The translations under genes were made by a program, and so were the position numbers. Positions 1 through 54,434 of a DNA stretch of 54,434 bases are shown here, one piece after another (position 1 is the first letter of the stretch; each line of letters begins with the position of its first letter). The notes under the pieces were generated by a model. It was given only the letters and a program-made list of their open reading frames with translations. It was not told where the DNA came from and made no database searches. Location of the stretch: positions 1-54,434 of the forward strand of contig JBDRJD010000044.1 of the NCBI GenBank assembly GCA_043815245.1, given 5' to 3'. Source of the DNA: an archaeon. Its GTDB lineage: Archaea; Nanobdellota; Nanobdellia; Pacearchaeales; GW2011-AR1.

Positions 1-47
1 TCTTCTGCTACTTTTTTTCTATACTGCGTTCTTTCGTCTTCTGCCAT
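1..47 (-). CDS. 5' fragment of a CDS running off the window edge (MAEDERTQYRKKVAE...); possibly the AICAR transformylase half of a split PurH
   Basis: ATG at 47-45, 1 bp after the stop of the IMP cyclohydrolase ORF, and the frame is open to the edge. Product is inferred from context only. Confidence 0.35.
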   Translation of the reverse strand, partial: MAEDERTQYRKKVAE

Positions 48-48
48 T

Positions 49-822
49 TTATTTTCCAAATTCACTAGTTTTATTATGAATAGTAGGATAGGCTGCTCTA
101 ATGTCTTGAGGAGTAAGATCTCTTGTGAAGTCGCGTATTGCACTGAAATAGTCTGCAAGATCTTCTGATGCATTTTTCATGGCTGCTAATCTTGAGTCTA
201 TACTTATTTGTCCATTGTATCTTACTAAATCCTCAGCAAACATGGCATAATCTTCTGGGCGAGTAGCTACGGCTGTTGTTAAAAATCCTTTCCTAGAGGT
301 GTGCACGGCAGTTGGGCCTCCAACGTCCATTTGTTGGCGTATTATCTCTATAGCGGCTGCATCAGCACTTTTTGGGTTTTTACTAACTGCTTCTTGAAAT
401 GGATAAAAATTGACTATTACCATATCTATTTCAGGAATACCGTGATGAGTAAGATATTTTGCGTCGCTAGGAGTGTAAGGATGTGCCAACATACCTACAT
501 ATAGTTTAGGATTCATGGATTTCACTAGGCCTGTTTCCATTTCAGGCCAGCCGGTATAATCTCCGATTTCTATTACCTTATATCCGGCCTTTTCTATGTG
601 TTCGGCTGTTCCACCTGTAGAGATAACTATCGCATTAGGACTAACTCCAAATAAAACTCCTACTAATCCATTTTCTGGGAGTCCGGGAATAGTGCTTCCA
701 TCCGAGCGTTGATTAGTTGTTAAGCCTGCTTTATCAGTTGTGGTTGCAAATACATGCTTGATTGGTACAAGGTCATCAATCTCTTTAACTGGTATTATCT
801 TACCCATTAGTATTCTTTCCAC
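49..822 (-). CDS. purH: IMP cyclohydrolase (MGS-like N-terminal domain of PurH), standalone
   Basis: Motifs STGGTA, TGWPEM..GLVKSMNPKLYVGML, IDMVIVNFYPF and MDVGGPT match the PurH IMPCH domain. No AICARFT domain follows. Likely ATG at 807. Confidence 0.85.
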   Translation of the reverse strand: MERILMGKIIPVKEIDDLVPIKHVFATTTDKAGLTTNQRSDGSTIPGLPENGLVGVLFGVSPNAIVISTGGTAEHIEKAGYKVIEIGDYTGWPEMETGLVKSMNPKLYVGMLAHPYTPSDAKYLTHHGIPEIDMVIVNFYPFQEAVSKNPKSADAAAIEIIRQQMDVGGPTAVHTSRKGFLTTAVATRPEDYAMFAEDLVRYNGQISIDSRLAAMKNASEDLADYFSAIRDFTRDLTPQDIRAAYPTIHNKTSEFGK

Positions 823-901
823 TTTATTATATTTAAAAGTTCTTCATCGGTATTGAGTAATGAAAATTATTAGATAACTGAGTGTAGAAATACTTTTAAA
901 G

Positions 902-3900
902 ATGTATGATGAGAGAATTATAATGGTCCATAGAATTGAGGTGATGAAAAAAATTCCTGATTCTGCGGCAACAATAAAGAAAAGACAGTTGCAAGAGTTG
1001 GGTTTTAGAGTTGAAGATATTTCTCTAGTAAAAGCCTATACTATTGATGCTACTCTTTCTGAACCTCAACTTGCTGATATTGCTGAAATGCTTTGCGATT
1101 CTGTATTTGAAACTTTTGCTATTGATAAACCTGTTTTTCAGGGAGAGTTTACGCAGGCTGTGGAAATTGGCTCTCAGCCAGGAGTTACTGATAATCCTGG
1201 AAGGACAGTTAGAGATGAGATCATGGAGATTTTTGGAACTAGGTTTGATGACCAAGGAGTTTATTCTGCAAAGATATTTTATCTTTCAGGTGACATTAGC
1301 AGAGAGCAGGCCGTGGTTTTTGGAAACTCTGAAGCTAACACTTTAATTGAGAAAATTACAGTTGTATCACAAGATGATTTTAAGAAAAGGGGTGGAATGG
1401 AGATAAGGGTTCCTAAAGTAAAGCTTCCTCCAGTGAAAAAAGCTGATCTTGTGGATCTTTTAAATGCAGATGATGCAGAGATGCAGAGAATTGGAAAACT
1501 TGGTGTTTATGATCATAATCAAGAGATTTCAGAATCAGATTATGCTAATTCACAACAGCAAGCAGTTGGTAAAAACGAGGATTGGAGATTAGGAGATTTA
1601 TTTGAAGAAAGTGGAAAATTCTTTAAGAAAGTTAGGAGAGGTCCTCTAGCAATGAGTCTTGAGTATATACGGGCCGTTAAAGATTATTTTGTTGAAGAGT
1701 GTAGAAATCCTTTTGATGCTGAAGTTGAAGTTCTTGCACAAACCTGGAGTGAGCACTGTAAGCACACAATTTTTGCTGATGCTATGGATGATATTGAGGA
1801 AGGTATTATGAAGCGTTATATTAAAGGAGCTACTGATAAAATCAGAAAGCTAAAAGGAAATAAAGATATTTGTGTTAGTGTGTTTGAAGATAATGCTGGA
1901 GTAATAAAGTTTGATGATAACTGGAATTTTGTTTATAAAGTAGAGACGCATAATTCCCCATCAGCATTAGATCCGTATGGTGGGGCTATTACTGGAATTG
2001 TAGGGGTTAATAGAGATCCGTTTGGAACTGGAAAAGGTGCAAGGTTAGTTATTAATCAGTCTGGACCGTTTATGACTGGAAGCCAATTTAATAACCGAGT
2101 TCTATCAAAAGGGAAGGTTCCGGGTGAGCAGATAATGCTCTCTCCAAGAAGGATTCATGGAGGAGTTTTTGATGGAGTGAGAGACGGAGGCAATCAGTCT
2201 GGAATTCCTTCTTTTCATCAATTTAGTGTTTTTGCTGACAGATATAATCCTAAAACAGATTTAGAAAGTTTGACAAGTGTAGAACAAGACTCAATTATGT
2301 ATCAGGGGTATGATGGAAAGCCATTGGTTTTTGTTGGTTCTGGAGGGATAATGCCTAGAGAGATCAATGGAGAGCCTTCTCATGTGAAAAAAGCCCAACC
2401 TGGAGATTTGATTGTGATGGTTGGGGGAAGAATCGGGAAGGATGGGATTCATGGAGCTACTTTTTCTTCTGAAGAAATGGATGCTGGAAGCCCAGCTACT
2501 GCTGTCCAGATTGGAGATGCATTTACTCAGAAAAAAATGCATGATATGGTTTTAATTGCAAGAGATAGGGGTTTGTATAGGAGCATTACTGATAATGGGG
2601 CTGGTGGTTTGAGTTGTTCTGTGGGAGAGATGTCAAAAGAAAGTGGAGGTTGCTATGTTGAGTTAGAAAAAGCACCTTTGAAATATCAAGGTTTAGAACC
2701 TTGGGAAATTTTAGTTTCAGAAGCTCAAGAAAGAATGACTTTAGCTGTCCAAGGTGATAAAATTGATGAGTTCTTGGCTTTAGCTAAAATGTGTGATGTT
2801 GAAGCTACTGTAATTGGAGAGTTTAATGAGTCTGGAAGATTTAAGGTGGATTATCATGGAGATACTGTCGTTGATATTGATCTGGACTTTTTGCACAATG
2901 GTTTGCCTAAAACTCATTTGAAAACTAAGGAAGTTAAAAGAACTTACAAAGAGCCTGAGTTTGATTGTTTAGAGAATTTAACTGACACTTTACTTACTAT
3001 GCTTTCTAGAGAAAATATTGCTAGCCATGAGTATATTTCTCAAGCTTATGATCATGAGGTTAAAGGTGGAAGTGTTTTGAAACCTTTACAAGGTAGAGGG
3101 AGAGTTGATGGAAGTGCGGTTGCCTTTAGACCTGTGTTGGATTCTGAGAAGGCGGTTGTGATCAGCGAGGGTGTTAATCCATCTTATAGTGATATTAGTG
3201 CTTATGATATGGCTGCTTGTGCAATTGACACTGCTATTAGGAATGTTGTTGCTGCTGGAGGAAGATTAGAGGATGTTCATTTGTTAGATAATTTTTGCTG
3301 GAGCAGTTCAAAAGATCCAACACGATTATGGCAGTTAAAAGAAGCTGCAAGAGCTTGTCATGATTATGCTATTGCTTATCTTGCCCCTTTAATTTCTGGA
3401 AAGGATAGCATGTTTAATGACTTTGAAGGCTTTGATGAGAACGGAAATCCTATAAAGATTTCTGTGCCACCGACTTTGCTTATGACTGCTATTAGTTATA
3501 TTAGTCGTGCAAGAAAAGCTGTTTCACTAGACTTTAAGTGTGAAGGAGATTTGATTTATGTTTTAGGTGAAACTAAGGAGGAGTTAGGTGGAAGTGAGTA
3601 TTTTGCTATGAAAGGAGAAGAAGCTAGGGGAGAAAGATTTATTGGTAACTCTGTTCCTAAAGTTAATGCAAAAAAGAATTTGAAAACTTATCAAGCTTTA
3701 GAAAAAGCAATTCAAGAAGGGTTGGTAGTTTCTTCCTTGGGTGTTGATAAAGGGGGGTTAGGAGTTGCACTATCGAAATGTGCAATGGGGGGGAGGATGG
3801 GAATGGAAGTGAATTTGGCAAAAGCAATTGGGAATTTTGATAGAGATGATTATGGGTTGTTTTCTCAATCTCAGGGTAGAGTTGTTGTAAGTATTAATCC

Positions 3901-4075
3901 TGAGTATAAGGATAGATTTGAAAAATTAATGGGCAAGACAGATTATTCACAGGTTGGTGTCGTGAGAGAGGGTGATGGAGATGTTGTGATGCAAGGAATT
4001 TTAGGTGAAGAAGTAGTTAAAACTGATGTTAGAACAATGTTAAGTAAATATAAAGGAACATTTAAGGATTTTTAG
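902..4075 (+). CDS. purL: Phosphoribosylformylglycinamidine synthase PurL with fused N-terminal PurS-like region
   Basis: QTWSEHCKH, DNAGV, KVETHNSPS, GRIGKDGIHGATFSS, DNGAGGL, SEAQERM, LDNFCW and ISGKDS; N-terminal PGVTDNPG. Likely start at 923. Confidence 0.95.
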   Translation: MYDERIIMVHRIEVMKKIPDSAATIKKRQLQELGFRVEDISLVKAYTIDATLSEPQLADIAEMLCDSVFETFAIDKPVFQGEFTQAVEIGSQPGVTDNPGRTVRDEIMEIFGTRFDDQGVYSAKIFYLSGDISREQAVVFGNSEANTLIEKITVVSQDDFKKRGGMEIRVPKVKLPPVKKADLVDLLNADDAEMQRIGKLGVYDHNQEISESDYANSQQQAVGKNEDWRLGDLFEESGKFFKKVRRGPLAMSLEYIRAVKDYFVEECRNPFDAEVEVLAQTWSEHCKHTIFADAMDDIEEGIMKRYIKGATDKIRKLKGNKDICVSVFEDNAGVIKFDDNWNFVYKVETHNSPSALDPYGGAITGIVGVNRDPFGTGKGARLVINQSGPFMTGSQFNNRVLSKGKVPGEQIMLSPRRIHGGVFDGVRDGGNQSGIPSFHQFSVFADRYNPKTDLESLTSVEQDSIMYQGYDGKPLVFVGSGGIMPREINGEPSHVKKAQPGDLIVMVGGRIGKDGIHGATFSSEEMDAGSPATAVQIGDAFTQKKMHDMVLIARDRGLYRSITDNGAGGLSCSVGEMSKESGGCYVELEKAPLKYQGLEPWEILVSEAQERMTLAVQGDKIDEFLALAKMCDVEATVIGEFNESGRFKVDYHGDTVVDIDLDFLHNGLPKTHLKTKEVKRTYKEPEFDCLENLTDTLLTMLSRENIASHEYISQAYDHEVKGGSVLKPLQGRGRVDGSAVAFRPVLDSEKAVVISEGVNPSYSDISAYDMAACAIDTAIRNVVAAGGRLEDVHLLDNFCWSSSKDPTRLWQLKEAARACHDYAIAYLAPLISGKDSMFNDFEGFDENGNPIKISVPPTLLMTAISYISRARKAVSLDFKCEGDLIYVLGETKEELGGSEYFAMKGEEARGERFIGNSVPKVNAKKNLKTYQALEKAIQEGLVVSSLGVDKGGLGVALSKCAMGGRMGMEVNLAKAIGNFDRDDYGLFSQSQGRVVVSINPEYKDRFEKLMGKTDYSQVGVVREGDGDVVMQGILGEEVVKTDVRTMLSKYKGTFKDF

Positions 4076-4079
4076 AAAG

Positions 4080-4901
4080 ATGGCACAAGCAAGAGTTTTA
4101 GTTTGGGCAGGTGAGGGGCTTAATTGTGAAGCTGAAACCGAGTATGCATTTAATCGAGTAGGTGGTTTAGCAGAACAAGTGCATGTGAATGATTTTTTAA
4201 GTAACCCTAAAATGCTTCGAGATTACCAGATTTTAGCTGGGCCTGGAGGATTTTCATATGGAGATCATACAGGGGCTGGAAAAGTTCTTGCAAATAGATT
4301 AAGAAGAGCGCAAGATGAGATTTTTAGGCATGTTGATAATGGAAGACTTGTAATTGGCATTTGTAATGATGCTCAGGTTCTTGCTAAAATGGGGTTAGCT
4401 CCTGCTCTTGGAAAAAGGTACGGGGAAAGGCAGGTAGCTTTTATTGATAATGATCCTGTTGAAGGAAATCCAAATGGTAGATATTGGAATAGGTGGGTTG
4501 ATCTTAAGTATAACTCTGGCAGTCCGTGGACTAGGGGCGTGGGCATAATAAGTATGCCTATGGCTCATGGTGAGGGGAATTTTTATGCGTCTCCTGAAGT
4601 CTTAGCCGAGATTAAAGAAAAAGGATTGATTGCAGCTAGATATGTAAAAGATGAGATTTGTATGTATGAGGATCTTGTTGCAAATCCAAATGGTTCTTTA
4701 GATGATATTGCAGGCATATTTGATGAAACAAAAAATGTGCTACTTCAGATGCCTCATCCTGAAAGAGCCCAAGATCAGTGTCATAGGCCTGATTGGATGT
4801 GGAGTAAAGAGAGAATTAAGAGGATATTTGGAAGAGAGAAGATGCCTGAAGAGGGCGAAGGACTTGCAATATTTCGTAATGGAGTTAGTTACTTTAGTTA
4901 A
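4080..4901 (+). CDS. purQ: FGAM synthase glutaminase subunit PurQ
   Basis: GLNCEAET, PGGFSYGD, GICN, AHGEG, NPNGS and MPHPER; adjacent to purL. Confidence 0.93.
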   Translation: MAQARVLVWAGEGLNCEAETEYAFNRVGGLAEQVHVNDFLSNPKMLRDYQILAGPGGFSYGDHTGAGKVLANRLRRAQDEIFRHVDNGRLVIGICNDAQVLAKMGLAPALGKRYGERQVAFIDNDPVEGNPNGRYWNRWVDLKYNSGSPWTRGVGIISMPMAHGEGNFYASPEVLAEIKEKGLIAARYVKDEICMYEDLVANPNGSLDDIAGIFDETKNVLLQMPHPERAQDQCHRPDWMWSKERIKRIFGREKMPEEGEGLAIFRNGVSYFS

Positions 4902-4945
4902 TGGAAGACAATAATACTTAAATAATATTTAAGGTTTGAAAAAAC

Positions 4946-6280
4946 ATGGGAAGAGAAAATGTGATTGTTGTTGGAAGTGGTGGAAGGGAGCATACACTTG
5001 CTGATTTATTAAAAGGAGAGGGCAGAATGATTTTTGGAGCGCCGGGCAATCCTGGTTTTGTTTCTGATAGACCCCAAAATGTAGGGATTGATGGCACTAA
5101 ACCAGAGAATTTTCAAGCTTTATATGATTTTGCAGTTAGTAATAATGTTGGGATGATTGTTGTAGGTCCTGAAGGTCCGCTTTGTGACGGGCTAGTTAAT
5201 TTTATTAATTCTAAAGGTGATGAAAGAGTTAAAGTATTTGGGCCTACTTCTCAGGCTGCAATGTTAGAAGCTGATAAGTTTCATTCTTATAGAATAAATG
5301 ATGGACTTGGAATTCCGCAAGCAAGATCAATTATCTGTGAAAAGGTTGAGCAGTTTCCTAGGAGGGCCTTAGATGCGATTGATGCATTAGTAAATGAGCA
5401 TGGTATTGTTCTTAAAGATAGAGGATTGACTGGGGGTAAGGGGGTTAGTGTGTATGATTCTGCAGAGAAAGCAAGGAAAGAGCTATTAAGTCATGCTTAT
5501 ACTTATAGCGGGGATATTTTAGTTGCTGAAAGATTGAAGGGGCAGGAGTATTCTGTTTTTTGCATTGCTGATGGTGAAAATGTGAAGCCAATTTTAATTT
5601 CTTTTCAAGATCATAAGCCTTTGCTTGATGGAGATAAAGGTCCGAATACTGGGGGTATGGGGGCTTATGGGCCTGCTCCGATTGCGGATAGAGGAAGAGT
5701 GGCAAGAGTTTGTGGAAAGATTGCTGGGCCAATAGTCAGGAATACTGGTTTTCAAGGATTCTTATATCTTGGAATGATGTTGGATGAAAGGGATGGGGTG
5801 GACAAAGTTATTGAGTATAATGTTAGATTTGGAGATCCTGAAGCTCAGCCTCTTGGTATGTTGCTGAAGAGGGGGTTATATGAACCATTAAGATTGGCTT
5901 TAGAAGGTAGATTAGATGAAGCTGAGTTTGAATTTAAACCAGGAGCTGCGGTTTGTGTTGTATTGGCTACTCCTGGTTATCCCACTTCAGAGTATAAGGC
6001 AAATACAAAAAGAATTATTCATGGTTTAGAAGCAGTTGCTGAAATGGAAAATGTAAAAGCTTATCATGCTGGAACTGGATTTGATGCAGAATTAAATATT
6101 ATTAATACTGGGGGCCGGGTTTTAGGGATTACGGCCTATGGTGAAGGAGAAGATGTTTTTGAAAGTATAAAAACTGCACAGAAATTAGCTTATGTTGCTG
6201 CTGGAAAGATTATGTTTGGAGATTTGACTCCCCACTACAGATCAGATATTGGGGATAAGGCATTTTTATTAGTTACTTAA
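4946..6280 (+). CDS. purD: Phosphoribosylamine-glycine ligase
   Basis: VGSGGREH, VVGPEGPL, GGKGV, QDHKPLLDGDKGPNTGGMGAY, EYNVRFGDPEAQ and GGRVL. Confidence 0.95.
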   Translation: MGRENVIVVGSGGREHTLADLLKGEGRMIFGAPGNPGFVSDRPQNVGIDGTKPENFQALYDFAVSNNVGMIVVGPEGPLCDGLVNFINSKGDERVKVFGPTSQAAMLEADKFHSYRINDGLGIPQARSIICEKVEQFPRRALDAIDALVNEHGIVLKDRGLTGGKGVSVYDSAEKARKELLSHAYTYSGDILVAERLKGQEYSVFCIADGENVKPILISFQDHKPLLDGDKGPNTGGMGAYGPAPIADRGRVARVCGKIAGPIVRNTGFQGFLYLGMMLDERDGVDKVIEYNVRFGDPEAQPLGMLLKRGLYEPLRLALEGRLDEAEFEFKPGAAVCVVLATPGYPTSEYKANTKRIIHGLEAVAEMENVKAYHAGTGFDAELNIINTGGRVLGITAYGEGEDVFESIKTAQKLAYVAAGKIMFGDLTPHYRSDIGDKAFLLVT

Positions 6281-7158
6281 TCTGCTAATTCTATGGAAAG
6301 GTGCCTTTCGTGTTTGTTATAAGATTTTCTTTTAGCGTCTTTTATTTCTAATAAAGTTCTTCGTAAAGAGGGATTTTGAAGTGAGAGAATTTTTGCTGCG
6401 TATATTGCTAAATTGTCTGATCCACGGACTTGGGCAAATGGTACTGAGTCAAGTACTTGTCCTAAATTATGCCAGTGGTTTCTTTCTTCTGAATCTCTTA
6501 AATAAGTCCAACTATTCATATTTGCATCACTATCTGCTCTGATTAAGCATTGTGCGTATGGGTAAATATTGGTTTGATCTGACTTTGAATAGCTTAGGTG
6601 AAGTGCATGGGGATAGGAGCCTGTTTTATAGTTAATTCCTAAGCTAAGAAGCTTTTTTTCAAGCTTGCCTTTACTTTCATCTTCAATTATACAGACTTCT
6701 TGATCTTCAAGAGTTAGCATTTTATATGCAAGCATGAGTGCTTTTTCTTTTTGATTTGTTTTTGATTGGCTAGATACAATTTCTTCTTTATCTACGCCTA
6801 CGCCTGCTACTACTGCGTGTCCTGATGGAACCATAAATGCCTGATAAGCTACTAAGTCGTCAGGAACGCTTATAATTGGAAATGTTACTTGGGTGGCTTG
6901 TAAGCTTGATAGGGCTAAATAAAGACCTCCACTAAAGATTCCTACTACTCTGTCTCCTGAAGCTGCTCTTGATTCTAGTTCTGCACTGTATTTATTCATT
7001 AAATCAGGACAGCCGTGGCATGATTGGATAATCTCAGATTCAAATACAAAAATTCCTTTTCTTTCCATCCAGTCTTTGTAGTGGATTCTATCTAATGTAA
7101 CTCCTTCAAAACCTGGATCTTTTTCAGATCCTTTTCCAATGAATAATATTTTTTTCAT
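6277..7158 (-). CDS. purE: Divergent PurE (AIR carboxylase/N5-CAIR mutase)-like protein, apparently two-domain
   Basis: SCHGCP aligns with SAHRTP; FSGGLYLALSS..ATQVTFPIISVP..MVPSG and a C-terminal VPFAQV..NLAIYAAKIL resemble PurE segments; last gene of the purM-purC-purB run. Confidence 0.6.
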   Translation of the reverse strand: MKKILFIGKGSEKDPGFEGVTLDRIHYKDWMERKGIFVFESEIIQSCHGCPDLMNKYSAELESRAASGDRVVGIFSGGLYLALSSLQATQVTFPIISVPDDLVAYQAFMVPSGHAVVAGVGVDKEEIVSSQSKTNQKEKALMLAYKMLTLEDQEVCIIEDESKGKLEKKLLSLGINYKTGSYPHALHLSYSKSDQTNIYPYAQCLIRADSDANMNSWTYLRDSEERNHWHNLGQVLDSVPFAQVRGSDNLAIYAAKILSLQNPSLRRTLLEIKDAKRKSYNKHERHLSIELAD

Positions 7159-8624
7159 TTTCCTATTACCTTCCTTGCATATCTAAGATTATGATTTGTT
7201 CTTGTCTTAGAAGAGCCGGTATAAAGCTCTAGTTTTCCTTGTAGGATTTCTTGCTGTCTTTTAGGCAGGGATTCAAGAACTGCATTTAGATCGTCATCGT
7301 CTAGAGCAACTCTTATCAAAGGAACCTCTCTTTGTAATGCTAGCTTACCTAGTTGTTTAACTGTATTATGAGGGTCTCCATACGCTGGGTGAACTAATCC
7401 TTGGCCTCTGAAGATAGCTGTCATTGCTTCACTTGGGTAGTCTCTTACATGCTCAAGATTTTTTTCAAGGCGATCTTTGTTAAATGATAACTGATTTAAT
7501 GATTTATTTAACCTTTCAAAAGCACCATAGGTTTCTACTATCATTGCTTGGGGTTGATATCTTGCGACCTTTGAACCTTTTAAATCTCTCTGAAAATCTG
7601 ATTGAATCAGAGAATATAAAGCCCTCATACCTCCTTCTACAATTGGTTCTGTTCCCCCTATATTTTCCCAATCTATAGGATTATTTTTCATTGCATCAGC
7701 ACTGCTTCCTCCTAATCTTTCTGCATGTTCCCTTGAAGTTACTTCTTTAATCGCTGAGGAGTACATTTTTCTTATATCGTCGGCAAAATCAGCTAGCACA
7801 TGCATTAAGGTGGTTAAACCGTGGCCTATATCTGATAGTCTTTCTTTTTGTACGATTTGTGTTGAAGTATAATCTGGCTTTAGGCCAAGCTTTTTGAGAA
7901 CTGCTTTTTCAAATTCAAATGATTTTCCATCGCCTATTACCATATCAATTCCTGCTCCTGTGCCCACTATTCCTGAGATTTTTCCTCTTAAATCATTAAA
8001 GTATAGGTCGCATCTTTTTATCCTCTCAGCAATTCTAGCTGCGTATGAAGAAATAGTTTGAGCTAAAGGAACCGGGGAGGTGTCTTTTAAATGTGTTCTG
8101 CCTACTTGTAAAAGTTCTTCTTTCCATGCCATTTCTGTAATTTCACAGAGTTTCTCTACTGATTTTATTGTTTCAGGGCGGATTACTTCATTCCATGCCC
8201 TCATAAATAAATATGAGCGTGCAGTATCAAGTATATCAAAAGAAGTTGTTCCTGGATGTAACAGGGCTTTTGTTTCAGGCTTTGTAAATCTTCCAATTTC
8301 TTCTATGACTGCTAGTTGGTCGTGTTTGGTAATATATCTTTCAATGAAAACCATATTTAATGGACTTATACTTCCTAATGCTTGCTCCAGGTCTTCAAGG
8401 GCTTCTTTGGGAGCTTTTCCAAATTCTACTCTTGTTTCTAGAAGAACTCTTTGAATTTCAGCACAAGTTTTCCATTCTGCCCAAGGTGTTAAATAATCTT
8501 TAAGTTCCTGTGTTGTAACAAGATATTTGGTATCATCTGGTGAAATACAATTTTGAAAAACAAAAGTTAGGCTTTCAAGATTATCTTCATCTAGTCTGCT
8601 TAGTATATCCAGTTCATCAATCAT
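7155..8624 (-). CDS. purB: Adenylosuccinate lyase
   Basis: ISPDD.KY, TKHD, LHPGTTSFDI.DTA, GRTH, GKISGIVGT, STQI, GSSADAMKNNP and FQRDL. Confidence 0.9.
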   Translation of the reverse strand: MIDELDILSRLDEDNLESLTFVFQNCISPDDTKYLVTTQELKDYLTPWAEWKTCAEIQRVLLETRVEFGKAPKEALEDLEQALGSISPLNMVFIERYITKHDQLAVIEEIGRFTKPETKALLHPGTTSFDILDTARSYLFMRAWNEVIRPETIKSVEKLCEITEMAWKEELLQVGRTHLKDTSPVPLAQTISSYAARIAERIKRCDLYFNDLRGKISGIVGTGAGIDMVIGDGKSFEFEKAVLKKLGLKPDYTSTQIVQKERLSDIGHGLTTLMHVLADFADDIRKMYSSAIKEVTSREHAERLGGSSADAMKNNPIDWENIGGTEPIVEGGMRALYSLIQSDFQRDLKGSKVARYQPQAMIVETYGAFERLNKSLNQLSFNKDRLEKNLEHVRDYPSEAMTAIFRGQGLVHPAYGDPHNTVKQLGKLALQREVPLIRVALDDDDLNAVLESLPKRQQEILQGKLELYTGSSKTRTNHNLRYARKVIGK

Positions 8625-8632
8625 TTTAAAAA

Positions 8633-9958
8633 TTAAGCCACTTTTTCAAATTCAAGCACGCTAGCATAAGGTAAGAATTCATCTACCCACGAGTCTAGTG
8701 GAGGGGCATCAAATACTGTTGTTTGGAAAGTTCGATTAGCTACTTCTGCAATTGCATATTCCATTAAATCAACTGCATGATCTGTAACAGCTTGCATGTC
8801 AATTCCCATATCTTTAGCTATTGCTGGGAATTCTTTTTGCCAATCTCCGTGTTCTCCTGCTTTTTCTATTGCTCGAGCTTTTGCTATTGGGATGCTTTCT
8901 CTTCTGAATATTGCCCGCATTATCTCTTTGTTTGTAGGAATAGCATATTTTATCCCATCTCTTTCTAAAACTATCATTTTACGGTTTTCGTCTATTGTGC
9001 ATGCAAAATCTGTTGCTCTAGGTTCTCCGTATAGAACTACGCACTCTAATTTTCCATCAATATTTAGAATATTTCTTTCGTGACAGTAGTTAATTTGATG
9101 TTCAGCGATTTTTGGAACCCAGGTTTGTGACCACTTCGCATATCTTTCAGGATCCATTCCACTTAAGACTTGTGCTTCTTGCGCTGTTAATGGGCGGTCG
9201 CCAGCTTTTTCAAATTTAGAAGTTGAATCATATGCGAAATTTGCAAGAATATAACCTGGATTTGGTATTTTGTGACCAAGGCTTGCTTCTGCTAAAACTG
9301 CTTCAAGTTTAGGATACTCGTGAATTCCGTTTTCTTCTACCATTGACCTAATTTCATCTAACTGTTCTACTGTTTCTTCATATGTTGCTAGACTCTCATA
9401 AACTTCTGCCATGCCCACTGCTTTGAATATTTTACTGAATGTTGAGCTTCCAAGAGGGAACCCTTTCCTGAAAATAGATTCTACATCACCTATTCCATTT
9501 TGTAGTCTTCCTGAGCGCAAAGCTCTGCGGTATGCTTCTAGTTGTGGTTTTGATTTTGGATCAAAGGGTTTTCTTCTAATTTTCTTCCAGTAGCTTTCTG
9601 GAGAATGAGATAGGTCCATTACTATCATATCTGAAAGTTCTCCTTTATCAAGAAGTTCTTGGGCGGGAGTTACTTTTCCGTCTTTTGAAAGCATGCCTAA
9701 ATAACAAGTTTGAATATCAGGATGAGAATTTGTAAGCGCTTCAAAATAAAGTCCGGTTTCCATTGCTAGAGTGCAGGACTTATTTTGGATCTCCACGTCT
9801 GGAATTAGCTCTTTTAGATCAAGAACTGAGAATCTTCCACTAACTTTCCATGGACCGCGCCCTAATCTTGCTTTTTCAGCTGGAACATACAATCCACTAG
9901 GTATATTATAGCCAAACTGCATTCCGGTTCTTGTAATTAGATCTTTTACACTTCCCAT
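8633..9958 (-). CDS. purC: SAICAR synthetase, long divergent archaeal type
   Basis: N-terminal MGSVKDL, RFSVLD, E.IFR.G.PLGSS, DSTSKFE, IDGKLE and TIDENR; position in the purine cluster. Confidence 0.8.
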   Translation of the reverse strand: MGSVKDLITRTGMQFGYNIPSGLYVPAEKARLGRGPWKVSGRFSVLDLKELIPDVEIQNKSCTLAMETGLYFEALTNSHPDIQTCYLGMLSKDGKVTPAQELLDKGELSDMIVMDLSHSPESYWKKIRRKPFDPKSKPQLEAYRRALRSGRLQNGIGDVESIFRKGFPLGSSTFSKIFKAVGMAEVYESLATYEETVEQLDEIRSMVEENGIHEYPKLEAVLAEASLGHKIPNPGYILANFAYDSTSKFEKAGDRPLTAQEAQVLSGMDPERYAKWSQTWVPKIAEHQINYCHERNILNIDGKLECVVLYGEPRATDFACTIDENRKMIVLERDGIKYAIPTNKEIMRAIFRRESIPIAKARAIEKAGEHGDWQKEFPAIAKDMGIDMQAVTDHAVDLMEYAIAEVANRTFQTTVFDAPPLDSWVDEFLPYASVLEFEKVA

Positions 9959-9959
9959 T

Positions 9960-11165
9960 TTATTGATATCCTTTTAGTGTTACTATGCCACTACCATCAT
10001 AGGGTTTATGGATTCTTGTAACTAATTCTCCACCAAAATCCTCGCCTGTTTCTTTTTCTACTTCTCTTATATCTCTAACTTCACCTACTATTTCTGCATG
10101 GTTTACTCCCCTTTTATTAATTATATCTACTACTATTTCAGCGTCTGTTTGATTTGGAACTATGTAGGCAAATCCCATACCATTATTTTGTTTTACATAA
10201 GATTTTTCAGTTGGCCAGCCTGATTCTGTAATTAAGAATCTATGAACTGGTAAGGCTGGAAGTGGGTCTGTAATCTCGTATGACACCCCCTTACCCACCC
10301 TATTAAAGTTCTTAAAACCATTTCCAGTAATGTTTATTCCGAATATATCTTTAATTTCAAAGTGTCTACCTATTGCGATTGAATCTACTAAATAATCTGC
10401 TGTAGGAGTCATCATGGCTTCCATTACTGTAGCTCCCTCAAGAGCTGCTGGTCGGCTATCCAGGTGCCATCTCCCTCCATAGTGTTTTCTCCATTCTTCT
10501 CTTGCTTCAAGGGCTTCAGAAGGTGCAAGGATTGAGTGACGTCCGCCAGTGTAAGCATTACTATGTAGTCCTGTTGAAGCAACTCCTACAATTTTATAAC
10601 CTGGTTGAGGATTTAGATTAGGAACATCTTCTTTTTTAATCCATCCATTAAGTACAAAACCTAGGTCAACTCCTTTCCCCGGCATTCCTAAAGCAATCAT
10701 CTCATCTAAAGAGGCAGTTTCAATTTTTCCTAGATTTACTTCAAAAGGAGCATTTGGAATTCTTGTTCTTTCAAGTCCTTGTCCAATTCCTCTCATAATG
10801 TCTCCCATATGGTGTTCTTCCACATCACTTTGGCAAGCGATATACACACTCAACTCAGAAGGAAATGCTCGCATCATAGGGGCCATATCATTTAAAACCA
10901 TTTGCAATCCATCTTGCATTTGGGTTGCATAGTCTCCTGACCATGCACAGAAATATAGTTTAGTTCCAATGCCATCTACACAGTGAACAGAATACCACCC
11001 AGGATGTACTATATCGTTTTGATTTAATTCTGCAAAGAATCCTTTTCCTGAAGCTTTTCTACTAGATAGAAATGGGAATTTGGCAAGTGCGGCTTTTCCT
11101 GCTGAAATTGCAACCTCTTCTCTTGCTTCGTAATCTGCTAGTTTTTTATCACCATCTCCGTTCAT
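9960..11165 (-). CDS. purM: Phosphoribosylaminoimidazole synthetase
   Basis: VDGIGTK, MVLND, GVASTGLHSNAYT, NITGNG..N..R and NNGMGF. Confidence 0.88.
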   Translation of the reverse strand: MNGDGDKKLADYEAREEVAISAGKAALAKFPFLSSRKASGKGFFAELNQNDIVHPGWYSVHCVDGIGTKLYFCAWSGDYATQMQDGLQMVLNDMAPMMRAFPSELSVYIACQSDVEEHHMGDIMRGIGQGLERTRIPNAPFEVNLGKIETASLDEMIALGMPGKGVDLGFVLNGWIKKEDVPNLNPQPGYKIVGVASTGLHSNAYTGGRHSILAPSEALEAREEWRKHYGGRWHLDSRPAALEGATVMEAMMTPTADYLVDSIAIGRHFEIKDIFGINITGNGFKNFNRVGKGVSYEITDPLPALPVHRFLITESGWPTEKSYVKQNNGMGFAYIVPNQTDAEIVVDIINKRGVNHAEIVGEVRDIREVEKETGEDFGGELVTRIHKPYDGSGIVTLKGYQ

Positions 11166-11223
11166 CTATTTTTGTAACTTTACTTCTTTATAAATATTAT
11201 TCATTTAGGACTAGTAGTAATAA

Positions 11224-11460
11224 TCAGAGTAATTTTTTAATAGCTTTCTTTATCTCTTTACCTTGCTTCTTAATCTCTTCAAACCTTTTATCAACTTCGT
11301 CTTTGTTAACGTCTCTTTCATATTCATCTGCGTATTTAGGACCTAATGTTTCCTCACTTAAAATATTGACTCTTTCTTTAGTTATATCTAATCTGAATAT
11401 CCATATTTTGTTAAGAGATGGGGAATTTTTAAATTTATCTAAAGGTGTTGCTACTGAAAT
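11224..11460 (-). pseudogene. Open frame without an in-frame ATG, ending in a charged helix (...RFEEIKKQGKEIKKAIKKLL*); frameshifted gene or read-through extension
   Basis: 78 sense codons in frame with the TAG of ORF 11461..11706. An ATG at 11404 behind a TATA-like TTTAAAAA is out of frame and stops after 8 codons. Confidence 0.35.
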
Positions 11461-11706
11461 CTAATCTTTACCATATACTCTTTCTTCAGGAGGCAAGTAG
11501 CCTATAGCTTCTACTCCTGTGAATATGTATTGGTTAGTCTCGGAAGTTACGAATCCGATTTCAGAAATCCCTCCAGAAAGTACTTCTTCTAGTAAACCTT
11601 CTGGGATTACATCCGGGTTTACTCTTAGTACTCTTTTTTCTTTATCTAGTTTAGAAACGATTACTACTCCTTCTATGACTTGGGGATTGTTAAATTCGGT
11701 TATCAT
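11461..11706 (-). CDS. Hypothetical protein
   Basis: 81-aa ORF with typical composition directly downstream of tRNA-Glu. Confidence 0.6.
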   Translation of the reverse strand: MITEFNNPQVIEGVVIVSKLDKEKRVLRVNPDVIPEGLLEEVLSGGISEIGFVTSETNQYIFTGVEAIGYLPPEERVYGKD

Positions 11707-11736
11707 TTTTTTAGAACTCTTTCTACCTTGGGAAAA

Positions 11737-11828
11737 CGCCCCTACCGGGATTCGAACCCGGGTCGCTGCCTATCTCCCGAGCACGCTCGTCGAAAGGGCA
11801 GTATCCTTGGCCGCTGGACTATAGGGGC
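11737..11828 (-). tRNA. tRNA-Glu(UUC) with a 19-nt intron at 37/38
   Basis: GCCCCTA acceptor stem, CTGCC/GGCAG anticodon stem, CT-TTC-G|intron|A, GGTTCGAATCC T-arm. Intron ACGAGCGTGCTCGGGAGAT forms a BHB-like motif. No encoded CCA. Confidence 0.93.
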
Positions 11829-11854
11829 TCAAAGGCACCTAACGGTTTCTTTGT

Positions 11855-11872
11855 AGCTTTCTTAAGAAAGCT
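11855..11872. repeat. Perfect 18-bp palindrome AGCTTTCTTAAGAAAGCT upstream of tRNA-Glu
   Basis: Read directly from the sequence. Confidence 0.7.
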
Positions 11873-11944
11873 TAATTTTAAAGTAAAAGTTGGTTTAAAA
11901 ACCTAACTTCTAGTAAGAAAAATTCAAAAATAAAGAAAAAAGGT

Positions 11945-12334
11945 TTATAGATTGATCTTGTTACCGTACTGTCCTATAACTGGTACTTCCTTCATTTCTC
12001 CGCTCAGTGCGTACACCCAGCTGATTACCCAAAGGACCAACACTACTAGGTTCAATAGCACCATAATGAACCAACCTAAGAATGGTATCCATACTATAAT
12101 TGAGTTAACAATACCTACAATTATCGCAAGTATGAAGATCACTAGTGATTGCTTTGCATAGTACATTACGTAGGCATTATCTTTCTTTGCAAGTAAGGCT
12201 ATTACAAAACCTATTATGCTCAAAAAAGTTGCTAGCCACGCAAATAACTTGCTGTCGTCTCCACTTTTCGTTGTTGCTTTTACTGGTTTCTTAACTGTTG
12301 CTTTTTTTACCTCTTTTTTAGCTTTTTTTGCCAT
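11945..12334 (-). CDS. DUF4870-like small membrane protein
   Basis: Three hydrophobic segments, YYAKQSL, IPFLGW and ALSGE.KEVPVIG; Lys-rich N-terminus. Confidence 0.75.
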   Translation of the reverse strand: MAKKAKKEVKKATVKKPVKATTKSGDDSKLFAWLATFLSIIGFVIALLAKKDNAYVMYYAKQSLVIFILAIIVGIVNSIIVWIPFLGWFIMVLLNLVVLVLWVISWVYALSGEMKEVPVIGQYGNKINL

Positions 12335-12365
12335 CTTAATCTATAGACTTTTTAGTTTATAAATA

Positions 12366-12474
12366 TGAGCCCACCAGGATTTGAACCTGGGACCTCCGGC
12401 TTTCTTAGCTTCTGTCTCTAGCGAGACAGGGTCATATAAGACCGGCGCTCTAGACCAGACTGAGCTATGGGCTC
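12366..12474 (-). tRNA. tRNA-Ile(UAU) with a 33-nt intron at 37/38
   Basis: GAGCCCA/TGGGCTC acceptor stem, CCGGT/GCCGG anticodon stem, CT-TAT-A|intron|A. CTTA/TAAG helix gives a canonical BHB; intron hairpin CTGTCTC/GAGACAG. Confidence 0.9.
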
Positions 12475-12583
12475 ATCCTAATATAGAGTTTGATACGTTT
12501 TTAAAAGTTACTTGGTTTACTTTTTGGGGATTAGAAAGCTTTTTAAATGATCTTGGGATTGCATTATTGAGGTATTTAATAAA

Positions 12584-12811
12584 ATGGAAGAAGAAAAAGA
12601 AGAAACAGAAGAAGAAACAGAAGAAGAAACAGAAGAAGAATCTGAAGATTCTGATAGCGACTCTGAAGACAAAGCTGAAGAAGAATCTGAAGATTCTGAT
12701 AGCGACTCTGAAGACAAAGCTGAAGAAGAATCTGAAGATTCTGATAGCGACTCTGAAGACAAAGCTGAAGACGAGAAGGTAGATGAAGAAATCGCTGAAG
12801 ACGAAGAGTAA
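12584..12811 (+). CDS. Extremely acidic low-complexity repeat protein (75 aa)
   Basis: GAGGT SD-like motif upstream and T-rich terminator downstream; the sequence is mostly E/D/S. Confidence 0.65.
   Translation: MEEEKEETEEETEEETEEESEDSDSDSEDKAEEESEDSDSDSEDKAEEESEDSDSDSEDKAEDEKVDEEIAEDEE
12599..12766 (+). repeat. Tandem repeats: 3 x 12 bp (EETE), then 3 x 45 bp (EEESEDSDSDSEDKA, 12632-12766)
   Basis: Exact in-frame tandem copies visible in the sequence. Confidence 0.9.
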
Positions 12812-12817
12812 AGTCTC

Positions 12818-12861
12818 TTTTTTATTTTTATTTACTATTTCTTAATTTATTTTTTATTTTT
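12818..12861 (+). terminator. Oligo-T archaeal terminator-like tract
   Basis: Several T runs directly after the stop codon. Confidence 0.5.
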
Positions 12862-12904
12862 AAGAACGGATTAAGTTTTTATATGCCCTAATCCCTTATT
12901 TCTT

Positions 12905-14086
12905 ATGATTATAGGACTTGTTGGAAAGCCTTCTGTGGGCAAATCAACTTTTTTTAAAGCGTGCACCTTGATAGATGTAGCCATAGCTTCATATCCGTTT
13001 ACTACTATTAAACCCAATACAGGAATAGGGTATGTAAGGATTGACTGTATTGACAAGGAGTTTGGCGCGCAATGCAACCCCAGAACTGGTTATTGTATTA
13101 ATCATCAGAGGTTTGTTCCTGTAGAGTTGATTGATGTTGCAGGGTTAGTTGAGGGAGCTTCAAGGGGGAAGGGTCTTGGAAACCAGTTTTTAGATGATTT
13201 AAGGCAAGCAGATGTTTTTATTCATATAGTTGATGTTTCTGGGGAAACTGATTTAGAGGGAAAACCAGTTAAGGATTATAATCCAGTGATTGATGTAAAA
13301 ATGCTTGAAAACGAGCTTGATTTGTGGTACGCGGGGATATTGCAAAAAGTTTGGAAGGAGTTCTCGAGAACTGTTCAGAGTACTAAAGAGAATTTTTCAA
13401 GAGCTGTTGCAAAGCAGTTTTCTGGTTTGAAAGTTTGTGAAGATGATGTAAAGACTGTTTTGATAAGGGGAAAGTATGATACTGCAAATCCTTCAAAATG
13501 GACTAATGAGCAGATATACAACTTCGCCCATGAACTCAGGCATTTGACCAAACCAATGATTATTGCTGCAAATAAGTCTGATAGACCTAATAGCCAGGAA
13601 AACTTAGAAAAACTGAGAGAGGGCTATCCTGAACTCCTTATTCTCCCTTGTTCCGCTGACTCTGAATTGGCTTTAAGGGAGGCAAGCAAGGCAGGTCTGA
13701 TTGAATACATTCCAGGTAATAAAGATTTTAGGATAATTAAGGAGCTTAATGAGAAGCAAACACAGGCCCTTGAAAGTATAGGAAGGAATGTATTAGGAAA
13801 GTATGACTCCACAGGTGTACAGAGTATCTTAAACTCCGCTGTTTTTGATTTGTTGAAGTATATTGCGGTATTCCCTGCCGGAGCGCACAAGCTTGCAGAT
13901 TCTAAGGGCAATATTTTGCCAGATTGTTTTTTAGTTCCAGAAGGCACCACAGCATTAGACTTTGCATTTAAGCTGCATACTGATTTGGGCAGGAATTTTA
14001 TTAAGGCAGTTGACGCAAGAACAAAGCAGGTAGTTGGAAAAGATCATAAGCTAAAACATAGAGATGGAATTGAAATTATTGTTTAG
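12905..14086 (+). CDS. ychF: Obg-family YchF-related GTPase/ATPase with TGS domain
   Basis: GKPSVGKST, YPFTTI.PN, DVAGL, GKGLGNQFL, ANKSD and a C-terminal TGS domain. Confidence 0.92.
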   Translation: MIIGLVGKPSVGKSTFFKACTLIDVAIASYPFTTIKPNTGIGYVRIDCIDKEFGAQCNPRTGYCINHQRFVPVELIDVAGLVEGASRGKGLGNQFLDDLRQADVFIHIVDVSGETDLEGKPVKDYNPVIDVKMLENELDLWYAGILQKVWKEFSRTVQSTKENFSRAVAKQFSGLKVCEDDVKTVLIRGKYDTANPSKWTNEQIYNFAHELRHLTKPMIIAANKSDRPNSQENLEKLREGYPELLILPCSADSELALREASKAGLIEYIPGNKDFRIIKELNEKQTQALESIGRNVLGKYDSTGVQSILNSAVFDLLKYIAVFPAGAHKLADSKGNILPDCFLVPEGTTALDFAFKLHTDLGRNFIKAVDARTKQVVGKDHKLKHRDGIEIIV

Positions 14087-14607
14087 TATAAGTGCCCTGG
14101 ACAGAGGATCTTGTAACCAATCTTATTTAGCTTTTTTAAAGACTCAGCCATTTGTTCTGGAGATGAAGTAGGAAGATCTGTTCTGCCTATATAGCCATTG
14201 TGGAAGATTGTGTCCCCTGAGAATAATATCTTCTCCTTTTTTAAGAGTAAGCAAATCCCCCCTATTGTGTGGCCAGGAGTTTTAATTACCTCTAATTGAG
14301 GCATTCCTAAATCATATATATTCAATATTTTTTCATCTTTGAAATCTTCTTTACTCGCATAAAACTTTGCTTTTTCAAATAAACTATTGTTGTCGATGTG
14401 GTCATAGTGGTTGTGTGTTAGGATTACAATATCAATATCTTCTGGGGATATCCCAATTGATTTTAATTCACGTATAAGCTCAAAAGAATTTTGGGAGGTG
14501 CTTGTGTCTATAATTATATTTTTGTTGCTTAATTTGAGAAAGTAGACTACTGAACCAAATATATCAAAAGATATTTGCCATATGTTTTTTGTAATTTCTT
14601 TTATCAT
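14083..14607 (-). CDS. MBL-fold metallo-hydrolase
   Basis: THNHYDH, TPGHT, FSGDT, GRTDL and PGH. Confidence 0.9.
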   Translation of the reverse strand: MIKEITKNIWQISFDIFGSVVYFLKLSNKNIIIDTSTSQNSFELIRELKSIGISPEDIDIVILTHNHYDHIDNNSLFEKAKFYASKEDFKDEKILNIYDLGMPQLEVIKTPGHTIGGICLLLKKEKILFSGDTIFHNGYIGRTDLPTSSPEQMAESLKKLNKIGYKILCPGHLY

Positions 14608-15071
14608 AATAGTTTTTGCTGGGCCTCGTGTTTTTTTATGTGCTCATAAGCTTTCTTAATCATTTCTTTGTTATGCTTGACCTTAATTTTTTTAAGAGCC
14701 TCTTCGTAATTCAGCCATAAGAAGTCTTCATGTTCTTCTGAAACTTTGACTTCTTTTGCTTGCTTTTCTGTAACTTTTACTAAAAAGAAGACTGCTTGTT
14801 TTTTGATAAGTTTTGATTGGTCTTTATAGTCCCTAAAGAACCATTCTTGATTATGTTTAAACCCCTTAATCAGCTCCACGTTTTTTAGTCCCGTTTCTTC
14901 CCCAATTTCTCTGATTGCTGTATTTTTAACAGTTTCTCCTTGTTCAATCCACCCTTTTGCAAAACCCCAGTAAGTGGGATATTTGAGCATTAAAAACTTG
15001 ATCACACCATGGTCTGAGTAGTATATAACTGCTCCCGCTGACTTTTCATGTCCTATCTTTCTGTTTTCCAT
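14604..15071 (-). CDS. Nudix hydrolase (Ap4A hydrolase-like)
   Basis: EKSAGAV, Nudix box KGWIEQGETVKNTAIREIGEETGL and SEEH. Confidence 0.88.
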   Translation of the reverse strand: MENRKIGHEKSAGAVIYYSDHGVIKFLMLKYPTYWGFAKGWIEQGETVKNTAIREIGEETGLKNVELIKGFKHNQEWFFRDYKDQSKLIKKQAVFFLVKVTEKQAKEVKVSEEHEDFLWLNYEEALKKIKVKHNKEMIKKAYEHIKKHEAQQKLL

Positions 15072-15108
15072 AAAGTTTTAAAAATAGTAATAGTTTTAAA
15101 GTTTTAGT

Positions 15109-15327
15109 ATGATCATTAAAGTTAAGGTTAAACCTAGTTATTCTAAACGCGAGATTCAAAGCTTTGGCGATGGAAATTATCTTGTTTATCTTAAGTCAAG
15201 CCCTGAAAATAATAAGGCCAATATTGAGCTAGTCAATCTTCTATCTAAGCATTTTGGTACCCCCCCTGGGAGAATTAAGATTAAAAGTGGAGTTACAAGT
15301 AAATTTAAGTTAATTGAAATAAAATGA
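15109..15327 (+). CDS. DUF167 (YggU-like) protein
   Basis: VKVKP, PENNKAN.EL..LLSKHF and I.SG.TSK.K. Confidence 0.85.
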   Translation: MIIKVKVKPSYSKREIQSFGDGNYLVYLKSSPENNKANIELVNLLSKHFGTPPGRIKIKSGVTSKFKLIEIK

Positions 15328-16232
15328 GCAAAGGACAGAAAGCTGAATCATTGTTGGAGTTAAAAAGAAAGGGACTTTTTAATCAGAAGCTTGTTGTTTT
15401 AGAGGACCTTCCTGAAAAAAAAGATTTTTTTAATTTGTTAATGGAAAAAGGATTTAAAAATGGAGAGGATCTTGCTGTAAGATTTTCTTCTCCTACTAAG
15501 CATACAAATCTGCCGAGGAGTATTGTGATTAAGTCTATTGAGGGCGTTTATAGCTTTATTAAAGAGAATTTTAAAGATGGCCTTTATCCAATCATTCATA
15601 CTTTTGTCTTTCCCGATTTTGGAGGCACTTTGATTAAGAAAAATGATAAATTTTACATTAATATTGTAAATGGCGCCTGGGAACCTTTATCGTCCCAGAG
15701 TTGTGATGTTATTATCTTGGGGGATGAGGATTTTATTTGGTTTTATCCAGAAGAAAAGGAGTGTTTGCTTGTTGAAGGTGAGAGGTTGATCAAAAAAAGA
15801 TTAAAAAATGTCGAGGAGGATATTATTTCTCTTGCAATTTTTATAAAAAGAAAGGTTGAAACTCTCGGTTTTGATGAAGATATACTCTATGAGTTTATTT
15901 TTACGCCTGACAAAGAGTTTGTAGTCATGGAGTTTAGGAAGGGGGTTGATATTGGTGACTTTGACTTACAAGTCAGGCGGCTTGATGTTTTAGAGATTAA
16001 GGAAGGGGGGGATTTGGATAAGTGGGACAAAAAGCAGGACTTGCTTCTATCAGTGCCTGTTGACAGAGAAGAGGATATTGTTCTGTTTGATATAATTGAG
16101 AAGATAAAACCTTATAAGCAGAAGGTGTATGTTGATTATGGGTTGTGTTCCCACCCATGTATTATTTTAAGGGAACATGGAATTAAAACAATTCCTTATC
16201 ATATTCACCATAAGAAAATTGTTTTTAGTTGA
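15324..16232 (+). CDS. Hypothetical protein with degenerate PEP-synthetase-like ATP-grasp and phospho-His motifs
   Basis: KAESL.EL, LAVRFSS and C-terminal GLCSHPCIILREHGI. Confidence 0.55.
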   Translation: MSKGQKAESLLELKRKGLFNQKLVVLEDLPEKKDFFNLLMEKGFKNGEDLAVRFSSPTKHTNLPRSIVIKSIEGVYSFIKENFKDGLYPIIHTFVFPDFGGTLIKKNDKFYINIVNGAWEPLSSQSCDVIILGDEDFIWFYPEEKECLLVEGERLIKKRLKNVEEDIISLAIFIKRKVETLGFDEDILYEFIFTPDKEFVVMEFRKGVDIGDFDLQVRRLDVLEIKEGGDLDKWDKKQDLLLSVPVDREEDIVLFDIIEKIKPYKQKVYVDYGLCSHPCIILREHGIKTIPYHIHHKKIVFS

Positions 16233-16241
16233 GAGGTTAAA

Positions 16242-16628
16242 ATGAGGTATGAGCATGCGCCAGATTTACAGGAAAGAGCAAAGGAAATAGTTGGAAAAAT
16301 ATTTCCACATGTTAGAATGAATGATGTGGTATGCATGAGGGGGTTCGGGAGTAGTTCTAGGGGGACTATCGCAAGATGTCACGCGTTAAATAAGATTATG
16401 CAAAAAGCTCTTGGGAGAAAGGGGTTTTATATCCTTGAGTTTTTAAGTGAAAGATTTGATAAGCTTACTGAAGAGGAGAAAACTAAAATAATTATTCATG
16501 AGCTGATGCATATTCCTAAAAGTTTTGGAGGGGGGTTTAAGCACCATGACTATGTTACAGCTAAGAATATCAATAAGCTTTACAGCGAGTATATACTGAG
16601 AGTTCAGGAAGAGAGGTTTTTAACATGA
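16242..16628 (+). CDS. Putative metallopeptidase (HExxH)
   Basis: IARCHAL and IIIHELMHIP..FGGG. Confidence 0.8.
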   Translation: MRYEHAPDLQERAKEIVGKIFPHVRMNDVVCMRGFGSSSRGTIARCHALNKIMQKALGRKGFYILEFLSERFDKLTEEEKTKIIIHELMHIPKSFGGGFKHHDYVTAKNINKLYSEYILRVQEERFLT

Positions 16629-16963
16629 AAGCGAAAATTAGGTTTAAAGGAAAGGAAATACTTATTGAGGACATTAGGAAGTGTAGTTTTTTTTGGAGGT
16701 TTAAGGGGTTGATGTTTACAAATCCTAGAGATGCACAGGCCTTACTGTTTGAATTTAATAAAAAGGGTAGGCAGGCGATTCATTCTTATTTTGTAAGATT
16801 TCCATTTATTGCAATCTGGCTCGATGAGGAAGGAAAGATCATGGAGTATAAGGTTATTTCTTCAAGAAATTTGTCTATTAAACCTGAAAAGGAATTTGCT
16901 AAACTTATTGAAGTTCCAATAACCTCCAAATACCAGGCCGTATTTGACTTCTTTTCAAAATGA
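16625..16963 (+). CDS. DUF192 family protein
   Basis: GLMF, LLFEF, IHSYFVRFP, WLD and IEVP. Confidence 0.8.
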   Translation: MKAKIRFKGKEILIEDIRKCSFFWRFKGLMFTNPRDAQALLFEFNKKGRQAIHSYFVRFPFIAIWLDEEGKIMEYKVISSRNLSIKPEKEFAKLIEVPITSKYQAVFDFFSK

Positions 16964-17078
16964 TATTTAGAGAAAGGTTTAAATACTTCTCCGTCGTGAG
17001 ATATGTAAGACGCAGAAAATGGAATTTTCTATTTCATTCAAAACTTGCGTTTTGAAGACTAAGAAAAAGGAGGTTAAA

Positions 17079-17237
17079 ATGGGAAAAGTTATATTAAAAA
17101 AAGCTGTTACAAGAAAGAAAGGATTTTTGTACTATGTCGACGGTAGTGGTAATGTCTGTGAAGCAAAGATGGCTAGAGGCGGAAAGAAGAAAAAGAAAGC
17201 AGCAAAGAAGAAAGTTACCAAAAAAAAGAAGAGGTAA
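17079..17237 (+). CDS. Small very basic protein (52 aa), possibly nucleic-acid binding
   Basis: GGAGGT SD before ATG 17079; GFLYYVD..GNV..AKMARGG followed by a poly-Lys tail; T-rich terminator after. Confidence 0.75.
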   Translation: MGKVILKKAVTRKKGFLYYVDGSGNVCEAKMARGGKKKKKAAKKKVTKKKKR

Positions 17238-17348
17238 GGTCTAATATACATTTTTTATTTTTTCTATTTAATTTTATATATTTTTTTGTTTAATCTGCTG
17301 TTTGGCCCTAAGCAAAAGGTATTTAAAACAATTACTGCTGTAAAAATT

Positions 17349-18092
17349 ATGGATTGTGCAATTTTAACAGCAGGGTATGGAACTAGACTTTATCCAGTTA
17401 CTAAGGGCCAGCCCAAGGGACTTATTGATGTAGCCGGAAAAGTACTTCTTGAAAGGATATTAAATAAGGTTAAGGAGTTAGGCGAGATTGATAAAGTGTT
17501 TATCGTCACTAATAATAAGTTTTATGAAAAATTTGCTTCTTGGTTAGAGGATTATGCAGGGGATTTTAAGGAGAAAATTGAGATTATCAATGATCAGACT
17601 GATAGTGATGGGGATAGGCTTGGAACTATTGGAGATTTGGACTTTTTGATTAAAGAAAAAGCTATAAGTGATGATTTGTTTGTGATTCTGGGAGACAATT
17701 TATTTGAATTTGATCTTAATCTTTTTATGAAGTTTTTTGAAGTTAAAAAGAATACTTGTGTGATCTTAAAGTACTTGGAGAACAAGGAAGATGTAAAAAA
17801 TTTTGGAGTAGTAGATTTAGATGATGACAACAAGGTTATTGATTTTCAGGAAAAGCCTGAGCAACCTAATTCGAATTTGATCAGCACTGGTTTGTACTTA
17901 CTTGCTAAAAAAGATATTGATGATGTTTCTAAGTATAAGGCGGAGGGAAATGACATGGATAAGATGGGGTTTTTATTTGAGTGGTTGTCGAGAAAAGGAG
18001 AGGTTTATGGTTTTGTTTCTGAAGATGAATGGTGGGATATTGGAAGTGTTGAGGCCTTGGATGAGGTTAAGAGAAGATATTCTGGAAAATGA
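17349..18092 (+). CDS. Sugar-phosphate nucleotidyltransferase
   Basis: ILTAGYGTRLYP.T...PK, GDNL, FGVV, EKP and WWDIG; ATG at 17349. Confidence 0.88.
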   Translation: MDCAILTAGYGTRLYPVTKGQPKGLIDVAGKVLLERILNKVKELGEIDKVFIVTNNKFYEKFASWLEDYAGDFKEKIEIINDQTDSDGDRLGTIGDLDFLIKEKAISDDLFVILGDNLFEFDLNLFMKFFEVKKNTCVILKYLENKEDVKNFGVVDLDDDNKVIDFQEKPEQPNSNLISTGLYLLAKKDIDDVSKYKAEGNDMDKMGFLFEWLSRKGEVYGFVSEDEWWDIGSVEALDEVKRRYSGK

Positions 18093-19057
18093 TACTGGGT
18101 GTTGAGAGTACTGCGCATACCTTTGGAATTGGAATTGTAAGTAAGGGGAAGATTCTAGCAAATGTTCGAGATTCTTATACTACTGAAAAAGGGGGGATAG
18201 TTCCGATTGAGGCTGCCAAGCACCATGAGGCGGTTAAGGGTTTTGTTTACAAATCTGCGTTGGAAAAAGCTGAAGTGGAGGAAAAAAATATTAAGGCGGT
18301 TGCGTTTTCTAATGCTCCGGGGTTAGCGCCTTGTTTGATTGAGGGTCTGAAATTTTCAATAGAGTTGAGTAAGAGGCTTAATGTTCCTTTAATTCCTGTT
18401 AATCACTGTGTTGCCCATCTAGAAATTGGTAAACTTACCGGTGCTAAAGACCCCGTTTTATTATACGCAAGCGGAGCGAATACACAGATTATTGCTTATG
18501 CATCTGGCAAGTATCGGATTTTTGGAGAGACATTAGATTCTGGAGTGGGTAATTTTATTGATACTTTTGCGAGATATGCAGGAATTGGTTTTCCTGGGGG
18601 GCCAAAAATTGCTGAGCTTGCTGAAACAGGAGAATATGTAGAGCTTCCTTATTCTGTGAAGGGAATGGATGTTAGTTTTTCTGGTATGTTGACAAATCTT
18701 AGACAGAAACTTGAATCAAAAAAATACAAGCTTGAGGATTTAGCTTATTCTTTACAAGAAACTGCTTTTGCGATGTTAGTTGAGACTGCAGAAAGGGCTA
18801 TGGCTCATACGGGGAAAAAGGAGCTTCTTTTGGGAGGGGGTGTCGGGTGTAATAAAAGACTTCAAGAGATGTGTAGGATTATGTGTAAGCAGAGAAGGGC
18901 AAGATTTTTTGTTCCATCAAATGATTTACTTGTTGATAATGGTGGCATGATTGCTTATCTTGGTGAGATAATTTTCAATTCTAGACTTAAAATTAAAGGA
19001 GAAGTGGATATTAATCCTAGGCAGAGGACAGATGAAGTTGAGGTTAAGTGGGGGTAG
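18089..19057 (+). CDS. kae1: tRNA t6A threonylcarbamoyltransferase Kae1 (not fused to Bud32)
   Basis: LGVESTAHT, VNHCVAHLE, LYASGANTQ, GETLD and DNGGMIA. Confidence 0.95.
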   Translation: MILGVESTAHTFGIGIVSKGKILANVRDSYTTEKGGIVPIEAAKHHEAVKGFVYKSALEKAEVEEKNIKAVAFSNAPGLAPCLIEGLKFSIELSKRLNVPLIPVNHCVAHLEIGKLTGAKDPVLLYASGANTQIIAYASGKYRIFGETLDSGVGNFIDTFARYAGIGFPGGPKIAELAETGEYVELPYSVKGMDVSFSGMLTNLRQKLESKKYKLEDLAYSLQETAFAMLVETAERAMAHTGKKELLLGGGVGCNKRLQEMCRIMCKQRRARFFVPSNDLLVDNGGMIAYLGEIIFNSRLKIKGEVDINPRQRTDEVEVKWG

Positions 19058-19062
19058 GATTG

Positions 19063-19287
19063 TTAATTCCTGATAGCATTATAAAGTCTTTTTGCTCCCT
19101 CGCAGAAATATGCAAATGCATAGCAGGCCCCTATTAAGGCTGCAAATCCTGCTAGACCGTATATTGAGTCAAGATGCACATCTCCTGGCCCTCCATGGTG
19201 TTCTCTTTGAGTTTCAATTGCCCGCGTTTCATTTGTTTGTTCTAGTGCAATTGCCTCACCTTCAAAGATTAAGTTGGCTAGATTCAT
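19063..19287 (-). CDS. Small hypothetical membrane protein
   Basis: 74 aa with one TM segment; TATA-like TTTATATA upstream on the minus strand. Confidence 0.55.
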   Translation of the reverse strand: MNLANLIFEGEAIALEQTNETRAIETQREHHGGPGDVHLDSIYGLAGFAALIGACYAFAYFCEGAKRLYNAIRN

Positions 19288-19361
19288 TAGTGTTGTTTTG
19301 TCATTGAACTATATAAATTTTATCACAGCAAGCTTTATATTTATTGTTTCTGTGTATATTT

Positions 19362-22300
19362 ATGCTAAAAAAGAGGGAAGTAGAGGTAGCTTTGGCTATA
19401 GTTGTGATTGGAATTAGCTTGTTAGTCTTTAATTCTTCTTTATATGTTTTGTCGGATATGTATGGCATTGGTACTGATACTGTTGTCCAGGATCTTTCTC
19501 GTTTTTTAGAGGCTTTTGGTATTGGGCAGGAAGGGGTGATGATGGCTCCTGGTGATATTGGAGTTGGCTTGCTGGATTTTGGGCCATGTGTAAATCCGTT
19601 TGATGGATTGAACATTACAGAGAGTACATTACTCTGTTCTGGAACTTTTGTATTAAACGATAGTGATGATCAAGGAGTAATAAGGATTCTTTGGGATAAT
19701 GTTCACTTGAAATGTGACGGCACCAGGATTATTGGTCTGGATTATCCATACCCCAGAAATTCTATCGGAATAAGACTTGGCAACTTTAGTCAGACTGGGC
19801 TGGTGAAAAATGCAACTATTGAGGGGTGTTACGTTGAGAATTATTATTATGGTGTTGATCTGTGGAGAAGTGAAAATGCTAAAATAATCAATAATACAGT
19901 TGTAAAAAATGAGTACGGGATTATTGCTACTGAAAATAATGCAAGTTTGTTTGAGAATAATACTGTTTTAGACACCATTTTTGTAGGAATTATGGTTTCT
20001 GGGGGGACGGTGAGAAATAAACATAATATAATTAATAATAATTATTTAAGAAACTGCACTTTTTGCATTGATACCTTTCCGGCTGCAGGATATAACCTTA
20101 CAATATCCAATAATTTCATTGAAAATATAACTACGAATAAGCCCTCTGAAACTAGACCTGCTACAGGAATTAGTGATTTTGACGTTGGGGTTGGGGCGAG
20201 TAATCGTAGTAGAATATTTAATAATACTATCTTAAACGGAGGGCTTATGTCTCGAGGGATGTGGTTAAATCAAAATGAGAGTCTAATATCTGGGAACTAT
20301 ATTTCTTATACTAACACTGGGATGTATGTTGGGAGTGATTCGAGAAATAATTTAATTACTGAAAATACCTTCCATGGTAATGACTATGGACTGCAGCTTG
20401 CAAGTCCTTCTGAAGGAAATAATATTACTAATAATACTATTTGTAATAATGGTATTGGAGATATTTTCACAGCTTTTACAATTCTTGCTAGGGGAGATGA
20501 TAATTATTGTGATACGACAATTCAGTGGAGTGATAATGGGGATCACACCCTTAATCTTGGATGTGAGTTCGCGTGTAGTCAGGCTTCTTCTTGTGAAACC
20601 CCTTATGATGGGATGAATATTACCACAGATACTACTTTGTGTTCTGGAGATTATTACCTTAATGATTCTGATTATGACGGTTTAATAAGAGTGCTAAGTA
20701 GCGGAATTACAGTAAGTTGCCAGGGCACTAGGATACATGCCCCTGCACCCTATATCGGAGCTCAAGTAGGAATCTCAATTGGGAGGAATTTTCGTAATCC
20801 AAGCGATCCTATTGTGAATAATGTGGTGATAAATAATTGTTATTTTTCAGATTTTGAAAAAGCGATTATTACAGAGAACTCAAATGATCATCAATTTATT
20901 AATAATGAGTTTGAGAGTGATTTTCAGAGTATTTTTATTGAAGATACTGCCGGACTTTTTATATTTAATAATACCATGAGCGGCACTATGTATGGGGTCT
21001 GGTCTAGAAATAGTATTAATGATTCTGTAATCCAAGGAAATCTTATGGATTATGGTTCTGGCAGCTTTTCGGGGGGGACTGGTATTTCCTTAGATACTTG
21101 TAGTGCTTGTAAAAATAATACCATCAGGGACAATACTATTCTTAATAGGGGGGGAGATGGTATTTACTTTTTTTCATCTTGGTTTAACCAGTTAAATAAT
21201 GATAATAAAATAATAAATAACACAATTAGCAATGTTGATGCTGGCATACTTTTTTATCGAGGCAATAATAGTTTAATTGAAGGAAATTCTATTTCGAGTT
21301 CTGCAGGGGATTGCACCGATTTTAATCTTTGGAATTCTGTTGTTGCTAACAATACAATCAGTGGTTGTACAAATAACGGACTGTATATTGGGGGAAATTA
21401 TTCTAACTACCTAAACAACAATATCACTAATGCGTTAAGGGGCATCTATATTTTTGGAGGAAATAATAATAATATTAGTTATTCTAGAAGCTGTGGAAAT
21501 CTAGAGAGTGACGTGGGTGTTACTGTAACTTCTACTGGAAATTTTGGCGATGAAAATGTCTGTGATAGCACTATTAATTGGAATGATCAAGGTTCTTCTG
21601 GATGCAGTTCTTCTTGTAGTGGACCGCCCCCTGAGCCTTGTGTGGTCCCTTATGATAATCTTTATATTACTAATGATACCACTTTATGCTCTGGAACTTA
21701 CAACCTTTATGACGCTAACTTTAATGGGTTGATTGTTACGATGAACAATCATACGAACTTGAAATGTGATGGGACTAAGATTATTAATGCAGATCCTGCT
21801 GTTGGTTATGCAATTGGGTTGGGAGATAGTAGGGGGAATCTTGATTTTCCAGAGGCTTATAATGTAAGTGTTGAGGGTTGTACATTTGAAAATTTTAATG
21901 TAGGGATTACTACGTATAGGTCTGAGGACATAAGGATAATTAATAATACTTTTATTAACCTTAGTTATGGCGTCAGTACTACTACTAACAAGGGTTTCGA
22001 GGTAAGAGATAATACTTTTATCGATAATTCAAACTCCTTGTATTTTGTTTTTTTTGAGGATGCAATTGTTGATGGCAATAACATAACTGCTATTAATGAC
22101 TGGGCCTTTACAGGCATTGAGACTTATGCTAACATTACAAATGTTACGTTTTCAAATAATTTTATTGATACTGAAAATTATGGAATTTTATTTTGGAGCA
22201 GCTCTTTTATTACGCGGAATAATCGAGTAATTAATAATGTTTTTGTCGGAGATGGGACTGGTTTTGCTATTCACAATTTTAACTTTGATAATAATACATT

Positions 22301-22718
22301 GATTCAGAATAATACTGTAACTGGTTACTCTGCTTGTCTCGGCATTCATAGGAATTTAAATATTGATGTTTTAGATAATAAATTTAATTGTGTTTATTAC
22401 GGGATGTCTATTTCAAGTACCAATAACTCTAATTTTTTGAGGAATAATATTTCTGGGAATTGGTATGGTGTGATGATGACTGATTCGTTTAATAATAACT
22501 TGGGCTTCTCAAGATTTTGTGAAAGTTCAGAGTATGATATTTTGACAAGCAACTCTGATTCTAGTTTTGGTGACGAGAATTACTGTGATATTAGTTTTAA
22601 CTGGTCTGATTCAGGGCCTTTAATTAATAATTTATCTTGCAAGTATTATTGTGATGGGAGTTTGAGAGGAGTTGGGGGCTGGCAATGTTTATTAACTGAT
22701 GCTTACTGGGAGGGTTAA
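19362..22718 (+). CDS. Large secreted/surface protein with three right-handed parallel beta-helix (NosD/CASH-like) modules
   Basis: N-terminal hydrophobic signal/anchor; three modules each starting C..P(F/Y)D..NIT..T.LCSG; Asn-rich PbH1-like repeats and many N-x-S/T sequons. ATG at 19362 about 25 nt after a TATA box. Confidence 0.8.
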   Translation: MLKKREVEVALAIVVIGISLLVFNSSLYVLSDMYGIGTDTVVQDLSRFLEAFGIGQEGVMMAPGDIGVGLLDFGPCVNPFDGLNITESTLLCSGTFVLNDSDDQGVIRILWDNVHLKCDGTRIIGLDYPYPRNSIGIRLGNFSQTGLVKNATIEGCYVENYYYGVDLWRSENAKIINNTVVKNEYGIIATENNASLFENNTVLDTIFVGIMVSGGTVRNKHNIINNNYLRNCTFCIDTFPAAGYNLTISNNFIENITTNKPSETRPATGISDFDVGVGASNRSRIFNNTILNGGLMSRGMWLNQNESLISGNYISYTNTGMYVGSDSRNNLITENTFHGNDYGLQLASPSEGNNITNNTICNNGIGDIFTAFTILARGDDNYCDTTIQWSDNGDHTLNLGCEFACSQASSCETPYDGMNITTDTTLCSGDYYLNDSDYDGLIRVLSSGITVSCQGTRIHAPAPYIGAQVGISIGRNFRNPSDPIVNNVVINNCYFSDFEKAIITENSNDHQFINNEFESDFQSIFIEDTAGLFIFNNTMSGTMYGVWSRNSINDSVIQGNLMDYGSGSFSGGTGISLDTCSACKNNTIRDNTILNRGGDGIYFFSSWFNQLNNDNKIINNTISNVDAGILFYRGNNSLIEGNSISSSAGDCTDFNLWNSVVANNTISGCTNNGLYIGGNYSNYLNNNITNALRGIYIFGGNNNNISYSRSCGNLESDVGVTVTSTGNFGDENVCDSTINWNDQGSSGCSSSCSGPPPEPCVVPYDNLYITNDTTLCSGTYNLYDANFNGLIVTMNNHTNLKCDGTKIINADPAVGYAIGLGDSRGNLDFPEAYNVSVEGCTFENFNVGITTYRSEDIRIINNTFINLSYGVSTTTNKGFEVRDNTFIDNSNSLYFVFFEDAIVDGNNITAINDWAFTGIETYANITNVTFSNNFIDTENYGILFWSSSFITRNNRVINNVFVGDGTGFAIHNFNFDNNTLIQNNTVTGYSACLGIHRNLNIDVLDNKFNCVYYGMSISSTNNSNFLRNNISGNWYGVMMTDSFNNNLGFSRFCESSEYDILTSNSDSSFGDENYCDISFNWSDSGPLINNLSCKYYCDGSLRGVGGWQCLLTDAYWEG

Positions 22719-22748
22719 CTTTAAATATCTGGAAAAATGTATATAAGA

Positions 22749-25700
22749 ATGAATAAAAGGGGAAAGAACTTATTACTAGTAAGTGTAGTTATAGCTGTTT
22801 TTTTAGTGTTTTTAGTAGCTTTTTCTCTTGCAATTGGGACGGATGTGGATGAAGGAACTGTTGTGAATATTACTGTTGAGGGTGTGAATTGCAGTGGAAA
22901 TATGATTTATTTTAATTATAGTGAGATTGATCTGACTGGTGCTAATGACTCTATAAATCCGCAACCTTTAGGGCTGCCTACATCTGCGATTTTTACTGGT
23001 AATAAGACTGTTGTTGAATGGACTGCTCAGTGGTTTGATGATAGTGATGGGGATGATGGTAACAATAATCCTGATTTGCAGTTTAATGCTTCTTGCCAAG
23101 ATGATAGTATACTCTCAAATATAATTCAGATTAATCCTTCTTCATCAAGCTGTACTGTTCCGTATGACAATATGGATGTTTATGGGGACACTACTTTGTG
23201 TCCAGGAAGTTATTATCTTAATGACAGTGATGCAAACGGAATAATTAGGGTTAGGAATGGTAGTGTGACTTTAACTTGTGCTGGCACGCATATTTATGGC
23301 GATGCAGATATTCCTGCAGGCTCAATGGGGATTGTTATGGGCACTTCTGACCTGACTTATCTTTCAGATATCACAGTAAAGGGCTGTAATGTTTCTAATT
23401 ATTATTATGGTATTAGGGCAAATGGACCACCTTTTCCTTCAAGAACAATTTATAACCTTGTTTTAAGAAATAATACCTTAAATAATAACCATTATGAAAT
23501 TTATCTGAGAAATGTTGTGGATGGATTGATTGAGAATAACTCTCTTAATGGACCTGGGATTCAGTATGATGCAGGGTTTGCATTTCTAAATGTGAATACC
23601 ACTACTGTTAAAAACAATATTTTAACTAATACTCATTTTGTTATTTTCTCCCCTTCATATAACAATTTGATTTTAGATAATTTGTTTCAGAATTTTAATG
23701 GTGCAGCGACTTCCACTGTTAATCCTGGATGTAATGGAGATAGGATTGTTAATAACACCTTCAGAAATACATGGGGGATTAATATTGAATACCCCTTAAA
23801 TACTGTTATTGAGGGGAATTTTGTAGAGGGTTCTAGTTATAATTGTATTGCAACTGCTAATCCGAGTTTTTTGACTTCTAGTATCTCTATCTTGAATAAT
23901 GATCTTAAGGATTGTGGAACTAGCGGAATTTCAATAAATTTTGTAAATAATACTTTAGTTTCTGGAAATAATATCACTGGGTGTAATCTGGGGATTTGGG
24001 GGGATAGGAGTTTTAATCTGAAGATTCTTGGAAACAATTTTTTGCGTAATAGGAATGGGGGGTCTCCAAAAGCAATACGGCTTGCTAGATGTGGTGGCAC
24101 GATAATTCAGGGAAATAATATTACTGATGAAATTGAAAGTATAGTTGTAGAGGATTCTTCAAATATGAGCATACTTAATAATAATATTTACTCTAGTTTG
24201 AGTTCGTCTTATGGAATTTTTTATGATACCTCGGGGGAGAGTTTGATTCAGGGAAATAATATTCAGCTAACTTCTAGTGGGTATGGGGGGATTTGGCTAC
24301 ACCCTGGCAGTTTGGGATGCAATAATAATGTTATGAAGAACAATTACATTAGTGGAGCTGGTTTTGGAGTTTACATATGGCTGTCTAATAATAATACGAT
24401 TGAAGACAATGTGATAGACAGTTGTTTTGCGAGTTTCTCGGATGGTACTGGGATAAATGTTGAGACTAGTAGCAATAATACATTTGTTAGAAATAATGTA
24501 ACTAAGAATGTTGCGGGAATTAAGCTATTATACACCTCTGAAGATAATAGTATTACTGACTCCGTTGTTTGTAATAATTCCCTTAGCTATGATGTTGTGG
24601 CTTCTGGAAGTTCTTTAAATAATTCTGGAAGTGATAATTACTGCCAGAACACCTTGAACTGGAGTGATAATGGGGCCCTTGCTTTAAATCTCGGATGTGA
24701 CAACCTGTGTTATCCTATTGATTGTGATTTTGACAATGATGGATATGATGCAGCCAATGCAACTTGTTTGGGAACTGACTGTGATGATGATGAGTTTTTT
24801 ACAAATCCTTCTGCAACAGAAATTTGTAGTGATGTAATTGATAATAATTGTAATAATGAGTCAGATTATGACGAAGTTGGAGGATTACATGGCGACTTAA
24901 ACTGCCCTGTGCAAGTTTTAGGAATTTCTACCTCGAACTTAAATCCTATTGAGAATACTAATATTCAGGTGAACTGTACTGCTAATCCTGGGGATGTGAA
25001 CAGTATTGATGTAGATGTTGGAGGGAGTTTGTGTTCTTTTGATTTATGGGATGGAAATATTGCAAGTTTTACTTGCAATGTTGGTCTAGCTGGAATCAAA
25101 GACGTAACTTGCTCTGTTAATCATCTGAAGTCTTATCAGGCGGGAGTTAATCAGTCTACTACTTTAAATGTTATTGCTTCAAGTTGCTCGGGGTTGACTG
25201 AGGGGAGCTGTAATTTTAATCCAAGCTGTGATTGGTGCCCTGGATGCTCTGGAAACCAGAGTAATTTAATTGGAAGTGATGCTTGTGTTGATACTGGGAC
25301 TTGTAATTACGAATGTTCTTTAACTTTTGGCTGTAGTGCTCAGTGTGATCTTACTTTAGGGGGATGCTCAGATACTATTTGTGAAGATTATTGTGTGGGG
25401 GAGGATCTTTATTTAAGAGATGATGTTGTTAATGATTGCCAGTTAGGAGGGTGTACTTGTGAAGAAAATGCGTGCTTAACTGGCTCCCAGACAAGTTGTG
25501 GAAGCACAAATTGTAACGCTTTAATTCATTTGGTTGGCAGCTGCCAGAATCCTTGTTTAACTCAGGCAGGAGATGATGTTTGTGCTGGAAGTTGTACTCC
25601 AAGCTGTTCTTGCGAAGTTGGTTGGTGGGATATTAATGGATTGCCAGTGGATGGATGTGAGTATGCTTGTAGTATTAGTAATGGGGGTGTTGAAATATTA

Positions 25701-27107
25701 TGTGATGGGATAGACCAAGATTGTGATGGAAGCGATGATGAAGGTACTGATGTTGATGGTGATGGGTTCAAAGTTGAGGGAGGATTATGTGGATTAGTTG
25801 ACTGTGATGATGGAAATGAATTTGTAAATCCTTCTGCAACAGAAATTTGTGACGGTATTGATAATGATTGCAATGCCTCTACTGGAGATGGAAGTGGAGA
25901 AGCTGCACCTTTGAATTCTTTACAAGATGGTGTTTGCTCTGGAAGTTTACAGAGTTGTACCGGAAGCTGGACAGATGATTATTTGGGCGTTGCTAATTAT
26001 GAACTACTTGAAGTAAGTTGCGTTGATGTTTTAGATAATGATTGTGATGGGGAGGCAGATAATAATGATAGCGATTGCCCTATTGTGCTTCCACCAGGTG
26101 CGTTTAGTTTGTTTATTGAAGCTGAGGACTTTACTTTGAATTCTTCAATATTTAATGTTAATGCATCTAGTGGAGCATCTAGAGGAGATTATATTTATGC
26201 TGATGGGGACTTAAGTGAAAAAGTCAACCCAACTGAAGATGGAAATTATTCTGTGAGCATCCCTGCAGACGGTGTTTATGCACTTTGGGCTAGGTTGTAC
26301 GCTACAAATGAAAGCAATGATGCAATTTATATTGGTTTTGATGGAACTTATAATAGAACTTTTCCTAGTAATTGGAGTGTTTTCCAGTGGGTGTTTGTAG
26401 CTAGCTTTTCTTTAACTGAGGGAAGTCATGAAATTTTTATTAGTTATTCTGAGAATTTATCTGGAGTCGATGCATTGTTTATTACAGAGAATTTATCTTA
26501 TATACCTACTGATGATATTATTGAGTATTGTCCAAATACTATTTGTGATACAGCTAGAGGAGAGAGTTGTAGTACTTGTCCTGCTGATTGTGGCGTTTGC
26601 TCTGATGATGATAGTGATGATGATAGTGGTGGCGGAGGGGGCGGCGGAGGTGGGGGTGGCTTCCCTCCTGTAACTGGAAATGAGACTAATACAACTCAAC
26701 CAGCTCAGAATGTTACCTTGCCAGAAGGTCTAGAATGTCAGCCTGGAGCTTGTAGTTCAGAGTTGCAAATGTACTGTTCAGATGATGGACTGTGGCATGA
26801 TGAGCTGTATTGTGATAATTGTGAAGATGGAATTTGTGAAGAAGAAGTTCCTAAAGATTATAATATTCAGATATTAATTGGGGTTATTGTAGGAATCTTA
26901 GTCTTAATTGTGGCAATAAGTATTGTGTTGATTAAAGCAAAAAAGCCTAAAGTTAAATTAAGTTCTAGTAAGTATGAGGACACATTAAGGCCGTATGTAA
27001 AGAAGGCTGTAGAAAAGGGAATGAAAAAGGCAGATATTAGAAAGCAGTTAATTGATAAAAAGTGGCCAAAAGAGATTGTGGATAAAGTTCTTAGAGATGT
27101 GAGGTAA
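22749..27107 (+). CDS. Large membrane-anchored surface protein: beta-helix module, Cys/Asp-rich Ca-binding-like repeats, CBM-like domain, poly-Gly linker and C-terminal TM
   Basis: MNKRG plus a hydrophobic signal; CTVPYDNMDVYGDTTLCPG module; D.D.DG..DCDD..NPSATEIC repeats; FIEAEDF domain; TM near the C-terminus. Confidence 0.8.
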   Translation: MNKRGKNLLLVSVVIAVFLVFLVAFSLAIGTDVDEGTVVNITVEGVNCSGNMIYFNYSEIDLTGANDSINPQPLGLPTSAIFTGNKTVVEWTAQWFDDSDGDDGNNNPDLQFNASCQDDSILSNIIQINPSSSSCTVPYDNMDVYGDTTLCPGSYYLNDSDANGIIRVRNGSVTLTCAGTHIYGDADIPAGSMGIVMGTSDLTYLSDITVKGCNVSNYYYGIRANGPPFPSRTIYNLVLRNNTLNNNHYEIYLRNVVDGLIENNSLNGPGIQYDAGFAFLNVNTTTVKNNILTNTHFVIFSPSYNNLILDNLFQNFNGAATSTVNPGCNGDRIVNNTFRNTWGINIEYPLNTVIEGNFVEGSSYNCIATANPSFLTSSISILNNDLKDCGTSGISINFVNNTLVSGNNITGCNLGIWGDRSFNLKILGNNFLRNRNGGSPKAIRLARCGGTIIQGNNITDEIESIVVEDSSNMSILNNNIYSSLSSSYGIFYDTSGESLIQGNNIQLTSSGYGGIWLHPGSLGCNNNVMKNNYISGAGFGVYIWLSNNNTIEDNVIDSCFASFSDGTGINVETSSNNTFVRNNVTKNVAGIKLLYTSEDNSITDSVVCNNSLSYDVVASGSSLNNSGSDNYCQNTLNWSDNGALALNLGCDNLCYPIDCDFDNDGYDAANATCLGTDCDDDEFFTNPSATEICSDVIDNNCNNESDYDEVGGLHGDLNCPVQVLGISTSNLNPIENTNIQVNCTANPGDVNSIDVDVGGSLCSFDLWDGNIASFTCNVGLAGIKDVTCSVNHLKSYQAGVNQSTTLNVIASSCSGLTEGSCNFNPSCDWCPGCSGNQSNLIGSDACVDTGTCNYECSLTFGCSAQCDLTLGGCSDTICEDYCVGEDLYLRDDVVNDCQLGGCTCEENACLTGSQTSCGSTNCNALIHLVGSCQNPCLTQAGDDVCAGSCTPSCSCEVGWWDINGLPVDGCEYACSISNGGVEILCDGIDQDCDGSDDEGTDVDGDGFKVEGGLCGLVDCDDGNEFVNPSATEICDGIDNDCNASTGDGSGEAAPLNSLQDGVCSGSLQSCTGSWTDDYLGVANYELLEVSCVDVLDNDCDGEADNNDSDCPIVLPPGAFSLFIEAEDFTLNSSIFNVNASSGASRGDYIYADGDLSEKVNPTEDGNYSVSIPADGVYALWARLYATNESNDAIYIGFDGTYNRTFPSNWSVFQWVFVASFSLTEGSHEIFISYSENLSGVDALFITENLSYIPTDDIIEYCPNTICDTARGESCSTCPADCGVCSDDDSDDDSGGGGGGGGGGGFPPVTGNETNTTQPAQNVTLPEGLECQPGACSSELQMYCSDDGLWHDELYCDNCEDGICEEEVPKDYNIQILIGVIVGILVLIVAISIVLIKAKKPKVKLSSSKYEDTLRPYVKKAVEKGMKKADIRKQLIDKKWPKEIVDKVLRDVR

Positions 27108-27191
27108 TGGGGTTCAGGAAAAAATGGGAACATTTAGAAATTATTGAGCACTAACTGTCTCTTTGTTAAGAAAGGGAAGATCATAGCAAAG

Positions 27192-27199
27192 TTTATAAA
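27192..27199 (+). promoter_or_regulatory. TATA box of the rpl7ae operon
   Basis: TTTATAAA preceded by a purine-rich BRE-like GCAAAG. Confidence 0.6.
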
Positions 27200-27220
27200 G
27201 CTATTTTTTTATTCTTTCAT

Positions 27221-27329
27221 ATGTCAGAAATACTTTGTGAAAAACTCCATCTTTTGGGATGTTGAGAGGTATTTCTGTGCATCCTAAAGTTTTAACAAAC
27301 TGAATATCTTACTTCAGAAACTTTTTGAT
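27221..27329 (+). mobile_element. AT-bounded double-hairpin repeat element, copy 1
   Basis: ATGTCAGAAATACT...GGTATTTCTGTGCATCCTAAAGTTT...AAACTTTTTGAT; blocks shared with the copies at 28917 and 34406. Confidence 0.7.
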
Positions 27330-27350
27330 CCAATGATTTAATAGGAGGAT
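27328..27350 (+). promoter_or_regulatory. Kink-turn/K-loop overlapping the SD of rpl7ae (putative L7Ae autoregulatory site)
   Basis: ATCC-AAT-GA-TTTAATAG-GA-GGAT: 4-bp C-stem, 3-nt bulge and tandem GA/AG pairs; contains GGAGG. Confidence 0.7.
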
Positions 27351-27353
27351 AAA

Positions 27354-27647
27354 ATGACTGATTTTTATTCTTTAGTAGAAAAAGCAAGAAAAACCGGAAA
27401 AGTTGAAAAAGGCATAAATGAAGTGACAAAAGCTATAGAGAGAGGTACGGCAAAATTAGTTGTTGTTGCTAAGGATGTTGAACCTAAAGAGGTTATCCAG
27501 CATATCCCGATTTTATGTAAAGAGAAGGGCATAGAGTGTGGAGAAGTTGATAGTAAGGAGAAATTAGGGATTGTTGTTGGGATTAAGGTGCCTTGTAGCA
27601 GTGTAGCAGTTATTTCTGGTGATATTGGCGAAACTAAAAAGAAATAA
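27354..27647 (+). CDS. rpl7ae: 50S ribosomal protein L7Ae
   Basis: [32 protein letters not shown]...HIP.LC.EK. Confidence 0.95.
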
Positions 27648-27655
27648 TTTTTAAG

Positions 27656-27949
27656 ATGGGAAGTAATAAACGTACTGTAAAACAGGGTAAAGCTGAAGCA
27701 ATGAAGGGTGGTGATAAGTATACTGCTGCGGCTGTACCGGCTTCTGTTGAAGAGATAATTGGGAGAACTGGTTTTAGAGGCGAGATTACTCAAGTGAAGT
27801 GTAGACTGCTTGATGGCAGGGATAAAGGTAAGGTTATGAGAAGGAATGTTAAGGGGCCTATAAGGCTTAAGGATCTAATTCTGCTAAGGGAGACGAATAT
27901 TGAAGCTAGAAGGATTAAAAGTAAGGTTACTAAGGGGGCTTTTACTTAA
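27656..27949 (+). CDS. rps28e: 30S ribosomal protein S28e with N- and C-terminal extensions
   Basis: [35 protein letters not shown]...LRET..EARRI. Confidence 0.95.
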
Positions 27950-27950
27950 A

Positions 27951-28211
27951 ATGAGTATTAGCATCCATCCTGTTGATCAGATGAATGAAGAATTAGTTAG
28001 TAGGATTGAAACACTATTGACTGAAAATTCTTTTGCTGAACCAGAGGCTGTGAAGGTATCTAATTTAAGGGAGAGTCAAGTTGATTATTTGAGAGGTTTG
28101 TTAGAGGAGAAAGGGTATGATGTGGAGGTAGCTGCTTCAATTGTTGTAGATAATACCCATGTTGGAATTCATGATACTACTTACGTTGCGCATATCAGGA
28201 GGAAAGAATAA
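27951..28211 (+). CDS. Hypothetical protein inserted in the ribosomal operon
   Basis: ATG at 27951, 1 bp after the rps28e stop. Confidence 0.65.
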   Translation: MSISIHPVDQMNEELVSRIETLLTENSFAEPEAVKVSNLRESQVDYLRGLLEEKGYDVEVAASIVVDNTHVGIHDTTYVAHIRRKE

Positions 28212-28212
28212 A

Positions 28213-28599
28213 ATGACAAATTATGCTAGGTTTTATAGTAATACCTTGCCTGGAAAAAGAAGTGCTAGGACTTTTAATAATACTAATCAAAAAGGTCAGC
28301 TTATTGAATGTGTTCGTGATGATAATCTAGGTGTAAGGTTAGAGGATGTTGAGGGCGATGTTGTGAGATTGCAAGTTAATACTCGTGCTGTTGATTGGTA
28401 TAAAAGGGGGGAAGGATTTTCATCACCTAGAGATTATGTTAGTCACGTAGAGACTTGTTTAGGTGAGCATGGATTTTTCTCTGAGGGTGTTGAAATTCAA
28501 CCAGGAGAGAATGGGGTGTTTATTATCCAAGCTAAAAGAGGCCAGGGAATGAGATTATCTGAAAGATTAAGAACTAAAGGGGAAACTCAACCATGGTAA
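28213..28599 (+). CDS. Hypothetical protein inserted in the ribosomal operon
   Basis: ATG at 28213, 1 bp after the previous stop; overlaps the rpl24e start. Confidence 0.65.
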   Translation: MTNYARFYSNTLPGKRSARTFNNTNQKGQLIECVRDDNLGVRLEDVEGDVVRLQVNTRAVDWYKRGEGFSSPRDYVSHVETCLGEHGFFSEGVEIQPGENGVFIIQAKRGQGMRLSERLRTKGETQPW

Positions 28600-28778
28600 A
28601 ATGCACATTTTGTAAAAACGATTATGATGAGAATCATAAAGGAACTACTGTTGTAGATGTTTATGGCAAGGTAGCTCATTTTTGCTCTTCTAAATGCAGA
28701 AAAAATTCTGAGTTAGGTAGAGATGGAAGGAAGACTAATTGGGTGAGAAAAACCAAGAAGGAAAAAGAGAAAAAGTAA
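28593..28778 (+). CDS. rpl24e: 50S ribosomal protein L24e
   Basis: CTFC...G...V...G....FCSSKC.KN..LGR..RK.NW (TRASH domain). Confidence 0.92.
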   Translation: MVKCTFCKNDYDENHKGTTVVDVYGKVAHFCSSKCRKNSELGRDGRKTNWVRKTKKEKEKK

Positions 28779-28860
28779 AATATATTTTCTAATATATATT
28801 TTACATTATATATATTGGTAAGCGATTTAGGCCTTTATCGACGGTAAATTATCAGAAAGG

Positions 28861-28868
28861 TTTATAAA
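28861..28868 (+). promoter_or_regulatory. TATA box upstream of gyrB
   Basis: AGAAAGG-TTTATAAA. Confidence 0.6.
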
Positions 28869-28916
28869 GCTAGGTGTTTTTTAATAGGTAAGAAGTAGCT
28901 GAAGACTACTCTTTTT

Positions 28917-28985
28917 ATGTTAGAAATGCTAAGAGGCATTTCTGAGCATCCTAAAGTTCCGAAAGGAATTGGGGAACTTTTTGAT
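28917..28985 (+). mobile_element. AT-bounded double-hairpin repeat element, copy 2 (minimal form)
   Basis: ATGTTAGAAATGCT-AAGA-GGCATTTCTGAGCATCCTAAAGTTCC...GGAACTTTTTGAT. Confidence 0.7.
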
Positions 28986-29033
28986 CCAGCTAAATTAAAA
29001 AATCGTTATGATTGTTAGTGGAAATTATCTATA

Positions 29034-30917
29034 ATGGCAGCAGAGAATAAAAAATATGATGCAAGTGACATAAGCGTACTTGAAGGTCTAGAAGGAGTGA
29101 GGAAAAGGCCTGCGATGTATATTGGTAGCACTGGAAAAGAAGGCCTGCATCATTTAGTTTATGAGGCTGTGGATAACTCTGTTGATGAGTGTCTTGCTGG
29201 GATATGCACTAATATTAAGATTACAATCAGAAAAGATGGCAGTGTAGTTGTAGAGGATAATGGGAGAGGGATTCCTGTTGATATTCATCCTAAGTTTAAG
29301 GTACCTGCTGTAGAATTGGTTCTTTCTAAGCTTCATGCTGGTGGAAAGTTTGATAAGAAGGCTTATATGATTTCTGGAGGGTTGCATGGGGTGGGAATCA
29401 GTGTGGTTTCTGCTTTATCCAAAAAGTTTATTGTCGAAGTCAGAAAAGATGGTAAAGTACACAGTCAGGAGTTTTCAAGAGGTAAGAAAAAAAGTAATTT
29501 AAAAGTTATAGGTAAAACAGAAGAAACTGGAACAACGGTTACTTTTTGGCCTGATGATGAAATTTTTTCTATACTTAGCTTTGACTTTAATACACTTGCA
29601 ACCAGATTTAGAGAGATTGCATTTTTAAATGCTGGATTAAAGATTACTTTAAAAGATGAAACAAAAGATAAAAAAGAAGATTTCCAGTATCAGGGCGGGC
29701 TTGTTGAATTTGTTAAGTGGGTGAATAAGAATAAAGAAGCTCTTCACAAACCAATTTACTTTCAAAAGAAAGCTGATTCCGTGGTAGTTGATGTTTCTAT
29801 ACAGTATAATTCTAGCTATCAGGAAAATATTTTTGGGTTTGTTAATACAATTAATACTGTTGAGGGTGGGACGCATATTGTAGGATTTAAAACTGCCTTG
29901 ACTAGAGTAATTAATGATTATGCAAAGAAGAAAGGTATAATTAAATCTGGGAATCTTACAGGTGATGATGTTAGAGAGGGGCTTACTGCTATTGTAAGTG
30001 TTAAGATTCCTGAACCGCAGTTTGAAGGACAGACAAAAACTAAACTGGGAAATTCTGAAGTAAAGGGATATTTAGACTCAATTACTTCTTTGGCTTTATC
30101 TGAGTTTTTTGAGGAAAATCCGACAATAGCTAGGAAGATTGCTTTAAAGGCAGGTGATGCTGCCAAGGCCAGAGATGCGGCAAAAAAAGCTAAAGATCTT
30201 GTTAGGAGGAAAAGTGCATTTGGTTTATCTGGACTGCCTGGAAAGCTTGCAGATTGCTCAAAAAAGAAGGCTGATGATACTGAGTTATATATTGTAGAGG
30301 GAGAATCTGCTGCTGGTTCCTCTAAAATGGCAAGAAATAAGGAATTCCAGGCTATTTTGCCACTAAAGGGAAAAATCTTAAATGTTGAAAAATCAAACCC
30401 TGCAAAGGTTTTTGGAAATGAGGAAATAAGTAATTTAATTACTGCTATTGGAACAGGTGTTGGAGAGCAGTTTGATTTGACTAAGATTAGATATAATAAA
30501 ATTATAATTATGACAGATGCGGATGTTGATGGACAGCATATTAAGACTTTGCTTTTAACTTTCTTTTTTAGATTTATGCCTAAGATAATTGAGTCTGGTA
30601 ATGTGTATGTTGCTGTTCCGCCTTTATTTAAAGTGAGGAAGAAAAAAGACCATTATGTTTATTCAGAGTCAGCTTTGAAGAGAGTGTTAGATAAATTAGG
30701 AACTGCTAATGTTACTAGATTTAAAGGTCTTGGGGAGATGAACCCCCAGCAGTTATGGGACACTACTATGAACCCAAATTCTAGAACTTTAAAAAGAGTC
30801 AATATCGAGGATGCTGTTGAAGCTGACAGGATATTTAGTATTTTAATGGGAGACGATGTTGCTCCTAGGAAGCAGTTCATTATAGAGCATGCTCATGAGG
30901 CACTAGTGGATATTTAA
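29034..30917 (+). CDS. gyrB: DNA gyrase subunit B
   Basis: EGLEGVRKRPAMYIG, EAVDNSVDE, DNGRGIP, GGLHGVG, PGKLADC, VEGESA, PLKGKILNV, MTDADVDG and FKGLGEMN. Confidence 0.97.
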   Translation: MAAENKKYDASDISVLEGLEGVRKRPAMYIGSTGKEGLHHLVYEAVDNSVDECLAGICTNIKITIRKDGSVVVEDNGRGIPVDIHPKFKVPAVELVLSKLHAGGKFDKKAYMISGGLHGVGISVVSALSKKFIVEVRKDGKVHSQEFSRGKKKSNLKVIGKTEETGTTVTFWPDDEIFSILSFDFNTLATRFREIAFLNAGLKITLKDETKDKKEDFQYQGGLVEFVKWVNKNKEALHKPIYFQKKADSVVVDVSIQYNSSYQENIFGFVNTINTVEGGTHIVGFKTALTRVINDYAKKKGIIKSGNLTGDDVREGLTAIVSVKIPEPQFEGQTKTKLGNSEVKGYLDSITSLALSEFFEENPTIARKIALKAGDAAKARDAAKKAKDLVRRKSAFGLSGLPGKLADCSKKKADDTELYIVEGESAAGSSKMARNKEFQAILPLKGKILNVEKSNPAKVFGNEEISNLITAIGTGVGEQFDLTKIRYNKIIIMTDADVDGQHIKTLLLTFFFRFMPKIIESGNVYVAVPPLFKVRKKKDHYVYSESALKRVLDKLGTANVTRFKGLGEMNPQQLWDTTMNPNSRTLKRVNIEDAVEADRIFSILMGDDVAPRKQFIIEHAHEALVDI

Positions 30918-30918
30918 A

Positions 30919-31536
30919 ATGGTAAGTAAAACGATAAAAGCAATAATTTTTGATATGCAAGAAGTTATTTATAAAGGCAGTCTTGGAAAGGCTTTTGCCT
31001 GTAAATTATCTGATAAGTATAATATTCCTTTTGATAAAATACGCAAAGTTTATGCAGAAACATTTGACGGTTATATGACAGGAAAAGAGTCAGAACATGA
31101 TTTTCTTAAAAAATTTGTATCAAAGCTAGGAATAACCTTTAATTATAAATTATTATCTGGATTGTTTTTAAGTGCATTTGAGGAGGTTTGTTCCCCAGAT
31201 AAAGAGATTATTGATTTGATTAAAAATTTGCATGGCAAATATGATTTATTCATTGCTTCAGATCATTATAAAGAACCAATAGAATTTATGCACAATAAAT
31301 ACGATATTGGTAAGTACTTTAAGGGTATGCTTTTCTCTTATCAATTAGGGTATAGAAAGACTTCAGAAAGATTTTTTGACAAAATCCTTGAAAACTATGC
31401 TCCTGGAGAATGTGTGTTTATTGATGATACAGAAAGATATATAGATCTAGGTAACAAAATAGGATTTCACTCAATTTTATTTAAAAATAATAATCAGTTA
31501 ATCAGAGAACTAAATAAATTGGGCATAAAAAAATGA
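30919..31536 (+). CDS. HAD-superfamily hydrolase
   Basis: AIIFDM, IASD, G.RK and CVFIDD. Confidence 0.85.
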
Positions 31537-34040
31537 CACCTAAGAAATCAGAAGAAAACGGAATTGAAAAAGATATAGAAGCTGAAGCGAAGAAAGAAAT
31601 TCAGAAAGATAGCATTGATGTGAAAGGTAAGAAGATAATTGGGGCTGAGATTACCGAGGAGATGCAGAAAGCTTATATTGATTATGCCATGTCTGTTATT
31701 GTTTCTAGAGCTCTTCCAAGTGTTGAAGATGGGCTGAAACCTGTTCAAAGAAGGATTCTTTATTCTATGAACTTAATGGGGATTAAACCTGGGACACAGA
31801 CTAAGAAGAGTGCAAGAATAGTTGGCGATGTAATTGGTCGATTGCATCCTCATGGAGATTCAGCTGTTTATGATGCTTTAGTAAGAATGGCACAAGATTT
31901 CTCTTTAAGATATCCTCTGATATATGGGCAGGGAAATTTTGGTAGTCTGGACGGAGATCCTCCTGCTGCATATCGTTATACTGAAGCAAGATTAATGCCA
32001 ATTTCCATGGAGTTACTGGAGGATATTGAGAAAGATACGGTGAAATTGCTTCCTAATTTTGATAATTCTTTGAAAGAGCCTGAGACTCTTCCTGCTAAAC
32101 TGCCTCTGCTGCTTTTGAATGGAGCTACTGGAATTGCTGTAGGGATGGCTACAAATATCCCCCCACATAATTTAACTGAGATTTGCGATGCAATTATCAA
32201 ACTGATTGAAAAACCGGATGTTCAGATTGAGAAATTAATGGAAATTGTTCAAGCGCCTGATTTTCCTACAGGCGGATATGTTAGCGGGGACTTTGAAGAG
32301 CTGTATAAAAATGGGAAGGGGAGCATGACTATGAGGGGGAAGGCAGCTATTGAAGTATTGAAGAAAAAAGATGCGATTGTTATTACCGAGATTCCTTACA
32401 TGGTTAATAAGGCCACTTTAATTGAGGAGATTGCTAAGCTTGTTCAAATTAAGAAGCTTCCTGATGTTTCGGATTTAAGAGATGAGTCTTCTAAAGGTAA
32501 AGTGAGAATAGTTATTGAGTTAAGGAAGGGGGCTGATTCTAAATTTACATTAAATAGGTTATACAAGTTTACAAAACTACAGAGTAGGTTTGATGCTAAT
32601 ATGCTTGCTTTAGTTGGAGGCAAGCCTCAAGTTCTTGGTTTGAAAAAGATTCTTGAAGAATATATTAAGTATAGGAAAATTGTGGTTACAAGAAGGACTA
32701 AGTTTGAACTGAAGAAAGCAGAGGATAGATTAGAGATTGTTAAGGGATTGTTAATTGCTCTGAAAGATATTAATGAGGTGATTAGCACGATCAGAAAGTC
32801 CCCGAATACAACTGCTGCTTTGGAGAGTTTAATCAAGAGGTTTAAGCTAAGCAGAAGACAGGCCCAGGCTATTTTAGATATGAAGCTGTCTTCTTTAACA
32901 GCTTTAGAGCAGGATAAATTAAAGAAAGAAGAAAAAGATTTAGAGCAACTGATTAATGAGCTTCAGAAAATATTATCTTCAGATAGCGAGATTCTTAATG
33001 TTATCAGAAAGGAAGTTTTAGAATTAAAGAGAAAGTATGGTGATACGAGGAAGACTTATGTGCTGCAGCGAGTTAAAGAGTTAAGTGAAAAGGATTTAGT
33101 GCAGAAGAAAGATGTGGTTGTTACTATTACTGATAAAGGTTATTGCAAGAGAATTGATTTAAAGACTTATAAGGAGCAGAAGAGAGGTGGAAGGGGTGTT
33201 ATAGGGAGTGATTTGGCTACAGGGGATTTTGTTAAGCAACTAATAACTTGTTCAACCCATGACTATTTGTTATTGTTTACTTCTAAGGGAAAAGTATACT
33301 GGATGAAAGCTTATCAGCTGCCTGCTGCAGAGAGATATTCAAAAGGAAAGGCTTTGATTAATCTTGTAAATTTGAAAGATGAAACAATTCAGAGTGTTAT
33401 TCCAGTGAGTAAATTTGAGGATTTTGTAATTTTAGTTACTAAGAGGGGAGTTATTAAGAAGATGAAACTTGAAGACTTTTCAAATCCAAGAAGCACCGGA
33501 GTGAAGGCTATCAATCTTCCTGCTGATGGGAGCGATGATTTGAATGATGTTAAGGTGATTAAGGAAGGTGAGGAGATATTACTTATTTCCAAGGGGGGGC
33601 AGGCTATTAGGTTTAATAGCAAGGAAGTTAGGGCCATGGGAAGAGCTTCTTATGGTGTTACTGGAATTAAGCTTGGAAAAGGAGATGCAGTTGTAAGCTC
33701 TGAAGTACTGCCTAGTGAGAAATCAAAAGAAACAATCTTAACTATAACTGAAAAGGGATATGGTAAAAGATCTGCTGTAGGAGACTATAGGTTGACAGGA
33801 AGGGCCGGAAAAGGGGTGATAAACATTAAAGTTGGAGATAGAAATGGGCCTGTGATTACTACTGCTTGTGTAAATGATAGTGACTCTGCGATTGTTACTA
33901 CAGCCAAAGGAATGGTTATTAGGACTCCTGTAAAGAACTTGAGAGTTATGGGGAGAGCTACTCAAGGAGTTAGGATAGTTAAGTTGCAGCAAGGAGATAG
34001 AGTCACTGATTTAGTTAAGGTTCAGGAAGCTGCTCCGTAA
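31533..34040 (+). CDS. gyrA: DNA gyrase subunit A
   Basis: [33 protein letters not shown] (catalytic Tyr), GyrA-box QKRGGRG and beta-pinwheel repeats. Confidence 0.97.
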
Positions 34041-34381
34041 ATTACGCTTAGAATTATTATTTCTACTAATCCAAAGAAAAAGTATAAATTGAGTATAGCT
34101 TGGTAGTCTTTTAATAATATTGCGAGGTTAATTAGTAAGGCGAGCAAGGCAAAGAAGATTCCTATCTTGAGAGATTCTTTTAATCTGTTTTCTGAGCTGG
34201 ATTTTTTAAAGTAAAAGTGATTTGCTATTAAGATAAGTATGGCTAAGCTTGAGTAGGCTAAGCCGTAGTAGATAAGTCCGCTTATCACTCCTTGTATAAA
34301 ATAAGGAATAAGGAAGGAGTTAAATAGGGTGAATAAGATTGTGCCTATTATTCCGATTATTAAACCTCTTTTCCAATTCAT
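34022..34381 (-). CDS. 4-TM membrane protein, paralog of the upstream gene
   Basis: Hydrophobic; N.KR...IG, YF, KE.L..G and KDY.A shared with 34492..34881. Confidence 0.7.
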
Positions 34382-34405
34382 TTTTATGCCTATTTTTTCT
34401 TTATT

Positions 34406-34524
34406 ATGTCAGAAATGCTAAGCGAAAACCACATCCTTTAGGATGTGGATGAGCATTTCTGAGCATCCTAAAGTTTCACAAACCACACCTTTTAAGGTGT
34501 GGTAACACTCAGAAACTTTTTGAT
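34406..34524 (+). mobile_element. AT-bounded double-hairpin repeat element, copy 3 (inserted in the 3' end of a gene)
   Basis: ATGTCAGAAATGCT...AGCATTTCTGAGCATCCTAAAGTTTC...GAAACTTTTTGAT with inner hairpins CCACATCC-TTTA-GGATGTGG and ACCACACCTT-TT-AAGGTGTGGT. Confidence 0.75.
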
Positions 34525-34881
34525 ACCTATTAGAGTCACAGTAATTATGCCTAGCAAGATTCCTATCCATAAGTATAGGTCTCCGAAAAAAGCCGTGTAA
34601 TCTTTTACAAAAAGTGGCACAGTTATTATCAGGTCTAAGATAATCCCTGTCAGGGCCATTATTAATCCTAGTAAAAGCCCTTCTTTTGCTCCTGCCTTTA
34701 CTTTTCCTCTAAAATAAATTAAGGAGGCAATTGCTACTAGAATTACTGAAAGTATATAGTGAACAATGTAGTAAAGAGTTCCTGATTCTAATCCTAATCC
34801 AAACATTAGGATTGATACTTCAAAGAATATCAGAACCCAAAACAATGCTCCAATAAGTACCGCTCTTTTTAAGTTTACCAT
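34492..34881 (-). CDS. 4-TM membrane protein; last residues encoded by the inserted element
   Basis: Hydrophobic 129 aa; the terminal KKFLSVTTP lies inside element copy 3. Confidence 0.75.
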   Translation of the reverse strand: MVNLKRAVLIGALFWVLIFFEVSILMFGLGLESGTLYYIVHYILSVILVAIASLIYFRGKVKAGAKEGLLLGLIMALTGIILDLIITVPLFVKDYTAFFGDLYLWIGILLGIITVTLIGIKKFLSVTTP

Positions 34882-34905
34882 CTTAACTTGAAGTAAAGCT
34901 AGTTT

Positions 34906-36009
34906 TTAAATTTTCTTAGCAATCCCTATATCTGCATTTACCTCTATTAGATCATTATCTTTGAAAACCTCGGTAGCATACTTTGTGCCTACAATACATG
35001 GAATTCCAAATTCGCGTGAAATTACCGCTGCGTGGGACATCATTCCCCCCTCATCAGTCACAATTGCAGCTGCTTTTTTAATAGCTGTCATTAAATCAGG
35101 ACCTGTTGTATCTGACACTAGGATGTCCCCTTTTTCCATTTTATTGAGATATTTTTCTGGAGTTTGGGAGGTGGGGATAATTTTGACTCTTCCTTTTACT
35201 ACTCCTTTGCATGCAGAGGTTCCAATTACCTGGTTTTTTGGTATGTCTTTGTCCAATAGCCTAATTTTTTTATAAGCTTCACCCCCAGAAATTATGTTTA
35301 GGTTGTTTTTGTCAAAGGTGATATATGAATATACTTGCCTTTCAGAAACATCTTTAACTTCTTTTCCTAATAGCAGCCTTGTTATCTCTTCAACAGTCAT
35401 TGAGTGGGCGTCTACTCTCTTTGTCCTTTTGATTGATTCTTGTAATGACTGGATAAACAAAGAATTCTCTCCCAAGGCTACCTCTGTAATCATCTCTCTA
35501 AACTTTAGCTTTAAATGCTGCATATTAATCAGATAGTCGGCAAGTTTTCTATATTCTGGAGGCCAGGTAGTTAAATCCGCCTCTCCTGAAAGCACTTCAT
35601 CAAATGAGTGTTTATCCTCAATATATTCCTGAACTACTTTTTCAATTTTTGCAAAATAAATAAACTCAGTTTCTTTGTATGTATTAAAGAAATCTGAAAA
35701 GAGAAGCTTAAATTCTATTAGAAATGTTATGAAATTTTTGTTATCAAGTTCTTTTATTTTAATTTTCTTGATTTTTTTTATTTTCTCTAGAAAAATCGGG
35801 TATTTTGATTCTTGTTCCCTGTACTTGTCTTCTGAAAGGGCAAATTCATAACCTGCTTGAGCTATTTTGCGGAGATTTTCCTCAGACATGAGAAATTCCC
35901 ACTTACCATTTTTGATTGTTACAATGGGATAAAATGTACTGTATGCTGGAACAAGCATATCAGTCATAAAAACATTAGATTCAGGGAGTTTGAAGATTAA
36001 TTCATACAT
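34906..36009 (-). CDS. Protein with a C-terminal PEP-utilising phospho-His (swivelling) domain
   Basis: GTSACKG.VKG.VKI, GDILV..TT.P and TDEGGMMSHAAVISREFGIPCIVGT. Confidence 0.88.
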   Translation of the reverse strand: MYELIFKLPESNVFMTDMLVPAYSTFYPIVTIKNGKWEFLMSEENLRKIAQAGYEFALSEDKYREQESKYPIFLEKIKKIKKIKIKELDNKNFITFLIEFKLLFSDFFNTYKETEFIYFAKIEKVVQEYIEDKHSFDEVLSGEADLTTWPPEYRKLADYLINMQHLKLKFREMITEVALGENSLFIQSLQESIKRTKRVDAHSMTVEEITRLLLGKEVKDVSERQVYSYITFDKNNLNIISGGEAYKKIRLLDKDIPKNQVIGTSACKGVVKGRVKIIPTSQTPEKYLNKMEKGDILVSDTTGPDLMTAIKKAAAIVTDEGGMMSHAAVISREFGIPCIVGTKYATEVFKDNDLIEVNADIGIAKKI

Positions 36010-36012
36010 TTT

Positions 36013-37206
36013 TTACAAGACTAATTCACCGAAACCGATTAGTCTCCAGTGACCTTTAATATTTCTGGCTATGCCTACATTTTCACCTTCAAAAGGAACT
36101 ACCGGGATTCTCAATGATATTTCGAATTCGTTTTCTCTTACTGAAAGAACATTTCCAACTGTAATTGCTGTATTTATACTCAAAAGTAGAGTTTCGTTTG
36201 TTTTGAGATTGTCAACTAAACCTTTTTCAACCATGCCCATTACTTCTTTGAATAATTTAAATCTTACTTTTATTTTGGAAGTAATTTCTGAAAGTTCTCC
36301 TTGTAATGAGGCCACACAACCTGCAAGACTATCTGCTTTTGTTAGCGAAGGGTCTAATGAGGTTTCAATTGCAAGGCTTCCGCCAGGAGTTGCTTCTTTT
36401 ATTAAATATTTTCCTCGTTGAAGGCTGGTAATTTTAGTTTTGACTGTTTCGTACTTAACTTGATTTTGCTCTTTGAAGTTAATTCCCGGCTTTATTTCTA
36501 TTTCATCACCTATTTTAAGTGTGCCTCTTTTTAGTGCTCCTCCAAGTACCCCTCCCCTTATCTTATCTACTGAAGTTCCGGGTTTATTTATATCAAAACT
36601 TCTCGCAACTACAAAACAAGGTTTATCTTTTAGGTTTTTTTCTGGAATCTTTATTTTTGTTAGTTCTTCGAGAATTTTGTCTATATTTACTCCTTGTTGT
36701 GCTGAGATAGGAATTATTGGAGATGATTCTGCATTTGTGCCCTTGACAAATGCTTTTATGGCCTCATAACTCTTCATTGCTTGTTCTTTTGTTACAAGGT
36801 CTATTTTGTTTTGCACTATTAGGATTTTGTCTATGTTTTTTGCACCTAGGGCAGTGAGATGTTCACGTGTTTGTGGTTTGATTCCTTCATTTGCAGCTAT
36901 TACAAGGATTGCTGCGTCCATTATTGCAGCTCCTGAAAGCATAGTGGCCATTAGCATTTCATGCCCTGGAGCGTCCACAAAAGTTACGTATCTTACTGGT
37001 GTGCCTTTTTCTGTATTGAATACAGTGCCCTCCTTCTTGATTATGACGTCTGCATAACCTAGTTTTATGGTTATCCCACGCTTTAGTTCTTCTGAATGGG
37101 TGTCTGTCCACATTCCGCTTAATCTCTGAACTAAAGTTGTTTTTCCGTGGTCTATGTGGCCCACTATGCCTACATTTAATACTTCTAATTTAGAAATGTC
37201 TTCCAT
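36013..37206 (-). CDS. eif2g: Translation initiation factor aIF2 gamma subunit
   Basis: NVGIVGHIDHGKTT, EELKRGITIKLGYAD, DAPGHE.LMATMLSGAA, QNKID, RSFDINKPG and WRLIG.G. Confidence 0.96.
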   Translation of the reverse strand: MEDISKLEVLNVGIVGHIDHGKTTLVQRLSGMWTDTHSEELKRGITIKLGYADVIIKKEGTVFNTEKGTPVRYVTFVDAPGHEMLMATMLSGAAIMDAAILVIAANEGIKPQTREHLTALGAKNIDKILIVQNKIDLVTKEQAMKSYEAIKAFVKGTNAESSPIIPISAQQGVNIDKILEELTKIKIPEKNLKDKPCFVVARSFDINKPGTSVDKIRGGVLGGALKRGTLKIGDEIEIKPGINFKEQNQVKYETVKTKITSLQRGKYLIKEATPGGSLAIETSLDPSLTKADSLAGCVASLQGELSEITSKIKVRFKLFKEVMGMVEKGLVDNLKTNETLLLSINTAITVGNVLSVRENEFEISLRIPVVPFEGENVGIARNIKGHWRLIGFGELVL

Positions 37207-37230
37207 GAATATGAGTATGAGAAGGAGTTT

Positions 37231-37728
37231 TTAAAGTTTGTTAGGAGTGGGAAATACGATATATTGTCTTTCTCCTGATTCTAAAAGATACCAGGACTCT
37301 CTGTCATATGTTCTTGTTCCCATCTCGCTTATTTCCTGTTCTCTTTGCCTTGTAATTGGAAGCAAAGCGATTTCTTCAAATATTTGCTCTAATTCTCTTA
37401 ATCTTGATTCATTTTTTGCTATTAATGGTAGTGCTTCATTGTATCCGTATTCTAAAATTGTTCCAACTTCTGCTGGATGGCCATTTAGGATAATTGGGTT
37501 AGGGATTGCAGTTACAAGTGTTTGTGCTTCTTTAATTGGGTCAGGGTTTTTGTTTTGATCTCTTTTAGACAAAACTGGAACAAACCAATTTTCTCCAAAT
37601 ATAAAGCTTAGATGGGGGAATGGTTTTTTTGTTGAGGCTGAATAATTTACCGCGCATTTTATAGTATAACCTGCCATTACGCCTCTAAATGCTTTCATAG
37701 AATTGCCTGAATTTTTTGCTGGATCCAT
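37231..37728 (-). CDS. Hypothetical protein
   Basis: 165-aa ORF co-oriented between rps6e and eif2g. Confidence 0.65.
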   Translation of the reverse strand: MDPAKNSGNSMKAFRGVMAGYTIKCAVNYSASTKKPFPHLSFIFGENWFVPVLSKRDQNKNPDPIKEAQTLVTAIPNPIILNGHPAEVGTILEYGYNEALPLIAKNESRLRELEQIFEEIALLPITRQREQEISEMGTRTYDRESWYLLESGERQYIVFPTPNKL

Positions 37729-37737
37729 TTTAATTAT

Positions 37738-38037
37738 TTAAGCTGCTTTTCTTTTTTTTATTTTTTCTTTATTTACTTGCCTATACCCTCCATCAACCTT
37801 CTCATATGTGGCCTCCAATATCCATTTTGAATCTCCCCACATAGAGTTATCTACTGTTGCTTGGGTGCCAATTGGAGCGTCACCTAATTGTGTATCAAGA
37901 GAATTAAACCACCTATTTCTTATTTGTTGCTGGTGAGCTGGATTACTGTACGCTCTCCACCGCCTTGTATCACTGCTTTTTTGTCTTGCTAAATTTACTT
38001 TTTCTTTAGTTCTATAGTATCTAGCTGGACTGCTCAT
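37738..38037 (-). CDS. Hypothetical basic protein
   Basis: ATGA overlap with the rps6e stop. Confidence 0.65.
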   Translation of the reverse strand: MSSPARYYRTKEKVNLARQKSSDTRRWRAYSNPAHQQQIRNRWFNSLDTQLGDAPIGTQATVDNSMWGDSKWILEATYEKVDGGYRQVNKEKIKKRKAA

Positions 38038-38480
38038 TTTTCTTCTTTCTTGTCTTCAGCTGGTTTTTCTTCAGCAGCCTCTTTCTTGAATATTTCTTCT
38101 ATTTTTTTAGAACCAGCTTTTAATACTTTAAGATTAATTTGAACAGTATCTTTTGAAATTTGATTTCCTCTGACAGTTTTCTTTAAACGTAGGCCTTCGG
38201 GTTTTGAGGTTTTTCCTTTTTTTCCTTCTTTTCTTGGCTTGACTTTCATTCCTTTTTCATAGCTTAGTAAGACTTTTCTTAAGTTAGGGCCTTCTTCCTG
38301 TCTTAGCCCCGGAAAACCTGCCTTGTCTGAAGTTCCTGTGATTTCAAGCTCATATCCTGAAAGATCAGAGTTAATTTCCTTACCATCAAATTTTTCACCG
38401 ATTTTCTTGCCTTCAAGGCTCTCACTGTCAGATTCTAGATTATAGGTTTTTTCTTTGTTGCTTATATTGATCTTAAACAT
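38034..38480 (-). CDS. rps6e: 30S ribosomal protein S6e
   Basis: FKINIS, L.GKKIGE, GYELEITGTSDKAGFP and G.R.KKTVRGN.I....QIN.KV. Confidence 0.95.
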   Translation of the reverse strand: MFKINISNKEKTYNLESDSESLEGKKIGEKFDGKEINSDLSGYELEITGTSDKAGFPGLRQEEGPNLRKVLLSYEKGMKVKPRKEGKKGKTSKPEGLRLKKTVRGNQISKDTVQINLKVLKAGSKKIEEIFKKEAAEEKPAEDKKEEK

Positions 38481-38557
38481 GCAAAAGGATAATTTTGAAG
38501 CTTTTTAAAGCTTATTATCACCAAATATTTTAAAAACATACTGTCCTTTATTGATTA

Positions 38558-39319
38558 ATGAAACTAAGTGTAATAATCCCAGTTTCTAGGGACATTCGAA
38601 TAAATAAATGCTTAAGTTCAATAAGTAATAATGTTGAAGTTATTGTTGTTTTAAATGATCCTTCTGAAGAAGTTAAGGGTATTGTGTATAAATGGAAAAA
38701 GAAGAAGAGATTATTAAAGGTATTTGAGATTGCTGAAAAAAACGTTTCTAAAGCTAGGAACTTTGGAGTTAAAAAGGCAAGATATGAAAATGTTCTGTTT
38801 ATGGATTCTGATTGTGTGTTTGATAAAAAATGCCTTGAAATTATTGACTCTAGACTAAAGAAATATGGTATTGTTCATGGGGTAGTGATGAATGGAGACA
38901 AACCAAGGAGTAGAGTTGAAGGAGACTGGTTTACACCAAATTTAGGAATTAGAAAGAAGGTATTTAGTAAACTCGGAGGATTTGATGAAGGCGTTAGGTA
39001 TACGGAGGATTATGATTTGAGTATTAGGATTAATGAATCCGGGTTTTCAAAGGTTTTTGAGCCAAGAGCTGTTGTGCATCATCCAAAATTAAGGTTTTGG
39101 ACTGAATATGCAAGAATGTGGTTTACTTATGGAATTGGATACAGTCAGATTGATAGGAAGTATGATAATAGTTTTTGTTTAAAGAGAGCTGTTAGTATAA
39201 TGGGAATCAGAAAGTTGATTAAAAGAGAGTCATTTAGGAAGAAATCTGCAAGGATTTTCATGGGGCCTGTAAGATTGTTGGGGTATGCTTATGAAAGGCT
39301 GAAGTTTAAAATTAGCTAA
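38558..39319 (+). CDS. Glycosyltransferase family 2
   Basis: LSVIIP, ARNFG, FMDSDC and GGFDE....EDYDL. Confidence 0.9.
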   Translation: MKLSVIIPVSRDIRINKCLSSISNNVEVIVVLNDPSEEVKGIVYKWKKKKRLLKVFEIAEKNVSKARNFGVKKARYENVLFMDSDCVFDKKCLEIIDSRLKKYGIVHGVVMNGDKPRSRVEGDWFTPNLGIRKKVFSKLGGFDEGVRYTEDYDLSIRINESGFSKVFEPRAVVHHPKLRFWTEYARMWFTYGIGYSQIDRKYDNSFCLKRAVSIMGIRKLIKRESFRKKSARIFMGPVRLLGYAYERLKFKIS

Positions 39320-39376
39320 TTTGAAGCTTGTCCTAGAAAATATAAATGGTTATAAATAGGAAGGATATGGCGTTTT

Positions 39377-41965
39377 ATGGGAGCTTGGCTCTGCAACTTT
39401 GCTGAATTTGAAAGGAATCAAGATAGTTTAAATCACTGGATTTTAAATTTTAGACATTATTCAACTGATGGAAAGACAGACAGGAGTGTCAAAGTTAAGG
39501 TTCCAAGAGTTGTAACTGTTCCTAGTGGGTTTATTCATAATAAAGATGCAGGAGAATTAGAAGCGAAAATAAAGAGTCATGATTTTTTTTCTGATTTTCC
39601 GCTTCAAAGAGAAGTTCATGGAAAGTTTTCTGTTTTTAAGATTCAGCTTCCGTTATACTATGAATTAATGCGGACTTTAAATAAGGAATTTGACGGAAAG
39701 TTTCAGATTGGTAATTACGATCGTTTTTTAAGATACTCAGGAGAGTTTCCAGACAGAATTGCGGATATTTCTCCGGAATTAGAAGAGAGATTCATGCAAG
39801 AAGAGGTTATTGACTTAGAAGGTTTAGAAGGAATTGACTTTAAACAGTATCCTGATTGTTTTCCGAGTGCTGAAGCTTTATCAAAAGCTCCTTATGTGAT
39901 TCTTGATATTGAAAAGCCTCTGTGGAAGAAGCTTCATGAAAAAAGGCAGATTAATGCCAGGAAAAAGTTAAAGAGATTGGAAAGACGATGGGAGATTCTT
40001 GATGATAAAAATCAGAGGTATGAGGCGGGAAGGAGCAAGAAGCAATTAAGTGAAAAGGAAAGTGTGCAGTATGAAAAGTTAAGCAGAAGAACCAGACAGA
40101 GGAGGCATGCTATAAGCTGGTTGGAAGAGCAGCTTGAATTTTCAACTGAAAAAGTTGGGATGGTTAATCTGTTTGAGGAAAAGTATGATTCTGATATTTC
40201 TTTTATATCTACAAAGTGGGTTGATCCTAGGAAGAATGAAGAGATAAATGAGTTGTTTGTTTTAGATCCTAATGAGGAGTTTGAAGAATTCAAAGAGTTC
40301 AAGGGTTATGAAATTTTAAGATTTAAGGGGGAAAGGGAGTTAGTTGAGACGTTGAATGGAAGGTTTCATGAAAGAAAGCCGTTAATTTCATATGGGCATA
40401 ACCAAGTTTATGATATTTCGCAGATAACTTTTGCTGCTAAGGACGATAAAATAGTGTTTGATCCGGCTGTCAAAGGTGTGAAGCCAAGAAGAGATTTTGT
40501 CAGGTTTTTGCTACAGAGATTAAGGCAGGATTTAATTTACCTTGATACATTTTGGATGAATCGCGATTTATTTAGATTTTGGAGAGGTAAGAAAAGTTTA
40601 GGAGATAATCATAAGTTGGAAGGAGAGGCTGAATCTTATGGAGTGGAATTTAAGAAATCTATGACTCATGATGAGCTGAGGATATTTGAATTAGAAAGGC
40701 TGGTAGGAAAAGACTTGGAAACTAGAAAGGCTGCAATGAGAGATATGCTGCAGTATGTTGCTGCTGATTTGGAAGTTACTCACGAGATTGTTAAGAGAAT
40801 GAATCACCTTCCTTTTTTAGCTGCAATGAAACAAGTTGCGCCTTTTGCGTCTTTAACTGATTTGGCTTTTGCAAATAATGTGATGAATAATCTTCACGAG
40901 AACTCACATTTTCAAAGGTGTGGGAATTTGCCTTATTTGGGTTATTCATCAAAAGAGAGGCAGGATGAAATACAGATTTTCAAGAAAAGGTTTGCAAAGT
41001 TAAAGAGAGACATGGTTAGATGGAGTTTTGAAAAAGAAGGTATTAAGAAGGCTGAGAAAGGGGTTTACGAAGGGGTGCAGGAGTTTTACCTGCCTCTTGA
41101 AGAGATGCTTAAGGATTTTGTATTTAGAGTGCACCCTGAACTCAAAAAGGTTTATGAGAAGTTTAAGGAAGATGATTTTTCGAGATTTGCAGTTTTACAA
41201 GAATTAAAGGGGGGGATAAGAGATGTTCTTGTTGATTATTATTTTGCTAGGAGGGAAAGAAAGACCTATGATTTTGCAAGAGAGCATATGGGTATTGATG
41301 GGGAGAAACTAAGAGAGTATTTTTCAATTTTAGGAGATAATGCTGACAGAGATGAATTAGATAAGTTAATTGGGAGTTTTAGGTATTTGAAAAATCACTT
41401 TAGGAGCCTGTATGTATCGTTAGATGGGAAGAAGGACAGAAGATTAATAATTCCTCCAAGAAAATTAGAGAATATGAATACTTGGTTTCCTAAAGTAATG
41501 GAAAAAGATGTTGATTTGTTTTTGTTAAGGGAGCATGCGGGTAAGGTTAATCAAGGGCTTTCAAAAGCAAAGAGAAAGAACCTTTCTGCGTTTTTATCTA
41601 ATTTTGATACTTTTTCTCAGCTTGTAGGGGAGATTGGAGATAAGATTGATGATAGAGTATTTGTTGATCCGTTTGAGCTGCTTTATGCTTATGTTTATTA
41701 TGATAGAACTGAGGTTGCTAATAGGAGATTTTATGCAAGATATGGTTTTAATACAGATGAATTAACAAGAGCTATTGGTGAGTCATATATGAAGTTTGCG
41801 CAAGAATTAAGCGGGCAGGAGGATTGCAGGTTTTTAGAGATGAAAGGGGATTATTTTTATGTTCAATCTGATTCTTTAGTTGAAATTCCGAGTGCTAAGA
41901 GAACGCGAGGAGTTTCTGAGTATTTTTTGGGAGTGAAGAAGGGAGAGATTGAAGTAGCTGCTTGA
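39377..41965 (+). CDS. DnaQ/PolB-type 3'-5' exonuclease domain protein; probable inactivated family B polymerase derivative
   Basis: Exo I ILDIEKP, Exo II GHNQVYDI, YLDT, HKLE and Exo III YVAADL. The C-terminal half has only eroded polymerase-like motifs (GVYEGV; KGDYFYV). Confidence 0.6.
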   Translation: MGAWLCNFAEFERNQDSLNHWILNFRHYSTDGKTDRSVKVKVPRVVTVPSGFIHNKDAGELEAKIKSHDFFSDFPLQREVHGKFSVFKIQLPLYYELMRTLNKEFDGKFQIGNYDRFLRYSGEFPDRIADISPELEERFMQEEVIDLEGLEGIDFKQYPDCFPSAEALSKAPYVILDIEKPLWKKLHEKRQINARKKLKRLERRWEILDDKNQRYEAGRSKKQLSEKESVQYEKLSRRTRQRRHAISWLEEQLEFSTEKVGMVNLFEEKYDSDISFISTKWVDPRKNEEINELFVLDPNEEFEEFKEFKGYEILRFKGERELVETLNGRFHERKPLISYGHNQVYDISQITFAAKDDKIVFDPAVKGVKPRRDFVRFLLQRLRQDLIYLDTFWMNRDLFRFWRGKKSLGDNHKLEGEAESYGVEFKKSMTHDELRIFELERLVGKDLETRKAAMRDMLQYVAADLEVTHEIVKRMNHLPFLAAMKQVAPFASLTDLAFANNVMNNLHENSHFQRCGNLPYLGYSSKERQDEIQIFKKRFAKLKRDMVRWSFEKEGIKKAEKGVYEGVQEFYLPLEEMLKDFVFRVHPELKKVYEKFKEDDFSRFAVLQELKGGIRDVLVDYYFARRERKTYDFAREHMGIDGEKLREYFSILGDNADRDELDKLIGSFRYLKNHFRSLYVSLDGKKDRRLIIPPRKLENMNTWFPKVMEKDVDLFLLREHAGKVNQGLSKAKRKNLSAFLSNFDTFSQLVGEIGDKIDDRVFVDPFELLYAYVYYDRTEVANRRFYARYGFNTDELTRAIGESYMKFAQELSGQEDCRFLEMKGDYFYVQSDSLVEIPSAKRTRGVSEYFLGVKKGEIEVAA

Positions 41966-41998
41966 TATGCCACTTTTAAGTAGTTACAAATAGAAACA

Positions 41999-42006
41999 TT
42001 TATAAA
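41999..42006 (+). promoter_or_regulatory. TATA box of the Zn-ribbon/MoxR/vWA operon
   Basis: GAAACA-TTTATAAA in the intergenic gap. Confidence 0.55.
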
Positions 42007-42050
42007 GGGAGATATTACTACTATTACTATTATTATTAAGGGAAGACAAA

Positions 42051-42173
42051 ATGATATGTGAATTTTGTGACTATGAATGGGAAAGCAGGATTCAGGAGCC
42101 AAAGGCCTGTCCTAGATGTAAACGTAGGTTTGATTATCCTAAAGAGATAAAGGAGGAAAGTGAGAATGAATGA
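42051..42173 (+). CDS. Unannotated 40-aa zinc-ribbon microprotein
   Basis: Translated by hand: MICEFCDYEWESRIQEPKACPRCKRRFDYPKEIKEESENE* (CxxC-x13-CPxC). The stop overlaps the MoxR start. Confidence 0.8.
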   Translation: MICEFCDYEWESRIQEPKACPRCKRRFDYPKEIKEESENE

Positions 42174-43653
42174 AGGAGTTAAAGAAAAACTTGATGGGCA
42201 TAGAGAAAGGCTAAGAGAGGTTTATGTAAAGCTACCTATGAAGGATATTTATTTTAATAGTAGGAGTCAGATGACCTTTAAGTTTATGGATCCTGAAGGT
42301 GAGTTAAAGACTAATTATATTGATCCAATGACCAGTTCGGTTATTGTGAGTTCTGTTGTGCCTGGAAGCTGTGTATTGTATAGGGGAGGGCACGGGGGTG
42401 GAAAGACCACTATGATTGAAGAGGCATCTACTAGACTTTTTGATATTCCTAAAAAGGACATTATTGAAGCCATGATTAGAGGTAATGATGATCAGAATGT
42501 TAATACTTTGTTAGCTTATTATAATATTGGGAAGTTGCTTGCTAAAGGAGAGGAGGAGGTTAAATGGAGGAAGTTTGTTACTTGTCCTATAAAGATTATT
42601 GATGAGGTAAATAGATTTCCTTCTAGAGCTTTAAACGGTTTATTTGAAATTATTAATAAAGGAAGAGTTGAATTTGCAGATGCAATTTATGAATGTGATA
42701 GGTATGAGATATTTGCTACTGAGAATCCAAAGGATGTTGGAACTTATCCTATGAGCAAGCCTTTTTTAGATAGATTTGGGCTGTGTATTCCGTCTCCACA
42801 GTTGCCTTCTGTTGAAGATCTTATGGCATTATCTAAGAGAAGGGATGATAAGATTTACAAAACTGACGGGCCAAAAAACCCGCTTACAATGGATCAGGCT
42901 AAGGAAATGGAAGGACTAGTTGCTGATAATATTCATATTAGTAATGACGGCCTAATGTATGCTATGTATCTTGGACAGGCTCTTCAAACTTGTGAGAGGG
43001 CTGATTTTTCAGATAAAGCGCACTCTGACTTGTCTTTAGACCAGAGATGTAAAGACTGTGGATTTAATACAGACGAATCTTTATGTAGAATGACTGAAGA
43101 TGGGTTTTCAGGTAGAGGATTTTTGGAATTACAGAGATGGGCAAAAGGGTATTCTTTTTTCCTTAATGCTTTTGAAGATGCTGAAAATCCTGAAGTGCAA
43201 CAGGGAGTTATACAGGCGCTAGTGCCTTATGTTTTGTATCATAGAACTACTCCAAATAATGCATTATTTACAAAAGCACCTAATTGGGGTCAGAGATTAA
43301 AATATCTGGGAAAACTTGCAGCTAAAGCTTCTGAAGCTTATGCTACAATTAAAGAGCCTCTAGCTGAGATTCCGAGAATTTTAAGAGGAGATTTAGATCC
43401 TGACAGGGCTTTGATTAAGGATGTAGATAAGGATATTGTGGTTCAGCAGCACTTTTTTCCAATTGTAATGGCTTCAAAAGACAAGATGTTTAGAAAACTT
43501 TATGAGGGTATTGAAAGCAGGGAGCATATTTCTGAGCAAGATTTAATTGATTTATGTAAGACTCTTAGTTTTGAAACTGAGTTGAGCCCTAGAGCACAGA
43601 CGTTTTTAAGAGAAAAAGCTAAAGCTAAGCTTGAAAGAGCGGAGTATATTTAA
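42166..43653 (+). CDS. MoxR-family AAA+ ATPase with a Cys-cluster insertion
   Basis: Walker A GGHGGGKTT, Walker B IIDEVNR, ATENP and FLDRF; C-x17-CKDC-x8-C segment; AGGAGG SD before ATG 42166. Confidence 0.88.
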   Translation: MNEGVKEKLDGHRERLREVYVKLPMKDIYFNSRSQMTFKFMDPEGELKTNYIDPMTSSVIVSSVVPGSCVLYRGGHGGGKTTMIEEASTRLFDIPKKDIIEAMIRGNDDQNVNTLLAYYNIGKLLAKGEEEVKWRKFVTCPIKIIDEVNRFPSRALNGLFEIINKGRVEFADAIYECDRYEIFATENPKDVGTYPMSKPFLDRFGLCIPSPQLPSVEDLMALSKRRDDKIYKTDGPKNPLTMDQAKEMEGLVADNIHISNDGLMYAMYLGQALQTCERADFSDKAHSDLSLDQRCKDCGFNTDESLCRMTEDGFSGRGFLELQRWAKGYSFFLNAFEDAENPEVQQGVIQALVPYVLYHRTTPNNALFTKAPNWGQRLKYLGKLAAKASEAYATIKEPLAEIPRILRGDLDPDRALIKDVDKDIVVQQHFFPIVMASKDKMFRKLYEGIESREHISEQDLIDLCKTLSFETELSPRAQTFLREKAKAKLERAEYI

Positions 43654-43654
43654 A

Positions 43655-44365
43655 ATGGCTGGCACATGGGAAGATATTGTTTCAGAAGGAAAAAAGGGTA
43701 AAAAAGATGAAGGTGGAGCTGGGGCTGCTAGAGGAGACGGTGAAGGTAGAAGTCTAGAAGTTGATGAAAAGTTAATTGTTGCTGGAAGAGAGGCTATGGA
43801 AATGTATTTTGATAAAAAATATCCAGAAAGTTTTGAAGAATATCCTACTTTAAAACATTTTTTTGAAAATTTTGGATGTTATGTTGCTCAATATACTAAA
43901 AAAGGCTCTGCTACTTCTGGAAGTGGTAGAGTTACGTTAAATGTTGGAATTGTAACCTTAGAGAATATTGATAAGAAATTTCTAGAAAAAGTTTTTAGCA
44001 CTGTTGCGGGGGGATATTCACTTGAAACTGATTTACTTAGTGATTTGACTTCTGCTGAATTTCCGCATATATTTCCGCAGTATGCTGCATTATGTGAAAG
44101 GGCTGGAAAATTGAGTATTCCTATTAACTCGCCTTTTGATCCTATTTTGATTATTAAGCCTGAGCATAGGCCGATTATGGCTGTTGCTGCAAAAGAGTAT
44201 TGCGAACGTGCTGGAGTACCTTATGTTGATGAAGATAATAGCAAATTCACTCCTTATCTTCCTGATTTAGAAGCGGTTTTAACTGCTGCAAAAGATTATG
44301 AAGTAAAGGAGATTAAACAGGCAGTTGTTGCGTATTCAAGAGCTGCTCTTAGTTTGATTAAGTAA
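43655..44365 (+). CDS. Hypothetical protein in the MoxR-vWA operon
   Basis: ATG at 43655, with 1-bp spacing to both neighbours. Confidence 0.75.
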   Translation: MAGTWEDIVSEGKKGKKDEGGAGAARGDGEGRSLEVDEKLIVAGREAMEMYFDKKYPESFEEYPTLKHFFENFGCYVAQYTKKGSATSGSGRVTLNVGIVTLENIDKKFLEKVFSTVAGGYSLETDLLSDLTSAEFPHIFPQYAALCERAGKLSIPINSPFDPILIIKPEHRPIMAVAAKEYCERAGVPYVDEDNSKFTPYLPDLEAVLTAAKDYEVKEIKQAVVAYSRAALSLIK

Positions 44366-44366
44366 A

Positions 44367-46268
44367 ATGGGGTTTTTGGATAGATTTTTTAAGAAAAAGC
44401 CTGAATTAAGTGATAGGTTAGTTAGATTGACCGAAGATGAAGTTAGGGCCGCTGTTAAGCAGGCTCACTGGGACTTATTTGTGTCAAATCTTCCGGATCC
44501 TGTAGTTGTTGATACTCAGGTGAATACTAAGGAAACTCCTGAAATTTATGCTGACGGTGTTCCTAGAGGATTTTCAATTGATCCAGATACTTGGGTTACT
44601 TATTTTTGTAATGATGATATGCCTGATTTTTTATCTAGAGAGAAATTATTTGAGCATGCGAGGAGTGTTGGGCAGCATGAGACGATGCACTTTACAAGAT
44701 GTCCTGGGAGTAAGAGGACGCATGTTGGTTTGATTGATGGAGGATTAAAAGGGCTCCACAAGCAAGAATCAAAAGGCAAAACAGGTGCAGATATTGCTCA
44801 CTTAGTTACAAATATTTTTGCAGACTGGAGTAATGATTATGGTGTTGGAGTTGAAAAGTATGGCAGAGAGGACTTTTCTCAGATTACAAGAGACAGGATT
44901 AGGGATACTGTTAAAAGTGTTGCTGAAAAAAATAAAGAGAATCTTTCACCTTTGTGGAAAGTTTTAGTGGGAACTTATGAGAAAATGTTTGACGAGAATT
45001 TTGGATTAGAAGATTATGTCAAGTTGGATAGTTATGAAGAAAGGATTATAGAAACATGTGTTGAAATTATGGGAAATGATCATAGAGATAGAACTACTTG
45101 GCCGGTTAAAGTCAGAAAGTTGGCAGGAGTTTTAGAAGAAGTCATTTATAAATCTGCTCAGGAACAGCAGGGAAAAGGAAAAGGAAAGAAAGGAGATGGG
45201 CAAGGCGGTCAAAGTGGAGGGGGGATTAGTATCCCTCAAGATGTTGAAGACCAGATGGGAGAAGGAGCAACTGAAAGTCCGTATACTCCTACTGAAGAAA
45301 AAGGCGGAAAACAGGGAAAGGGTAAGAAAGTTGGGAAGCCTAGAGAGGGGAAAGAAGGGAAGGGAATTGATGATGATGTTTTAGATGAAGTATTTAAATT
45401 AAACAGAAATAATCCGGGACAGTTTGCTGGAACTTTGAGTGCTGTGGAGCCAATTGAGGCAAATGATGCTATAAGGTATATGTACAGAGCCAGGGCCCAA
45501 GAATATTTGGTTGAAATTCATGAAACAAAAGAATCTGGAAGTTATACCACCCCTTCAAGTTTAGAAAACTGGGATGTTGGAGATCCGCTAATGGGGAAGG
45601 GGGGACTACTGATTGTGCCGGCTTTACTGACTCATGGAGTTGTAATTCCTGGAATTAATACTGTAAAGAGAGGATATGAAATTGATGACTTGCCAGGACA
45701 TTTGGTGCAGATTGCCGATATACTTTGGATAGTGGATTCATCTGGAAGTTTAGATTGGAATCCTATGGAAAATCATGAAGAAGCTAGGGGAGGATTTGAT
45801 AAAGTTATTTTAGCAGCAGAAGCAGGCACTTTATATTCAAGGAATCATGGCGGAAAAGCAGCTGCAATGAACTTTTCAGGAATTGATGATAGGACTAAAC
45901 AAAGGCAGGTTAAAATCCAAGGATTTACTGATAATTTAGATGATTTGGAAAAAGTAATTATGCATTATTATGGTGGGGGAACTATTTTTCCTGTTGAAGA
46001 GCTGGATAGGATTTATGATAGTAATCAAAATAGAATTGTTACATGTATTGTAAGTGATTTTCACATTAGTAATTCTGAGGATACAAAAAAAGTAATTAGG
46101 AGAAGAGCTAATAGCCAAAATCCGATTTATGCTCTGGATATTGGGGGAACTTCTAATTTCTTTGAAGATATGAAGGATATTGAAGGTCTTTACAGAGAGG
46201 TTGTAACTTCTTTAAATAGTTTAAAGGGTGTTGCTATTGGAAAGCTTAAGAAGGATTATGAGCGCTAA
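44367..46268 (+). CDS. HExxH metallopeptidase-like domain + Gly/Lys linker + vWA domain protein
   Basis: QHETMH..CP, N.FAD...D; QQQGKGKGKKGDGQGG linker; MIDAS IVDSSGS, GGT and IVSDF. Confidence 0.85.
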   Translation: MGFLDRFFKKKPELSDRLVRLTEDEVRAAVKQAHWDLFVSNLPDPVVVDTQVNTKETPEIYADGVPRGFSIDPDTWVTYFCNDDMPDFLSREKLFEHARSVGQHETMHFTRCPGSKRTHVGLIDGGLKGLHKQESKGKTGADIAHLVTNIFADWSNDYGVGVEKYGREDFSQITRDRIRDTVKSVAEKNKENLSPLWKVLVGTYEKMFDENFGLEDYVKLDSYEERIIETCVEIMGNDHRDRTTWPVKVRKLAGVLEEVIYKSAQEQQGKGKGKKGDGQGGQSGGGISIPQDVEDQMGEGATESPYTPTEEKGGKQGKGKKVGKPREGKEGKGIDDDVLDEVFKLNRNNPGQFAGTLSAVEPIEANDAIRYMYRARAQEYLVEIHETKESGSYTTPSSLENWDVGDPLMGKGGLLIVPALLTHGVVIPGINTVKRGYEIDDLPGHLVQIADILWIVDSSGSLDWNPMENHEEARGGFDKVILAAEAGTLYSRNHGGKAAAMNFSGIDDRTKQRQVKIQGFTDNLDDLEKVIMHYYGGGTIFPVEELDRIYDSNQNRIVTCIVSDFHISNSEDTKKVIRRRANSQNPIYALDIGGTSNFFEDMKDIEGLYREVVTSLNSLKGVAIGKLKKDYER

Positions 46269-46899
46269 ATATAAGATGGTTCAAGAAGATTTAGAGGGAA
46301 GTGATTATGTCTTGGGAGAATCAAAAGGCATTGTAAAATTAATTAGGGGCACTATTGGAGGCGTTATGGGAGAGTATATTCTTGATTTGGGTTGTGGCGG
46401 CTCTTATTCTGATTATAAACCTGTACATGCAATGGCTCTGAGTTATCTTGGGGCAAGAGTTGTAGGAATTGATAAAGAAGGGGCAAGTGATTCTGAAACT
46501 TATATTCATATTTACGGTAATCTTGCAAGAGAGAGGGTTAGTGAAATTTTAGGAAAGCTAGAAAACCAGAAATTTGACGCTGTGATTTGTAGTAACTTGT
46601 TTAATAGCCCTGCTTGGTTTGAAGCTGTTGAGGATGCTCCTAATTGGGAAGATGAGATTATTAAAGGTATTTGTAAAGAAACTTATGATTTATTAGTTGA
46701 TGGAGGAGTTTTTATTATTCCTTCACTGGAGATTGGCATGAGATTAATTAATCTGGCTAGGCCGTATGATTCAGTTGAAGAAGCCAGAAATTTAGCGTGT
46801 GAGAGTGAAAGCAGGCTTTTATCTGGCTGTGGATTTGAAGAGGCAGCTAGCGAGTCGGGATATCAAGCTTGGAGAAAACCATCTAAACTCCCCAAGTAA
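46258..46899 (+). CDS. Class I SAM-dependent methyltransferase
   Basis: ILDLGCG, VVGID, FDAVI and LL.DGG.F; start overlaps the vWA gene end. Confidence 0.8.
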   Translation: MSAKYKMVQEDLEGSDYVLGESKGIVKLIRGTIGGVMGEYILDLGCGGSYSDYKPVHAMALSYLGARVVGIDKEGASDSETYIHIYGNLARERVSEILGKLENQKFDAVICSNLFNSPAWFEAVEDAPNWEDEIIKGICKETYDLLVDGGVFIIPSLEIGMRLINLARPYDSVEEARNLACESESRLLSGCGFEEAASESGYQAWRKPSKLPK

Positions 46900-48607
46900 C
46901 TTTAACTTTCCTCTTAATTGCAGAAATTTCTCCTAGTATCTTTTTTTCTTCTCCAGAAAGCAAATCTTTATTTTTCTTAAATTCACGGAATTGAGATTCG
47001 CCCATATCTGAGTAGAGAAAATCTATATTTTTTAACTGTCTATCAAAAGTAACTCCTGGAAGGGAGATTGCAATCTCTTTTCCAGATGAAGCTTCTTCTA
47101 CTGACTTATTATCAGCTTGAATTGCTTTAATTCTTGCTACCTTTTTACCATCTTGGTCAATTAGATGAATATCCTTTACTGCTTTTCCTCCTAAAACTTT
47201 TACTCCGAATATTGCTGGATTGGAATTATGGAAGACATATTCAGGAAGAATTTTTAGTTTACATATTGATGCTAGTTCCATAAGTTTTTCTTTTTCAATA
47301 TCCCCTTTCCGCGAAACTTGCCACTCTTGGAGGTTTTCAATCAGCTTGTAAACTACAGAATCTTTTAGAATTTTAACTTCTTTTTCAATATTCTTTGCTT
47401 CTTCATCTAATTCCACATTAAAGCCAACTACAACTGCGTGAAGCGGATTAATTTCTTCACTTGCTTTGGCGTTTGTAATATCCGATTTAGTTATGCTACC
47501 AATTTCTGCTTTTAGTATTTTAAATCTCGCTTCCTTTAAAAGTGTAAGAAGAGCTTCCAAACTTCCCAGAGAGTCTGCTTTTACTATGATTCCTTCTTTG
47601 TCTAACTTGATGTTTTCTGAAATTTCTTTTTTAAATTCTTTTTCTATTTGGGCCATATTGTCCTTGTATATTTGAAATGGCATTCCTGGAAGTATTTTTT
47701 CTTTTCCTGTAATTTGTATTCTTAGGCCTGTGGCTGCAGTTGCGTCTTTTACTGTTTTAAATTTAGCTGATAGGGGAAGGATTTCCTGTATTGACTTGAC
47801 TTTTACAACTACTGGTTCTGAAAAAGTTGCTACTGCTATTTCGTCGCCTACTTTTAAGTTTCCATCGTAGAGAATTGCTTCTATGTAGTTTATTGTCTTT
47901 TCTTTTTTTATTTCTAGGACTACTCCTTTTGCGTCTTTTGCTAAGGAGAGCTTTTTAGCTAGGAATTTTTGCGAAAGACCGCACATCATGCCCATTAGGT
48001 CTGATAGTCCTTCTCCAGTTCTTGCTGAGCAGGGAATTAGCGCTATTTTTTTTGTAAAGTCAGGAATATTGTAAAATATATCGCAATCGAATCCGTGAGA
48101 TTGAAGACTGCCTATTAGGGTGAAAAGTTTTTCATCGAAGTCTTGCTTTACATTTATTGCCTGACTGTTTATGCTCTTTCTTAAATCACTTGACTGAGTT
48201 TTCCAACCTGATATTTGATCGATTTTGTTTAGGGCGATTATAAAGGGAGTTTTGTTTGCTTTTAGAATTTGGAATACTTCTGCTGTTTGTGGCTTTATGC
48301 CTTCGTTTATGTCTATTACTAAGATGGCTAGGTCTGCTAGGCTTCCACCACGTTTTCTTAAATTTGTGAATGCTGCGTGTCCGGGGGTGTCTATGAATAG
48401 AAGTCCTGGAATTTGTATCTGCGTGAAGTATTTGTCTATTACAAAACACTGCCTGATTTTTTCTGTTGGAAAGAGAGTGAAAGAGATTTTTTGTGTTATT
48501 CCGCCTGCTTCTTTTGATGCTACAGAGGTCTCTCTAAGTTTGTCAAGAATTGAAGTCTTGCCGTGGTCTACGTGACCTGCAATTGTGATGATTGGTTGTC
48601 TTATCAT
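46883..48607 (-). CDS. infB: Translation initiation factor IF-2 (aIF5B)
   Basis: IRQPI...GHVDHGKTS, EAGGITQ, FIDTPGHAAFTNLRKRGG, NKID and KADSLGSLEAL. Confidence 0.96.
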   Translation of the reverse strand: MIRQPIITIAGHVDHGKTSILDKLRETSVASKEAGGITQKISFTLFPTEKIRQCFVIDKYFTQIQIPGLLFIDTPGHAAFTNLRKRGGSLADLAILVIDINEGIKPQTAEVFQILKANKTPFIIALNKIDQISGWKTQSSDLRKSINSQAINVKQDFDEKLFTLIGSLQSHGFDCDIFYNIPDFTKKIALIPCSARTGEGLSDLMGMMCGLSQKFLAKKLSLAKDAKGVVLEIKKEKTINYIEAILYDGNLKVGDEIAVATFSEPVVVKVKSIQEILPLSAKFKTVKDATAATGLRIQITGKEKILPGMPFQIYKDNMAQIEKEFKKEISENIKLDKEGIIVKADSLGSLEALLTLLKEARFKILKAEIGSITKSDITNAKASEEINPLHAVVVGFNVELDEEAKNIEKEVKILKDSVVYKLIENLQEWQVSRKGDIEKEKLMELASICKLKILPEYVFHNSNPAIFGVKVLGGKAVKDIHLIDQDGKKVARIKAIQADNKSVEEASSGKEIAISLPGVTFDRQLKNIDFLYSDMGESQFREFKKNKDLLSGEEKKILGEISAIKRKVKVTWGV

Positions 48608-48622
48608 TGTATATTATATAGC

Positions 48623-48647
48623 ATAATAGTGTTTTTAAATATTAATA
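48623..48647. repeat. 25-bp promoter-like direct repeat, copy 1 (ATAATAGTGTTTTTAAATATTAATA)
   Basis: Identical to 49126-49150. Confidence 0.8.
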
Positions 48648-48662
48648 ATAATAATAAGCTTT

Positions 48663-49106
48663 ATGAACAGTATTAATTTATGTGAATTTTTATGTGCTTT
48701 ACATGATAATCCAGATGCTAGGAAGGATTTTGAAGCAATTACTTTGAAAATTGCTGATAATTCTCAAAAAGGGGCTCCGGATTCAGATGGTTTTCAGCGT
48801 GTTTTTGATATTAATTTTGCTACTCAATATCAGTTGCCTTTTTTTATAATGAATAATTCTGGAATTTGGGAGGAAATTGGGGAGACAAATCCTGATAATA
48901 TTTGCCAGGCTTTTTTACCTATGAATTCTAAAGGAATTTATGGGATGTATATTAATGCTTTTCAGAAACTTGAAAGAAAAAGAGCTTATGAAAAACAAAC
49001 TGGGCATGCTATTAGGGACTGGGCTGAATCTCAGAATGATTTGGCTGTTGAAATAGCTGATTGGTACGCTAAGCATGTTGAAAAGAAGCCTGCTGAATCT
49101 AGATAA
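48663..49106 (+). CDS. Hypothetical protein (paralog of 49591..50052)
   Basis: Shared RKDF, FI.N..G.W, G.Y and W...Q..LA..I..W pattern. Confidence 0.7.
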   Translation: MNSINLCEFLCALHDNPDARKDFEAITLKIADNSQKGAPDSDGFQRVFDINFATQYQLPFFIMNNSGIWEEIGETNPDNICQAFLPMNSKGIYGMYINAFQKLERKRAYEKQTGHAIRDWAESQNDLAVEIADWYAKHVEKKPAESR

Positions 49107-49125
49107 TTCAAGTGTATTCTCTATA

Positions 49126-49150
49126 ATAATAGTGTTTTTAAATATTAATA
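49126..49150. repeat. 25-bp promoter-like direct repeat, copy 2
   Basis: Identical to 48623-48647. Confidence 0.8.
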
Positions 49151-49154
49151 GTTT

Positions 49155-49547
49155 GTGTTTTTAATGAATGGAGTAAGATTAAATTATACGACTCATGTAT
49201 CTCATCAGAAAGGTTGTGAAATGAGGGACATGAAATCCTTATACGCGGGTAAGGATTTGCTTAGTGAAACTAAAAGGACTATTGAAAGGGAGTGGAATTA
49301 TGGGGGGGCGGTAAGGTCTAGGATTAGAGGTAATGATGAAACCTCAATTAATTTTTTTAAAGATAATTCCTATGTAAGATTCTTTTTCCACTGGGGTAAC
49401 CAAAAAAATAGAGATGATATGCACGTGGGTGTTTTTGCCTCTGGAACTGCTGAAGAGCTAGAAGTTATGGTGAAGGGTTTTAATTTACCTTTTGACTCTG
49501 CGATGATTTTAGAAGCAGACGAGGATGATGGTTTCCCGATAATGTAA
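49155..49547 (+). CDS. Hypothetical protein
   Basis: C-terminal NLPFD..MILE resembles 53055..53435. Confidence 0.65.
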   Translation: MFLMNGVRLNYTTHVSHQKGCEMRDMKSLYAGKDLLSETKRTIEREWNYGGAVRSRIRGNDETSINFFKDNSYVRFFFHWGNQKNRDDMHVGVFASGTAEELEVMVKGFNLPFDSAMILEADEDDGFPIM

Positions 49548-49590
49548 TTGTATATTCTAGTGTAAAAGTATTTTTAAAGCTTGATATTAT

Positions 49591-50052
49591 GTGTTTTTTA
49601 TGGACTTAACTGATATTATAAGTACTAAAGCACTGAAAATAGCTTTAAGCTTTGATGATGATCTAAGAAAGGACTTTGATGGCTTAGTTTGCAGAATGGC
49701 TGGTATTGGTAAGAGGCATCCGATGCTTGATGATCTCCCTGAAGTAAAAATTGCTGAACGTAAAATTCTTTATTTTATAGCTAATCATGTTGGAATGTGG
49801 AAAGATACTGAAAGAGATTGGACTTTACAGTGGGGATTAAATAATAAAGCTGGTGTTTATGATGATTATCATTTTGGAGGTAGTGTATTGAATTCATTTA
49901 AAGCTTATGAGCAATTATGGGCTAGTAGGAAGCATACTGGCAGCAATAAAGGAAACTGGTATAAGATGCAGGATGAGCTTGCTGATTATATTAATTTATG
50001 GACTCCAAAAGATGCTATTTATTACCAGGACATACCAGAAGACCATGACTAG
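49591..50052 (+). CDS. Hypothetical protein (paralog of 48663..49106)
   Basis: Same shared motifs as 48663..49106. Confidence 0.7.
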   Translation: MFFMDLTDIISTKALKIALSFDDDLRKDFDGLVCRMAGIGKRHPMLDDLPEVKIAERKILYFIANHVGMWKDTERDWTLQWGLNNKAGVYDDYHFGGSVLNSFKAYEQLWASRKHTGSNKGNWYKMQDELADYINLWTPKDAIYYQDIPEDHD

Positions 50053-50133
50053 ACAAGTTCTAAAAGAACTTGTAGTAGAGGGCGTATCTTCGATACACTA
50101 CTTCAACCAAAGACTGTTGATATCTGGACAAGT
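50049..50133. other. Three-hairpin structured intergenic segment flanked by a direct repeat
   Basis: ACAAGTTCT/AGAACTTGT, AGTAG..GTAT-CTTCG-ATAC..CTACT and TCAAC/GTTGA; flanked by CT(A/G)GACAAGT. Confidence 0.5.
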
Positions 50134-50136
50134 AAA

Positions 50137-50484
50137 ATGGCAAAATTAACAGTGAGATATAATCATAGAAATAGAAAATATCATTTTGTTCTTGAGGGTC
50201 CTAAGGAATTAGGAGTTGATGCTTGGACTAAGAGTAAGGATGGGCTGATTCCAATTGCTGTTAACTACTATCTTAAAGCTATGGACGCTTCTTTAAGGAA
50301 AGAGGATCCTATTCCATTTGAAAAAATTGAGCTTACTATTGAAGGTCTAGCTACTGGAGATAGTGAAGAGGATTTTGTAGAAAGGCTAACCCCTAGTAAA
50401 CTAGTTGGTTTTCTAGAAAAGCAGTTATCGAAAGTAAGAAAAATTGGGTTGCCTGAGGTGGTTTACGGAGGCGTTAATTCTTAA
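50137..50484 (+). CDS. Hypothetical protein (paralog of 50526..50915)
   Basis: MA.L....N.R, GL(I/V)P, IP(F/Y)E and GD shared. Confidence 0.7.
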   Translation: MAKLTVRYNHRNRKYHFVLEGPKELGVDAWTKSKDGLIPIAVNYYLKAMDASLRKEDPIPFEKIELTIEGLATGDSEEDFVERLTPSKLVGFLEKQLSKVRKIGLPEVVYGGVNS

Positions 50485-50525
50485 ATAGATTTTTAAAGTA
50501 CAAGAGAGTATATTATTAGGTAAAA

Positions 50526-50915
50526 ATGGCTGATTTAGTTCTTGGCTGTAATGAAAGAGGTGGTTACTTAGTTTCTGTAAAAGGTTTAGATAGTAGTGTA
50601 GCTGTTTCTGAAGATTACCCAGATTTATTTGGATTAGTCCCTGGGCAGCTTATTGCTCTTTACTTTTCAGCTTTAGGAAAATTAAATGGTGGAAAGATTC
50701 CTTATGAGCAGGTTAAATTTATTGTTGATTCTTACAGGGAAGGGGATGAAAGTCACTTAATAGACGCATTATTTTCTGTTGCTAATTTTAATCATGTAGA
50801 AGGTGAACATGAAAGAATCCAGTCTTGGTTACCTTACTTGGATGAAGATACACAAAGGATTTTTGCTACAGAGCGTTTTCCTTTTTTAGCAGGTGCATTT
50901 TCACTTGAATCATAA
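50526..50915 (+). CDS. Hypothetical protein (paralog of 50137..50484)
   Basis: Same shared motifs as 50137..50484. Confidence 0.7.
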   Translation: MADLVLGCNERGGYLVSVKGLDSSVAVSEDYPDLFGLVPGQLIALYFSALGKLNGGKIPYEQVKFIVDSYREGDESHLIDALFSVANFNHVEGEHERIQSWLPYLDEDTQRIFATERFPFLAGAFSLES

Positions 50916-50941
50916 TATTTATATATTCTAGTTTTAAAAGA

Positions 50942-53002
50942 GTGATAATGAATTTAGTGAATTTGGAAGAGGTGCTTGGGGAAAATACTGGGTTTGGGGA
51001 ATTTCGGAAACATCAGAAAGGAATTATTAGGAATATTTTGGAAGGTAGGGATATTATTAGTGTGCTTCCAACAGGCTATGGGAAATCGCTTTGTTATCAG
51101 TTACCTGCGGTTTTTCAAGATGGGCTGACTGTTGTTATTTCACCACTTGTCTCACTTATGAGAGATCAAGTAGAACATCTTTCTCAAACTAAGATTAAAG
51201 GAGCGTTTATTGATTCTTTATTAAGTGAAGAAGAATATGATGAACAAGCAAGAGCGGTTAGGTCAGGGGAAGCTAAGATATTATATGTTTCTCCAGAAAG
51301 ATTGTTAAACAATAAATTTTATGAGCTTGTTTCTGGCTTAGAAGTTAGTTCTTTAGTTGTTGATGAAGCTCATTGTGTAAGTACCTGGGGGCATGATTTT
51401 AGATGGTGTTATCAGAAAATACCAGAAGCTAGGAAAATGTTAGCAAATCCTCCCTTAGCTGCTTTTACTGCAACTGCTTCTCCCTTTGTAATGGAAGACA
51501 TTCTTGGAATGTTAGACATTAGAGATGCTATCAGAGTGACTGAAAGTGTTGATAGGCCTAATCTGGAGTTTGAAATTGAGGTTTTGGAAGATAGAGCTGA
51601 AAAAACTGAAAGATTGATTGAAATGTTAAGAGAAATTGAAAAAGGAGAAGGGTCTAATATTGTCTATTGTGCAAGGGTTAGTTCTGTAGAGCAGTTAGTT
51701 AGAGTAGCTGAAAAAGAGGGCCTTGGGGCGGAGAGGTATCATGGGAGAATGAATAGAGAGGAGAGGTTAATCGCCCAGAAAAGATTTATGAATAATAGAG
51801 TGAAGATTCTTTTTGCTACTAAAGCGTTTGGAATGGGTATTGACAAGCCAGATATTAGAAATGTTATTCACTTTGAAGTCCCTGAATCTTTAGAGTTTTA
51901 TTATCAAGAAGCTGGGAGAGCTGGGAGAGATGGCAAGCCTGCTAGGTGTTCTTTGCTGTATAGTTCTAGGGATAAACAGCTCCAGGCGAGTTTTATTAGA
52001 GACAATAATCCGAGTTTAGATTTTATTGCTGGTGTTTATGATATGCTTTGGAATGTGGTTAAGGAGGAAGAAAGGGAAAAAGAAAATCCTGAGAGGCATT
52101 TTACTACTTATAATTTTATGAGGGTTTTTTCAAGGTATAGTCAAAATTATCAAAATAAAGTTAGATCGTCTCTTGCTAGGCTGCAGGAGTTTGGGGTGAT
52201 TTCTGTTTTAGGAAAGACTATGACTTTTTTGAAAAAGCCAGAGGAGTTAAAGGGCTGGCTTCCTGAGTTTGAAGAGGTTTTAAAGGTTAAGAAAGAAAGG
52301 GGGATGGAAAATGTGAGATTAATGGTTAGGTATGCTACTTCTGGAGAAAATCCTAGACAGATGATTTTAGCTCATTTTGAAAAAGATCCTGATTCAAGAA
52401 AAGAAGATGCCAGAAGTGTAGATTTAGCCGCAGATTATAGATTGGAGGTGTTATCTGAAATTGCTGCTACTAATTATGAGAAGAAAAGGCTTTCTGGGAT
52501 TTTAAAAGGAAGCTATAGTGGGAGGTTTTCTCAGGGTGCTTTAAGTGATTTAACCTTGTTTGATATTGATCATGCAATCGGGTTTTTAATTGATGAAGGA
52601 AGTCTAAGAGAAGTGGATTGTAAAACTAAGGGCGTTGTTGCTTTGACTGAAAACGGAATTGAGTTACTTGAAGAAGCTGGAAGACCGTATCAAGATTCAG
52701 TTAAATATACCGAGTTTAAGAGGAGGATGTATAATTTTAGGGAAATGGAAGTTTTAGGGAGATTATTAAGACCATGGTATGATTTACAGGCAGAGAAAAA
52801 TCATACTTTCCAGGAGTGGTTTGATTCTATGGAGGGTTTATTTTATGAACGGTTTGAAGTTTGCGGAAAGGATGTTAATGGGTATAGACTTTTTCAAGAC
52901 TATATGAGATTAGAACCAAGTCAGAAGCCACATAGAGATAAAGCTTATTATGTTTTGTGTGATGTTCTGGGAGAGAAAGCTGTGGAGAAAGAGGCTGATT
53001 AG
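50942..53002 (+). CDS. recQ: RecQ-family ATP-dependent DNA helicase
   Basis: LPTGYGKSLCYQLP, YVSPERL, VDEAHCVSTWGHDFR, TATA, AFGMGIDKPDIR and YYQEAGRAGRDG. Confidence 0.93.
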   Translation: MIMNLVNLEEVLGENTGFGEFRKHQKGIIRNILEGRDIISVLPTGYGKSLCYQLPAVFQDGLTVVISPLVSLMRDQVEHLSQTKIKGAFIDSLLSEEEYDEQARAVRSGEAKILYVSPERLLNNKFYELVSGLEVSSLVVDEAHCVSTWGHDFRWCYQKIPEARKMLANPPLAAFTATASPFVMEDILGMLDIRDAIRVTESVDRPNLEFEIEVLEDRAEKTERLIEMLREIEKGEGSNIVYCARVSSVEQLVRVAEKEGLGAERYHGRMNREERLIAQKRFMNNRVKILFATKAFGMGIDKPDIRNVIHFEVPESLEFYYQEAGRAGRDGKPARCSLLYSSRDKQLQASFIRDNNPSLDFIAGVYDMLWNVVKEEEREKENPERHFTTYNFMRVFSRYSQNYQNKVRSSLARLQEFGVISVLGKTMTFLKKPEELKGWLPEFEEVLKVKKERGMENVRLMVRYATSGENPRQMILAHFEKDPDSRKEDARSVDLAADYRLEVLSEIAATNYEKKRLSGILKGSYSGRFSQGALSDLTLFDIDHAIGFLIDEGSLREVDCKTKGVVALTENGIELLEEAGRPYQDSVKYTEFKRRMYNFREMEVLGRLLRPWYDLQAEKNHTFQEWFDSMEGLFYERFEVCGKDVNGYRLFQDYMRLEPSQKPHRDKAYYVLCDVLGEKAVEKEAD

Positions 53003-53054
53003 AGGAAGTTAGAATATATCTAAATACAGATATTCTTTTAAACTTTCATTACTA

Positions 53055-53435
53055 ATGAAGAATATGAAGGGCAAACATTTAATTTATGTTTCAGAAAATA
53101 TTCCTGAAATTTCTTCAAGCAAAGATAAAGCTATTTGTGTAAAGCCTGAGCAACTTGAAGGTGCTTGGGGTGTTCTTGAAGAAAGGGCAGTTCAGGGCCC
53201 GACAATGTTTGGTAAATGTGATATAAGACAAACTCCATTTAATTTAGACGGAACACTTGTAACTTTAGGTACAACTGAAGGAAGAGTGCCTAATCATATT
53301 TGTTTGTCTGCTATTTTAGAAAAAGATTTAAGTCAAGCAAGTAAAGCCCTCAATTTACCTTATGATCGGAAAATGGTGGTTGAAGGTGAATCTCCCCCCC
53401 ATATTTATGGAGCAATCCCTTCTTATCACATATAA
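53055..53435 (+). CDS. Hypothetical protein
   Basis: C-terminal NLPYD..MVVE resembles 49155..49547. Confidence 0.65.
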   Translation: MKNMKGKHLIYVSENIPEISSSKDKAICVKPEQLEGAWGVLEERAVQGPTMFGKCDIRQTPFNLDGTLVTLGTTEGRVPNHICLSAILEKDLSQASKALNLPYDRKMVVEGESPPHIYGAIPSYHI

Positions 53436-53469
53436 AAATCCTTAAATACTAATTTTCTTTATTCTTTTT

Positions 53470-53757
53470 ATGATAAATGATTATGACTTAGAGCTAGATA
53501 AGGTAGCTGAGAAAATTAAGAAAGAAAAAGCTAAGACTGTATTATTGCAGTTTCCTGACGGTTTAAAGCCGAAAGCGACTGAAGTTGTAGACTACTTAGA
53601 AGAAAAATGCAAGGGAGTGACTTTTTTAATTTGGCTTGGCTCTTGTTTTGGTGCGTGTGATGTTCCTCAAGTGCCTGAGAAGGATATTGACTTGATTGTG
53701 CAGTTTGGGCATTCTCCCTGGAAGTTTAAGGATAAGGATATTAAAGTTGTAAAATGA
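53470..53757 (+). CDS. Diphthamide synthesis Dph2 N-terminal domain only (95 aa)
   Basis: LLQFPDGLK, SCFGACD and VQFGHS. Confidence 0.85.
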   Translation: MINDYDLELDKVAEKIKKEKAKTVLLQFPDGLKPKATEVVDYLEEKCKGVTFLIWLGSCFGACDVPQVPEKDIDLIVQFGHSPWKFKDKDIKVVK

Positions 53758-53945
53758 TTGAAGAGATTTTAGATTATATTAAAGATAGAAACCCTAGTGA
53801 ATTAATTCTAGAGGGAACGTTCTGGGGATGCTGCGCTTATATTACGATTGGATGTGGCCTAGAGATAGTAAATCGATATAGAGAAAAGAGGGGTTATGAG
53901 AAAAGCCTACCTCAGCAAGAAGAGTTTGATTTTAAGTATGATTAA
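53754..53945 (+). CDS. Small hypothetical protein
   Basis: ATGA overlap with the previous gene; one hydrophobic stretch. Confidence 0.5.
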   Translation: MIEEILDYIKDRNPSELILEGTFWGCCAYITIGCGLEIVNRYREKRGYEKSLPQQEEFDFKYD

Positions 53946-53952
53946 CGTTTTC

Positions 53953-54264
53953 TCATCCTACTCTAAATTGTAGTTTTTTTGCGTCACATCTATCTCTTTC
54001 TATACAAACAGAATTACAGTAGTTTGCTCTAAAATCAGCAGCAAATTGATCAAAATAACAGTCAAGAAATTCCTGCTGTGCAGTTGTCCATCCAATATCA
54101 TTTCCTACTGCTTTACTTCTATACCACTTATGTGTGTCTATTGCTACTCTTAATTCATTTCTTTGAGCTTCTAAAGAAGGAGTTAGTTGAGTGCAGGATT
54201 TAATCCTTCCATTTTCAGTTTCATAATGCTTGAATATTTCAGGGTCTGCATGAATATTTATCAT
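53953..54264 (-). CDS. DUF4032-like small protein with Cys motifs
   Basis: AI..HKWY.S...G.DIGW..A...F motif; C-terminal C...C....C. Likely start MINIHAD at 54264. Confidence 0.6.
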   Translation of the reverse strand: MINIHADPEIFKHYETENGRIKSCTQLTPSLEAQRNELRVAIDTHKWYRSKAVGNDIGWTTAQQEFLDCYFDQFAADFRANYCNSVCIERDRCDAKKLQFRVG

Positions 54265-54291
54265 GGTCTGCATGAATATTTATCATGGTCT
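54243..54291. repeat. 22-bp tandem duplication GGTCTGCATGAATATTTATCAT x2 (+GGTCT)
   Basis: Read directly; spans the start codon of the minus-strand gene. Confidence 0.9.
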
Positions 54292-54434
54292 AGATATCTT
54301 AGATTTTAAAATTTAGAGACTTTAACACTAGTTAAATGAGTTTATACTTATATAGGACAATGGGATAAATATCAAAGATATAAAGTTACTTATGTAATAG
54401 ATAATTAAAGTTATACTATTACAAATAGAAAGAT

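Follow-up and report, generated by a model that had tools for sequence, protein, structure and literature searches.

What are three short, similarly folded stretches of DNA doing on one contig of a small-genome archaeon, and, if they are mobile, what moves them? The window analyzed here is a stretch of 54,434 nt (contig JBDRJD010000044.1, assembly GCA_043815245.1), and it holds three copies of the element, all on the plus strand and at exactly the positions given when they were first noticed (Table 1). A search with the 23-nt core, allowing up to three mismatches, returned exactly these three sites in the window and none in 100 shuffles. The copies have in common the skeleton ATGTYAGAAAT...ATTTCTGWGCATCCTAAAGTT...AACTTTTTGAT, interrupted by variable loops that in copies 1 and 3 contain hairpins of their own. 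As the preliminary description stated, the element has no open reading frame, the list of such frames giving mechanical overlaps only, and the window contains no gene for a mobilizing enzyme.

Table 1. The three copies, the parts of copy 3, and the neighboring host features in the window
Feature	Position	Strand	Description
TATA-like box TTTATAAA of the L7Ae operon	27192..27199	+	host's; conserved in G001, which lacks the element there
Copy 1 (109 nt)	27221..27329	+	between TATA-like box and start codon of the L7Ae-family gene; model R1, 75.5 bits
L7Ae-family ribosomal protein gene	27354..27647	+	downstream of copy 1; Pfam PF01248, E 9.7e-27
TATA-like box TTTATAAA upstream of gyrB	28861..28868	+	host's; conserved in G001, which lacks the element there
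Copy 2 (69 nt)	28917..28985	+	reduced form without TTTA-loop inner hairpins; between TATA-like box and gyrB start codon; model R1, 56.1 bits
DNA gyrase B gene	29034..30917	+	downstream of copy 2; Pfam PF00204, E 6e-60, plus other gyrB domains
Copy 3 (119 nt)	34406..34524	+	full form; between two minus-strand ORFs; model R1, 119.7 bits
Hairpin 1 of copy 3	34406..34466	+	outer stem ATGTCAGAAATGCT / AGCATTTCTG-A-GCAT; bulged A, T.G pair
Inner hairpin 1 of copy 3	34429..34448	+	CCACATCC-TTTA-GGATGTGG; optional in the family
Central GCATCC of copy 3	34463..34468	+	invariant columns
Hairpin 2 of copy 3	34465..34524	+	ATC-CT-AAAGTTTC...GAAACTTT-TT-GAT; 2x2 internal loop
Inner hairpin 2 of copy 3	34483..34502	+	CCACACC-TTTTAA-GGTGTGG; helix 5; optional

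The two-hairpin fold first proposed for the element is strongly supported by compensatory changes in both stems, which are seen in two alignments. When 21 copies from 10 genomes were aligned with MAFFT, pairing held in 95.4% of cells as against 84.1% after shuffling, and both sides have changed in 18 of 37 pairs; none of 500 shuffles scored as high, and slid controls gave 35-47%. Among 58 distinct copies aligned by the model the paired cells amount to 95.6% (73.2% shuffled) and 33 of 37 pairs have changed on both sides, figures that are biased towards structure because that alignment was fitted to the model. Hairpin 1 of copy 3 is taken from the DNA fold of that copy (-28.1 kcal/mol), with helices 1 and 2 having pair counts in both alignments. 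Helix 3, which forms inner hairpin 1, also covaries in both alignments, and a hairpin of this type occurs in the same genome only inside copies of the element (seven places over both strands, 14 rows). In helix 4, within hairpin 2, seven of eight pairs have changed on both sides among the 58 copies. The central GCATCC serves both hairpins: hairpin 1 can be closed by pairing of its AT with the AT at the 5' end, and hairpin 2 by pairing of its ATC with the GAT at the 3' end. The pair formed by the C of the center and the G of the 3' end is swapped to G and C (ATC/GAT to ATG/CAT) in 4 of the 58 copies. The claim that the fold is specific to one strand did not survive on energetic grounds, for the minus strands of copies 1-3 fold as well (z-scores of -2.72, -3.94 and -7.64) as the plus strands (-2.65, -4.84 and -7.01). 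The sole mark of strand specificity is a conserved T.G pair, present in 41 of 58 copies.

The window gives a small sample of the family. Where three copies had been counted before, the genome as a whole (G000, 0.92 Mb) contains 17, namely 16 loci recognized by model R1 (E <= 1e-3) and one recombinant copy located through its end motifs, and the element is the commonest repeat in this genome. Archaea of this kind, with small genomes, are thought to be poor in mobile DNA. All copies in the genome are intergenic, as shown for all of the first 13 examined, and element size within the family ranges from 59 to 283 nt. About 25 further genomes of this archaeal class contain variants, and their occurrence is patchy: two counts, each over 151 sampled genomes with this one included, gave 10 and 9. 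Some copies show nested insertions and internal deletions. There are bursts in G258, a genome of 0.7 Mb whose copies, at least 22 in number, are 88-98% identical, and in G250, in which three near-identical copies of 62-63 nt occupy separate loci. By our tally, copies on the same contig agree in orientation on only 12 of 19 contigs, so there is no clear strand bias.

A comparison of two congeneric genomes, G000 and G001, indicates that these sequences have moved. For each of four copies in one genome or the other, the orthologous site in the congener is empty. Copies 1 and 2 of the window are absent from the corresponding sites in G001, the first of which reads ...TTTTTAT and then CCAATGA across the junction, while at the second the flanks align on both sides; copies on contigs C8 and C10 of G001 are likewise absent from the orthologous sites in G000. 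No copy is common to both congeners among the sites compared, and at copy 3 the synteny with G001 breaks, so that no empty site can be read there. The four differences in occupancy mark the element as mobile DNA rather than a fixed leader RNA.

At the site of copy 1, AT occurs once when the site is empty and at both ends of the element when it is filled, as would be expected equally from a target oligonucleotide that is kept and from a duplication of 2 bp. The other three empty sites are too diverged to place the junction to the base. The 2-nt AT core that had been suggested agrees with the site of copy 1, and at the remaining three it is ambiguous. A non-autonomous derivative of IS200/IS605 would be expected to insert 3' of a conserved target of 4-5 nt that stays in the left flank, and one of the four empty sites shows ...TTAT at the junction. 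Left flanks are rich in T, with T at -2 in 33 and at -1 in 30 of 43 copies (background T 0.32), and in about three quarters of the 43 the invariant 5' AT is preceded by TT (...TT-AT); on the right the T-richness is weak. The absence of terminal inverted repeats was correctly noted insofar as there are no true ones, but the ends do have a weak likeness of that sort: the first 14 nt match the reverse complement of the last 14 at a mean of 7.1 positions, compared with 4.4 when shuffled and a maximum of 10 (40 copies).

A non-autonomous mobile element, one of the two explanations offered at the outset, therefore accounts well for a sequence that is multi-copy, intergenic, inserted in either orientation to genes, present or absent between congeners, and amplified in bursts elsewhere. 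The other, a structured leader RNA, can be widened to leaders, cis-regulators or small RNA genes, the copies being paralogous genes and not insertions. Strong covariation would suit such an RNA, as would the T.G pair (G.U in RNA), the 7 of 13 copies that are co-oriented with and upstream of a gene, and the position of copies 1 and 2 within 5' leaders. However, 5 of the 13 copies are antisense to both neighbors, and one copy is antisense within a 137-nt tRNA-Tyr intron. The TATA-like boxes before copies 1 and 2, which presumably act as promoters, are also found at the empty sites of G001 and so belong to the host genes, not to the element. Rfam offers no family match either at the gathering threshold, where the window yields two tRNAs only, or at E <= 10, where no match between 27000 and 34800 follows the element; the sole overlapping match, SNORA68 (27139-27270, minus strand, 32.3 bits against a gathering score of 43 bits), takes in the upstream flank of copy 1 together with part of the copy itself. 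Together with the differing occupancy of sites between congeners and the nested insertions and internal deletions, this leaves an RNA family as a very improbable explanation. Only a little less improbable, in our judgment, is a REP-like element now retained by the host for some cellular task and spreading only rarely, the candidate tasks being RNA 3'-end or stability signals, termination at T runs, and binding sites for chromatin or topoisomerase. Such a role would agree with end and center motifs that several families of the class have conserved as their loops drifted, with the run of 5-7 T that follows the terminal hairpin of every copy, with the persistence of copies in genomes that have no detectable transposase, and with the roles of this kind that the cited account gives to bacterial REPs (PMC8266576). 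It sits poorly with the patchy distribution, the mixed orientation to genes, the lack of any copy common to the two congeners among the compared sites, and bursts of near-identical copies that look selfish.

The enzyme that moves the element would act in trans, and the genome itself has a single Y1 transposase gene, intact, on contig C33, and an IS110-like gene on contig C6. A self-BLAST of the genome detected no repeated insertion sequence. Copies flanking a TnpA gene had been put forward as something to look for, and none of 25 Y1 loci has copies beside the gene, nor does any of the 25 Y1 loci examined share the termini of the element. Among relatives, a Y1 gene is present in 7 of 11 genomes with the element and 9 of 50 without it, whereas in a set of mostly at least 90% complete genomes the figures are 4 of 9 and 36 of 141, with no clear excess. 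A Y1 gene was not found in G258 (96% complete), the richest genome, or in G133 (100% complete, five matches), and searches of G258 found no TnpB, IS110 or resolvase gene either. Of 61 relatives, 5 have the IS110 domain, among them 2 of the 11 that bear the element; it was found in none of the four element-rich genomes other than G000. A derivative of the IS110 family, or a bridge-RNA element, is not supported by these counts of the DEDD recombinase, and the IS110-like element on contig C6 has different ends. The resolvase search gave marginal matches only.

The inner hairpins are a second source of evidence. They do resemble, as had been remarked, the left-end and right-end palindromes of IS200-like elements in relatives, with TTTA loops and GAAA-type 5' flanks, and a copy in G189 has a 22-nt identity with the right end of an insertion sequence in G006. 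Since the hairpin-poor 62-nt forms of G250 also amplify, those hairpins cannot be required. The HUH or REP-like mobilizer first suggested is weakly favored by these results, but its link to an actual enzyme is weak, with no shared ends among the 25 Y1 loci.

We tentatively propose, at somewhat short of an even chance, that this is a PATE- or REP-like single-strand element mobilized in trans by a Y1 (HUH) transposase. The family consists of gene-less mobile DNA of 59-283 nt with two adjacent hairpins in each copy, hairpin 1 closed by the 5' ATGT and the central GCAT, and hairpin 2 by the central ATC and the 3' GAT. Movement would resemble that of the passengers of IS200/IS605 (PATEs) or of REP elements, in that one DNA strand folds. 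A small Y1 transposase supplied in trans would make its left cut 3' of the T-rich ...TTAT and its right cut 3' of ...TTGAT. The strand would then be inserted 3' of a different ...TT(AT) site, leaving the target unduplicated. Pairing of the two ends with the center would be the counterpart of the pairing between guide and cleavage site in IS608. At the right end the IS608 guide rule fits, as the ATC 5' of hairpin 2 pairs with the terminal GAT; at the left end it fails because the partner GCAT is 3' of hairpin 1. Copies 1 and 2 would have been inserted between promoter and start codon, which would place them, as now seen, in the 5' leaders of the L7Ae operon and gyrB; we propose that this position is a side effect of insertion and not a function.

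Several observations count against a Y1 enzyme: the 25 Y1 loci without the element's ends, the lack of a clear excess of Y1 genes in the more complete genomes, the two genomes (G258 and G133) in which the gene was not found, the amplification of forms without IS200-like inner hairpins, the equal folding of both strands, the want of a clear strand bias among copies on one contig, cut sites that would be at the feet of the hairpins, and a left-end "guide" that is 3' of its hairpin. It is possible, if less probable, that the same mobile element is served by something else, either an undescribed HUH or single-strand nuclease or a recombinase of IS110 or serine type acting at the 2-nt AT, whose gene might be carried on an unbinned plasmid or virus. 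The lack of termini in common with any of the 25 Y1 loci would then be expected, and so would the at least 22 fresh copies in a genome where no Y1, TnpB, IS110 or resolvase gene was found, an AT at each terminus with a single AT where copy 1 is absent in G001, the amplification of minimal forms, and the weak association with Y1 in high-quality genomes. The scarcity of the IS110 domain and the marginal resolvase matches do not favor such a recombinase, however, and stems that covary freely indicate a single strand that folds, not a recombinase site on duplex DNA; a gene missing from a binned metagenome genome is weak evidence. An unlikely but more radical variant is a self-guided mini-transposon of a new type, about 60 nt long, whose central GCATCC pairs with its two ends and, by the same rule, with a T-rich target of the form ...AT. 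Its enzyme would be none of the known Y1, TnpB, IS110 or serine transposases, and this would explain both the fresh bursts in genomes in which no such gene was found and the ability of forms without IS200-like palindromes to amplify.

Whichever enzyme is responsible, the element lies in the leaders of essential genes (gyrB and the L7Ae operon) and in a tRNA intron, and thus can shape expression and break assemblies. Its tiny size and clean base-pairing rules, with two hairpins, one common center and covarying end pairs, make it a compact model for the recognition of ends and targets on a single strand. Should the enzyme prove new, the element could lead to a novel activity for cutting and joining DNA. 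Our covariance model flags a repeat family that Rfam and finders of insertion sequences miss.

How does the Y1-mobilized element that we tentatively favor compare with known systems? Classical MITEs are likewise small, non-coding, amplified and intergenic, with the enzyme in trans. We nevertheless rejected a MITE of a DDE transposon: the terminal likeness is weak (7.1 of 14 positions, 4.4 by chance), no variable duplication is seen, and the stems covary freely, which the binding site of a DDE transposase would not allow. Another comparison is with REPs and REPINs and their RAYT (TnpA-REP) transposases as set out in the cited account (PMC8266576), the element likewise being made of short, multi-copy, intergenic hairpins, by analogy substrates of a Y1 enzyme on a single strand, in which stem irregularities and loop bases are conserved. 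According to that account, REPs are cut at a conserved dinucleotide on the 5' and the 3' side of the hairpin, and a TTTA loop is essential in one REP studied (PMC8266576). Unlike the REPs described there, the element has no GTAG (or CGTC) tag, its copies beginning with ATGT or ATGC, and it numbers 1-22 copies per genome, not hundreds; it has two different tandem hairpins on one strand where a REPIN has two inverted REPs, and no REPtron, that is, a transposase gene flanked by copies, was seen at the 25 Y1 loci (PMC8266576).

The "peel and paste" elements IS608 and ISDra2 of the IS200/IS605 family, as treated in the cited source, resemble it in forming hairpins on one strand and in having ends that are read by pairing with internal sequence (PMC5934647). 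They also insert 3' of a short conserved oligonucleotide that is kept in the left flank, without duplication, which for our element is a proposal (PMC5934647). In IS608 each guide is found on the 5' side of its hairpin, with the cut sites outside the hairpins; in our element, by contrast, the pairing is plain Watson-Crick, one center serves both ends, the cut sites would be at the hairpin feet, and there is no tnpA or tnpB of its own (PMC5934647).

The last comparison is with the palindrome-associated transposable elements (PATEs) of Haloquadratum walsbyi, which are described as passengers of IS200/IS605-type transposons that have no inverted repeats and cause no duplication (PMC3119063). Our element differs from them, as they are described, in that its ends are base-paired into two hairpins with one common central AT, no insertion sequence with the same termini was found (none of 25 loci), and forms without IS200-like palindromes amplify; its hosts are small-genome archaea of another class (PMC3119063). 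According to the same description, PATEs reduced to their termini (52 bp) seem to be mobile, smaller repeats insert into their palindromes, and mobilization has occurred although the IS200-type genes are broken (PMC3119063). The likeness on these points is close, for here too very short forms seem to move, repeats are inserted in palindromes, internal deletions occur, and mobilization is seen where intact IS200-type genes are not readily found (PMC3119063). Like PATEs, the element is too short to encode a transposase, has no ORF and no true terminal inverted repeats, and bears near both ends palindromes that resemble those of the IS200/IS605 type (PMC3119063).

The double-hairpin repeat represents a family of elements that is real, structured, mobile and non-autonomous. 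The three stretches of the preliminary description lie where it placed them, and their 23-nt core matches exactly three sites in the window, against none in 100 shuffles. They share a 5' arm (ATGTYAGAAAT...), its partner arm (...ATTTCTGWGCAT), the centre GCATCC and, as a fourth part, a second hairpin, TAAAGTTYY...RRAACTTT, with TTGAT after it. The loops had been said to carry hairpins of their own, which is true of both loops in copies 1 and 3 and of neither in copy 2. Copies 1, 2 and 3 fold as DNA with z-scores of -2.65, -4.84 and -7.01; their complementary strands fold equally well, which argues against the strand-specific fold first proposed. The sole sign that one strand matters comes from hairpin 1, where a T.G pair close to its foot is retained in 41 of 58 copies.

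Covariation of the stems, also claimed at the outset, is borne out in two alignments. Among 21 copies aligned with MAFFT, 95.4% of cells are paired (84.1% when shuffled, 35-47% in slid controls), and both sides have changed in 18 of 37 pairs. Among 58 distinct copies fitted to the covariance model, an alignment that thereby leans towards structure, 95.6% are paired against 73.2% when shuffled, with both sides changed in 33/37 pairs. The stem of the second hairpin varies freely from genome to genome, and AT is nearly invariant in all three places, at both termini and in the centre. The pair beside it, centre C with 3' G, becomes G with C in 4/58 copies; a single G079 copy, a lead rather than a result, has all three sites jointly changed (AC / GT / AC). 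Terminal inverted repeats had been called absent, and the likeness of the ends is indeed weak, but they match at 7.1 of 14 positions where chance gives 4.4.

Comparison of the source genome (G000) with its congener G001 indicates that these elements come and go. Upstream of gyrB, the G001 sequence matches both flanks of copy 2 but lacks the 69 nt between them, and copy 1 is likewise missing upstream of the L7Ae-family gene. The reverse is seen on contigs C20 and C13 of G000, whose orthologous sites lack two G001 copies. Four copies have thus been gained or lost between the two genomes, as the mobile reading led one to look for, with one site readable to the base: at copy 1 the empty G001 sequence is ...TTTTTAT/CCAATGA (slash, junction) and the filled G000 sequence ...TTTCATAT[GTCAG...TTTTTGAT]CCAATGA, so that a single AT in the empty site corresponds to two in the filled one. 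Junctions at the other three sites are too diverged for such a reading, and no empty site for copy 3 is readable in G001, where synteny breaks. Contigs from four DNA runs, compared with 26500-35000, showed no junction at the element's ends and only low-depth pieces, which weigh neither for nor against.

These sites also bear on the alternative that the repeat is a structured leader RNA. TATA-like boxes, to which we ascribe a promoter role, lie upstream of copies 1 and 2 and are kept at the empty G001 sites, and therefore belong to the host genes; the two copies would now sit within their 5' leaders. Together with the gain and loss of copies, this decides against a leader RNA. No Rfam family fits the element, a check named in the preliminary description, nor, judged by eye against consensus motifs, do C/D-box, H/ACA, K-turn or hammerhead cores. 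The G001 leader of the L7Ae-family gene has an extra hairpin of ~50 nt (C4, L039 ~2090-2180), absent in G000 (window 27330-27353).

The source genome (0.92 Mb in 45 contigs, of which the window is C44; 85.7% complete, GC 36%) holds more than the three copies first seen. The covariance model, based on 21 copies, finds 16 loci at E <= 1e-3, and end motifs reveal one more, a recombinant copy. Lengths range from 59 to 283 nt, the long copies having extra hairpins inside the loops or between the two main hairpins. All 13 copies first examined in G000 are intergenic: seven lie upstream of a gene and co-oriented with it, five are antisense to both neighbours, and one lies antisense inside a tRNA-Tyr intron. 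Self-BLAST found no other abundant repeat in G000, and the inner hairpin was not found there outside the element. By hand tally copy orientation agrees within 12/19 contigs, an unconvincing bias. G000 appears in public groundwater and biofilm metagenome runs, with no RNA run among those listed; the genome is small and its tRNAs have introns. Two window tRNA genes, by their lengths, are probably intron-bearing; Rfam detects both, and ARAGORN in default mode the tRNA-Arg alone.

Coordinates of the element copies and associated features
Feature	Location	Strand	Details
Window copies 1, 2, 3	27221-27329; 28917-28985; 34406-34524	+	
Recombinant copy	G000:C31:17592-17706		
tRNA-Tyr(GTA)	G000:C4:10731-10939		intron of 137 nt holding a 73-nt element copy
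Copy in tRNA-Tyr intron	G000:C4:10802-10874	-	antisense to tRNA
Two tRNA genes	window 11737-11828; 12366-12474	-	92 and 109 nt, Rfam
~51-nt module sites	G000:C27:745-1027; G000:C41:~11997-12181; G001 loci L020, L035, L044		
IS110/IS1111-like element (L125)	G000:C6:1-1500		333-codon frame, DEDD transposase match, ~243-1235 by hand reading
G258 burst loci, examples	L100, L106, L109, L111-L119		

Further copies were found among relatives as well. The core is present in 16 of 61, of which inspection left 11 with true copies and five with chance matches. By the model, variants of the element occur in 10/151 genomes sampled across the phylum, all within the same class, and in 9/151 of a second, class-level sample, G000 being counted in both. 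Viral contigs gave two exact 17-mer matches, neither matched by the model, and the one at L144 falls within an ORF. The genome G258 (0.7 Mb, 96% complete) carries at least 22 copies of a 141-nt subfamily with mutual identity of 88-98%, not seen in ten congeners; this is a lineage-specific burst. Its partial copies are internal deletions that collapse one hairpin, a route by which reduced forms arise. Three near-identical copies of 62-63 nt stand at separate loci in G250. The non-autonomous mobile element of the preliminary description thus agrees with a repeat that is multi-copy, gained and lost between congeners, and recently amplified in G258.

Which enzyme moves the element is a more tentative matter. 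An autonomous copy was rejected: the element's termini occur at 0/25 loci of Y1 (the IS200/IS605-type HUH transposase), so the copies flanking a transposase gene that had been suggested did not appear, and the G258 partials are internal deletions, not ends split by a gene. Our preferred candidate is a Y1 transposase supplied in trans, at somewhat short of even confidence. G000 has one intact Y1 gene, on the small contig C33, and the optional inner hairpins are, as first suggested, of the same kind as the ends of IS200-like elements in relatives, whose palindromes have TTTA loops and GAAA-type 5' flanks. One G189 copy has 22 nt in common with the right-end palindrome of a G006 IS200-like element. 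That some other enzyme is responsible is possible, if somewhat less probable; the 0/25 loci argue for it, as do the lack of any Y1 gene found in G258 and G133 and a modest co-occurrence, Y1 being present in 7/11 relatives with the element and 9/50 without, but in only 4/9 and 36/141 of a high-quality sample, counts in which kin are not independent. Minimal forms without IS200-like hairpins still amplify. TnpB (PF07282) was not found in G000, nor above cut-off in G258, G250, G133, G044 or G032; IS110 and resolvase genes were not found in G258, and their presence does not track the element across genomes.

By eye, the IS110-like element of G000 seems to lie within hairpin 2 of a divergent copy: ATGC...GGCATCCTAAG precedes it, and a matching arm, with GAT, follows it. 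The covariance model gives this arrangement no score. Inverted repeats of the IS110-like element's own lie in subterminal position, downstream is a conserved non-coding region also found in a G054 homologue, and the locus has no Rfam match. Elsewhere in G000, an open frame running off a contig end (C32:2-559) is by eye a candidate DDE transposase fragment. At the tnpA 3' ends of L055 (G006) and L056 (G055), the codons that encode the catalytic-tyrosine motif, Y V R N Q, equal the element's 5' end, with 11-12 nt identical, which could be coincidental or a vestige of origin.

We found no published description of this family in the literature searched. Its interest lies in its small size, clean pairing rules, spread in small-genome archaea and the question of the enzyme. 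The T-rich left flank noted at the outset holds, with T at -2 in 33/43 copies and at -1 in 30/43, so that the left junction reads ...TT/AT-G, similar to ...TTTTTG-AT at the 3' end of the element itself; three IS200-like elements of relatives are preceded on the left by ...T(T/A)AT. IS608 is described as inserting 3' of TTAC, with a guide 5' of each hairpin and ends recognised through base pairing (PMC5934647). The present element differs in that its ends lie in the hairpin feet and a single centre serves both. Palindrome-associated transposable elements (PATEs) have neither inverted repeats nor duplication, carry near-terminal palindromes resembling those of IS605-type elements, include apparently mobile 52-bp forms, and are mobilised although the IS200-type genes are broken (PMC3119063). 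Their palindromes also receive small repeat insertions. Loops of our element contain, in either orientation, an inserted ~51-nt module made up of a pair of small hairpins (TCAA..TTGA - TGACTA - TCAG..CTGA), which was not found alone in G000 and recalls the SMR-A repeats described as targeting PATE palindromes (PMC3119063). The element is closest to PATEs and to REP-type single-strand elements.

Follow-up and report, generated by a model that had tools for sequence, protein, structure and literature searches.

A probable transposase-free element of the IS200/IS605 type inserted in the 3' end of an archaeal membrane-protein gene

In the window, a stretch of 54,434 nucleotides from a DPANN archaeon, a gene for a small membrane protein appears to have had its final codons displaced by a repeated element, here called copy 3. 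This raises the question of whether the element is a genuine insertion into the DNA and, if it is, how it came to be there. The gene lies on the minus strand (34492..34881) and in its current, element-bearing reading encodes 129 amino acids with the C terminus GIKKFLSVTTP; it ends CTA ATA GGT ATC AAA AAG TTT CTG AGT GTT ACC ACA CCT TAA (...LIGIKKFLSVTTP), its final 10 codons and its TAA stop being supplied by the element. What looks like the displaced native 3' end is found at 34390..34407 on the same strand, (AT)A ATA AAG AAA AAA TAG, reading I-I-K-K-K-stop, and a 119-aa paralog (34022..34381, minus strand) starts with its ATG at 34381, 8 nt past the native TAG at 34392-34390. The position of the TAG and the 8-nt gap had been given in an earlier note on this DNA, and all coordinates in that note agree with the sequence, as does the GIKKFLSVTTP end, which is seen in the translation of the 129-aa ORF. 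The note had further claimed that removing the element plus one AT gives GIIKKK-stop, and this could be reproduced by in-silico deletion: any 117-nt removal sparing one AT resulted in a protein of 124 aa ending TLIGIIKKK, followed by TAG. Removal of 119 nt, with loss of both ATs, produced a 246-aa fusion with the paralog, and removal of 115 nt, with loss of neither, produced 120 aa ending LIGI.

The tails of homologous proteins favor the excised reading. A database search (E ≤ 0.01) provided the best 120 of 139 proteins, from which removal of the query left 119, most of them 121-125 aa long. A K/R-type end, G-x-[ILVMF]-[KR]-[KRNSEG] within the last 14 residues, was present in 99 of the 119 listed homologs, in line with the earlier description of the restored end as a typical basic tail, and the strict [KR][KR] form was present in 78; the tail G was followed by four residues in 56 homologs and by five in 17. 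The strict pattern fits the excised reading and does not fit the present one. Tails of the KKF, FLSV or VTTP kind occurred in none of the 119, and insert-free orthologs with KFLSVTTP-like ends, the case that the note had named as speaking against its interpretation, were absent among these listed homologs. Judged by these tails, the restoration of GIIKKK exceeds what chance would be expected to give, and the insertion evidently swapped the protein tail (IIKKK to IKKFLSVTTP) without destroying the protein.

Copy 3 is extra DNA relative to same-genus orthologous sites. In the same-genus genome G001, the syntenic gene downstream of aIF2-gamma encodes 123 aa (72% identical), ends SLVGYLKK TAG and carries no element, which bears out the claim of a real DNA insertion with a GYLKK-ending, element-free counterpart. 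Two further copies in the window, both on the plus strand, behave in the same way: copy 1 (27221..27329) lies between an TTTATAAA box and the start of the L7Ae gene, and copy 2 (28917..28985), a short form of 69 nt, lies upstream of gyrB. A BLAST search of window positions 26000-31000 against G001 led to its contig C4, to which each flank was then locally aligned separately. At the copy 2 site the left flank could be followed up to target position 180 and the right flank from 182 onward, leaving 1 base in place of the 69 nt present in our genome (G000). At the copy 1 site the left flank (...TTTTTAT) runs directly into CCAATGA, with which the right flank opens in G000; this junction was read by hand, the aligner having put the right flank further downstream. 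The flanks of both copies thus abut within 0-2 nt in G001, and model R1 found no match on its contig C4. All three window copies are absent from G001 and were therefore either inserted relative to that genome or precisely lost there. The absence of copies 1 and 2 from syntenic sites, together with the antisense placement of others in gene ends, also upholds the earlier view that the element is not a purely cis-regulatory leader. The occupied site itself could be confirmed in public DNA, where a 231-nt contig covers 34376-34606 with zero differences and other contigs cross each junction. The joined, empty-site junction that the note had proposed to look for was not seen in four DNA runs (assembled contigs at 2-4x depth), nor was a circle junction in the same runs.

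Including the AT on both sides, the repeat extends over 34406-34524 (plus strand, ATGTCAG...CTTTTTGAT; layout ATGTCAGAAAT...GAGCATCC...CTTTTTGAT), which is also the extent of its covariance-model match (85.9 bits, E 6e-17). It consists of two hairpin arms, described here for the plus strand. The left arm (34406..34466), whose hairpin begins at the first bases of the element, has a basal stem ATGTCAGAAATGCT / AGCATTTCTG-A-GCAT with a bulged A, inside which sits the apical hairpin CCACATCC-TTTA-GGATGTGG (34429-34448). The right arm (34470..34519) has the basal stem AAAGTTTC / GAAACTTT and an apical hairpin CCACACC-TTTTAA-GGTGTGG (34483-34502) that is unique in the window. Between the arms lies a central segment, GAGCATCC (34461..34468), which is invariant in an alignment of nine copies and whose role is explained by none of the features tested; GCATCCTAAAGTT has nine exact matches in the genome, and its reversed-pattern control has none.

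In the same nine copies, 97.4% of the cells of the 22 pairs in both arms are paired, and 5 pairs have changed on both sides; the left arm accounts for 14 pairs (97.5% of cells paired) and the right arm for 8, of which 4 changed on both sides. None of 500 shuffles reached a value as high, and slid controls were paired at 34-53%. Folded as DNA, copy 3 has an energy of -28.1 kcal/mol (z -7.8). The two strands fold equally well (-28.1 and -28.3 kcal/mol for copy 3, with the plus strand stabler in just 15 of 47 copies), and folding energy was dropped as a measure of strand asymmetry. Since there is no energetic asymmetry, the tentative choice of the plus strand rests on the polarity of the TTTA loop, on the G-T positions, including an invariant T-G pair, and on the one-sided flank motif.

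Copies of this kind make up a multicopy family with a patchy distribution among relatives. In the 0.92-Mb genome G000, model R1 gave 23 matches at E ≤ 1 and 15 at E ≤ 0.01, to which a script added a copy without its center (C31:17592-17706) and a probable fragment on contig C36. Copies range from 56 to 283 nt and are thus too short for a transposase. Of 41 genomes (G000 and 40 relatives), nine had matches (15, 16, 8, 21, 2, 28, 1, 42 and 3), and no R1 match was found in the other 32. Many of the R1 matches are located at the ends of contigs. With copies on contigs C18 and C31, copy 3 shares 95-96% identity; the figure is 90% for the best copy of G001 and 84-89% for copies in G032. This last genome belongs to another family, and the tail of its cysteinyl-tRNA synthetase (CysRS) is only 47% identical. 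A 16-mer scan of species-representative genomes returned at least 125 loci, which were rechecked with model R1. Among the matches listed, R1 confirmed 76 of 86 archaea-titled loci, from about 27 assemblies, and 75 of these 76 were titled Nanoarchaeota, Nanoarchaeia, Woesearchaeota, Pacearchaeota or "uncultured archaeon"; a Micrarchaeota-titled locus was not confirmed, nor was any of the 39 bacteria-titled loci listed, and none of 24 exact 16-mer matches in viral contigs was confirmed. Copies may point either way, lie within the ends of genes or be nested inside each other, and the arms of the C27, C6 and C31b copies contain extra hairpins. We also considered integron-like cassette arrays for the clusters of 4-6 copies in G032 and rejected them, the intervening genes being of the ribosomal-protein/Cbf5 housekeeping type and the copies antisense and intergenic.

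To characterize the ends of the family we used 49 matches of model R1 in 37 sources, of which 48 were distinct and 47 remained after a row cut by a locus end was dropped. The five nucleotides at the left junction are NTTAT in 27 of 47 copies, and the last five nucleotides are TTGAT in 39 of 47, the element ending ...TTTTTGAT. A T is found at position -1 in 39 and at -2 in 35 of 48 copies, and the element starts with A, T, G, T and C in 40, 46, 42, 39 and 40 of the 48, respectively; about seven rows begin inside composite or tandem elements (GTGC.. starts), which blurs the left-junction counts. The T-rich character of the flank is confined to one side: the share of T is 65% at positions -6 to -1, compared to 41% further out and 41% downstream. 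Terminal inverted repeats were not detected in the 47 copies, the first 15 nt matching the reverse complement of the last 15 at a mean of 7.3 positions against 6.1 in shuffles (maxima, 10 and 11). The ends of the family combine hairpin arms kept by compensatory changes with a conserved left flank of the T-rich NTTAT type and a right end at which TTGAT is conserved, and have no terminal inverted repeats.

In copy 3, the left-flank target-like motif is ATTAT (34403..34407), of the NTTAT class, and the element-encoded right-end motif TTGAT occupies 34520..34524. AT is found on both sides, one of the two belonging to the host, and the last two bases of the left motif are this ambiguous AT. The empty sites in G001 resolve the junction to 0-2 nt, and the boundaries fixed earlier hold down to the AT ambiguity. 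Because the left flank is of the NTTAT type and the element ends in TTGAT, the shared AT is probably better read as the end of a target motif plus a similar motif at the end of the element, rather than as a target duplication, although a true 2-bp duplication would fit these data as well. The earlier wording, insertion at an AT dinucleotide, is hence correct as a description and probably too narrow as a definition of the site. In the orientation of the element, the left flank of copy 3 is TTTTTTCTTTATTAT, which is what the tail codons ATA ATA AAG AAA AAA give when read on the opposite strand.

A second copy, at C39:18948-19006, has the same placement in the last codons of the CysRS gene. The occupied allele ends GTKIKKFPE, the excised reading (made by eye) GTKIKKSS, and relatives GT[KR][IV]KK[IKL]. 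As a test of the boundaries this copy was non-discriminating, GTKIKK being kept in both the occupied and the excised reading. At the membrane-protein gene as well as at CysRS, I-K-K is regenerated in frame because the TTTTTGAT end resembles the T-rich target.

Taken as a whole, these features make it likely that copy 3 represents a miniature transposon of the IS200/IS605 type, lacking a transposase and moving as single-stranded DNA ("peel-and-paste"), and that it resembles the palindrome-associated elements known as PATEs. IS608 and ISDra2 are insertion sequences of the IS200/IS605 family. The sequence evidence includes a link to IS200, in that one arm of the family is homologous to the right-end hairpin of the IS200 of a related archaeon: the hairpin in genome G020 and the right arm of a G032 copy, equally oriented, match over 23 of 23 nt (46.1 bits, E 2e-9). 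This comparison (blastn-short) was made between 20 IS200 flanks and 48 copies, and the best of 400 shuffled queries scored 34.2 bits. A second match, to the right end in G006 (20 of 21 nt, 34.2 bits), equals the best shuffle and is borderline. Hairpins in the IS200 flanks of relatives open with GAAAC and an 8-bp stem rich in GC, which leads through a TTTA loop into the return stem. A count of TTTA-loop hairpins over the whole genome proved too noisy as a specific marker, with 9 of 31 lying in listed elements or IS200.

A potential source of the transposase is present in G000, which has one intact Y1_Tnp gene (135 aa, 97.8 bits) on the 2.5-kb contig C33; TnpB (PF07282) had no match in this genome at 85.7% completeness. 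Y1 genes were found in 12 of the 41 genomes, namely, in 5 of the 9 that bear elements and in 7 of the 32 that do not (raw counts; related genomes are not independent), and the 4 element-bearing genomes with no detected Y1 gene are 80-91% complete. A truncated, divergent Y1 ORF lies 45 nt from an element on contig C7 of G032 and was judged uninformative. In 80 metagenome loci TnpA shares 72-95% identity with the C33 protein, and an alignment of 20 of these loci with full flanks precisely defined the C33-type IS. On the left it has a T-rich flank and then TTCAT|TACATCC, on the right it ends ..TTTCAT|, and two-tier hairpins, looped by TTTA or TTTTAA, are present at either end. The target motif and the near-identical end motif create an apparent short direct repeat, of the same kind as the AT here.

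For copy 3, we propose that a Y1 (HUH) TnpA acting in trans, for which the single gene on C33 is the candidate source in G000, would bind both arms on one DNA strand and cut after the flanking ..TTAT and after the ..TTGAT of the element itself. The 117-nt strand would then be moved to a new T-rich ..TTAT site, the target not being duplicated. Delimited in this way, copy 3 occupies 34408..34524 on the plus strand (GTCAG...CTTTTTGAT, 117 nt), with 34406-34522 as an equivalent choice. It would have landed opposite the lysine-rich tail codons, on their antisense strand (TTTTTTCTTTATTAT), and precise excision would regain GIIKKK-stop. As the right end of the element resembles the target, the new reading still starts I-K-K and just the last residues are altered, and with the tail change limited in this way the insertion was presumably nearly harmless. 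Several observations speak against this reading: the search for an autonomous IS described below gave no tnpA locus with the ends of the family, 4 of the 9 element-bearing genomes showed no Y1 gene, the strands do not differ in folding energy, the invariant center is accounted for by no tested feature, and the left hairpin starts at the first bases of the element, whereas about 9 nt precede it in the local IS200, so that the geometry of the guide would have to differ.

A mobile element that uses another mechanism, one that leaves the same dinucleotide on both sides, is in our estimate an unlikely alternative. Candidates are a DDE transposase with a 2-bp (AT) duplication, rolling-circle insertion between A and T (IS91/Helitron-like), IS110 with a bridge RNA, and the serine recombinase of IS607. 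They would account for the AT at both ends and for the fact that the frame is restored only by deletions that spare one AT, and it also speaks for them that no matching autonomous IS200 was found. In 12 Y1 loci of relatives, a search for an autonomous IS with the family's ends gave nothing better than E 0.03 with model R1, and in 80 metagenome tnpA loci there was one weak R1 match (E 9e-4) that is not placed as an end. Against them, the flank motif is conserved on one side only and exceeds a dinucleotide in length, and an arm of the family is homologous to an IS200 right end. A DDE-type miniature element would need terminal inverted repeats, which none of the 47 copies has. G000 does contain one IS110-type gene (C6:252-680), but such genes occur in just 2 of the 41 genomes, only one of which bears elements, and IS110 was rejected as the mobilizer. 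Serine recombinases were likewise rejected, showing no relation to copy number, with strong matches absent from the copy-rich genomes G000, G001, G012, G019 and G032.

It seems distinctly improbable that the copies are structured small-RNA genes or leader RNAs spread by duplication, with GAGCATCC and UUGAU serving an RNA function and mobility being secondary. Yet stems that covary, unpaired segments that stay invariant and apical extensions that vary are the classic signature of a functional RNA; the G-U positions favor the plus strand, strong TTTATAAA boxes lie upstream of copies 1 and 2, the plus strand ends in a T5 run, and the nucleotide sequence is highly conserved from one host family to another. 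Against this stand the absence of copies 1, 2 and 3 from same-genus orthologous sites, a copy number that varies from 0 to 42 among relatives, and the occurrence of copies in either orientation, in gene ends and nested. Many copies also have no promoter-like box at the right distance, as judged by eye. No Rfam 15 family matches the element: positions 27000-35000 gave four matches at E ≤ 10, none of them on copy 2 or 3, and the SNORA68 match that partially overlaps copy 1 lies on the opposite strand and reaches 32.3 bits, compared to a gathering threshold of 43. Hammerhead, C/D-box, H/ACA and K-turn motifs did not fit when examined by eye.

We give still less credence to the idea that the element is a self-guided mini-transposon or, alternatively, a functional and perhaps circularizing small RNA that spreads as DNA. 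The self-guided version builds on a presumed complementarity of GAGCATCC to the two ends of the element, its AT to AT(GT) at the left and its ATC to GAT at the right, so that GAGCATCC might be a single internal DNA guide pairing with both termini, AT-GT at one end and GAT at the other. If this were true, any resident Y1 TnpA could move the element, which would explain both the absent parent IS and the 84-89% identity across archaeal families. Finally, intron-like removal at the RNA level, by which the cell would still make the GIIKKK protein, has in its favor that the 117-nt excision is in frame and restores the tail, but it is extremely improbable, given that the element is absent from G001 at the DNA level, that it is antisense here and sense or intergenic elsewhere, that the flanks of the mRNA junction (UAAUAGGUAU / AAUAAAGAAA) are non-complementary, with no 3-4-3 bulge-helix-bulge to be seen on reading the sequence, as the earlier note had also stated, and that the altered tail keeps I-K-K, so that nothing needs rescuing.

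In its likely form as a transposase-free IS200/IS605-type element, copy 3 belongs to a kind that is already known, and its family appears to be a further member of that kind. PATEs were defined in Haloquadratum walsbyi and other haloarchaea (Dyall-Smith et al. 2011, PMC3119063). PATEs are described there as elements too small to encode a protein, with no terminal inverted repeats and with palindromes near both ends that are related to those of the IS605 type, comparable to the 23/23 match to an IS200 hairpin here (PMC3119063). They also have a 5' targeting oligonucleotide and a conserved terminal oligonucleotide, the counterparts of NTTAT and TTGAT, and a strain-specific presence or absence like that of the three window copies relative to G001 (PMC3119063). 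The variants described there have parallels as well (PMC3119063): terminal-only forms are as short as 52 bp, close to the 56-69 nt of our shortest copies; repeat-mediated deletions of the core between the palindromes correspond to the centerless copy at C31:17592-17706; and small repeats inserted into palindromes correspond to the arms of the C27, C6 and C31b copies. The family differs from PATEs in its sequence and in its hosts, which are DPANN archaea (Nanoarchaeota, Woesearchaeota and Pacearchaeota) rather than haloarchaea, in having its left hairpin at the very end and an invariant 8-nt center joining the arms, and in that no parent IS with the same ends was found.

A bacterial parallel is provided by the IS200/IS605 elements of Geobacillus stearothermophilus (Meers et al. 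2023, PMC10055086). According to that study, they have stem-loops in both ends, an adjacent target motif TTTAT or TTCAT (NTTAT here) and an element-encoded right-end motif TTCAC (TTGAT here) (PMC10055086). Their donor joints are scarless, with no target duplication, and gene-less PATE-like elements occur among them, many tnpA-less copies being mobilized in trans (PMC10055086), properties that for the family studied here would follow from the proposed mechanism. Unlike IS200/IS605 elements proper, the family contains no tnpA, tnpB or omega-RNA inside the element. The IS200 on C33, with its metagenome relatives, shares with the family the two-tier hairpins, whose loops read TTTA/TTTTAA when taken in the tnpA sense, a left flank that is T-rich (..CAT), a right end (..TTCAT) and an apparent direct repeat like the AT; it differs in the basal stems, the end motifs (TTCAT rather than TTAT/TTGAT) and the internal sequence, and model R1 misses its ends.

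Two other classes of short repeats resemble the family less closely. REP and REPIN sequences are hairpin repeats associated with a single-copy Y1 transposase (RAYT), a REPIN being two inverted REPs that form one long hairpin. The family differs from REPINs in that both of its arms run with like polarity on a single strand, each end having a motif of its own beside them. MITEs, or miniature inverted-repeat transposable elements, are likewise small, multicopy, non-coding and mostly intergenic or located at gene ends, but in a 2024 census of prokaryotic MITEs (PMC11602168) they are defined by terminal inverted repeats, usually with target duplications. The family has no such repeats and would thus escape the repeat-based detection described there (PMC11602168). 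A 2026 survey of archaeal IS profiles insertion sequences, and the term "PATE" is absent from it. Our literature search found no description of this element family in DPANN archaea.

For annotation, the most immediate consequence is that the 129-aa protein carries a foreign tail, the native gene encoding 124 aa. Insertions into the 3' ends of genes apparently keep an I-K-K tail because the T-rich target is the antisense of lysine codons and the end of the element mimics that target, and they would be tolerated because this tail is preserved. Where short hairpin repeats are met in DPANN genomes, empty sites should be checked before the repeats are named RNA genes or leaders. Even genomes of less than 1 Mb apparently hold tens of copies of gene-less transposons of the single-strand type, which escape both MITE finders that rely on terminal inverted repeats and IS finders that rely on transposases. 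The family could also act as a strain marker in groundwater populations.

Synteny around the interrupted membrane gene is only partial between the genome that carries the window and its same-genus relative (G001). In the interval between the aIF2-gamma gene and the membrane gene, the former has an ORF of 367 aa (window positions 34906 to 36009, minus strand) whereas G001 has one of 73 aa (locus L044, 1646 to 1867). Downstream of the membrane gene, the 119-aa paralog in the window's genome is set against a 382-aa membrane protein in G001.

Three copies of the PATE-like element family in the window's own genome were found to be composite or rearranged. The copy at C27:745-1027 spans 283 nt, with additional small hairpin modules inserted in its centre and right arm, and the same hairpin module as in this copy splits the right-arm hairpin of the copy at C6:17751-17895. 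In the third, at C31:17592-17706, the centre is missing, a loss which looks like the product of recombination between the two apical hairpins. By eye, a further copy of this genome (C4:10802-10874) lies ∼35 nt from an apparent tRNA gene on the opposite strand.

In a genome of another family (G032), four antisense copies are situated where genes for ribosomal proteins and a Cbf5-like type cluster together (C10:14500-21593, locus L048), and a 90-nt copy in this locus (4968 to 5057) is in frame within a 151-aa ORF. A 26.8-kb contig of G001 (C22) carries inverted copies of equal score at either end (25 to 139 and 26698 to 26812); either the assembly broke at these repeats, or the arrangement is a composite structure.

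The window's genome also contains a complete IS200-type element (C33:1-700, locus L013) encoding a TnpA of 135 aa, for which relatives with 72 to 95% protein identity were found on 80 metagenome contigs. Among these metagenome relatives, the ends of the element are conserved and sharply delimited. On C33, its left side shows TTCAT after a T-rich flank, and its right end reads ..TCATTCAT. An IS110-type (DEDD) transposase gene is present at C6:252-680 (locus L062), within an open frame of 333 aa; among the 41 genomes analyzed, only one other has a gene of this type.

Within the window, an Rfam match to SNORA68 (27139 to 27270, minus strand; E = 0.0044) overlaps the copy upstream of the L7Ae gene (27221 to 27329) over its first 50 nt, as well as the promoter region, on the strand opposite to that copy. 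Scoring 32.3 bits, below the gathering score of 43, it was judged to be a chance match. Elsewhere (12566 to 12810), a tandem array with periods of 9 to 12 nt and 45 nt codes for an acidic stretch rich in Glu, Asp, and Ser.
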